Part shown: positions 1-32,000 of the stretch, piece by piece
How the letters are laid out: each line of letters opens with the position of its first letter
Position numbering within the stretch: the first letter of the stretch is position 1
DNA from: an uncultured Actinomycetes bacterium
GTDB taxonomy: Bacteria; Actinomycetota; Actinomycetes; S36-B12; CAIYMF01
DNA length: 32,000 nucleotides
Direction of reading: 5' to 3'
Assembly: GCA_963843975.1 (NCBI GenBank)
Contig: CAWJMG010000003.1
Span: forward strand, 1,800,001 to 1,832,000
Made by a program: the position numbers and the translations under genes
Notes under the pieces: generated by a model
Seen by the model: the letters and a program-made list of their open reading frames with translations, nothing else
Databases searched by the model: none
Told to the model about the DNA's origin: nothing

Positions 1-78
1 GCGGCGCTGCAGCGGACGTTCGGCGTCCTGCTGCTCGTGGTCGCGGCGTACCAGACTGCCCAGCTCGTCCTGGCCTGA
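1..78 (+). CDS. 3' end of a membrane protein (partial; possibly TauE/SafE-type TSUP permease)
   Basis: Frame 1 is open from the window edge to TGA at 76-78 and reads AALQRTFGVLLLVVAAYQTAQLVLA. The tail is hydrophobic with GC-rich third positions. The family call rests only on the C-terminal look and the sulfur-gene context. Confidence 0.4.
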   Translation, partial: AALQRTFGVLLLVVAAYQTAQLVLA

Positions 79-109
79 GCGGCTCCGGCTCCTCCCCGCC
101 CGTCTCCGT

Positions 110-125
110 ATACCCCTAGGGGTAT
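110..125. promoter_or_regulatory. CsoR/CstR-type operator OP1 (ATACCCCTAGGGGTAT), fused to a -10-like TATGTT
   Basis: Perfect 16-bp palindrome. Its right half runs into TATGTT (123-128), which ends 6 nt before the ATG at 135, implying a leaderless or near-leaderless mRNA. The same ATACCCC-NN-GGGGTAT motif recurs at 1289 and 3962. Confidence 0.7.
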
Positions 126-134
126 GTTGGCAGC

Positions 135-1226
135 ATGGCATCCACCACCGGTTCCACGTCGTCGACCCACCGCGTGCGCACGTGGCACCCCGGATGGATG
201 GGAGTCGTGCTCGGCACCGGGGGCGCTGCGGTGGCGTCCCTCGTCGATCCCCTCCCCGGCACCCGAATCGACGAGGTGATCGGCGCGGCTCTCGCAGCGC
301 TCGCGACCGTCGGCCTCCTCCTGCTCGTCCCGTACGCCGTCCGCCTGCGTCGGCACCGTGACGCCGCGTCGGCGGACCTCGGCAATCCCGGCCTGGGCGC
401 GATGTACGGGACGGTGCCGGCGGCACTGCTGATCGTGGGTATCGCCCTGGCACTACTCGGGATCCTGGGGTGGCTGCCGGCGGGAGTCGCGTGGGTGTCC
501 GCGGCGCTGGTGGCCTCGGGCGTCGTGCTCGCGCTCGTCGTCGGCGTCGGGTTCTTCTCCCGCGTCGTAGCGCACGAGCAGCTCCCGGTTCCCGCGATCT
601 CCGGCGCCTGGTTCATCCCGATCGTGGTGCTCGTCCTCGTGCCGAGCGGCGTCGCCCGGTCCATCGCCCTGCAGCCGACCTGGTCGTCCACGACTGCGCT
701 CGCGCTCGCCACCGCCGCCTGGGGCGCCGGCCTGGTCCTGTTCCTCCTGCTGGCACCCGTGATCGCGTGGCGCCTCATCACCGCACCCATACCCCCGCCG
801 CACATGGCTGCGTCGTGGTGGATCTGGCTGGCCCCCGCGGGAGCGGGGGGCCTCGGCCTCATCGCGCTCTCACGGCTCGCCGCCACTGTCCTCGGCCAGC
901 CCGTGGCCGGTGTCGCGCCCACCTTCGGCCTCCTCGGCGCGAGCATGCTCTGGGGATTCGCCGTGTGGTGGGCGGTGTTCGCCGGCGCCGTCGTGCGCCG
1001 GACCGCGCGCGCGCAGGGCGGCCTGCCCTTCCACCTGGGCAGCTGGGGCTTCGCGTTCCCCACCGCGGCGGTGGCCGCGCTCACGATCGAGCTCGGACAT
1101 GCTTGGGGGTCGCCGTTCCTGTCCGTCGTCGGCGCCGTCGGGTGGCTGGCGACGCTGCTCGTGTGGGGGCGGCTTGCCGCCCAGACGGTGGCCGGGGTGC
1201 GGTCCGGCGCGATCTTCACCCGCTGA
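135..1226 (+). CDS. TDT-family (TehA/Mae1/Ssu1/SLAC1-like) anion channel/transporter
   Basis: 363-aa polytopic membrane protein with about 10 hydrophobic segments and an ATG start. The N-terminal WHPGWMGVVLGTGG and overall Gly/Ala/Leu-rich helices are typical of tellurite-resistance/dicarboxylate transporter family proteins. GC3 is high. Confidence 0.7.
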   Translation: MASTTGSTSSTHRVRTWHPGWMGVVLGTGGAAVASLVDPLPGTRIDEVIGAALAALATVGLLLLVPYAVRLRRHRDAASADLGNPGLGAMYGTVPAALLIVGIALALLGILGWLPAGVAWVSAALVASGVVLALVVGVGFFSRVVAHEQLPVPAISGAWFIPIVVLVLVPSGVARSIALQPTWSSTTALALATAAWGAGLVLFLLLAPVIAWRLITAPIPPPHMAASWWIWLAPAGAGGLGLIALSRLAATVLGQPVAGVAPTFGLLGASMLWGFAVWWAVFAGAVVRRTARAQGGLPFHLGSWGFAFPTAAVAALTIELGHAWGSPFLSVVGAVGWLATLLVWGRLAAQTVAGVRSGAIFTR

Positions 1227-1288
1227 CGTCGAGCACCTTGTGCAGAGCATCACCGGCGCCGCTGCCTGACTGAGGCTGTCCTAACCGT

Positions 1289-1304
1289 ATACCCCTGGGG
1301 GTAT
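1289..1304. promoter_or_regulatory. CsoR/CstR-type operator OP2 (ATACCCCTGGGGGTAT), fused to a -10-like TATGGT
   Basis: Half-sites ATACCCC and GGGGTAT are separated by TG. The right half overlaps TATGGT (1302-1307). It lies about 50 nt upstream of the sqr start, which has a GAGGAG RBS at 1341-1346. Confidence 0.7.
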
Positions 1305-1354
1305 GGTGATCAGAGTGCGCAGCGCCGCGCACCTTGCGTCGAGGAGCACCAGAC

Positions 1355-2812
1355 ATGGCACGCGTCGTCGTCCTGGGAGCCGGGATCTCCGGCCACACCG
1401 CAGCCCTCCACCTGCGCCGGCTGCTGGGCAAGCAGCACGAGGTCGTGGTGGTCTCCCCCAACTCGAACTGGAACTGGATCCCGTCCAACATCTGGGTCGG
1501 AGTCGGCCGGATGTCGGCGGAGGACGTGACGTTCAAGCTCGCGCCCGTCTACAAGAAGAAGGGCATCACGTACCACCAGGCCAAGGCCGTGGCGCTGTGG
1601 CCCGAGGGCGACGAGACGTCCGACAAGCCCAAGGTCGAGATCGAGTGGACCGCGCCCGGCAAGACCGGGCACGTCGAGCGCATCGAGTACGACTACGTCA
1701 TCAACGCCACCGGGCCCAAGCTCAACTTCGGCGCGACGCCGGGTCTCGGCCCGGATGGCCACACCTACTCCGTCTGCACCTACGGCCACGCCGAAGAGGC
1801 CGCCAAGGCCCTGCAGGCCGTGATCGCCAAGCTCAAGCGCGGCGAGAAGCAGCGCCTGGTGATCGGGGTCGGCCACGGCACCTGCACGTGCGAGGGCGCG
1901 GCGTTCGAGTACACGTTCAACGTGGAGCACGAGCTCCGCGCGGCCGGGGTACGCGACCTCGCCGAGATCGTCTACTTCACCAACGAGTACGAGCTCGGCG
2001 ACTTCGGCGTCGGCGGCCTGACCTTCAAGCAGGAGGGCTTCGTCACCACCAGCCAGCTCTGGACCGAGTCGCTGTTCGTGGAGCGCGACGTCCGCTCCAT
2101 CACACGTGCGCACCCGACCAAGATCGAGGACGGCCGGCTCTACTACGAGACGCTCGACGGCGGAGACGGCGTGCTCGACTTCGACTTCGCGATGCTGCTC
2201 CCGCCGTTCCGCGGCGTCGACCTGCAGGCCTTCGCGCGCGACGGCAGCGACATCAGCTCCGAGATCTTCGCCCCGAGCGGCTTCCTCAAGGTGGACGCCG
2301 ACTACACCCCGAAGAAGTACGACGAGTACCGCGCCGAGGACTGGCCGAGCACCTACCAGAGCCCGAAGTACGCCAACGTCTTCGGCATCGGCATCGCCTT
2401 CGCGCCGCCGCACCCGATCTCGGTCCCGCGCACCAGCCCGAAGGGCACCGTGATCTCCCCCGCGCCGCCGCGCACGGGCATGCCGTCGGGGCTCATGGGC
2501 AAGGCGGTCGCGCAGAGCATCGCCGACATGCTGAGCGGCAAGGCGACCAAGCCGGAGCACACAGCGTCGATGGCGGACATGGGTGCCGCGTGCGTCGCGA
2601 GCGCGGGGGCCGGCTTCACGAAGGGCACCGCGGCCTCGATGACGATGTACCCCGTCGTCCCCGACTACGCCCGCTTCCCCGGCTACGGCCGCAGCCTCGA
2701 CGACACCACCGGCGAGATCGGTCTCGCCGGCCACTGGATGAAGAACCTGCTCCACCACATGTTCATCTACAAGGCGAAGGGCCTGCCCGGCTGGTCCTTC
2801 ATCCCGGAGTGA
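1355..2812 (+). CDS. sqr: sulfide:quinone oxidoreductase-like FAD-dependent oxidoreductase
   Basis: The N-terminus MARVVVLGAGISGHTAA is a Rossmann FAD motif. NWNWIPSNIWVGVG matches the conserved SQR segment. Candidate redox Cys lie in GHGTCTCEGAAFEY and MGAACVASAG. An RBS GAGGAG sits 8 nt upstream of ATG 1355. The track ORF starts earlier, at 1334. Confidence 0.8.
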   Translation: MARVVVLGAGISGHTAALHLRRLLGKQHEVVVVSPNSNWNWIPSNIWVGVGRMSAEDVTFKLAPVYKKKGITYHQAKAVALWPEGDETSDKPKVEIEWTAPGKTGHVERIEYDYVINATGPKLNFGATPGLGPDGHTYSVCTYGHAEEAAKALQAVIAKLKRGEKQRLVIGVGHGTCTCEGAAFEYTFNVEHELRAAGVRDLAEIVYFTNEYELGDFGVGGLTFKQEGFVTTSQLWTESLFVERDVRSITRAHPTKIEDGRLYYETLDGGDGVLDFDFAMLLPPFRGVDLQAFARDGSDISSEIFAPSGFLKVDADYTPKKYDEYRAEDWPSTYQSPKYANVFGIGIAFAPPHPISVPRTSPKGTVISPAPPRTGMPSGLMGKAVAQSIADMLSGKATKPEHTASMADMGAACVASAGAGFTKGTAASMTMYPVVPDYARFPGYGRSLDDTTGEIGLAGHWMKNLLHHMFIYKAKGLPGWSFIPE

Positions 2813-2819
2813 GCTGACG

Positions 2820-2999
2820 ATGACCGAGAACCCGAGCACCGAGCCCGTATCCCCCGTGGAGGTGCCGCTCGCCGTCACGCTGGCGCCGGCCCCCACCGAC
2901 AAGACCCTGCGGCAGCGCACCTCGCTGCCGGTGCAGGGGTTCCGCTTCGCGGCGGTCTCCCTGCGCATGCTGAAGATGATCCGCAAGTCGCACCACTGA
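2820..2999 (+). CDS. 59-aa hypothetical protein downstream of sqr (below ORF-track cutoff)
   Basis: ATG 2820 is preceded by GGAGTGAG. The product is MTENPSTEPVSPVEVPLAVTLAPAPTDKTLRQRTSLPVQGFRFAAVSLRMLKMIRKSHH. Nearly every codon ends in G/C and the stop is TGA 2997-2999. The gene is tightly packed between sqr and the methyltransferase gene. Confidence 0.6.
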   Translation: MTENPSTEPVSPVEVPLAVTLAPAPTDKTLRQRTSLPVQGFRFAAVSLRMLKMIRKSHH

Positions 3000-3009
3000 G
3001 GGAGCAGAC

Positions 3010-3624
3010 GTGCGCGCCGCAGAATGGGACGCCCGCTACGCCGCCGTGGACCGCGTGTGGTCCACCGGTCCGAACGTGTTCGTCGAGGAGAACTGCGCGG
3101 TTCTACCCCCTGCCCGCGCCCTCGACGTCGCCGGCGGTGAAGGGCGCAACGCGCTGTGGCTCGCCGACCGCGGCTGGGAGGCGACCGTCGCAGACTTCTC
3201 GGCGGTCGCCCTCCAGCGCGCGGCGCACCTGTGGGACCACCGCGTCGATCCGGCTGGACGCCTGCACGTACGCCAGGTCGACGTCGTCGCAGAGCCGTTG
3301 GGCGACAAGGAGTTCGACCTCGTCGTGGTGTGCTACCTGCAGATTCCCGCAGAGAAGAGGCGCCAGACCCATCTCTCGGCAGCCGCCGCCGTCGCGGCGG
3401 GCGACACCCTGCTCGTCGTGGCTCATCACACCGACAACCTGACCGAAGGCGTCGGCGGCCCGCAGGACCCTGCGGTCCTCTTCGCGGAGGGCGACGTCGT
3501 CGCCGACCTCGCAGGTTCAGGGCTGGTCGTGGAGACCGCGGTGAAGGCGCCGCGGAGCGTCGAGGTGGACGGCGCCGAGGCCTGGGCGTACGACGCCGTC
3601 GTGCTCGCCCGTCGTCCGCTCTGA
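3010..3624 (+). CDS. class I SAM-dependent methyltransferase, TehB-like
   Basis: GTG start with a GAGGGA RBS. The motif ALDVAGGEGRNALWLADRGWEATVADFS resembles the SAM-binding motif I of TehB-type methyltransferases (G-x-G-R-N-x-L-x-LA). It is a paralogue of the CDS at 13512-14222. Confidence 0.75.
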   Translation: MRAAEWDARYAAVDRVWSTGPNVFVEENCAVLPPARALDVAGGEGRNALWLADRGWEATVADFSAVALQRAAHLWDHRVDPAGRLHVRQVDVVAEPLGDKEFDLVVVCYLQIPAEKRRQTHLSAAAAVAAGDTLLVVAHHTDNLTEGVGGPQDPAVLFAEGDVVADLAGSGLVVETAVKAPRSVEVDGAEAWAYDAVVLARRPL

Positions 3625-3627
3625 CGA

Positions 3628-3927
3628 TCAGGCGAGGGACAGGAAGAGCTTCTGCAGCTGCTCGGCGACGGCGTCGGAGTCCTGGTCGCCGGCGACGACG
3701 CACTCGCGCAGGCTGGTCGAGATCAGCTGGAACGCCGCTCGGTCCACGGCCTTGCTGGACGCCGCGAGCAGTGTGACGACGTCCGAGCAGGAGCGGCCGT
3801 CCTCGAGCATCGCGATGGCACCGCCGAGCTGGCCCTGGGCGCGCTTGAGCCTGTTGACCACGGACTGCACGGCCTTCTGGTCGGCCACGACGTGCTGGGC
3901 GGCCGGGGTCCCCGGTACTGCGGTCAC
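3628..3927 (-). CDS. CsoR/RcnR-family (DUF156) repressor, CstR-like Cys-x-Cys fingerprint
   Basis: 99 aa starting at GTG 3927, preceded by an AGGAGGA RBS. The segment VVNRLKRAQGQLGGAIAMLEDGRSCSDVVTLLAASSKAVDRAAFQLISTSLRECV is a family signature. The position 4 residues before the second Cys is Ser, not the His of Cu-sensing CsoR. Confidence 0.85.
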   Translation of the reverse strand: MTAVPGTPAAQHVVADQKAVQSVVNRLKRAQGQLGGAIAMLEDGRSCSDVVTLLAASSKAVDRAAFQLISTSLRECVVAGDQDSDAVAEQLQKLFLSLA

Positions 3928-3943
3928 GGCGTCCTCCTGGCGA

Positions 3944-3995
3944 TGGGTGGTAGCGACCACTATACCCCCGGGGGTATAGTGGTCGCTACCACCCA
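3944..3995. promoter_or_regulatory. 52-bp perfect palindrome carrying operator OP3 (ATACCCCCGGGGGTAT) and two outward-facing TATAGT -10 elements
   Basis: TGGGTGGTAGCGACCACTATACCCCC (3944-3969) is the exact reverse complement of 3970-3995. TATAGT occurs at 3975-3980 (+) and mirrored at 3964-3959 (-). The palindrome sits between the divergent repressor gene and the 52-aa Cys-rich ORF. Confidence 0.8.
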
Positions 3996-4018
3996 GACGA
4001 TGCGAGGGAGACCACGAG

Positions 4019-4177
4019 ATGTGCCGACAGGTGAGCTGCCGACGTTGCGGCAAGGCGACGTGGGCCGGCTGCGGCCAGCACGTCGACCAGGTGATGCGCG
4101 GCGTGCCGAAGTCCCAGCGCTGCGCCTGCCCGCCCGTGCAGAAGAAGTCCCTCGTCGACCGCATCTTCGGTCGCTGA
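4019..4177 (+). CDS. 52-aa cysteine-rich small protein (six Cys), not in ORF track
   Basis: ATG 4019 follows a GAGGGA RBS-like sequence. The product is MCRQVSCRRCGKATWAGCGQHVDQVMRGVPKSQRCACPPVQKKSLVDRIFGR. GC3 is high, the stop is TGA 4175-4177, and a strong hairpin follows. Confidence 0.65.
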   Translation: MCRQVSCRRCGKATWAGCGQHVDQVMRGVPKSQRCACPPVQKKSLVDRIFGR

Positions 4178-4188
4178 CGTACTCCGCG

Positions 4189-4226
4189 CGACGAAGCCCC
4201 GGTCCACACGGACCGGGGCTTCGTCG
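4189..4226. terminator. bidirectional stem-loop terminator between convergent genes
   Basis: CGACGAAGCCCCGGTCC-ACAC-GGACCGGGGCTTCGTCG forms a perfect 17-bp stem with a 4-nt loop. It lies between the stop at 4177 (+) and the stop at 4240 (-). Confidence 0.7.
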
Positions 4227-4239
4227 TGGGGAGTACTCG

Positions 4240-4575
4240 TCAGGCTGCGGCCGCCACGGCTGACCGCGCGTCACCGGTGATGCGGGTGCGGACGTCGACG
4301 CCCATGTGCGTGAGCACCTTGGTGACGCTGTCGCAGACGTCTCCGGCCACGACGGTGCCGACCCCGTGGTCGCGCATGAAGCGCACGACGCGGGTGTGGT
4401 GGGGGCCGGCGACGTCCACGCCGTACGAGGTGTCCCAGTCCACGACGTGCTCGGCCCAGTCGACGACCTCGCCGTCGACGACCGCGCAGGTGGCGACGGT
4501 GTGGACCCTCCCGAGGGGCAGGTCCTCGACCATGCCGTCGGCGCTGACAGGGACGCAGTACGTGGTGGTGGTCAT
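4240..4575 (-). CDS. NifB/NifX-family (dinitrogenase FeMo-cofactor-binding fold) small protein
   Basis: 111 aa. The pattern CVPVSADGMV...GRVHTVATCAVVDGEVVDW...GPHHTRVVRFMRDHGVGTVVAGDV...LTHMGVDV matches the layout of Nitro_FeMo-Co domain proteins. The assignment is by pattern, not by search. Confidence 0.5.
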   Translation of the reverse strand: MTTTTYCVPVSADGMVEDLPLGRVHTVATCAVVDGEVVDWAEHVVDWDTSYGVDVAGPHHTRVVRFMRDHGVGTVVAGDVCDSVTKVLTHMGVDVRTRITGDARSAVAAAA

Positions 4576-4599
4576 GACCTCTCCAGCCGTTCGACGCTG

Positions 4600-4622
4600 T
4601 TATTGAGATCCTGTCTCAATAA
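4600..4622. promoter_or_regulatory. AT-rich 9-5-9 inverted repeat TTATTGAGA-TCCTG-TCTCAATAA (candidate Fur-family operator/promoter)
   Basis: Perfect arms. It is a conspicuous AT-rich patch in GC-rich DNA, 25-47 nt upstream of the ATG at 4575 and directly downstream of the Fur-family gene. Confidence 0.5.
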
Positions 4623-4671
4623 CTTCACCCTACTCCCGCGAGCGGGTCGACGGCGGTCGACCGGACCTACG

Positions 4672-5082
4672 TCACACCGGGCGGGAGGAGCCGGCGCACC
4701 GCGCGCACAGGCCGAACACCTCGAGCGTGTGGCTGACGTCGGTGAAGCCGTGGCTCGCCGCGGTCGCGTTGGACCAGCGTTCGACCACCTTGCCGACGAT
4801 CTCGATCGTCAGCCCGCAGTCGCGGCAGACCAGGTGATGGTGGTGGTCCGGCGTGCAGCTGCGGTACACCGCCTCGCCGTCCGCCCGGATGATGACGTCG
4901 ACGTCGGGCTTCTGTGCGAGCGCGCGCAGCGTCCGGTAGACCGTCGCCCGCCCGACCCGGTCCCCCGACGCGCTGATCGCGTCGTGGATCTCCTGGGCGG
5001 ACCGGAAGTCGTCGAACGACGCGAGCGCATCGACGACGAGCTGCCGGGGGCGCGTGCGTCGCTGGCCGATGCTCACGTGCAT
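4672..5082 (-). CDS. Fur-family metalloregulator (Fur/Zur/Nur/PerR class unresolved)
   Basis: 136 aa from ATG 5082. It has a winged-helix part (TVYRTLRALA), an HHHH run followed by CRDCG, and a C-terminal CARC. This gives the two CxxC pairs of the structural Zn site. Confidence 0.85.
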   Translation of the reverse strand: MHVSIGQRRTRPRQLVVDALASFDDFRSAQEIHDAISASGDRVGRATVYRTLRALAQKPDVDVIIRADGEAVYRSCTPDHHHHLVCRDCGLTIEIVGKVVERWSNATAASHGFTDVSHTLEVFGLCARCAGSSRPV

Positions 5083-5168
5083 CCGATCGAGGTCACAGCC
5101 CGCGACGGTCGCGGAGCTCCGCCCCATGATCGCGCACCGGACGAGACGGGGTGTGCGCTCGGCGGGCG

Positions 5169-5405
5169 TCAGGCGTGGGCGTGGACCTTCGCGCGCAGGT
5201 CGACCATGAACGCGACGCTCGACTGCGGGGAGTCCGGCGCGATGAGCGACGACGCGAGGTGCGCCGCGCGCATGCCGTCGTGCCAGGCGAGGCAGGCCGT
5301 GACGCCGCACGCGACCTCGTGGCGGCTGGTGCGGCCGCGCAGGAGCCGCATGCTCGGCGAGACCAGCGTGGTGTCGCAGACCGAGCACGTCCATCGAGCG
5401 GGCAT
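5169..5405 (-). CDS. 78-aa Cys-containing small protein upstream of the Fur-family gene (possible treble-clef zinc finger)
   Basis: ATG 5405 has a GGAGG RBS 7 nt upstream, and GC3 is high. The product MPARWTCSVCDTT...ACGVTACLAWHDG has a CxxC plus a distal C-x3-C. The identity is uncertain. Confidence 0.45.
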   Translation of the reverse strand: MPARWTCSVCDTTLVSPSMRLLRGRTSRHEVACGVTACLAWHDGMRAAHLASSLIAPDSPQSSVAFMVDLRAKVHAHA

Positions 5406-5571
5406 CGCGACCTCCGGGGTCCTGGCGGGGCGCCTCCGGGCGCCCTCGTTGGGCCATGCGGGTGACAGCACATCATCCGAACGGCCGATGGGTGCCCGGC
5501 CGACGGCGGTGGAGAGCGAACCCTGAGCGGATCCGTCCACACCCTTGACGTTTGCCCCCTTCGCGGGCAGT

Positions 5572-5595
5572 ATCTACAACCTTATGGTTGTAGAT
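5572..5595. promoter_or_regulatory. perfect 10-4-10 palindrome ATCTACAACC-TTAT-GGTTGTAGAT (candidate ArsR operator)
   Basis: The palindrome is centred on the ATG (5584-5586) of the ArsR-family gene. TTGACG lies at 5545-5550 and a -10-like CAGTAT/TATCTA at 5568-5576. Confidence 0.6.
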
Positions 5596-5931
5596 CAGAG
5601 GGGCGATGCCGAGGTCGACCGGCTGTTCCACGCGCTCGCCGACGCCACGCGTCGCGACATCGTGCGGCGGGTCCTCGTCGGCGAGCACTCGGTGTCGGAA
5701 CTGGCCCGCAGCTACCCCATGAGCGTGACCGCCGTCCAGAAGCACGTCGCCGTCCTCGAGGAGGCGGGGCTCGTGTCCCGACGCAAGCACGGAAGGGAGC
5801 AGCGCGTGACCGGGGAGCCTGACGCGCTCGCGAAAGCACGCGCCCTGCTCGACGCGTACGAAGAGCTCTGGCGCGCACGGTTCGACCGCATGACAGACGT
5901 ACTGGCTGACGACGATGGAGGACGACGATGA
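5584..5931 (+). CDS. ArsR/SmtB-family transcriptional regulator
   Basis: LFHALADATRRDIVRRVL...HSVSELARSYPMSVTAVQKHVAVLEEAGLV is the ArsR winged HTH. ATG 5584 gives the usual N-terminal length. The track ORF begins at TTG 5545. Confidence 0.85.
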   Translation: MVVDQRGDAEVDRLFHALADATRRDIVRRVLVGEHSVSELARSYPMSVTAVQKHVAVLEEAGLVSRRKHGREQRVTGEPDALAKARALLDAYEELWRARFDRMTDVLADDDGGRR

Positions 5932-6413
5932 GCGTGACCGCGATCGACAAGGACCTCGAGGCTCTGACCATGACGGTCACGGCCGAGTACGACGTGACGG
6001 CAGAGCGGGCCTGGCAGCTCTGGGCCGACCCGCGCCAGCTCGAGCGGTGGTGGGGACCGCCGGTCTACCCGGCCACCGTGGAGGAGCACGACCTGCGCCC
6101 GGGCGGGAAGGTCACGTACTTCATGACGGGGCCGACGGGCGACACCCCGCACGGCTACTGGGACGTCGTCGAGGTGTCGGCACCGCGACTGCTCGTGGTG
6201 CAGGACGGCTTCGCAGCAGACGACGGCACCCCGATCGAGGGCATGCCCAGCACCCGCATGCAGGTGGACATCACCGACCGCGCCGGAGGCGTCACCGTGA
6301 CCGTCACCTCGACGTTCGCCTCGCTCGAGGCGCTCGAGCAGCTGCTCGGGATGGGCATGGAGGAGGGCCTGCGCGAGGCCATGGGCCAGATCGAGGCGAT
6401 CCTCGCCGCCTGA
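5928..6413 (+). CDS. SRPBCC/AHSA1 (activator of Hsp90 ATPase homologue) domain protein
   Basis: 161 aa with RAWQLWADPRQLERWWGP, typical of AHSA1/START-like proteins paired with ArsR regulators. It has an ATGA start/stop overlap with the ArsR gene. Confidence 0.8.
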   Translation: MSVTAIDKDLEALTMTVTAEYDVTAERAWQLWADPRQLERWWGPPVYPATVEEHDLRPGGKVTYFMTGPTGDTPHGYWDVVEVSAPRLLVVQDGFAADDGTPIEGMPSTRMQVDITDRAGGVTVTVTSTFASLEALEQLLGMGMEEGLREAMGQIEAILAA

Positions 6414-6426
6414 CGCCGTACGACGC

Positions 6427-6867
6427 TCAGCGCTGGACGGCCCAGTCGTCGCCGGCGGCGAGGCGCAGCTCGAGCAACGTGGCGAGCGCGACCGACTCGC
6501 CGTCACGGCCGCCGATGCCGGCCTGCAGCCGCGGCTCGTCGGGCCGGAGGGTCACCCCGGCGAAGCGCGACCGCATGCTCTTCGGCGCGCTGAGCACGTA
6601 CATCTCGCCGTCCTCGGCGATGCCGAGCGAGCCGTCACGCCGGAGGTACCAGCCGACGAGGCCGCTCGCGTAGGTGTCGCGCGAATCGCCGGCGCGCACG
6701 CGCAGCGGCGTGGTCGCGAGGCCGCGGCTCCGGGCCTCGGTGACGAAGCCGGCCACGAGGGCGCGGGCCTGCTCGACCTCGGCGGCCCGGTTGCGCGCAG
6801 CGCGCGCGGCCTGGGCGTCGGCTGCCTCGCGGCGCCGTGCCTGCCAGTCGTCGTCCGTCCCGGTCAC
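6427..6867 (-). CDS. hypothetical protein
   Basis: 146-aa ORF with a GTG start and good GC3. No family was recognised. Confidence 0.5.
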   Translation of the reverse strand: MTGTDDDWQARRREAADAQAARAARNRAAEVEQARALVAGFVTEARSRGLATTPLRVRAGDSRDTYASGLVGWYLRRDGSLGIAEDGEMYVLSAPKSMRSRFAGVTLRPDEPRLQAGIGGRDGESVALATLLELRLAAGDDWAVQR

Positions 6868-6889
6868 GACGGTGAAGCCGTCGCGGCCG

Positions 6890-6988
6890 TCAGATCGAGA
6901 GGAACTGCAGGTAGCCGATGAGCGAGCCCACGGCGGCGGCGACGAAGAACGCGACGAGGGGGCCCCAGGCCAGGATCGGGTTGGTCAT
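6890..6988 (-). CDS. 32-aa hydrophobic micro-protein (single TM)
   Basis: The product is MTNPILAWGPLVAFFVAAAVGSLIGYLQFLSI. All sense codons end in G/C. A GGATGGGGG RBS-like sequence lies upstream of ATG 6988. Confidence 0.5.
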   Translation of the reverse strand: MTNPILAWGPLVAFFVAAAVGSLIGYLQFLSI

Positions 6989-7050
6989 GCCCCCATCCTG
7001 GCGCGACCGCTCCCCCGGCGCTGCACGAACCCCGCGTGACGTTCGCCGCC

Positions 7051-8673
7051 TCAGCCGGCGAGGGCCGCGGCGACGACCGCACGCGCCTCGTCCTGGACGG
7101 CGGCGAGGTGCTCCGGGCCCTTGAACGACTCGGCGTACAGCTTGTAGACGTCCTCGGTGCCCGACGGGCGCGCGGCGAACCACGCGTTGTCCGTCTGCAC
7201 CTTGAGGCCGCCGAGCGAGGCGCCGTTGCCGGGCGCGGTGGTCAGCGTGGCCGTGATCGGCTCCCCCGCCAGCGTCGTCGCCGTGACCTGGTCGGGCGAG
7301 AGCTTGGCGAGGATCGCCTTCTGCTCACGCGTCGCCGGCGAGTCGATGCGCGCGTAGGCCGGCTCTCCGTACTGCTCGGTGAGGCCGCGGTAGTGCTGCG
7401 ACGGCGACGAGCCCGTCACGGCCTGGATCTCCGATGCGAGCAGGGCGAGGATGATGCCGTCCTTGTCGGTGGTCCACACTGAGCCGTCGCGCGTGAGGAA
7501 GCTCGCGCCGGCGCTCTCCTCGCCTCCGAACGCCACCGAGCCGTCGAGCAGCCCGGGCACGAACCACTTGAAGCCGACGGGCACCTCGAGCAGCCGCCGG
7601 CCGAGACCGGCGACGACTCGGTCGATCATCGACGAGCTCACGAGCGTCTTGCCCACGGCGGAGTCGGGGCTCCACCCGTCGCGGTGCGCGTAGAGGTAGT
7701 GGATCGCGACGGCCAGGAAGTGGTTGGGGTTCATGAGGCCCCCGTCCGGCGTCACGATGCCGTGCCGGTCGGAGTCGGTGTCGTTGCCGGTCGCGATGTC
7801 GAACTCGTGCTGCTTGGCGATGAGGCTGGCCATCGCCGACGGCGACGAGCAGTCCATCCGGATCTTGCCGTCCCAGTCGAGCGTCATGAAGCGGAACGTC
7901 GGGTCGACGTCCGGGTTCACGACCGTGAGGTCGAGGTCGTAGCGCTCCCCGATGGCTCCCCAGTAGCCCACGCTCGCGCCGCCCAGCGGGTCGGCGCCGA
8001 TCCGCACGCCCGCACGGCTGATCGCCTCGAGGTCGACGACCTTGCCGAGCTCGCCGACGTACGCGTCGAGGAAGTCGTAGGTGCCCGGCGCGCGGTTCGC
8101 GAGGCTCACGCGCTTCACACCCGCGAGGCCGGCGCGCAGCAGCTGGTTGGCGCGGTCCTGCACCCAGCCCGTGATCTCGGTGCCCGCGGGGCCGCCGTCC
8201 GGCGGGTTGTACTTGAAGCCGCCGTCCGGCGGCGGGTTGTGCGACGGCGTGACGCAGATGCCGTCGGCCTTCGCCCCGCGTGCGTTGGCGACGAGGATCG
8301 CGCGCGACACCGACGGCGTGGGCGTGTAGCCGCCACGCGAGTCGACGAGCACGTCGACGTCGTTCGCCAGCAGAACCTCGAGGGCGCTGACCGTCGCGGG
8401 CTCGGACAGGGCGTGCGTGTCGGCGCCGAGGAACAGCGGGCCGTCGATGCCCTGGCTCGAGCGGTACTCGCAGATCGCCTGCGTCGTGGCGAGGATGTGG
8501 TCCTCGTTGAAGCTCGCCGAGAACGCCGACCCGCGGTGGCCGCTGGTGCCGAACGCGACGCGCTGGCCCGGGTCCTCCGGGTCGGGGTGCACGGTGAAGT
8601 ACGCCGTCACCAGCTTGGCGACGTCGACCAGGTCAGCGGACGTGGGCAGCTGCCCGGCGCGGGGATCGCTCAT
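7051..8673 (-). CDS. pgm: phosphoglucomutase, alpha-D-glucose phosphate-specific
   Basis: 540 aa with the active-site loop [15 protein letters not shown], the FGTSGHRG N-terminal motif and the GGEESAG sugar-binding loop. Confidence 0.95.
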
Positions 8674-8701
8674 GCAGAGATCCTGGCAGGACTCGTGTGC
8701 C

Positions 8702-8771
8702 GTGGGTGCTAACCCACCCGATCTGGATGCGCTAACGGGCGGTTGCGCGGCCGTTCGGGCATCCAGATCGG
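8702..8771 (-). terminator. two adjacent stem-loops between the SDR gene and pgm (terminator/regulatory structure)
   Basis: The 13-bp stems CCGATCTGGATGC (8718-8730) and GCATCCAGATCGG (8759-8771) enclose an inner AACGG/CCGTT pair. A second hairpin, GTGGGT-GCTA-ACCCAC, lies at 8702-8717. Confidence 0.45.
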
Positions 8772-8780
8772 AGCGAGGGC

Positions 8781-9593
8781 TCAGATCCCGAGCATCTTCT
8801 TCATCTGGTCGGCGACCGTGGTGATGGCCTTGGTCGGGTTGAGTCGCGAGAGCCGGTCGAGCATCTTCGCGTCGCTGCCGATGAGCAGGCGTGGCTTGCC
8901 CGCTGCCAGCGCGTCCACGATCTGGCGGGCGGCGTCGTCCGGAGCGGTGGTCTTCGGTGGCTTGCCGCTCGCCATCACCTTGTCCATGTTCGGCACCTCG
9001 ACGCCGGAGTTTCCGGTGATGTTGGTGCCGACGCCGCCCGGGAACACCACGGTCACGGCCACGCTCGTGCCGCGCAGCTCGGCGTACAGCGTCTCGGTCA
9101 GCAGCTTCACGGCGCCCTTGCTCGCGCCGTAGGCGCCCTGGCCGGGGACGGGCACGAGCCCGCCCATGCTGGAGACGTTGAGCAGCGCGGCCGACGGCCG
9201 CTCCTTCAGATACGGGATGAACGCCATGTCCATGTAGAGGGTGCCCCAGAAGTTCACGGCCATGACCTTCTCGATCTCCTCGACCGCGAGGTCCTCGACA
9301 TGGACGAACCGCTGGATGATGCCGGCGATGTTGAGGATCCCGTCGACCTGGCCGTGGGTCGCGATCACCTGCGCGGGGAGGGCCTCGACCGCTGCGCGGT
9401 CCGCCACGCTCAGGGCGTGCGTCGTGAGGAAGCCCTCGGGCGCCTTCGCCAGCGCGACGGTCTCGGCGAGCCCTGCCTCGCTCAGGTCCACGGCAGCCAC
9501 GCGCGCGCCGCGGCGCAGCAGCTCGAGGGTGACCTCACGGCCGATCCCGTTGCCCCCGCCGGTGACGACGAAGACCTTCTCTGCGACCTGCAT
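8781..9593 (-). CDS. SDR-family short-chain dehydrogenase/reductase
   Basis: It has the TGGGNGIG cofactor motif, NIAG, and the catalytic S...YGASK triad spacing. Confidence 0.9.
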
Positions 9594-9692
9594 GACGATC
9601 CACCTTCTCCGAGCTCGTGGACGCGCCTGTCACGGCGGGCCCTACGTCCACCGTAGGCACGCCGTGCTGCAGAGTCCTTCCCACCCGGACGA

Positions 9693-9719
9693 CTGGGCGC
9701 CCTCGACGAGGGCGCCCAG
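9693..9719 (-). terminator. stem-loop terminator downstream of secDF
   Basis: CTGGGCGCCCTC-GAC-GAGGGCGCCCAG forms a perfect 12-bp stem 12 nt beyond the secDF stop codon. Confidence 0.6.
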
Positions 9720-9730
9720 GCGCGTCGTCG

Positions 9731-12106
9731 TCACCTGCCGGACGGCACTCCGGCGTACGGGTCGACCGCCGGCGGACGGCGCGAGCCGGAGGAGGAGCCC
9801 CGACCCTTCCGGCCGGCAGCACCGCGCGCCCTGCCCGACAGCACCAGGAGCAGCGGCGTGGCGACGAACGTCGAGGACAGCGTGCCGATCACGAGGCCGA
9901 GCAGCAGCGCCAGGGCGAAGTCGCCCAGCGAGTCGCCACCGAGGAGAACCAGCGCGCCGAGGATCACCATCGCGCCGATGCCGGTGTTGATCGTGCGCGG
10001 CACCGTCTGGAGCACCGCCTCGTTGGCCACCTGCGCGAGTGGCTCCCCCGGTCTGTCGCGGATGCGTTCGCGGATCCGGTCGAAGACCACTACGGTGTCG
10101 TTCACGCTCAGGCCGATGATCGTGAGCAGTGCAGCGATGAACACGCCGTCCACGGGCTTGGACCACCACGCGAAGACGCCGACGACGAGCAGCACGTCGT
10201 GCAGGAGCGCGAGCACCGCCGCAGCGCCGAACGTCCACCGGAAGCGGTAGGCGAGATACGCCATCTGCGCGAGCAGCGCGACGCCGAGGGCGATGAGCGC
10301 CTTCGTCCGGAGCTCCTCTCCGATGGTCGGCCCGATGAGCTCGTCCCTGACCTTCTCGACGTCGCCGCCGATCGCGGCGAGAGCGTCCTGCACCGACTGC
10401 GCCTGGTCGTTGTCGATCGGGTCCGTGCGCACCGTGATGCGCTCGGCGCCGTCCGCGCCGGTCGAGGTCTGCACGACCGCGCGCGGCAGACCCTCGGACG
10501 TGAGGATGTCGCGTGCCCGGTCGACGTCGACCTGCTGGCTCGTGGAGTACTCCAGCAGGCGGCCGCCGGTGAACTCCACTCCCAGGTTGAGCCCCTTGAT
10601 CACGACGCCCGCCAGAGCGACGACGACGAGAACGCCTGAGATCGACAGCCACAACGCCTTGCGCCGCATCAGGTCCGGGCCGCTGCGCTCGAGCCACGCA
10701 CGCAGCCGGCCGTTGCCCGTGATGCCCGACCACCGCGGCCGGCGTACGACGAACTGTCGCCGGACGAGCCACTCGCTCAGCACCCGCGCGACGACGAGCG
10801 CCGACACCATGGAGGCGAGGACACCGATGCCGAGCGTGACGCCGAAGCCCTTCACCGGCCCGGACGCGAGGTAGAACAGCAGGCCCGCGGCGAGAAGCGT
10901 CGTCACGTTGGAGTCGAGGATCGCGCTCCACGCCTTGTCGAAGCCGGTCCGCAGAGCGCGCCTCAGCGCGGTCTCCTCCGAGCCGTTCCTCGAGGCGCGG
11001 CCTTCGGCGTACGCCTCGCGGGCCCGTTCGAACACGAGAACGTTGGCGTCGATCGCGAGACCGATGGCGAGGACGAAGCCGGCAAGGCCGGGCAGGGTCA
11101 GCGTGGCGCCGAGCGCGACGAGGACCGAGTACGAGATGAGGCTGTACGACGCCAGAGCGACGCTGGCCGCAAGGCCCACGAGGCGGTAGACGACGGAGAT
11201 GTAGAGCGCCGTCAGGGCGAGACCGATGATCGCGGCCTGCACCGAGGCCTCGATCGCCTCCGCACCGAGGGTCGGGCCGACAGTGCGCTGCTCGACGACC
11301 TCGACGTCGAGGGGCAGCGAGCCGCCGCGCACGAGGGCCGCGAGCTCCTGGGCCTCCTGGGTGGTGAAGGTGCCGGTGATCTGGGTGCCGCCGCCCGCGA
11401 TGCCGACGCCGCACGAGATCGAGGGGTCGACCTGCGGCGAGGAGATGATCGCGCCGTCGAGCACGATCGCCACCCGGCGCGACGGGTCGCCCGGTGCGGC
11501 GCAGGCGGCGTCGGCCGTCACCTGCTGCCAGGCGTCCACACCTTCACCGCCGAAGTCGAGCGTCACGAACCAGCCGGCACCCTGCGACGGATCGGTCCCA
11601 GCTACGGCGTCTGCGATCTTGTCGCCGGTCAACGCAGGGGGGCCGAGCCGCAGCACCTGGCCCGACTCGTCGGCGATGAGCGTCTCGCCCGCCCCCGGCT
11701 TGTCACCCTCCGCCGCGATGCCCGCGACGGGGTGCACGGTGAGCTGAGCGGTGCGGCCGATCGTGTCGGCGGCCTCGCGCGGGTCCTGGACGCCGGGCAG
11801 CTCGACGATGATCCGTGTGTCGCCCGACCGGGCGAGCGTCGGCTCGGAGACGCCGAGCGCGTCGACGCGCTTGCGCAGCACCTCGAGGACGCGGTCGGTC
11901 GACTCGGCATCCGCGACGGTGGCGCCGGTGTCGCGCGTCTCGAGCACGATCTGGGTGCCGCCGCGCAGGTCGAGGCCGAGCCGCACCGGGCTGGTGACGG
12001 CGAAGAACAGCGCCCCGGCGATGATCACCCCGGCTGCGAGGGCACGCAGCAGCATCGACTTCCGCTCGCGCGCGCCGGCGTCCTGCTGCGTTCGCGTCGC
12101 GCTCAT
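9731..12106 (-). CDS. secDF: fused protein-export membrane protein SecDF
   Basis: 791 aa from ATG 12106. The SecD part contains LGLDLRGGTQIVLE and a periplasmic P1 domain. The SecF part contains LNLGVEFTGGRLLEY. There are 12 TM segments in all. The track ORF extends spuriously to 12592. Confidence 0.9.
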   Translation of the reverse strand: MSATRTQQDAGARERKSMLLRALAAGVIIAGALFFAVTSPVRLGLDLRGGTQIVLETRDTGATVADAESTDRVLEVLRKRVDALGVSEPTLARSGDTRIIVELPGVQDPREAADTIGRTAQLTVHPVAGIAAEGDKPGAGETLIADESGQVLRLGPPALTGDKIADAVAGTDPSQGAGWFVTLDFGGEGVDAWQQVTADAACAAPGDPSRRVAIVLDGAIISSPQVDPSISCGVGIAGGGTQITGTFTTQEAQELAALVRGGSLPLDVEVVEQRTVGPTLGAEAIEASVQAAIIGLALTALYISVVYRLVGLAASVALASYSLISYSVLVALGATLTLPGLAGFVLAIGLAIDANVLVFERAREAYAEGRASRNGSEETALRRALRTGFDKAWSAILDSNVTTLLAAGLLFYLASGPVKGFGVTLGIGVLASMVSALVVARVLSEWLVRRQFVVRRPRWSGITGNGRLRAWLERSGPDLMRRKALWLSISGVLVVVALAGVVIKGLNLGVEFTGGRLLEYSTSQQVDVDRARDILTSEGLPRAVVQTSTGADGAERITVRTDPIDNDQAQSVQDALAAIGGDVEKVRDELIGPTIGEELRTKALIALGVALLAQMAYLAYRFRWTFGAAAVLALLHDVLLVVGVFAWWSKPVDGVFIAALLTIIGLSVNDTVVVFDRIRERIRDRPGEPLAQVANEAVLQTVPRTINTGIGAMVILGALVLLGGDSLGDFALALLLGLVIGTLSSTFVATPLLLVLSGRARGAAGRKGRGSSSGSRRPPAVDPYAGVPSGR

Positions 12107-12519
12107 CGGTCGCACCGCGCGCACATGCGCCGCAGCGGGTCGGAGAGGACGAGCGCGGACGGCAGTTGGGTGGAGCAGCGCAGGCAGGTGCCGTAGCGGC
12201 CGTCGGCGAGCCGGTGGAGCGCGTCGGCGACGTCGGACGCCTCGTGCTCCGCAGCGTCGAGCGAGCGGAGCGCCGCCATGAGCGGCTCCTGCACGCCCGG
12301 GTCGGACACGTCGGAGGTCTCGCTCAGCACGTCGAGCACGGCGGTCGCGCCCGCCATCTGCTCGTCGAGCTCGAGACCGCGAAGCGCCAGGCGCGTGCGC
12401 ACGCTGTCGAGGTCGGAGGCCGACAACGGCCGGTGGGTGACGGGGGCGGGCATTGCTTCTCCCGGGAGGGACGACGGCGGGGACGCCGCAGGCACGCCGC
12501 GCGGCAGCGCGGTCGACAT
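12103..12519 (-). CDS. TraR/DksA-family C4 zinc-finger protein
   Basis: The C-terminus GTCLRCSTQLPSALVLSDPLRRMCARCDR is CxxC-x17-CxxC, preceded by a coiled-coil-like region. The stop overlaps the secDF ATG (ATGA at 12103-12106). An alternative start at ATG 12453 has a GGGAGAAG RBS. Confidence 0.75.
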   Translation of the reverse strand: MSTALPRGVPAASPPSSLPGEAMPAPVTHRPLSASDLDSVRTRLALRGLELDEQMAGATAVLDVLSETSDVSDPGVQEPLMAALRSLDAAEHEASDVADALHRLADGRYGTCLRCSTQLPSALVLSDPLRRMCARCDR

Positions 12520-12624
12520 GCAGGACGGAGGTGAGGACGGTCGCGGGCTGGTGCGCGGACTCCTCGTGGAGCACCGACGGGTGCGTCGTCATGACGCCGG
12601 GTCAGTGCTGGGCGGCGGTGAGCC

Positions 12625-13014
12625 TCAGCAGCAGACCGGCGCGGGCGGTGCGCGCGGGCCTACGGTGCCGGGCGAACGCCACGACGCCGCGCCGGCCATC
12701 CGGCGTACGGCGACGAGCAGGCAGAGGCCCGCGAGCAGGAGCAGCGCCGCAGCGCTGACCGCAGCGGGCACGGGCCCGGGTCCGCCGTAGGTGCGATGCG
12801 ATGCCGTCGAGCCGAGCGCCGACGAGTGAGCCGTGCGCACAGCGGCATGGTCGAGCGTGCCCGAGGCGGCGGCGTAGGACGCTGGAGAGGACGTGGCGGG
12901 CAGGACGGATGCGGCACCGGTGGGCGACGCGATGCCCAGGCTCGAGGTGAGCGCCAGGAGCACGCCGAGGACGGCGGCCCCGAGGGCTGCGCGACGTCGG
13001 CTGGGCTGGCTCAC
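12625..13014 (-). CDS. small exported Ala/Ser-rich protein with C-terminal TM anchor
   Basis: GTG 13014 gives VSQPSRRRAALGAAVLGVLLALTSSLGIASPTGA, a signal-peptide-like N-terminus. A hydrophobic segment AAVSAAALLLLAGLCLLVAV followed by RR lies near the C-terminus. GC3 is high. The start is uncertain, since the track uses GTG 13080. Confidence 0.5.
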   Translation of the reverse strand: MSQPSRRRAALGAAVLGVLLALTSSLGIASPTGAASVLPATSSPASYAAASGTLDHAAVRTAHSSALGSTASHRTYGGPGPVPAAVSAAALLLLAGLCLLVAVRRMAGAASWRSPGTVGPRAPPAPVCC

Positions 13015-13109
13015 CCGTCCAACGTACGTGAAGAACGCGCGAGCACCAATCAGGTTCACCGCCGACCGTGCTCGGGGCACGGAACCGTGATCGCTCCTAG
13101 GGTGTCCCC

Positions 13110-13505
13110 ATGGAGTTGCAGGTCAACGTGCACGGCGAGCCGCTCGAGGTGTGCAGCCTCGAACCCCTCACGGGCTTCTACCGCGACGGCTACACCACCA
13201 CCGGGCCCGAGGACGTCGGCTCGCACACGGTGTGCACGGTGGTGACGGCGGAGTTCCTCGAGCACCAGAAGCAGATCGGCAACGATCTCGCGACGCCGAT
13301 GCCGCAGTACGGCTTCCCTGGCCTGAAGCCGGGTGACCGATGGGCCGTGTGCGCGTCGCGGTGGTTCCAGTCGTACGCCGCCGGTGCGCCAGCACCAGTC
13401 GTGCTCCGCGCGACCAACATCGCCGCGCTCGACCTCGTGCCGGAGGACGCGCTGTTCGCCGTCGCCGCGGACGCGCCCGACGACGCGTCGTCCTTGCTCG
13501 ACTGA
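13110..13505 (+). CDS. DUF2237-family protein
   Basis: PLEVCSLEPLTGFYRDGYTTTGPEDVGSHTVC...GNDLATPMPQYGFPGLKPGDRWAVCASRW matches the conserved DUF2237 core. Confidence 0.8.
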   Translation: MELQVNVHGEPLEVCSLEPLTGFYRDGYTTTGPEDVGSHTVCTVVTAEFLEHQKQIGNDLATPMPQYGFPGLKPGDRWAVCASRWFQSYAAGAPAPVVLRATNIAALDLVPEDALFAVAADAPDDASSLLD

Positions 13506-13511
13506 GGCCCG

Positions 13512-14222
13512 TCAGGCCGTGCGGCGGGCGTGCAGCACGGTGTCGTTGATCTCGACGCCATGACCCTCGGGGTGGGTCGCCGGGCGCGGTCGGGCCTCGG
13601 CCACGATCACCTCCCACTCCCCCGGCCCGTCGGCCAGATCCGCCGCGAGCTCGTCTGCCGTGAAGAACAGGTCGGGGTACGGCGGGCGCGGCACGACGCC
13701 GATGTCGCTCGGGTGGTGGGCACCGACGACGAACGAGCCACCGACCGCGACCGCGTCGGCCAGGCCGGCGTAGACCGTGCGCCGCTCGCCGGGCGGGAGA
13801 TGCACGAAGGCGACCGTGACGAGGTCGAAGGCCTGCTCGGGCGGCGCCCAGGCCATGAGGTCGCGCACCTCGAACGTCGCACGGTCGGCGACGCCCAGCT
13901 CGACGGCGCGCGCAGCGGCGCGCTCGATGGCGACCTGCGAGAGGTCCACGCCGACGACCGACCAGCCCTGCTCGGCGAGCCAGAAGGCGTCGCCGCCCTC
14001 GCCGCACCCGACGTCGAGCGCACGACCTGGGGTGAGTGACGACGTCTCGTCCCGGACCACGGCGTTGACGTGACCGCTCCAGAGGCTCTCGGCCGACGAG
14101 TACCGCTCGTCCCAGAACGAGGCGTCCCACCGGGGACGGTCGGCCTGCGGTCCATCGCCGGCGTGGCCGTGCCCTTCGCCGTGCCCATGCCCGTGCTGGT
14201 GGTCGTGACCGTGCTCGGCCAT
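13512..14222 (-). CDS. class I SAM-dependent methyltransferase with His-rich N-terminal tail
   Basis: MAEHGHDHQHGHGHGEGHGHAGDG precedes the methyltransferase core ALDVGCGEGGDAFWLAEQGWSVVGVDLS. It is collinear with the CDS at 3010-3624. Confidence 0.8.
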   Translation of the reverse strand: MAEHGHDHQHGHGHGEGHGHAGDGPQADRPRWDASFWDERYSSAESLWSGHVNAVVRDETSSLTPGRALDVGCGEGGDAFWLAEQGWSVVGVDLSQVAIERAAARAVELGVADRATFEVRDLMAWAPPEQAFDLVTVAFVHLPPGERRTVYAGLADAVAVGGSFVVGAHHPSDIGVVPRPPYPDLFFTADELAADLADGPGEWEVIVAEARPRPATHPEGHGVEINDTVLHARRTA

Positions 14223-14302
14223 GGCTGCTCCTCGGCTGCGGCGCGCAGCGGGCGCCGGCGCCCGGCCATCATTGCCGACGCGCAGCAGAGCGGACGTCGC
14301 GG

Positions 14303-14497
14303 CTACGCGGTGCGGGACAGGTGGATCGCCATCTCGAGGACCGTGTCCTCGTCACCCGCGACGAGCAGCTCGGCGGGGGTGCGGCCGTCGAGCTGGTGCC
14401 GCGGTCGGTTGAGCCAACCGACGACCCCCTGGTCGCCGAGGACGGGACGCAGGATGTCCGCGACGCGTTGCGCGGGGTCGCTGCCCTGGTGGTTCAT
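14303..14497 (-). CDS. DUF2384 (Xre/MbcA/ParS antitoxin C-terminal toxin-binding domain)-like small protein
   Basis: 64 aa. [29 protein letters not shown] fits the DUF2384 consensus (W...p...L.G.tP.ell). Confidence 0.55.
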
Positions 14498-14649
14498 GTG
14501 CTCAGACCCTTCGAGGTCGGCGCCCCGACGGGTTCGACGGTCGCCGTACTACCTCTAGGACGTCGGCACGCGGCACCACTGGACTTGACCGCGTCGGGCG
14601 ACCTTCCCGGGCTCTGTCGCGCACAGGTGCTGGTGATTACCCTCGACGC

Positions 14650-14991
14650 GTGCACCGGATCTTCACCACGAGCGTCGCCTCGGTCTATCCCCACTACGTC
14701 ACCAAGGTGGAGAAGAAGGGGCGGACCAAGGACGAGCTCGACCGGGCCATCACGTGGCTCACCGGGTTCGACGAGCCGACGCTGCAGCAGCACCTCGACG
14801 CCGGCACGACGTTCGAGGACTTCTTCGCCACGGCCCACCTGAACCCGAACGCTTCCCTCATCACGGGCAGCGTCTGCGGCGTGAAGGTGCAGGAGGTGGA
14901 GGACCCCCTGATGCGGCAGATCCGCTACCTCGACAAGCTCGTCGACGAGCTCGCCAAGGGTCGACCGATGGAGAAGGTCCTGCGCTCGTGA
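14650..14991 (+). CDS. DUF2200-family protein
   Basis: [37 protein letters not shown] is the DUF2200 signature. The start is GTG. Confidence 0.8.
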
Positions 14992-15410
14992 GCGGGTCCG
15001 ACTGGGAGGCGCTGAAGCGGCTCGCCGAGGAGGGCGACGACGACGCCGCCACCGAGCTCGCGGAGCTGGCGGCCGATCGCGGAGACACGGCCACGCTGAC
15101 CTTCCTCGTCGACAACGGCTACGAGGAGGCGGCCGGCCTGCTTGCCGGGCTCGCCGCGGGCGAGGGCGACATCACGACGCTGCGTGCGCTGGTGGACAGT
15201 GGCAGCGAGGACGCCGCCGCCGCCCTGCTGGCGCTCGCCGTCGAGACGAAGGACGAGGCACAGCTGCAGTACCTCGTCGACAGGGGGCACGGGCCCGCGG
15301 CTGACCGCTGGGCCGAGATCGCTTCTGCCCGAGGTGATACGGAACTGCTCCAGCGACTCGTGGACGAGGGCAGCGAGGTCGCGGAGCGACTCCTGGGCTC
15401 AGCCGACTGA
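14988..15410 (+). CDS. acidic helical-repeat protein (about 4.5 tandem 28-aa repeats)
   Basis: GTG 14988 overlaps the upstream stop (GTGA). The repeats are [84 protein letters not shown] and [27 protein letters not shown]. Confidence 0.65.
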
Positions 15411-15436
15411 GCGCGACGCTGAGCTGACCGGCGGCG

Positions 15437-16237
15437 TCAGTTCGGCGGGACGAGCGTGCCGGCGAAGACCTGCCAGGCCAGAAGCGACTTCGCCACGAGG
15501 CTCAGGGTGATGTAGACGGTCTCGCCGTACAGGTAGTCGCGCCACGTGCCGACCCGGCGGTACTGCAGCCACTGGTTGAGCGCGAAGCAGTTGAAGAAGA
15601 TGAACAGCGACACGAAGATCGCGTAGACGAATCCGGGCGGGCTGACGGCGTTGCCCGGGCTCACGAGATAGATGCCGATCGCGATCCACGGCGTGACGCC
15701 GGCGATGCAGCCGAGCCAGAACGGGAGCATCCCGCCACCGGGCTTCTCGTACTTCTCCTGCAGCAGGCCGAACAGGATCATCGAGACGTTGACGCCGAAC
15801 AGCGCGACGAGCGCCGCGATGTCGCTGATGCCGGTGATCATCGCGATGAGCACGATCATCACGGAAGAGCTCAGCGAGTACTCGATCCAGCGGGCGTAGT
15901 TGCGACTCAGGCGGAGGTTGGCGCGGTACCAGGGGAAGACCTGAGGCGAGGCGATGATGAAGTGCGCCGCTGCGGAGAGCAGCAGGAACAGCGCGCAGCC
16001 CCAGGCGATGCTGACGTCGAACAGCGTCGCGGGGGCAGCCGGCTTCGAGCCGGGCGGTCCGGTCATGAAGGCTGCCGTCACCGGCAGGGCGAACGAGGTG
16101 GCGAGTGCGATCACCGCGATTGCCTGGACGGCGTGCAGCACGCCCATGAACAGGTTGTAGCGCCGCAGCCGCGTGAACCTGGCCTCTGGGATGTCGTCGC
16201 CTGCCGGCAGCTCGGTCGCGTGCTCGGTGGTGGTCAC
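15437..16237 (-). CDS. heliorhodopsin (7-TM retinal protein, inverted topology family)
   Basis: 266 aa. WIEYSLSSSVMIVLIA (counterion Glu), FGVNVSMILFGLLQEKY, LPFWLGCIAGVTPWIAIGIYLV, PGFVYAIFVSLFIFFN and SLVAKSLLAWQVFAGTLVPPN closely parallel heliorhodopsin 48C12. The Schiff-base Lys codon is at 15488-15490. GTG 16237 is the only plausible start upstream of helix A. Confidence 0.9.
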   Translation of the reverse strand: MTTTEHATELPAGDDIPEARFTRLRRYNLFMGVLHAVQAIAVIALATSFALPVTAAFMTGPPGSKPAAPATLFDVSIAWGCALFLLLSAAAHFIIASPQVFPWYRANLRLSRNYARWIEYSLSSSVMIVLIAMITGISDIAALVALFGVNVSMILFGLLQEKYEKPGGGMLPFWLGCIAGVTPWIAIGIYLVSPGNAVSPPGFVYAIFVSLFIFFNCFALNQWLQYRRVGTWRDYLYGETVYITLSLVAKSLLAWQVFAGTLVPPN

Positions 16238-16302
16238 CTTTCGAACGTACCCGGATCGGCGGGATCCTGCTCCCAGGCAGTCGGCGCCCGCTGGTCCACG
16301 GG

Positions 16303-16990
16303 CTACGCGTGAACTGCGTGCTGGTGGGCGAGGCCGTCGAGGATCAGGCCGAGCGTGAACTCGAACTCCGACTGGCTGTCGCACCAGCCCAGCGGGTCCT
16401 CGGCGTTGTCGTGGAGCTCGGACGCGACCATCGCCGTGAGGTGGGGGAAGACCTCGGCCATCGCGGCCATCTCGGCCTCGACCTCGGCGCCGGGATCGGC
16501 GTCGCCCTGGGGCACCGCGAAGATCTCCTGCGTGTAGCCGAGGACCATGCTGCCCAGCGAGTGCAGGCCGCGGTGCGCGAGGTGATAGCTGAGGCCGCCC
16601 TCGACCATGGTGGCGAGCACCTGCTCGACATGGGCCACGAGGCTCATCGGCACGTGGGTGCGCGTGGCGATGAGCTCGGGGCCCCACCGGTGCTGCACGA
16701 CGACCTCGCGGGCGGCCATGCAGCGGTCGCGCAGCGACGTCCGCCAGTCCGCGGACGGGGCGCGCTCGGGTGCGGCGGCCGCGATCTCCACGATCAGTGC
16801 GTCGGCGAGGCCGTCGAGGAGCTGCTCCTTGCTGGGCACGTGGTGGTAGAGCGACATGGCCTCCACCCCGAGGCTCGGAGGCCACCCGCCTCATGGTGAC
16901 GGCGGCGAGCCCGTCGACGTCGGCCACGGTCATGGCGGTCGCCAGCACGCGCTCGCGGCTGAGCGTGCCGCGCACGGCGTCTGCCGTCAT
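16303..16990 (-). pseudogene. TetR/AcrR-family regulator interrupted by a +1 frameshift (or sequencing error)
   Basis: The N-terminal HTH part MTADAVRGTLSRERVLATAMTVADVDGLAAVTMRRVAS is in one frame. The continuation (LGV)EAMSLYHHVPSKEQLLDGLADAL and the C-terminal domain are in another. Removing one C from GAGCCTCGG (plus-strand GG at 16872-16873) restores ...RRVASELGVEAMSLYHHV. Confidence 0.75.
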
Positions 16991-17015
16991 CGAGCCTCCT
17001 CCTGGACGCCGACCA

Positions 17016-17048
17016 CCTTACCGTGTAAGGATGCCTTACAACGTAAGG
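17016..17048. promoter_or_regulatory. twin palindromic operators CCTTACCGTGTAAGG and CCTTACAACGTAAGG
   Basis: Two 15-bp 6-3-6 palindromes (17016-17030 and 17034-17048) are 3 bp apart. They lie in the divergent region between the TetR gene (start 16990) and the DUF4386 gene (ATG 17073). Confidence 0.65.
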
Positions 17049-17072
17049 TTCACCTCGACCGGAGGCTCTCCC

Positions 17073-17795
17073 ATGACCACGACCGCGGCACCCGCCGTCC
17101 CCCACACCGACGAGGCCCGCGCCGGCCTGGTGCGCACGGCCCGCGTGACCGGCCTGCTCTACCTGGGCGTCGCCGTCACCGGCGGCCTCGGCTTCCTGTT
17201 CGTCCGCACCCAGCTCTTCGTCGAGGGCGACCCCGCGGCCACGCTGGCGAACCTCGTCGAGAACCCGGGCCTCGCCCGGCTCGGCGTGGTGCTCGAGCTG
17301 GGCCTCGTGCTCACCCAGGCCCTGTGCGCGCTCTGGTTCTTCAGGCTCTTCCGCTCGGTCGACGCCTTCGCCGCCGGATGCATCGCGGTCTTCGGCACCG
17401 TGAACGCCGTCGCGCTCCTCGGCAGTGCTGCGGCGCTCGCCACCGCGATCGACGTGGCCGGAGGTGCGCTCGAGAACCCGGGGACCGACGCCGCGACGGC
17501 GCAGCTGCTCTACCTCGTGAGCGGGCACCTGTGGGGAGTCGGCGCGCTGTTCTTCGGCCTCTGGCTCATCCCCATGGGCTGGTTGGCGCGTCGCTCCGGG
17601 TGGATGCCGGCCGCTCTCGGCTGGCTGCTCATGGTCAGCGGTGTCGGCTACATCCTCGGCGCGTTCGTCACGTACGCCGCTCCCTCGGCGGGCGGCCTGG
17701 CCGACGTGCTGACCTTCCCGGCGGTGATCGGCGAGCTCTGGATGGTTGGCTACCTGATCATCATCGGCGTCCGCCGTACGGTCGCCTCGCCCTGA
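17073..17795 (+). CDS. DUF4386-family integral membrane protein
   Basis: 240 aa with a GGAGG RBS 7 nt upstream. The segments RVTGLLYLGVAVTGGLGFLFV and WLIPMGWLARRSGWMP are typical of DUF4386. Confidence 0.7.
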   Translation: MTTTAAPAVPHTDEARAGLVRTARVTGLLYLGVAVTGGLGFLFVRTQLFVEGDPAATLANLVENPGLARLGVVLELGLVLTQALCALWFFRLFRSVDAFAAGCIAVFGTVNAVALLGSAAALATAIDVAGGALENPGTDAATAQLLYLVSGHLWGVGALFFGLWLIPMGWLARRSGWMPAALGWLLMVSGVGYILGAFVTYAAPSAGGLADVLTFPAVIGELWMVGYLIIIGVRRTVASP

Positions 17796-17906
17796 CCGAT
17801 GCTCTGCTCCCCGTGGACCGACGAGGAAGCAGTCGGTCCGGTGCACGGGCAGCACAGCACGTGTCGAGATTCGCTTGTCGGACGTCACCCCTAGGCTCCA
17901 CGCACT

Positions 17907-18899
17907 ATGACCGAACCTGAGATCGAGGCCCAGGGCCTGAAGCGCTCCTTCGGCACCACGCTGGCCGTCGACGGTGTGGACCTGTCTCTCGCCCGAGGCG
18001 AGATCTACGGCTTCCTCGGGCCGAACGGCGCCGGCAAGTCGACGGTCACGCGCGTGCTGTGCACGCTCATCTCCCCCACCGGCGGCAGCGCCCGCGTGGC
18101 GGGCTACGACGTCGCGACCCAGGCCGACCAGGTGCGCCTGCGCATCGGCGTCGCCCTGCAGGAGGCCGCTCTCGACGCCAAGCAGACAGGCCTGGAGTTG
18201 CTGCGGCTGCAGGGCCGCTTCTACGGGCTCTCGAAGTCGGACACCGAGCGGCGGCTCGCCGACCTGCGCGAGCTCATCGACATCGGCAGCGCGCTCGAGG
18301 ATCGTGTCGCGACGTACTCCGGCGGCATGAAGCGCCGGCTCGACCTCGCGCTCGCGCTGGTGCACAACCCGCGGGTGCTGTTCCTCGACGAGCCGACGAC
18401 GGGCCTCGACCCCACGAGCCGCGTGCGCGTGTGGGACGAGGTACGGCGGCTCAACACCGAGCTCGGGATGACGGTGTTCCTGACGACGCAGTACCTCGAG
18501 GAGGCCGACGAGCTGGCCGACCGCGTCGGCATCATCGACCACGGCCGCATCGTGGCCGAGGGCACTCCGGACGAGCTGAAGCGGTCGATCGGCACCGACC
18601 TGGTCATCGCGGTCGTCGACGGCGACCCCGAGATCGCGCGGTCGGCGCTGCTGCCCCTTCCCGGCGTCGAGCGCGTCGACGTCAACGGCAGCGAGGTGAC
18701 GGCCGCGGTCAGCAACGGCCCCGAGGCGATCAGCCCTGTGGCCATCGCGCTCGCCGGTGCCGGTGGAGGGCTGCGCGTGCGCGAGCTGTCGCTGCGCACG
18801 CCCACCTTGGACGACGTGTTCCTGTCGGTGACGGGCGCGCGACTGGCGGACCGCGAGTCCGGAACCGACGGCGACGAGCAGGCGGAGGTGGAGTCATGA
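17907..18899 (+). CDS. ABC transporter ATP-binding protein (DrrA-like, ABC-2 type)
   Basis: It has Walker A GPNGAGKST, the signature YSGGMKRRLDLA and Walker B VLFLDEPTTGLD, plus a C-terminal extension. Confidence 0.9.
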   Translation: MTEPEIEAQGLKRSFGTTLAVDGVDLSLARGEIYGFLGPNGAGKSTVTRVLCTLISPTGGSARVAGYDVATQADQVRLRIGVALQEAALDAKQTGLELLRLQGRFYGLSKSDTERRLADLRELIDIGSALEDRVATYSGGMKRRLDLALALVHNPRVLFLDEPTTGLDPTSRVRVWDEVRRLNTELGMTVFLTTQYLEEADELADRVGIIDHGRIVAEGTPDELKRSIGTDLVIAVVDGDPEIARSALLPLPGVERVDVNGSEVTAAVSNGPEAISPVAIALAGAGGGLRVRELSLRTPTLDDVFLSVTGARLADRESGTDGDEQAEVES

Positions 18900-19717
18900 G
18901 CTCCCAGACGGCAGCTGTACGACCTGACCCGCACTCCGACGACGTGATCGCCCGGCATGCGGGCTTTGCGCGCGACCTCACGTCCGTGGCCATCCGCGCG
19001 CTGCGGCAGATCCCGCGGGAGCCCGAGGCGATCATCCCCGCCTTGATCATCCCGGTGTTCTTCTTCGTCGTGAACGTCGGATCGCTGTCAGGCGTGGCCG
19101 AAGCCACGGGCATCACCGACTTCAAGGCGTTCCAGCTGCCTGTCGCGATCATCTTCGCCGTCACCGGCGTCTCTCGGGCAAGCGCGCTCGTGACCGACAT
19201 CAACGACGGCTACTTCGACCGGCTCCTGCTCACGCCGATGAGCCGCCCGGCGCTGCTCCTCGGCCTCATGGTCGCCGACTTCACGCTCGTCATCGCCCTG
19301 TCGATCCCCGTGCTCATCCTGGGCGCGCTCGTCGGCGTCAGCTTTGCGACGGGCCCGCTCGGCATCCTCGCGTTCCTGCTCCTCGCCGGCCTGTGGGGCC
19401 TCGCCTTCACGGGCTTCCCCTACGCGATCGCCTTGAAGACCGGCAACCCGGCGGCGGTCAACTCCAGCTTCCTGCTGTTCTTCCCGTTCGCGTTCCTCAC
19501 CACGGCGTTCCTGCCGCAGGAGGCGCTCACGGGATGGCTGTCCACGGTGGCGACGTACAACCCCGTGACGTATGTGCTCGCCGCGCTGCGGTCGCTCATC
19601 ACGGGCGGCTGGCAGCTCACGCCGCTGCTGCAGGGCACGGCGGCGATCCTCGCCGTCGCGGCCGTGAGTCACACCCTCGCCTTCATGGCGTTGCGCGGCC
19701 GAGTCTCGCGCGGCTGA
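18896..19717 (+). CDS. ABC-2 type transporter permease
   Basis: 273 aa with six hydrophobic segments. It has an ATGA overlap with the ATPase gene. The motif FLPQEALTGWLSTVATYNPVTY is typical of ABC-2 permeases. Confidence 0.85.
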   Translation: MSSQTAAVRPDPHSDDVIARHAGFARDLTSVAIRALRQIPREPEAIIPALIIPVFFFVVNVGSLSGVAEATGITDFKAFQLPVAIIFAVTGVSRASALVTDINDGYFDRLLLTPMSRPALLLGLMVADFTLVIALSIPVLILGALVGVSFATGPLGILAFLLLAGLWGLAFTGFPYAIALKTGNPAAVNSSFLLFFPFAFLTTAFLPQEALTGWLSTVATYNPVTYVLAALRSLITGGWQLTPLLQGTAAILAVAAVSHTLAFMALRGRVSRG

Positions 19718-19779
19718 GCGCGCGTCACCCGTGAGGCGCGGGTTGTAGGTTGACGCTCCGATCTCAAGTGGGAGCAACG

Positions 19780-20601
19780 ATGCCGCGCATCCTCGACTAC
19801 AACGGCCGCGACGCCGTGCGCACCGTCACGGTCGCCGACATCGTCGGGCTCAAGGCTTCCGAGCGGAGGCTGGCGCAGGTCACCGCAGGCACCGCCGCAG
19901 AGGCAGCTGCGGCCGAGGCCGCGGGGATCGAGATGGTCGTGTGCCTGGCCGAGGCGGTGCCCGCGGTGCGCGCCGGCTCCCAGCAGGTGTTCCTCACCGC
20001 GGCGATCGACTTCGCCGGCGCCGTCACGACCGACGACCTGCTGCGCGACGCCCTGGCCGCGCTGGGTGCCGGTGCCGACGCCGTGATCACCGCGCGCGGG
20101 CTCGACGGCGTACGACGCCTTGCGCACGAGGACATCCCGGTGATGGGCCACCTCGGCTTCATTCCGAAGAAGTCGACGCTCTATGGCGGCGTCCGAGCCG
20201 TGGGCAAGACCGCACCCGAGGCACTGGCGCTGTGGCAGAAGTTCCAGGCGCTGGAGGAGGCGGGTGCCTTCGCGGTGGAGTGCGAGCTGATCCCCGCCGA
20301 GGTGATGCGCGAGATCAACGCGCGGACGGGGCTCGCGACGATCTCGCTCGGGTCGGGGCCGTACGCAGACGTGCAGTTCCTGTTCCAGGACGACATCTGC
20401 GGCGAGGGTGAGCGCAAGCCCCGTCACGCCCGCGCGTACGCCGACCTCGCGGCGCTGGCGCGGCAGCTGGACGCCGAGCGGGTGCGGGCCCTGAGCGAGT
20501 TCCGTGCGGACGTCGCGAGCGGCAGCTACCCGAGCGACGCGGAGGTCTCGAAGATCGATGCCGCTGAGCTTGCTGGATTCGTGGAGGGGCTCGGGGGCTA
20601 G
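19780..20601 (+). CDS. ketopantoate hydroxymethyltransferase (PanB)-family protein, divergent paralogue
   Basis: ATG 19780 has a GGGAG RBS. The segments IPVMGHLGFIPKKSTLYGG, AGAFAVECELIPAEV and ATISLGSGPYADVQFLF follow the PanB (TIM-barrel, PEP-mutase superfamily) layout. Confidence 0.6.
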   Translation: MPRILDYNGRDAVRTVTVADIVGLKASERRLAQVTAGTAAEAAAAEAAGIEMVVCLAEAVPAVRAGSQQVFLTAAIDFAGAVTTDDLLRDALAALGAGADAVITARGLDGVRRLAHEDIPVMGHLGFIPKKSTLYGGVRAVGKTAPEALALWQKFQALEEAGAFAVECELIPAEVMREINARTGLATISLGSGPYADVQFLFQDDICGEGERKPRHARAYADLAALARQLDAERVRALSEFRADVASGSYPSDAEVSKIDAAELAGFVEGLGG

Positions 20602-20627
20602 GGGGCTCGATCTCGCTGGCGGTGTGC

Positions 20628-20855
20628 GTTCTCTGGCGGGCGCAGGTCGGGCTGCCTCGCTGCGCTTCGGGGCGGAGAGGGGCGGCTTCGCCGCGGCCGC
20701 TCTTGTGGTGGAACTCGGTTCTTTGGCGGGGGCAGGAGCCGTCGTAGTGCGGCCTCGCTGCGCTCGGCGTGGGGCTCCTCCCAAATCCAGAGGGGCCTCG
20801 CTTCGCTCGGCGTGGGTCTCCGTGTGCTCGCTGCGCTCGCAGACCGAGAGGGGCT
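20628..20855. repeat. degenerate tandem/dispersed GC-rich repeats (GCCTCGCTGCGCTCGGCGTGGGG-type units)
   Basis: Related copies lie near 20650, 20749, 20793 and 20824. GTTCTCTGGCGGGCGCAGG (20628) is paired with GTTCTTTGGCGGGGGCAGG (20718). No convincing coding frame is present. Confidence 0.55.
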
Positions 20856-20888
20856 ACGCCGGCAAGACCGAAGGCCACCACAACGACC

Positions 20889-20917
20889 AAGGCCCTGACC
20901 GTGATGGTCAGGGCCTT
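20889..20917 (-). terminator. stem-loop terminator just downstream of the tRNA 3' end
   Basis: AAGGCCCTGACC-GTGAT-GGTCAGGGCCTT forms a perfect 12-bp stem 11 nt beyond the encoded CCA on the minus strand. Confidence 0.6.
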
Positions 20918-20928
20918 CGGTCTTGCGG

Positions 20929-20973
20929 TGGTAGCGGGGGCAGGATTTGAACCTGCGACCTCTGGGTTATGAG
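20929..20973 (-). tRNA. 3' portion only of a tRNA-Met(CAU) gene (anticodon loop to CCA); att-site remnant
   Basis: The minus strand reads CTCATAA-CCCAG-AGGTC-GCAGG-TTCAAAT-CCTGC-CCCCGCT-A-CCA. The 31 nt upstream cannot form the anticodon-stem 5' strand, D-arm or AGCGGGG acceptor strand. The CCC at positions 39-41 and the TTCAAAT T-loop resemble initiator-type tRNA. Confidence 0.8.
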
Positions 20974-21106
20974 CGGCCTAACGGGGGTTTGACGCGACTG
21001 CCGTCAGTGGCCGATACTCGTTGTGTCACAACCACTTTTGGTGATTCTTTATATTGGAATTTGGTGATCAATACTGCTTCGTGCCATCAGGTTTGATGGC
21101 AAATTG

Positions 21107-22469
21107 ATGGCAAATGATCTTGGTTGGGAGGTCGACGTCGTGGGCTTCGCCCGCAAGCGCACCGACACGCGTGGCGGGGTTCGCTACGCCGCGGTGTACC
21201 GCGATGCGCGCGGCCGGGTCCGCCAGGTTGGCACCTATCCCACTCGGAAAGAAGCCAACCAGGCGTGGCAGGCCGCCGAGTCCCTGCAGACCGCGGGCCG
21301 CCCCGGCGACCCGGCCAGCGGGAAGATCACCTTCGCGGCCTACGTCAACGACGCGTGGTTCCCCCACCACGTGCTCGAGCCCTCGACCCGGCAGAGGCTA
21401 CCGACACATCCTCGACCGACACCTCCTGCCCTGGTTCGGGGCCATGAAGATGCGCGACATCTTGCCCACCCACGTGCGCCAATGGGTCACCGAGCTCACA
21501 GCGAACGGAGTCAGCCCGGCCAACATCCGTCACTTGAAGATTGTGCTCTCGGCGATCTTCACCACTGCGCTCAACGACTTCGTCACCGTCATCCACCCCT
21601 GCCGTGGCGTGAAGACTCCGACCGTCGCGGTCAAGGAGTACCGGATCCTCACCCCCGAGGAGTACGCGCGGCTCTACCAGCAGCTGCCCAACGACGCGGC
21701 GCGGCTGCTCATCGAACTCGCGATCGGCTCCGGGCTTCGCTGGGGTGAACTCATCGAGCTACGACCGAGGGACCTGCACCTGACGAGCGGGATCCTGACC
21801 GTCAGCCGATCGGTGAGTGAGGTCAGCCCGCAGTTCCACCCCGCAGGAGAACGCTTCTATGTGAAGCCCTACCCGAAGACCAAGCACGCTCGCCGGCTCA
21901 AGCTCGACCCGGTCCTCGTCTCCGCGATCGAGACCCACGTGAGTACCCACGCGCTTGGGCCCGATGCCTTGCTCTTCCAGCTCAGCCACCTCGACCAGGA
22001 ACCACCCAGTCGACCGCTGCTGCTCGACGCGGAGCAGCTCGGCACGACGGCTCCCAACGCTGCTGGCCGGAGCTACCCGCACGCGACCCTGTCCGCGTAC
22101 ACCGCTGGCGGGTGCCGTTGCGTGCACTGCCGGTCCGCATTCGCCCGCTATCGCGCTGAACGACGTGCGGCCGGCCAGGACTCCCCCAGACAGTCTCGGG
22201 AACGCGACACCGACGGGCATGTGCCCCGGGACTGGTTCCGGCTGCGCGTCTGGTTCCCGGCCTGCGCAGCGGCCGGGCTTGATCCTCGACCGCGCCTGCA
22301 CGACCTTCGGCATTCCCACGCCTCGTGGCTGCTCGCCGGCGGTGCCGACCTGCAGGTCGTCCGCGACCGGCTCGGGCACGCGTCTATCTCAACCACCAGC
22401 AAATATGTCCACACCCTCCCGACCGCGGACGAGACCGCCCTCACGGCCCTCCGCCGCGTCAAGCAGTAG
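21107..22469 (+). pseudogene. tyrosine recombinase/phage-type integrase, frameshifted near 21390-21398
   Basis: The N-terminal arm-binding/SAM-like part MANDLGWEVDVVGFARKRTDTRGGVRYAAVYRDARGRVRQVGTYPTRKEANQAW...HHVLEPSTRQ is in frame 2. YRHILDRHLLPWFG and the catalytic domain continue in frame 3. The catalytic residues are GLRWGEL (Arg), HDLRHSHASW (H-x-x-R) and LGHASISTTSKYVH (His, Tyr). Confidence 0.8.
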
Positions 22470-22483
22470 CGGCTACGGCCTCT

Positions 22484-22672
22484 TGTCAACGGCTCGAGCA
22501 GATCGTGTCAACGTCGCTGCTCCCGACTGCAGTTCAGGGGCTCGAGGTGGCGGGAATCGAACTCGTCCGAACCGTCGGGACCCGTCGGATCCCGTTGGTT
22601 GTGAGCACAACCCGTCGGGTTCCGTCGGGACCGATCGGGTTACGTTGGGTCCGGCTGTTGACGCCGTCAACA
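22484..22672. repeat. repeat-rich non-coding region downstream of int (candidate arm-type/iteron sites)
   Basis: TGTCAAC occurs at 22484 and 22506, with the inverted pair GTTGACGCCGTCAAC at 22657-22671. At least four CCGTCGGGA/T-like repeats lie between 22571 and 22640. The palindrome GGTTGTGAGCACAACC is at 22597-22612. Confidence 0.5.
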
Positions 22673-23198
22673 CGTGCGAGAGCGCTCCGGCGAGTCGCCC
22701 GCAGCGTGCGGCCGCGTGTCGCGAACCAGTGACGAAGGCCTCTCCCACGGGCGCCACAGGCACCGTGATCGCCCGCCGTCCATCAGTGCCCTTGGCCATC
22801 TCCTGCGATGACGGTGCGCTCACAGCAGACGAGGTATGACCACCAAGATGGGTGATCATGCCTCTGACCTGCACTACCCACAACGACGGGGCATCAGCTC
22901 CGGAACCCCTGGGATTCCTTAGCTTATCGAGGTCGAGCCTCAGCTGACAGTTGCCGGTCTTAGCGGAACAACGGCGCGTGAGTGGCCACCGTTTGTGTCC
23001 ACTGTGTGGCCACCTTCTAGCTCCAACACCACGATGCTGCCTCGACGCTTGAGCTCGACAGCCGTCCAAAGCCTAGTGAAACTGCTGTCGACCATGCACC
23101 CGTCCGCGCGGACACGGCCGCCGAGCGGAGAGGGCTGGGGACTCAGGAGCCGGGCTCTCGGGCGAGGGCCTGTTCAAGCCAGAACGAGCGCCCGGTCA

Positions 23199-23897
23199 CT
23201 AGGACATCCACGCGAGCACCTCATCCACCCAGGATCGGTCGTACTCTTCAAAGCGAGGGACCCCGCCGACGTCTGGCGACCTCGTCCAGTGATATGTCAC
23301 GCCTGGGTTGTGCAGATTCTGACCTTCCGGGCCGAAGAAGTGTGGACTGCCTCGGACGACGCCGCCTGCGGCATCACGCCAGTCGTCATAGACCGTCTGG
23401 CGGCTTCCGCCGCGCTCCAGAGCACCCATCAGCCGCGGTGTGTCGAGCCCCTCGACGCTGAGTGCGATCTCCTCGATCACGGACGGGACGCTGAGACAAC
23501 GGCCTTGCGCGTACCAGGCCTGGCGCAAGGCAGCGTCCAGATGATCGCTGACGATATGCCCATCCGGCTCCATCGCTTTCACAGCCTGCACGGCCTCCAT
23601 CGCCAGCAGCGTCGTGACCGGGTAGTGCCACGACGGCGAATCCCACATGCGCCAACCAAGCTCGGGCACGAGACCGACGATCGCCACGATCTCCGCATCG
23701 ATGATCGGACGGGGAGTAGGACGCCGGTTGAAGAGCTCCAACGGAAAGGCCCTGTGCTCGATCAGCAACTGCTGGCCCCTCGACGCCGCCTCCGCGCGAA
23801 CCACGTGGAGCGCGAGGCTGGCCCACGGGCAGCCAATGTCCGACCAGACAGTGAGCGTCCGCTCTCGCGTGGGGGGTGTCGCGTTCACGTTGTCCAA
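23199..23897 (-). CDS. DsbA/FrnE-like thioredoxin-fold protein with monothiol CPWA motif
   Basis: 232 aa. The segment TVWSDIGCPWASLALHV occupies the position of the DsbA-family CPWC active site, with the second Cys replaced by Ala. The start is TTG 23897 with a GAGGGA RBS. Confidence 0.65.
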   Translation of the reverse strand: MDNVNATPPTRERTLTVWSDIGCPWASLALHVVRAEAASRGQQLLIEHRAFPLELFNRRPTPRPIIDAEIVAIVGLVPELGWRMWDSPSWHYPVTTLLAMEAVQAVKAMEPDGHIVSDHLDAALRQAWYAQGRCLSVPSVIEEIALSVEGLDTPRLMGALERGGSRQTVYDDWRDAAGGVVRGSPHFFGPEGQNLHNPGVTYHWTRSPDVGGVPRFEEYDRSWVDEVLAWMS

Positions 23898-23994
23898 TCG
23901 GCGTCCCTCGTCCGGCTTACGGCCTTGCGGTCGTGTGCGAGACGCGCATGACGCCCCACACGCATATAGTGCGCAGGTCTCAAGGTGGCGACAT

Positions 23995-25308
23995 CTACTC
24001 GCGTGCTCGAGCTACGGCATTGTCGAAGGCCGCAGGATCGTAGTACGCGCGCTCATACGCGACCCGTCCACCAACGACAGTGTCCGAGATCGTGGCGCAC
24101 CAGGTGACCGGTACACCCTCAGGCGGTGCACCGGGGCCGACGTACAGAGCGCGGCAGAGCAGCTCACCGATCACGTTGGTGGAGTTGGCCACCACCTGAA
24201 CGAACTCAACGTTGACCTGGCCCTCGCGGAACAACGAGTTGTACGCCACCATGTGTCGACGGAACGCGTCTTTTCCGCGTACCGGCTGGTCGGGGAACGG
24301 CATGTCGGTGTACTGCAAGTCATCGTCGAAGCATTCCAACAGCCCGTCGAGATCGTTCGTCGCCCAACAACCGATGAGCCGACGAAACAGGGCTTCGTTG
24401 TGCCTGGCGCCGTCAAGCGCGTCGGACGGACCCGAAGCAGGCTTGATGCTGTCCTTAGGTGTGAGGAGAGCCTCGTGCGCCAGCAGAAAGGCATCGAGGC
24501 TCTCAGCAGCGCGTCCAGCGAATCGTCGTACCTCGCTCGTGACCGTCGAGGTGTGCCCCGAGGCGATGCTGTCCGAGATCCGGGTCATGTACGAGATCTC
24601 ATCGTCACTCATTCCGCTCTGCCGCATCCGCTCGATAGCCTGCTCGGCTGGCTCCTCCACGCCGACGATCCCTGTGCCGGCGACGCGGGAGATGCGTGCC
24701 GCCAGTTCCTCGAGCGTCAGTGCTTCGGGCCCGGTCAGGTCAAGTGCTTCTCCAACAGCACCACCGGTCACCAGAAGGCTGGCCGCGACGATTCCGACGT
24801 CGCGTGCGTCAATCCATGCGATGCGTTCGCCCCCCGTCGTCATCACGACGAGCCGGTCGTCGCGGATCATGCTGCCAAAGAAGTTCGCCTCGACAAGGTC
24901 CTGCATGTACCAGCTCGGTCGAAGAATCGTCCAGTCGAGATCCGCTGCCTCCACGACGAGCTCGGCAGCCCTCTCCGCCACATCGGGTGGCCGCGTCCCT
25001 GCCGCGCACTCGGATACCAGCACCAGGCGACGCACACCCTCCGCGCCCATGGCTTCGATGAAGTCGGACACCAGCGCGACGACATCCTCGGACTCCGGCT
25101 TCACCAGGTAGACACCGTCGACGCCCTGCAGGGCAGGCAGCCAGGTCAACCGGTCGTACCAGTCAAAGCGAATGCTCTCAGAGCGGTTCGTAGTCAGCCG
25201 TTCAGGCGTTCGGGACGCAGCTCGAACGGACGCTCCCCGTTCCAGCAGCGCATGAGCGACATAGCGACCGGTCTTGCCGCTCGCGCCAATGACCAAGTAG
25301 GTGCTCAC
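23995..25308 (-). CDS. NmrA-like NAD(P)-binding domain fused to a SnoaL/NTF2-like domain
   Basis: GTG 25308 follows AAGGAG. The N-terminus YLVIGASGKTGRYVAHALLERG is a Rossmann motif and WTILRPSWYMQ is NmrA-like. The C-terminal approximately 130 aa (FRRLIGCWATNDLDGLLECFDDDLQYTDMPF...) resembles a SnoaL-like polyketide cyclase fold. Confidence 0.7.
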   Translation of the reverse strand: MSTYLVIGASGKTGRYVAHALLERGASVRAASRTPERLTTNRSESIRFDWYDRLTWLPALQGVDGVYLVKPESEDVVALVSDFIEAMGAEGVRRLVLVSECAAGTRPPDVAERAAELVVEAADLDWTILRPSWYMQDLVEANFFGSMIRDDRLVVMTTGGERIAWIDARDVGIVAASLLVTGGAVGEALDLTGPEALTLEELAARISRVAGTGIVGVEEPAEQAIERMRQSGMSDDEISYMTRISDSIASGHTSTVTSEVRRFAGRAAESLDAFLLAHEALLTPKDSIKPASGPSDALDGARHNEALFRRLIGCWATNDLDGLLECFDDDLQYTDMPFPDQPVRGKDAFRRHMVAYNSLFREGQVNVEFVQVVANSTNVIGELLCRALYVGPGAPPEGVPVTWCATISDTVVGGRVAYERAYYDPAAFDNAVARARE

Positions 25309-25861
25309 ACTGCTCCTTGAATTCAGCTCATCGCCAACCGACATACACCCCGGACCGCTGGTACAGCAGACGCTGGTTGTAATTCGCCTTCTCGACAACG
25401 GTGCCCAGTTGAACTGAGAGCACCGTGTCAGCCCTCCATGGGAACCGCGATACCCGAAAGTCACAACATCGCGCCAGGCTTCTATGCGGATTCTCGAATG
25501 GATTGCCCGAGGCGCGCCGCCTTGGCTCACGTCGCACCAGATGGCATCGCTCGGTGCCCGCCATGTCCGCACTCGGGTGAGTTACCCCACGAAGCCGGTC
25601 GGGTCGATACCGGCGATCCAACGGGTGGGAAGGTCCGCGCTCCGACCCGCGTCGGCGAGTCGCTCCTCCCGCAGCAACGCGCTCTTCACCAGCTGGCCTC
25701 CAAGGAATCTGATGGGCTCAGGGGGCAGACCCCTGCCTTGAGGCTGCCGGCTCAGCGTCTGCGCCACCACGTCCAGGTCGCCTCCCATGACGAGCTGAAC
25801 CAGGACGTTCGCACCGACGAGCGATGGCCCCAGCAGTGACGAGTGGCCGCTTCATTCCAGC

Positions 25862-27650
25862 GACCTCTGGGACGACGTGGATGCAGGATGCCACCGGTCG
25901 ATGGTGGACGCTGTGCATCAGCATGGCGCCCTGGCAAGCATCCAACTTCATCACGGTGGCGCCCATGCGCTGCGAAGGCTCTCACGGGAGCCCGCGTTCT
26001 CACCTTCCGGACTGGCGTCTGAACTTCCACCCCCGGCCTTCCCACCAGGGACTCCGAGAGTCATGACGCAGGAGGACATCGATCGGGTCCAGTTGGCTTT
26101 TGTCGACGCGGCACTGCGCGCCCGAGACTTGGGCTACGACGTCGTGGATGTGCTCGCCGGCTACGGCTACCTGGCAGCCCAGTTCTTGTCGCCCTTCCAC
26201 AACCAGCGCACGGACCGGTATGGCGGCTCGTTGGAGAGCCGCGCGCGCTTCTGGCTGGAGACGTTGAGTCGAGTGCGCGACGCGGTGGGTGCTGACTGCG
26301 CCATTGCGACTCGCGTGGCAATCCAGACCGACGGCCCTTGGGGCCACACGGTTGACGACACGGTGGCGCTGGTTCGGATGGCGGACTCGCTGGTAGACGT
26401 CTGGAACCTGAACCTCGGGTCCGTCCTGGACTGGGGCAGCGACATCAGCCCCCCGCGGACGGTGCCAGAAGGCAGGAACCTGGAGCTGCCTAGGTTGGTA
26501 CGCCGGGCTACGAGTAAACCCGTCGTGGGAGTGTCGCGACTGACCAGTCCTGATCTCATGGCGCGCGCCGTCCGTTCCGGACTCATCGATCTCGTCGGAT
26601 CCGCTCGGCAGTCGATCGCTGACCCCTTCTTCCCTCGGAAGGTTGAGGAGGGTCGCACCGAGGACATCCGCGAGTGCATGGGCATCAACCACTGCATCAG
26701 CAGCCTCGAGAGGGGCAACCTGACGTGTGCGCAGAATGCCACTGCTGGGGAGGAGTTCAGGCGCGGTTGGCACCCGGAGCAGTTTGAGACGCTGACTGAT
26801 CGGGATGTCAGGATCCTGGTGATCGGTGCCGGCCCGGCAGGTCTGGAAGCCGCGATCGGCCTCGCGAAGCGAGGAGCCGAGTCGGTGCACCTCGTTGACG
26901 CAGCCGAGCGGATCGGCGGCCATCTGCGGCCAGTCGTCGAATTGCCCGGCATGCAGGAGTGGGGGCGGTTCATCGACCATCGGAAAATCCAGATCGACAA
27001 GCTCGCCAACCTGCAGTTCGTGCCCTCGACGAGATTGCACGCTGACGAGGTCCGCGACTACGGGGCGTCGCACGTGGTCGTGGCGACCGGTGCTCAGTGG
27101 TTGGGTACAGGGCTCACTCCCGGTACGCACACGCCGCTCCATGGAGTGGCGGGAGGCGCCGAGTGGGTGTTCACGCCCGAACAGCTGCTCGTTGAAGCGC
27201 GACGCCCCGCGGCAGGTAGTCATGTCACCCTGTACGACGCCGAGGGCTACTACATGGGGGCCGCCATCGCCCAGCTTCTTGCTGACGAGGGATACCGAGT
27301 AGACATCGTGACGCCTCATGCCCAAGTCGCAGCCGAGGCCGACATGACCCTCGAGGGTGCCGCGATCCGGGCGTCGCTTCACAACAGCGGGGTCGTGATG
27401 CATCGCAACGTCTCATTGACCGCCGCACATGCTGGCCTCGTCTTGGGGACGGCTGGGTTCGATGTCCCCTTCTCTCTTGAGACTGGCGCGCTGGTGCTCG
27501 TGACGGCTCGAGTCGCGATGGATGAGATCTACCGCGACCTCATGAGCGATCCCGATGCCCTGCGCGAGGCAGGCATCCAGGCCGTCTACTGCATCGGGGA
27601 TGCGCTCTCTCCGCGTCCCTTGGCGGACGCCATGTTTGATGGTCACCGAC
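25862..27650 (+). pseudogene. trimethylamine/dimethylamine/histamine dehydrogenase-family flavoprotein, truncated at both ends
   Basis: It is collinear with TMADH from DLWDD...MVDAVHQHGALASIQLHHGG through RTDRYGGSLESRARFWLETLSRVRDAVGADCAIATR, MADSLVDVWNLNLG, CAQNATAGEEFRRGWHPE and VIGAGPAGLEAA to FDGHR. About 90 N-terminal residues are missing, with an in-frame stop at 25796-25798. The 3' end is cut by the IS element. Confidence 0.8.
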
Positions 27651-29088
27651 TCGCACGCGTGTCCAACTCCTCACCTTTGTGTGGGTAGCTGGAGGGTGAT
27701 TCCGGAGCAGCAGAGGTAGACCATCTCGATCAGGCTGCGGGCGCTGTGGTGGCCGTAGCCGCGGCGCTGGATGAGTCGGACCTTGCCGTTGATGCCCTCG
27801 TTTCGGGAGTTCGACAGTCCCAGGACGACGGCGTTGACGATGTGGTCGAGGTGGGTCGCCATCGTGCCGGCGAGGTTGGCCATGGCCTTGATCCCGCTGG
27901 TGTGCGCGTCTCGGATCCAGCGTCGCAGGTAGCGGCGGGCGCGGGCGGGCTCAACGATGCGGTATAGGTCGCGGAGTCGTTCCTTGAGCAGCCAGGCGCG
28001 GTAGACGTCCTGGTGGCCGTGGCGCAGCGCGGCCAGCAGGGCGTGGTGCGACTCCGACAGCCGTTCGGCTCCCTTGCGCAGCGCGAGCTGGGTCGCAGCC
28101 CAGATCCTTCGGCCCGGTCGGCCGTGGTGGGTGATGTCGTTGGGGAACCGGACCCGGGCGCCGCGGAACACCGCGTCCAACGCCTTGGTCGCCATCGCGA
28201 TCACGTGGAACGGGTCAGCGACGATCGCGGCCTGCGGGGCTCGGCGCATCGTTTCGGTCCGGTAGGCGGCACCGAGGTCCATCGTGACGGCTTGGAGGGC
28301 TGCAGTTCGGTTGGGGCCCAACGCGTCGTAGAAACGTCCCAGGGTCGCGCTGTCCTTGCCCTGGTCGGCCCAGACGACCTTCCCCGAATCGTGGTCCACG
28401 ACCAGGGTGAGGTACTTGTGGCCGAGCCGGTAGGAGATCTCGTCGACCCCGATCCGGGTCAGGCCGTCCAGTCGTGTGTCGTCGAGGTGCTCGGCCACGA
28501 CCAGCCCGACGATGCGGTCGACGCTGGCCCACGAGCAGCCCATCAGTTCGGCGACGGCGGTCTTGTCCATCCGTTGGGCCAGCCAGGCAACCACGTCCTC
28601 GAAGTCGCGGGTGTGGCGCGCGCCGGGCCGTGCCCAGGGAACGGTTTCGGTGCGGACCCTGCCGCAGCCGCGGCAGTCGACCCGAGCGATGTCGGCCTGC
28701 AGCCAGACCCGGGTGGCACCGAAGTCCAGGTGCCGCCAGCGGCGCCGGGAGAAGTCGTAACGGGCTGCGGTCGTGGCACCGCAGGGGCACTGGTGCCGAC
28801 GCCGCGTGCGGCGCACCGAGAGCACGAGCCCCTCGTCAGTGAACTCCACACCCGACACGAGCGTGCCAGCCAGCTTGAGGGCACGGTTGAATGCAGTCGT
28901 GACGCGCACGGCGTCCTCGCTTCCAGGCTCGAAGGCTTCGCAACCCCGAACCTAGGCGCGACCAGGGCCCGTGCGCGTCACCCCGCCACCGCGCGGCCTG
29001 GGATACCCACAGCCACAAGCGATCCCCGCGAAAAACCAACCACCGACACGCCCACAGGAACGTGCGGAGTTGGACGCGAGTTCGAGTC
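27648..29088. mobile_element. ISL3-family insertion sequence (about 1.44 kb) with imperfect terminal inverted repeats
   Basis: The left end GACTCGCACGCGTGTCCAACTCCTCAC (27648-27674) matches the reverse complement of 29062-29088 (GACTCGAACTCGCGTCCAACTCCGCAC) at 23 of 27 positions. Flanking near-direct repeats are GTCACCGAC (27642-27650) and GTCACCCGAC (29086-29095). The boundaries are uncertain by a few bp. Confidence 0.75.
27671..28909 (-). CDS. ISL3-family transposase
   Basis: 412 aa from a GTG start. It has an N-terminal zinc-finger region (HQCPCG...VDCRGCG), then GVDEISYRLGHKYLTLVVD, DPFHVI and SNSRNEGINGKVRLIQRRGYG, all typical of ISL3 DDE transposases. Confidence 0.9.
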   Translation of the reverse strand: MRVTTAFNRALKLAGTLVSGVEFTDEGLVLSVRRTRRRHQCPCGATTAARYDFSRRRWRHLDFGATRVWLQADIARVDCRGCGRVRTETVPWARPGARHTRDFEDVVAWLAQRMDKTAVAELMGCSWASVDRIVGLVVAEHLDDTRLDGLTRIGVDEISYRLGHKYLTLVVDHDSGKVVWADQGKDSATLGRFYDALGPNRTAALQAVTMDLGAAYRTETMRRAPQAAIVADPFHVIAMATKALDAVFRGARVRFPNDITHHGRPGRRIWAATQLALRKGAERLSESHHALLAALRHGHQDVYRAWLLKERLRDLYRIVEPARARRYLRRWIRDAHTSGIKAMANLAGTMATHLDHIVNAVVLGLSNSRNEGINGKVRLIQRRGYGHHSARSLIEMVYLCCSGITLQLPTQR

Positions 29089-29312
29089 ACCCGACCCCAT
29101 GACGCCCCTCCCCTACAGGCGTGAGGTCACCGCTTAAGGCGTGACCCGTCGCGTGACGTTTGCGCCGAATCCCCGACCGCGGACCCCACCACTCGAGGGC
29201 CGGGACTTGCTCGTCGGACGTCAAAGAGGCCGACCAGATTCGCGGAACATGTAGATCGCGAACGCCGATCCGGCTGGAAGACTCCGGGCACACCCGATGG
29301 ATGGAGACGAGA

Positions 29313-30383
29313 ATGACCACCGTGTCTCAGCAGAAGCCGACACCGGAGCAGGAGATGCTCAACTGGGGCCGCCTGCTCATGGACGGTCTTCCATTCGCGG
29401 ATCTCATCGCTGCTCGAGACCGAGAGTCCGGTCTCAACTGGTTCGACTTCTGGATGGGTCGGGCCGACGACTACGAGTCACTCGCCGACGCTGCTCTCGC
29501 AGAGGGTCACTCGCTCACCGCGGGCTACTGGCTGTGGGTCGGTTCTATGGCCGCTCAGTACGCTCAGTTCCTCTGGTTCGATGAGCGCCGGCCGCGCGGT
29601 CAGCTTCGCAAGGCTGAGCTGTACCACCGGGCTGCACCTCTCCTCGACCCTCCGGCGGTCCGCATCGACCTGCCCATCGATGACACGACGATCATCGGGT
29701 ACCTCCGCCTTCCTCGAAACGCCGGCGGCCCGGTCCCCTGTGCTGTGCTCCTTGGGGGCCTTGAGAGCACGAAGGAGGAGAGCTTCATGTTCGAGAACCT
29801 GCTTCTCGATCGTGGTGTGGCTACCTTCAGCTTCGACGGTCCTGGCCAGGGTGAGATGCTCCAGGACGTTGCACTGTCCGGGGACTATGAGCGGTATACG
29901 TCTCGCGCCGTTGACCACCTCGTCACGCTGCAGGACACCATTGCCGTAGACCGGATCGGAGTCCTCGGCCGGAGCCTTGGAGGCCACTACGCACTTCGTT
30001 CTGCCGCCATGGACGATCGGTTTCGCGCCTGCGTCTCATGGGGCGGCTTCGTGCAGATGGACGATTGGGACTTCGAGTATCCGATGACGAAGCTGAGCTG
30101 GCAGTACGTCACCAAGTCGCCCGACCTTGATACGGCGCAGATTCGGGTCCGTGACGCTATCGACGTCCGGCCCGTGCTGTCCGGCCTGACGTGCCCGACC
30201 TACGTCCTTCACGGCGCCAAGGACGAGACCCCGATCACCGAGCTAGACCTGCTCAAGGAGTTCGCCGTCAACGCCCCGATCGTGATTGACGTCGAGCCGG
30301 AAGGCGACCATTGCTGCCACAACCTCGGACCGGCGCCGAGACTGAGGATGGCGGACTGGCTGGTCACGGAGCTGACGCGCTGA
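29313..30383 (+). CDS. alpha/beta hydrolase (FrsA / dihydroxypseudooxynicotine-hydrolase-like)
   Basis: It has an N-terminal helical cap domain, the nucleophile elbow GRSLGG and a C-terminal His in EGDHCCHN. ATG 29313 has a GGAGA RBS. The track ORF starts at 29160. Confidence 0.7.
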   Translation: MTTVSQQKPTPEQEMLNWGRLLMDGLPFADLIAARDRESGLNWFDFWMGRADDYESLADAALAEGHSLTAGYWLWVGSMAAQYAQFLWFDERRPRGQLRKAELYHRAAPLLDPPAVRIDLPIDDTTIIGYLRLPRNAGGPVPCAVLLGGLESTKEESFMFENLLLDRGVATFSFDGPGQGEMLQDVALSGDYERYTSRAVDHLVTLQDTIAVDRIGVLGRSLGGHYALRSAAMDDRFRACVSWGGFVQMDDWDFEYPMTKLSWQYVTKSPDLDTAQIRVRDAIDVRPVLSGLTCPTYVLHGAKDETPITELDLLKEFAVNAPIVIDVEPEGDHCCHNLGPAPRLRMADWLVTELTR

Positions 30384-30486
30384 CTTCCCCATAGCCGCGC
30401 CGTACGGCGCGGACGGGCCAGTACCAACGACTGACCACGCGTCATCATTGGCAGCCAAGCCGGCTGCACGAACCGGAGGCCACACG

Positions 30487-30837
30487 ATGGACGAGATCAA
30501 GGCTGTTGAATCCGCAAGCGTCGAGCTGGAGCAGTGGCAGCCGGACGGCGTCACCATTCTGCAGGGTGACCCTGCGGGCCGCGGGTTCACCCTGTTCGAG
30601 GACTTCACTAACGGCGCGCGCGGCACTGGTGTCTTCGAGTGCGAGCCCTCGAAGACGTCGTACGTGCTGGAGTTCAACGAGATCATCTATGTGCTCGAGG
30701 GCGAGGTGACCATCGAGCTCGAGAACGGCTCGCGCGTCGACCTGCGGCCCGGCATGCAGGCATTCCTGCCGGCAGGGCACATGTCCACGTGGACCTTCCA
30801 CACGAAGTTCCGGGAAGTTTGGGTCCTGGCCGACTGA
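30487..30837 (+). CDS. cupin-domain protein (DUF861/EutQ-like)
   Basis: ATG 30487 has a GGAGG RBS. NEIIYVLEGEVTIELENGSRVDLRPGMQAFLPAGHMSTW forms the two cupin beta-motifs. Confidence 0.7.
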   Translation: MDEIKAVESASVELEQWQPDGVTILQGDPAGRGFTLFEDFTNGARGTGVFECEPSKTSYVLEFNEIIYVLEGEVTIELENGSRVDLRPGMQAFLPAGHMSTWTFHTKFREVWVLAD

Positions 30838-30868
30838 GGCGGTCCCTCTCGACCCGAGCATTCCGGCG

Positions 30869-30909
30869 CTAGCACAGCACGGCCAGATCACCTGGCCGTG
30901 CTGTGCTAG
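30869..30909. terminator. bidirectional stem-loop terminator
   Basis: CTAGCACAGCACGGCCAG-ATCAC-CTGGCCGTGCTGTGCTAG forms a perfect 18-bp stem. It lies between the convergent cupin gene and purU. Confidence 0.75.
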
Positions 30910-30956
30910 TTCCTGGGGAGACCGCCGTGGGCTGCGTCGCGAGCGCGAGCGGCGTA

Positions 30957-31811
30957 CTAGCGGAACACCACGGTCTTGGATCCGTTCACGAGCACACGGT
31001 GCTCGGCGTGAGCGGTAACTGCCCGCGCTAGCGCAAGCGATTCAAGGTCTCGCCCGATCGCACTCAGGTGCGCGGCGGAGTGGCTGTGGTCGACTCGCGC
31101 AAAGTCCTGTTCGATGATCGGCCCTTCGTCGAGATCTGTAGTGACGTAGTGCGCTGTAGCACCGATGACCTTGACGCCGCGCGCGTGCGCCTGGAAGTAG
31201 GGGCGAGCTCCCTTGAAACTCGGCAAGAGGCTGTGGTGGATGTTGATCGCACGACCCGTCAAGTCGCGGCAGAGGCCCTCAGAGAGGACCTGCATGTAAC
31301 GAGCCAGAACCACCGATTGCGCGCCGTGCTCCGCGATGAGCGCTCGCAGTTCGGCCTCCGCGTCCTGCTTGGTCTCTGGGCTGACGGGCACGTAATAGAA
31401 CGGAATACCATGCCACTCGACGACGTCCCTCAAGTCCTCGTGGTTGGACACGACCGCAACGATCTGCGCGTGGATCGAGCCGATTCGGACTCGGTGCAGC
31501 AGGTCGTTCAGACAGTGCCCCTGACGGGACACCATGACGAGCATGCGGTGCGAATCGTTGGAATCGTGGATGGCCCACTCGGCATCCAGCTCCGCGCCCA
31601 CCACAGGGCCGAACTCGGCGCGGATGCTCGCCAGGCTGGAGCAGGCTTCAGCCACCGCGTGGACGCGCATGAAGAAGAGATTCGTGTCGTCATCGCCGAA
31701 CTGCTGACTATCACGGATGGTGAACCCACGGTCGGCGAGGAAGCCCGCGACGGCCGCAACGATCCCTGGCCGATCTTGGCAGGACAGGGTCAAGACCAGA
31801 TCAGCACTCAT
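30957..31811 (-). CDS. purU: formyltetrahydrofolate deformylase
   Basis: 284 aa from ATG 31811. It has an N-terminal ACT domain (LTLSCQDRPGIVAAVAGFLADRGFTI) and a formyltransferase core (INIHHSLLPSFKGARPY, GATAHYVTTDLDEGPII). Confidence 0.9.
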   Translation of the reverse strand: MSADLVLTLSCQDRPGIVAAVAGFLADRGFTIRDSQQFGDDDTNLFFMRVHAVAEACSSLASIRAEFGPVVGAELDAEWAIHDSNDSHRMLVMVSRQGHCLNDLLHRVRIGSIHAQIVAVVSNHEDLRDVVEWHGIPFYYVPVSPETKQDAEAELRALIAEHGAQSVVLARYMQVLSEGLCRDLTGRAINIHHSLLPSFKGARPYFQAHARGVKVIGATAHYVTTDLDEGPIIEQDFARVDHSHSAAHLSAIGRDLESLALARAVTAHAEHRVLVNGSKTVVFR

Positions 31812-32000
31812 TGCCGGGGCCTTTGCGACTTCGGGTCGTACATCGGACTGAGCGATGCTCGAGCGGGGACTCGACGGCCAGCAACCTCTATCTCGAACGG
31901 CTCGGCTTCGAACCACTCGCGCGGCACAACCTCGGGTGCCTGCACCCAACCGAGCGCTACTGCACGTCCGAGTGTGTGCCCGAACTGTGCCGAAGCTACA

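What the first reader, a model, noticed from the sequence alone, without database searches (positions are those of the whole stretch)
3944..3995. 52-bp perfect palindrome in the divergent repressor promoter
Positions 3944-3969 are the exact reverse complement of 3970-3995 (26 + 26 bp with no mismatch). This is far longer than the 16-bp core shared with the other two operators.

The palindrome contains mirrored TATAGT boxes that could drive the repressor gene leftwards and the Cys-rich micro-ORF rightwards. A perfect palindrome of this length is unusual. It could extrude as a cruciform, bind two repressor tetramers, or form identical 5'-UTR hairpins in both divergent transcripts.

The palindrome also explains why the ORF track shows the same peptide (GGSDHYTPGGIVVATT) on both strands here.
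Basis: seen in the sequence. Interest (0 to 1): 0.65.

Follow-up and report, generated by a model that had tools for sequence, protein, structure and literature searches.

The report
Self-correcting palindrome around a CstR operator
The 52-bp perfect palindrome is real. Its inner 22 bp are an ordinary persulfide-repressor binding site with two back-to-back promoter boxes, while its outer arms change freely between relatives yet stay mirror images, most likely because replication copies one arm onto the other.

Summary
Observation confirmed: 3944-3969 is the exact reverse complement of 3970-3995. It is the second-longest spacer-less palindrome in the 4.19-Mb genome.

- **Anatomy.** The 16-bp core (3962-3977) is a CsoR/CstR-type operator, also present at 110-125 and 1289-1304. 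The inner 22 bp (3959-3980) add mirrored TATAGT boxes. These boxes face a CstR-like repressor gene (3628-3927, minus strand) and a conserved 52-codon Cys-rich gene (4019-4177).
- **Orthologs.** In eight orthologous loci the inner 22 bp are nearly invariant. The outer arms (positions 12-26 from the dyad) diverge about as fast as four-fold synonymous sites. Changes are mirrored on both arms at 11 positions.
- **Metagenomes.** Of 66 distinct sites sharing the inner 22 bp, 45% have at least 4 further perfect pairs (0.65% in a shuffled control). The arm sequences are unrelated between sites and have no characteristic length.
- **Not required.** One-sided core sites, and some two-sided ones, lack the extension. 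One ortholog has a decayed quasi-palindrome.

Best reading (about 0.55): a functional operator plus bidirectional promoter, with outer arms kept symmetrical by quasipalindrome template switching rather than by a sequence-specific function.

A 5'-UTR hairpin is unlikely, and two tetramers already fit on the core. Cruciform formation is untested.

The parts
3944..3995 (.). 52-bp perfect spacer-less palindrome (26 + 26)
   Evidence: The ssDNA hairpin is -29.9 kcal/mol, z = -10.4.
3962..3977 (.). 16-bp CsoR/CstR-type operator core ATACCCCCGGGGGTAT
   Evidence: three copies in the window against 0.05 expected; 7 exact copies in the genome, 0 for the reversed control. Same architecture as published ATACC-n6-GGTAT and TAC-N9-GTA operators (PMC7533328, PMC3902906).
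3959..3980 (.). Inner 22-bp palindrome: the core plus both -10-like boxes. This is the part that is conserved in sequence.
   Evidence: Nearly invariant in 8 orthologs. The same 22-mer occurs in 83 metagenome stretches.
3975..3980 (+). TATAGT, inferred -10 box of the micro-ORF promoter. Inferred start near A3988, giving a 5'-UTR of about 31 nt.
   Evidence: Sequence and geometry only. Conserved in orthologs. By analogy with operator 1, where TATGTT at 123-128 is followed by the ATG at 135. No transcription-start data.
3959..3964 (-). TATAGT on the minus strand, inferred -10 box of the repressor promoter. Inferred start near 3951, giving a 5'-UTR of about 24 nt.
   Evidence: Sequence and geometry only; conserved in orthologs. 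In L152 it is TATGAT, still TANNNT.
3944..3958 (.). Left outer arm. Free in sequence but mirrored. Overlaps the inferred repressor start site and the -35 zone of the micro-ORF promoter (TAGCGA 3951-3956, 18-bp spacer).
   Evidence: 14 of 15 positions vary among orthologs, at about the rate of four-fold sites, and 11 positions show changes mirrored on the other arm.
3981..3995 (.). Right outer arm, mirror image of 3944-3958
3628..3927 (-). CstR-like CsoR-family repressor gene (99 aa). GTG start at 3927, AGGAGG ribosome-binding site at 3933-3938.
   Evidence: Pfam PF02583, E = 2e-19. Best solved relative is S. pneumoniae CstR 7MQ1. Both Cys align and the Cu-ligand His position is Ser.
4019..4177 (+). 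Conserved 52-codon Cys-rich micro-ORF transcribed away from the palindrome
   Evidence: Conserved reading frame in all orthologous loci. Homologs lie 45-53 bp from the dyad in many metagenome sites.
110..125 (.). Operator copy 1. Palindrome of 16 bp only; one-sided -10 TATGTT; leaderless ATG at 135 of a SLAC1/TehA-like gene.
1289..1304 (.). Operator copy 2, not extended; one-sided -10 TATGGT, upstream of the SQR-like oxidoreductase gene

Best explanation
The palindrome has two layers.

**Layer 1 (functional, positions 3959-3980).** This layer is a type-2 CsoR/CstR operator. The G/C tract is bracketed by ATAC/GTAT. It is fused on both sides to TATAGT -10 boxes of two back-to-back promoters. The reduced CstR-like repressor (3628-3927) would bind as two tetramers on the core. 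That would occlude both -10 boxes, repressing its own gene and the Cys-rich micro-ORF together. Persulfide modification of its two cysteines would release it. The two promoters overlap (each one's -35 zone lies over the other's start site), so only one RNA polymerase can occupy the region at a time.

**Layer 2 (outer arms, 3944-3958 and 3981-3995).** These arms carry no sequence-specific information. They are mirror images because the stable hairpin seeded by layer 1 makes the site a quasipalindrome hotspot. During replication the nascent strand folds back and copies one arm from the other (template switching). Each new mutation is then either erased or mirrored, and the palindrome can creep outward until it meets constrained sequence such as the two ribosome-binding sites.

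**Status of each step.**
- Shown: sequence symmetry, mirrored substitutions, a near-neutral rate, and recurrence with unrelated arms.
- Inferred: repressor binding, the -10 boxes and start sites, and the template-switch mechanism itself.
For: **Layer 1.**
- The core occurs 3 times in the window and 7 times in the genome, next to regulon genes.
- The repressor is PF02583 and closest to SpCstR, with both Cys aligned and no His.
- Published operators and two-tetramer binding fall within 16-19 bp (PMC3902906, PMC8643695, PMC7533328).
- TANNNT lies on the gene side at one-sided sites, and operator 1 has leaderless geometry.
- The inner 22 bp are conserved in orthologs.

**Layer 2.**
1. In 8 orthologs (repressor 75-100% identical), 14 of 15 outer positions vary. 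11 positions show changes mirrored on both arms, against about 9 unpaired cells.
2. Outer-arm divergence is about equal to four-fold-site divergence of the two flanking genes, for example 4/15 against 15/81 for G000-G007. That is too fast for classical two-step compensatory evolution under selection.
3. Of 66 distinct metagenome sites with the same inner 22-mer, 45% have at least 4 and 29% at least 6 further perfect pairs. An arm-shuffled null gives 0.65% and 0.1%.
4. Arm sequences are unrelated between sites. Arm-to-arm agreement decays smoothly from 0.85 at +12 to baseline by +20, without a base consensus or a preferred length.
5. The long palindrome is dispensable.
   - L152 (repressor 90% identical) has a quasi-palindrome with 4-5 mismatches.
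   - L157 has lost one arm.
   - 5 of 10 two-sided core sites in six genomes are not extended.
6. Hairpin stability rises from -3.1 kcal/mol (16 bp) to -6.4 (22 bp) to -29.9 (52 bp). This fits extension at 22-bp sites but not at 16-bp one-sided sites.
7. Template switching is documented to perfect, maintain and expand inverted repeats (PMC7202029, PMC5941160, PMC8794818, PMC13100816).
Against: - No direct evidence of template switching at this site. Mirrored changes are also what selection for a DNA or RNA stem would leave.
- Extension is concentrated at sites with identical -10 boxes on both sides, which could mean a promoter-linked function rather than a stability threshold.
- The block TGGTAGC (positions 16-22) is conserved in 6 of 8 orthologs, so part of the outer arm may be under selection as a -35 or start-site element.
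- No transcription-start, footprint or expression data exist.
- The promoter scan with E. coli-type consensus found nothing, so the -10 assignment rests on geometry and conservation only.
Confidence: 0.55

Rival explanations
1. Selected DNA structure. The perfect arms are kept by selection because the palindrome extrudes as a cruciform (or forms hairpins when unwound) under the negative supercoiling that builds up between two divergently transcribing polymerases. The structure would destroy the duplex operator and both -10 boxes. It would act as a supercoil- or transcription-sensitive brake or switch.
For: - Mirror symmetry without sequence conservation is the classical signature of a selected stem.
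- The strongest extensions sit between divergent gene pairs of several kinds.
- The hairpin is very stable, -29.9 kcal/mol per strand.
Against: - The arms evolve at about the synonymous rate, faster than compensatory evolution under selection would allow.
- Extension lengths are roughly geometric from 0 to 17, with no preferred stem length.
- Close relatives tolerate decayed or truncated palindromes (L152, L157).
- Other two-sided core sites have no extension.
- The centre is ten G:C pairs, which, from general knowledge of cruciform kinetics, disfavours nucleation.
Confidence: 0.15
2. Symmetric promoter elements. The outer arms are mirror images because each arm must serve as the discriminator and start site of its own promoter and as the -35 zone of the opposite promoter. 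Selection for two equally strong promoters keeps them identical.
For: - TAGCGA/TAGCCA at -19 to -14 (18-bp spacer) matches TTGACA at 3-4 of 6 positions and lies in the best-conserved outer block, TGGTAGC.
- Metagenome arms show weak enrichment of A at +18/+19 and C at +17, compatible with a start site or a mirrored -35.
- Extension is largely confined to sites with -10 boxes on both sides.
Against: - Arm-to-arm agreement (0.85-0.4) far exceeds what the weak base preferences predict (0.26-0.32).
- Spacer and discriminator positions 12-15 and positions 24-26 vary yet stay mirrored.
- L156 replaces the TGGTAGC block on both arms.
- Two-sided sites with different -10 boxes work without symmetry in the same genomes.
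Confidence: 0.15
3. Extended repressor contact. The repressor, or a higher-order assembly or DNA wrap as reported for E. coli RcnR, contacts about 50 bp and needs symmetrical flanks.
For: - The palindrome length (52 bp) is similar to the extended RcnR footprint recalled from the literature (RcnR work is cited as ref. 19 in PMC3902906).
- Flanking bases raise S. lividans CsoR affinity about 1.5-fold (PMC3902906).
Against: - The other operators of the same regulon, in this genome and five relatives, have no symmetric flanks.
- Arm sequences differ between orthologs whose repressors are 87-91% identical.
- Half-site and consensus-only experiments place both tetramers within the 16-19-bp consensus (PMC3902906).
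Confidence: 0.08
4. RNA hairpin. The whole palindrome is transcribed in one or both directions and acts as a 5'-UTR stem, an RNase III site or a bidirectional terminator/insulator.
For: - This genome uses many long perfect hairpins, probably as terminators.
- A second operator-centred 42-bp palindrome lies between two co-directional genes, where it would be transcribed.
Against: - With the conserved TATAGT boxes as -10 elements, both start sites fall inside the arms, so neither mRNA contains both arms.
- Across metagenome sites the symmetry fades by +20, about where transcription would begin.
- There is no T-run and no Rfam family above threshold.
Confidence: 0.05

Closest known systems
Type-2 CsoR/CstR operators (S. 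lividans CsoR csoR/copZA sites; S. coelicolor ScCsoR ATACC-n6-GGTAT; S. mitis cst operator)
   Same: - G/C tract flanked by a TAC/GTA (ATAC/GTAT) inverted repeat.
- Located over the -10 box or start site, next to the repressor gene and its regulon genes.
- Two tetramers bind per site in the published systems (PMC3902906, PMC7533328, PMC8643695).
   Different: Published sites are 16-19-bp pseudopalindromes. Here the symmetry runs to 52 bp, and in many related sites to 30-56 bp. The outer arms are not shared with the other operators of the same regulon.
Quasipalindrome-associated template-switch mutation and perfect inverted-repeat maintenance (Ripley model; Lovett laboratory reporters; Lavi et al. 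2018; Monttinen and Loytynoja 2022; Rozenfeld et al. 2026)
   Same: Arms are homogenised, changes appear mirrored, and palindromes are perfected and can expand. Symmetry persists while sequence drifts (PMC7202029, PMC5941160, PMC8794818, PMC13100816).
   Different: Here the process appears to be seeded by a transcription-factor operator plus two -10 boxes. It recurs across a whole class of such sites in Actinobacteria-like metagenome contigs. The mechanism is inferred from comparative data, not observed.
Symmetric bidirectional promoters of prokaryotes (Warman et al., bioRxiv 10.1101/2020.01.31.928960; PMC12825309)
   Same: A pseudo-symmetric sequence drives divergent transcription, and one polymerase binding event excludes the other.
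   Different: Here the two -10 boxes are separated by the 10-bp G/C core, and the inferred starts are about 37 bp apart.
E. coli RcnR operator with flanking DNA wrapping (Iwig and Chivers; recalled from memory, cited as ref. 19 in PMC3902906)
   Same: Same protein family. The protein-DNA interaction is reported to extend about 50 bp.
   Different: RcnR uses tandem type-1 sites (TACT-G6-N-AGTA) and non-specific flanks. No symmetric flanks are required or described.

Membership tests
CsoR/CstR-family type-2 operator | [quoted passage not shown] | tested here: met
   ATACCCCCGGGGGTAT at 3962-3977; compared with PMC3902906 and PMC7533328.
CsoR/CstR-family type-2 operator | Lies in the promoter of a PF02583 repressor gene and recurs before regulon genes | tested here: met
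   The repressor gene starts 42 bp from the dyad. Copies lie at 110-125 and 1289-1304, and there are 7 in the genome.
CsoR/CstR-family type-2 operator | Bound by the cognate repressor (two tetramers) and released by the effector | not testable with these tools
   Needs EMSA, ITC or footprinting.
CstR-type (persulfide-sensing) repressor | Two conserved Cys (x-C-x-C), with the Cu(I)-ligand His missing | tested here: met
   Alignment to SpCstR 7MQ1. GRSCSD aligns with DRDCAD and SLREC with NLTEC. The His position is Ser.
CstR-type (persulfide-sensing) repressor | Controls sulfide or sulfane-sulfur detoxification genes | tested here: inconclusive
   Operators precede a pyridine-nucleotide-disulphide oxidoreductase (SQR-like by sequence motif), a SLAC1/TehA-like channel and a TehB-like methyltransferase operon. 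No expression data.
Quasipalindrome maintained by template switching | Arm sequence differs between orthologs, with changes mirrored on both arms | tested here: met
   11 of 15 outer positions show mirrored changes among 8 orthologs.
Quasipalindrome maintained by template switching | Arms evolve at about the neutral rate, not slowed as under two-step compensatory evolution | tested here: met
   Arm divergence is about equal to four-fold-site divergence over 28 pairs. The sample is small and the lineages are related.
Quasipalindrome maintained by template switching | Multi-nucleotide or indel changes copied in one event | tested here: inconclusive
   The L156 block at positions 18-22 differs on both arms. 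It can be read as 4-5 substitutions or as mirrored indels.
Quasipalindrome maintained by template switching | Direct observation of correction events | not testable with these tools
   Needs a reporter or mutation-accumulation experiment.
Warman-type symmetric bidirectional promoter | Overlapping -10 elements on opposite strands, with starts about 18 bp apart | tested here: not met
   The -10-like boxes at 3959-3964 and 3975-3980 are 10 bp apart, and the inferred starts are about 37 bp apart. The 18-bp figure is recalled from memory, not read from the papers here. The site works like a bidirectional promoter but is not of that geometry.
Cruciform-forming regulatory palindrome | Extrusion at physiological superhelicity | not testable with these tools
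   Only the single-strand folding energy is available.

The most novel reading that the evidence does not exclude
The mirror symmetry of the outer arms is selected, not merely copied. CstR-type bidirectional promoters would then carry a sequence-independent structural element, a cruciform or hairpin driven by the negative supercoiling between two diverging polymerases. This element would switch off both promoters, or evict the repressor, once transcription is under way. It would add a supercoil-sensing layer to persulfide control at many actinobacterial divergent promoters.
Probability: 0.15. Interest if true: 0.75.

Novelty: new variant of a known kind. Interest (0 to 1): 0.45.

Why it matters
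**For regulon annotation.** Only the inner 16-22 bp should be used as the operator motif. The outer arms would mislead motif searches and footprint expectations.

**For evolution.** This is a clear bacterial case in which a transcription-factor site seeds a palindrome that keeps its symmetry while its sequence drifts at about the neutral rate. It recurs at nearly half of 66 independent sites of the same operator class. Mirrored ("compensatory") changes are usually taken as proof of a selected structure. This locus shows how that signature can arise from arm-to-arm copying, which is a useful caution.

**If the symmetry is functional.** It would point to a structural, supercoil-linked control layer at divergent promoters.

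Tried and rejected
- **E. coli-type promoter and terminator scan of 3600-4700.** Nothing found. The scan is uninformative for this high-GC organism.
- **G022 and G023 orthologs (71% and 69% identity).** The repressor sits in another context without the palindrome, so they were not used for arm comparison.
- **Orientation calling by codon-phase GC on metagenome flanks.** It misclassified known divergent loci and was not used. ORF inspection of the top sites was used instead.
- **Rfam.** Only sub-threshold generic miRNA-hairpin matches.
- **Search for orthologs of the genome's second operator-centred palindrome (42 bp).** None in five relatives, so there is no replicate covariation test.
- **Rejected: assembly artefact.** Independent assemblies carry equivalent palindromes.
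- **Rejected: outer arms as part of the operator.** The regulon's other operators do not share them.
- **Rejected: identical 5'-UTR hairpins.** The inferred start sites fall inside the arms.

Full report
**1. The observation**

Positions 3944-3969 (TGGGTGGTAGCGACCACTATACCCCC) are the exact reverse complement of 3970-3995. The central 16 bp, ATACCCCCGGGGGTAT (3962-3977), recur at 110-125 and 1289-1304. That is three matches against 0.05 expected.

In the whole 4.19-Mb genome the motif ATACCCC-N2-GGGGTAT occurs seven times exactly, and the reversed control never.

A census of all spacer-less perfect palindromes in the genome shows geometric decay up to arms of 13 and then a tail of ten. This palindrome (arms of 26) is the second longest. 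The genome also has about 213 perfect stems of 14 bp or more with loops of 0-10 nt, presumably terminators. Long perfect stems are therefore a feature of this genome. One centred on an operator between divergent genes is not.

**2. Local anatomy**

*Left of the palindrome.* A 99-codon gene (3628-3927, minus strand) starts with GTG at 3927 and has an AGGAGG ribosome-binding site at 3933-3938. Both are conserved in orthologs.
- It is a PF02583 (CsoR-family) protein, E = 2e-19.
- Its best solved relative is Streptococcus pneumoniae CstR (7MQ1).
- Both sensing cysteines align, and the Cu(I)-ligand histidine position is Ser.
- It is therefore a CstR-like, probably persulfide-sensing repressor.

*Right of the palindrome.* A 52-codon Cys-rich ORF (4019-4177) is conserved with an intact frame in every orthologous locus.

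*Other two core copies.* They precede a SLAC1/TehA-like gene and an SQR-like oxidoreductase operon.

*Promoter geometry.* In every copy the GGGGTAT half runs into a TANNNT hexamer on the gene side.
- At copy 1, TATGTT (123-128) is followed after six bases by the A of the ATG at 135. This is the geometry of a leaderless mRNA.
- At the finding, TATAGT is present on both sides (3975-3980 on the plus strand, 3959-3964 on the minus strand).
- With these as -10 boxes, transcription would start near 3988 and 3951.
- Each promoter's -35 zone (TAGCGA, 18-bp spacer) lies over the other's start site.
- These assignments are inferences from geometry and conservation.

**3. Orthologous loci**

Eight orthologous repressor/micro-ORF loci were assembled from related genomes and metagenome or assembly collections. 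Repressor identity to the window's protein ranges from 75% to 100%.

| Locus | Longest perfect palindrome |
|---|---|
| L155/L047 | 56 bp |
| G007 | 54 bp |
| G000 (this window) | 52 bp |
| G021 | 44 bp |
| G020 | 42 bp (one mismatch, then 8 more pairs) |
| L156 | 36 bp (54 bp allowing one arm mismatch; the central pair is also mismatched) |
| L158 | G021-like, with TATAAT on the micro-ORF side |
| L152 | quasi-palindrome with 4-5 mismatches |

A further contig, L157, encodes the same repressor protein as L156 but has a rearranged left arm and only a 26-bp palindrome. It was left out of the arm table.

The inner 22 bp are almost invariant. In the outer arms (positions 12-26 from the dyad):
- 14 of 15 positions vary.
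- 11 positions show changes that are mirrored on both arms.
- About nine cells are unpaired.

Pairwise arm divergence is about the same as divergence at four-fold degenerate sites of the two flanking genes. For example, G000 against G007 gives 4/15 against 15/81.

The sequence is not conserved. The symmetry is.

**4. The whole class of sites**

A metagenome scan for the inner 22-mer ACTATACCCC-NN-GGGGTATAGT gave 83 stretches, of which 66 are distinct sites with enough flank.
- 45% have at least 4 and 29% at least 6 further perfect pairs (maximum 17). Pairing arms from different sites gives 0.65% and 0.1%.
- The arm sequences are unrelated between sites.
- Arm-to-arm agreement falls smoothly from 0.85 at +12 to baseline (about 0.27) by +20, while base frequencies at these positions are nearly flat.
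- Extension lengths are roughly geometric, with no preferred length.
- The most extended sites lie between divergent gene pairs of several kinds: class-V-aminotransferase-like with PIG-L, SQR with a membrane protein, and micro-ORF with other genes.

Among 38 core sites in this genome and five relatives, extension is found at few sites.
- It is found at the four repressor/micro-ORF sites.
- It is found at one other two-sided site.
- It is found at two sites without clear -10 boxes.
- The 19 one-sided sites are not extended.
- Five two-sided sites whose two -10 boxes differ from each other are not extended.

**5. What this means**

*Repressor contacts.* Sequence-specific contacts cannot explain arms that differ between 87-91% identical repressors and are absent from the regulon's other operators. 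Published work places both CsoR tetramers within the 16-19-bp consensus, with only about 1.5-fold gain from flanks (PMC3902906). CstR binding is likewise fitted with two tetramers on a short operator duplex (PMC8643695).

*Shared promoter elements.* These may explain the better-conserved TGGTAGC block. They do not explain mirrored variation at spacer and discriminator positions, nor agreement far above what base preferences predict.

*RNA hairpin.* This is unlikely because both inferred start sites lie inside the arms. The symmetry across sites also fades about where transcription would begin.

*Remaining readings.* Two readings remain. One is selection for a DNA stem (a cruciform). The other is arm-to-arm copying. 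I favour copying, for five reasons:
- The near-neutral rate of arm evolution.
- The absence of a characteristic length.
- Tolerance of decayed palindromes in close relatives.
- Dispensability at other two-sided sites.
- The rise of hairpin stability from -3.1 kcal/mol (16 bp) to -6.4 (22 bp) to -29.9 (52 bp). This would explain why 22-bp sites extend and 16-bp sites do not.

The proposed process is quasipalindrome template switching. It is known experimentally to make imperfect repeats perfect (PMC7202029). It has also been inferred comparatively to conserve perfect repeats in Proteobacteria (PMC5941160), to create and maintain stems with apparently compensatory changes (PMC8794818), and to expand repeats at yeast promoters (PMC13100816).

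A functional cruciform is not excluded, and I give it about 0.15.

**6. Comparison with known systems and novelty**

The core is a member of the CsoR/CstR type-2 operator class, and the repressor is CstR-like. The promoter works like a bidirectional promoter, but its geometry does not match what I recall of the overlapping -10 type described for E. coli, a figure I did not check in the papers here.

I did not find any description of long, sequence-free symmetric arms as a recurrent feature of this operator class in the CsoR/CstR papers consulted. The likely mechanism, however, is a known one. I rate it a new variant of a known kind, of moderate interest.

Earlier notes of this scan describe similar "self-correcting" palindromes between divergent promoters in unrelated genomes. 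They agree with this reading but are unchecked and are not counted as evidence.

Noticed in passing
outside the window: G000:C3:1174016-1174057 (= L001 1488-1529): A second operator-centred perfect palindrome of 42 bp (CGCTCAGGGACCG-ATACCCCTAGGGGTAT-CGGTCCCTGAGCG) has unrelated outer arms and no TANNNT boxes. It lies between the 3' end of a DUF2202-like gene and the start of a co-directional PIG-L/LmbE-like gene. It would be transcribed there and could act as a terminator or roadblock as well as an operator. No ortholog was found in five relatives.
   Followed up: partly
outside the window: L001 2427-2463 (G000:C3:~1174955-1174991): Two tandem core-like sites (TACCCCTGGGGGTA and ATACCCCGGGGGGTAT, 7 bp apart) lie between a thioredoxin gene and the divergent DUF2202-like gene. 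The -10-like boxes differ on the two sides (TATGTT and TATAGT), and there is no palindromic extension.
   Followed up: partly
window 4179-4236: A 27-nt-arm hairpin (93% complementary, 4-nt loop) lies directly after the micro-ORF stop and before the convergent NifX-like gene end. It is probably a bidirectional terminator without a T-run, and its start is conserved in orthologs.
   Followed up: no
window 110-137: The SLAC1/TehA-like gene appears to be leaderless. Its ATG (135) lies exactly 7 nt after the TATGTT hexamer that is fused to the operator.
   Followed up: partly
whole genome G000 (e.g. C3:1422901-1422958, C3:217540-217589, C3:1516626-1516669): The genome carries about 213 perfect hairpin stems of 14 bp or more, including several spacer-less GC-rich palindromes of 44-58 bp whose short centres (GAATTC, CACGTG, CGATCG) are themselves palindromic. 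They are probably terminators that have also been made perfect.
   Followed up: no
L053/L062/L108/L111 (metagenome contigs): A recurrent divergent pair, a class-V-aminotransferase-like gene (MTADELTQ...YADYTASGRSL) and a PIG-L/LmbE-like gene, shares the same 22-bp operator-promoter with 7-11 bp of extra symmetry. This suggests that mycothiol-type thiol metabolism genes belong to the same regulon in other Actinobacteria.
   Followed up: no
window 4591-4615: A 9-5-9 AT-rich inverted repeat (TTATTGAGA-TCCTG-TCTCAATAA) lies upstream of the NifX-like gene and next to a Fur-family regulator gene (PF01475). It is a likely Fur/Zur-type box.
   Followed up: no

Follow-up and report, generated by a model that had tools for sequence, protein, structure and literature searches.

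The window analysed here is a stretch of 32,000 nucleotides (G000:C3:1800001-1832000) from a MAG-like genome assembly of 4.19 Mb in 3 contigs, which is 93% complete, has a GC content of 71.6% and carries at least one frameshift near the gene of interest. The host is a GC-rich freshwater or soil-type actinobacterium. Near the middle of the window lies a heliorhodopsin gene, here called helR, with a TetR-family gene upstream of it on the same strand and a group of plus-strand genes beyond. The features of the locus, in window coordinates, are:

15437..16237, minus strand: helR coding sequence, a 48C12-type heliorhodopsin of 266 codons plus a TGA stop (15439-15437), with a GTG start at 16237-16235
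16235..16237, minus strand: GTG start codon, placed by orthologue alignment, and predicted transcription start site (+1 at G 16237 or a few nt away)
16249-16244, minus strand: -10 hexamer TACGTT of the TANNNT class, with 6 nt between its end and the start codon
16238..16302, minus strand: 65-nt TetR-helR spacer, from the TetR stop TAG (16305-16303) to the helR start, containing the predicted promoter
16303-16990, minus strand: frameshifted TetR-family gene, upstream of helR
17070-17795, plus strand: DUF4386 gene, divergent from the TetR gene
17907-18899, plus strand: DrrA-like ABC ATPase (PF00005 plus a DrrA C-terminal domain)
18896-19717, plus strand: ABC-2 permease

At the level of sequence, the helR product is certain to be a heliorhodopsin. 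The Pfam Heliorhodopsin model PF18761 is matched end to end (E 1.8e-103, 345.5 bits against a cut-off of 26.7), with residues 24-262 of the product spanning the model from position 1 to 242 (of 242). Against the NCBIfam HeR equivalog NF038020 it reaches 336.3 bits, where the cut-off is 100. Among solved structures, HeR 48C12 and related proteins match best (9ljj, 6su3, 6uh3; E ~3e-86), and TaHeR (6is6) ranks after this group. The original prediction of a 266-aa heliorhodopsin is borne out by both family models and by 57% identity to 48C12, and re-reading the sequence found its coordinates to be correct throughout (Lys codon 15488-15490, TACGTT 16249-16244 and GTG 16237). A genome-wide search recovered one heliorhodopsin gene. 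helR is an ordinary, intact new heliorhodopsin of an already known family, and its analysis alters nothing known about that family.

The hallmark residues of the family, one Lys, one Glu and two His, had been picked out from sequence motifs. Alignment to 48C12 (structure 6su3) places these same residues at K250, E119, H35 and H92, encoded at the following positions:

15490-15488, minus strand: AAG codon of Lys250 (SLVAKS), the retinal Schiff-base lysine in helix 7, equivalent to 48C12 K241
15883-15881, minus strand: codon of Glu119 (RWIEYSLSSS), the Schiff-base counterion in helix 3, equivalent to 48C12 E107
16133..16135, minus strand: codon of His35 (LHAVQ), equivalent to 48C12 H23
15962..15964, minus strand: codon of His92 (AAAHFII), equivalent to 48C12 H80

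Additionally, S246 aligns with S237 of 48C12. With few gaps, the product can be aligned to residues 10-255 of the solved 7-TM structure, and a hydropathy scan yielded 6-7 segments with helices 3 and 4 merged. The four arginines found just before TM1 (RFTRLRR) fit a cytoplasmic N-terminus (N-in). Homology over its whole length to HeR 48C12 suggests that the product is a seven-helix membrane protein, in which all-trans retinal would be bound at K250 with E119 as the counterion and H35 and H92 nearby. By analogy with the family, it may act as a light sensor with a slow photocycle, modulating a partner protein by contact and without ion pumping.

GTG 16237, originally singled out as the only usable start, has an ATG or GTG as its aligned counterpart in each of the close orthologues. 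The helR frame remains open upstream to 16990, ~750 nt past this codon, in a stretch that is a high-GC shadow over the TetR gene, and two further in-frame codons could serve as the true start. GTG 16384, the sole other upstream candidate, lies within the TetR coding region and would give a 49-aa N-terminal extension overlapping TetR, while ATG 16147 (M31), the next in-frame start downstream, lies inside helix 1 (TM1). However, the extension is Arg/Pro-rich shadow-frame sequence that is unconserved among the orthologues and absent from the closest of them, that of genus member G020, where an in-frame stop occurs 66 nt upstream of the helR start. Initiation at M31, in turn, would cost the protein its conserved FTRLRRYN segment as well as the first positions of the Pfam match, which begins at residue 24. 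We therefore regard a true start at either codon as highly improbable and take GTG 16237 as the start of helR.

With this start codon, the helR mRNA very probably begins at the GTG itself. The hexamer TACGTT is separated from the GTG by the six nucleotides CGAAAG (16243-16238, minus strand). No Shine-Dalgarno site with usable spacing precedes GTG 16237; the sole purine run, GAAAGG, abuts and overlaps the GTG (spacing 0). In contrast, the TetR and DUF4386 genes carry a plain GGAGG 5-7 nt before their ATGs. When 15200-17200 was scanned for promoters and terminators of the E. coli type, no promoter was called, which is expected if an actinobacterial promoter lacks a -35 element; the one terminator-like site called was intragenic and spurious. 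When RNA folds were compared with those of shuffled sequences, no significant hairpin was detected in the TetR-helR spacer (z-score -0.19) and the helR 3' end did not differ from the shuffles (z-score -0.65). We propose that the housekeeping sigma factor would recognise TACGTT as the -10 box, unaided by a conserved -35 element, that transcription would start at, or a few nt from, the G of GTG 16237, and that the ribosome and initiator tRNA would load on the 5'-terminal GTG without Shine-Dalgarno contact.

The same signature occurs throughout the host genome. Our sample comprised 25,782 in-frame ATG/GTG codons in the 5' halves of 2,954 long, high-GC3 ORFs. TANNNT was found before 255 of these codons at offset 6 and before 143 at offset 7, against ~12 at other offsets, an enrichment of 12-20 times at 6-7 nt. 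At this background (~12 in 25,782 per offset), the chance of a TANNNT at offsets 6 and 7 together is ~0.1%. A start of this class was present in 397 of the 2,954 ORFs (13%), GTG and ATG being used about equally (207 vs 191), and no -35 consensus was seen in the class. The base preferred directly before the start in the 6-nt class is C (70%); in helR this base is G. These numbers fit published surveys. Leaderless genes are marked by a TANNNT whose first T stands ~12 nt ahead of the start codon, and they average ~19% in Actinobacteria (PMC3160421). Of the M. tuberculosis genes that have a primary TSS, 26% are leaderless and carry a TANNNT -10 element but no -35 (PMC3898074).

Judged by this signature, the leaderless start type is routine in the host genome and no peculiarity of helR. 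The original prediction of a leaderless start, with TACGTT ending 6 nt before the GTG, is supported by the spacing, the lack of a Shine-Dalgarno site, the orthologues described below and the genome-wide mode. What does not stand is any reading of it as a special trait, since at least 13% of long ORFs in this genome share it. Leaderless expression of a heliorhodopsin is unsurprising for an actinobacterium; no paper treating heliorhodopsins together with leaderless expression was found in the library searched.

Comparison of orthologues shows how closely the box and the start codon are kept together. In nine of nine same-genus orthologues, exactly 6 nt separate the box from the ATG or GTG that follows; the box reads TACGTT (7), TACATT (1) or TAGGTT (1), and neither the spacer nor the upstream 50 nt is conserved among them. 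With the five next-closest relatives included (66-87% identity), the set grows to 14 orthologues of at least 66% identity, and in 14/14 a TAnnnT box precedes the ATG or GTG by 6 nt (7 nt in one), the variants being TACGTT, TACATT, TAGGTT, TACCTT and TAGGCT. The spacers of these orthologues vary and contain no Shine-Dalgarno sequence. Across a wider heliorhodopsin set, the TANNNT-spacer-start architecture was present at 17/88 loci, compared with 3/170 out-of-frame control starts, and many loci from MAGs labelled Chloroflexota or Dehalococcoidia instead have a purine-rich match (AAGG, GAGG, GGAGG) 3-16 nt before the likely start. Because distant loci differ in this way, the leaderless trait belongs to the clade of helR and not to the heliorhodopsin family.

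These data also bear on whether helR is mainly co-transcribed with the TetR gene, in which case translation would begin at an internal GTG lacking a Shine-Dalgarno site and TACGTT would be minor or non-functional. The two genes do share a strand with only 65 nt between them, neither a hairpin nor a terminator was detected in that interval, and the TetR-helR order is kept in G020. However, in 7/8 of the other genus orthologues and in all of the more distant ones the upstream gene differs, yet the TAnnnT-N6-start arrangement is kept. Additionally, internal initiation at such a GTG would be inefficient, and TACGTT sits at exactly the modal leaderless offset of the genome. Predominant co-transcription with TetR thus appears unlikely. 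Some read-through may occur because there is no terminator-like structure between the two genes, and transcripts with a 5' leader from the TetR side may coexist with the leaderless mRNA. Since the neighbouring genes are common only to G020, the box-spacer-start unit travels with helR, which argues for a promoter of its own. Clean limits for the start codon and promoter of a high-GC heliorhodopsin gene are useful for annotation and for heterologous expression.

The genes around helR have some features of their own. The TetR gene is broken near 16866-16875: the helR frame encodes its HTH N-terminus (MTADAV...RRVASE), and a different frame encodes the remainder (EAMSLYHHVPSKEQLL...). Both parts share a single frame in G020. 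Here, either the gene is a true pseudogene or the assembly has a single-base error. The interval separating the divergent starts of TetR and DUF4386 contains two adjacent palindromes, CCTTAC-GTT-GTAAGG (17048-17034) and CCTTAC-ACG-GTAAGG (17030-17016), which from their sequence and position at 17016-17048 are likely TetR operators. The other side of helR is occupied by a DUF2200 gene, convergent to it, and by a gene for a repeat protein. The latter (14991-15410, plus strand), directly after DUF2200 and convergent to helR, encodes an acidic helical-repeat protein of ~139 aa with no Pfam match. G020 keeps DUF2200 next to helR but yielded no match to the repeat gene.

The ABC-2 transporter and the DUF4386 protein had been put forward as candidate heliorhodopsin partners. 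This suggestion is unlikely to hold, as their linkage to helR is kept in one relative only. The TetR/DUF4386/ABC-2/DUF2200 context is common only to G020, every other genus member having a different helR context, and among 11 loci from the genus and near relatives only helR and its shadow frames were common to more than three. A functional version of the suggestion is that helR is coupled to a TetR-controlled DUF4386 gene and a DrrAB-like ABC-2 exporter, the heliorhodopsin modulating transport under light in the manner of OcHeR with OmrDE. An ABC ATPase and an ABC-2 permease indeed lie 1.7-3.5 kb from helR, and up-regulation of an ABC exporter has been demonstrated for one heliorhodopsin (PMC11109279). 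However, the transporter genes here are on the opposite strand with TetR and DUF4386 in between, and they are of the DrrAB/ABC-2 type and not of the heterodimeric OmrDE type. In the ABC-linked heliorhodopsins described in the literature, helR is preceded by the transporter genes on its own strand within a single operon (PMC11109279), whereas the ABC genes here (17907-19717) are on the plus strand, opposite to helR. With the linkage found only in G020, coupling of this kind is very unlikely, and the TetR, DUF4386 and ABC-2 neighbours in general are unlikely to be heliorhodopsin partners.

A stand-alone helR is the common case, since 61% of helR genes overall and ~81% of those in Actinobacteria are predicted to be transcribed separately from their neighbours (PMC11109279). 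Within the genus, the gene neighbourhood gives no lead to a heliorhodopsin partner, and the adjacent ABC-2 exporter is an unlikely one. As no neighbour is conserved, the partner would be encoded elsewhere in the genome.

We also asked where the retinal for this protein would come from. No retinal-pathway families were found in the genes flanking helR (~13.5-20.6 kb), and every genome-wide match to Blh, CrtB, CrtI or the cyclase domain lies outside the window, in keeping with the original observation that no blh or crt gene is visible there. A search of the genome for crtEBIY/blh, which had been proposed as a check, recovered CrtB, CrtI, CrtYc/Yd, a polyprenyl synthase and Blh. The genes of interest on contig C3 are:

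C3:1657615-1658610: Brp/Blh beta-carotene dioxygenase (PF15461, 125.7 bits; TIGR03753, 137 bits against a cut-off of 95)
C3:1656647-1657465: type-1 rhodopsin, directly before blh, the pair lying 157 kb from helR
C3:1033641: CrtI (TIGR02734, 516 bits)
~C3:1024390: second CrtI/CrtD-like desaturase
C3:1040765: CrtB-like phytoene synthase (PF00494, 231 bits)
~C3:1044000-1044900: two adjacent lycopene-cyclase-domain genes of the CrtYc/Yd type (TIGR03462, 70.6 and 40.6 bits)
C3:1030507: polyprenyl diphosphate synthase, of which only the C-terminal half was recovered, a frameshift being a possible cause

The desaturase, polyprenyl synthase, CrtI, CrtB and CrtYc/CrtYd genes form a loose carotenoid region (C3:1023955-1044900) with unrelated genes between them. 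A cyclase of the CrtY/CrtL type (PF05834) was considered and rejected, as its model gave only sub-threshold matches to the dinucleotide-binding N-terminus; the cyclase is of the heterodimeric CrtYc/Yd type. Retinal would be supplied by the polyprenyl synthase, CrtB, CrtI and CrtYc/Yd encoded ~770 kb away together with Blh 157 kb away, provided that these enzymes are active as their families predict. The type-1 rhodopsin has its nearest relatives in the xanthorhodopsin/Gloeobacter rhodopsin group (E 5e-90 to 8e-66) and shows the D-T-E pattern in DWLLTVPLLLLE, and on the strength of these two features it is a probable proton pump. A host that is predicted to make its own retinal and that also has a rhodopsin of the proton-pump type is a reasonable natural system in which to ask what a heliorhodopsin adds.

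The distribution of these genes was surveyed in 25 genomes sampled from the genus. Heliorhodopsin was present in 12, of which 9 also have a type-1 rhodopsin and 6 have blh; among the 13 genomes without heliorhodopsin, only 1 has a type-1 rhodopsin or blh. Because the 25 genomes are related and partly incomplete, these counts are descriptive only. In one genome, helR, a type-1 rhodopsin and blh lie within ~7 kb of one contig (G011:C21:35369-42573), a small rhodopsin island in which helR is ~4.6 kb from the rhodopsin-blh pair. In another, the helR orthologue is split over three frames (G010:C2:275628-276391); this assembly has few contigs and a completeness of only 49%, which suggests indel errors. 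A second, divergent heliorhodopsin paralogue (44-46% identity) was found at G011:C4:37939-38670 and G008:C3:17123-17908 and is absent from the host genome.

Taken together, we consider it likely that helR encodes a functional, single-copy heliorhodopsin of the 48C12 type, expressed as a monocistronic leaderless mRNA. Work in mycobacteria points to a relatively larger contribution of leaderless mRNAs when cells are starved or grow slowly. A more speculative and rather doubtful reading is that helR has long been kept in its clade as a self-contained leaderless cassette that moves between contexts and is co-distributed within the genus with a xanthorhodopsin-type pump and blh. Such a cassette would tie heliorhodopsin production, and light sensing via a partner encoded elsewhere, to non-growing states and not to a neighbouring gene.

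With regard to known systems, the predicted helR start resembles those of actinobacterial leaderless genes in the TSS maps of M. tuberculosis, Streptomyces and Corynebacterium, sharing with them a TANNNT -10 element, no conserved -35 element, a first T 12 nt before the ATG or GTG start and no Shine-Dalgarno sequence. It differs from these mapped genes in that its transcription start is predicted and its -1 base is G in place of the preferred C. The resemblance to OcHeR-OmrDE of Ornithinimicrobium cerasi, where a heliorhodopsin modulates an ABC multidrug exporter (PMC11109279), extends to an actinobacterial heliorhodopsin with ABC exporter genes nearby. Unlike in that system, the exporter near helR is ABC-2/DrrAB-like and on the opposite strand, with a divergent TetR promoter, no shared operon and an unconserved linkage.

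The closest parallels are found in heliorhodopsins themselves. The closest public orthologues, 87-91% identical, occur in MAGs labelled Candidatus Nanopelagicales bacterium or uncultured Actinomycetota (for example JANXWJ010000051, JANMBJ010000427 and CAWIXB010000001) and have the same TAnnnT-N6-ATG/GTG start as helR, although their neighbourhoods differ. The counterpart with a solved structure is HeR 48C12, from a freshwater actinobacterial fosmid (PDB 6su3/6su4/6uh3), which is 57% identical over 243 aligned residues, aligns with the helR product across all seven helices and agrees with it in length and family models. The helR product differs in an acidic, probably cytoplasmic N-terminus that is 12 residues longer and in one- and two-residue deletions in two loops. 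At the probed positions of 48C12 the two proteins are identical in 20/20 cases, comprising H23, H80, E107, S237, K241 and 15 others.
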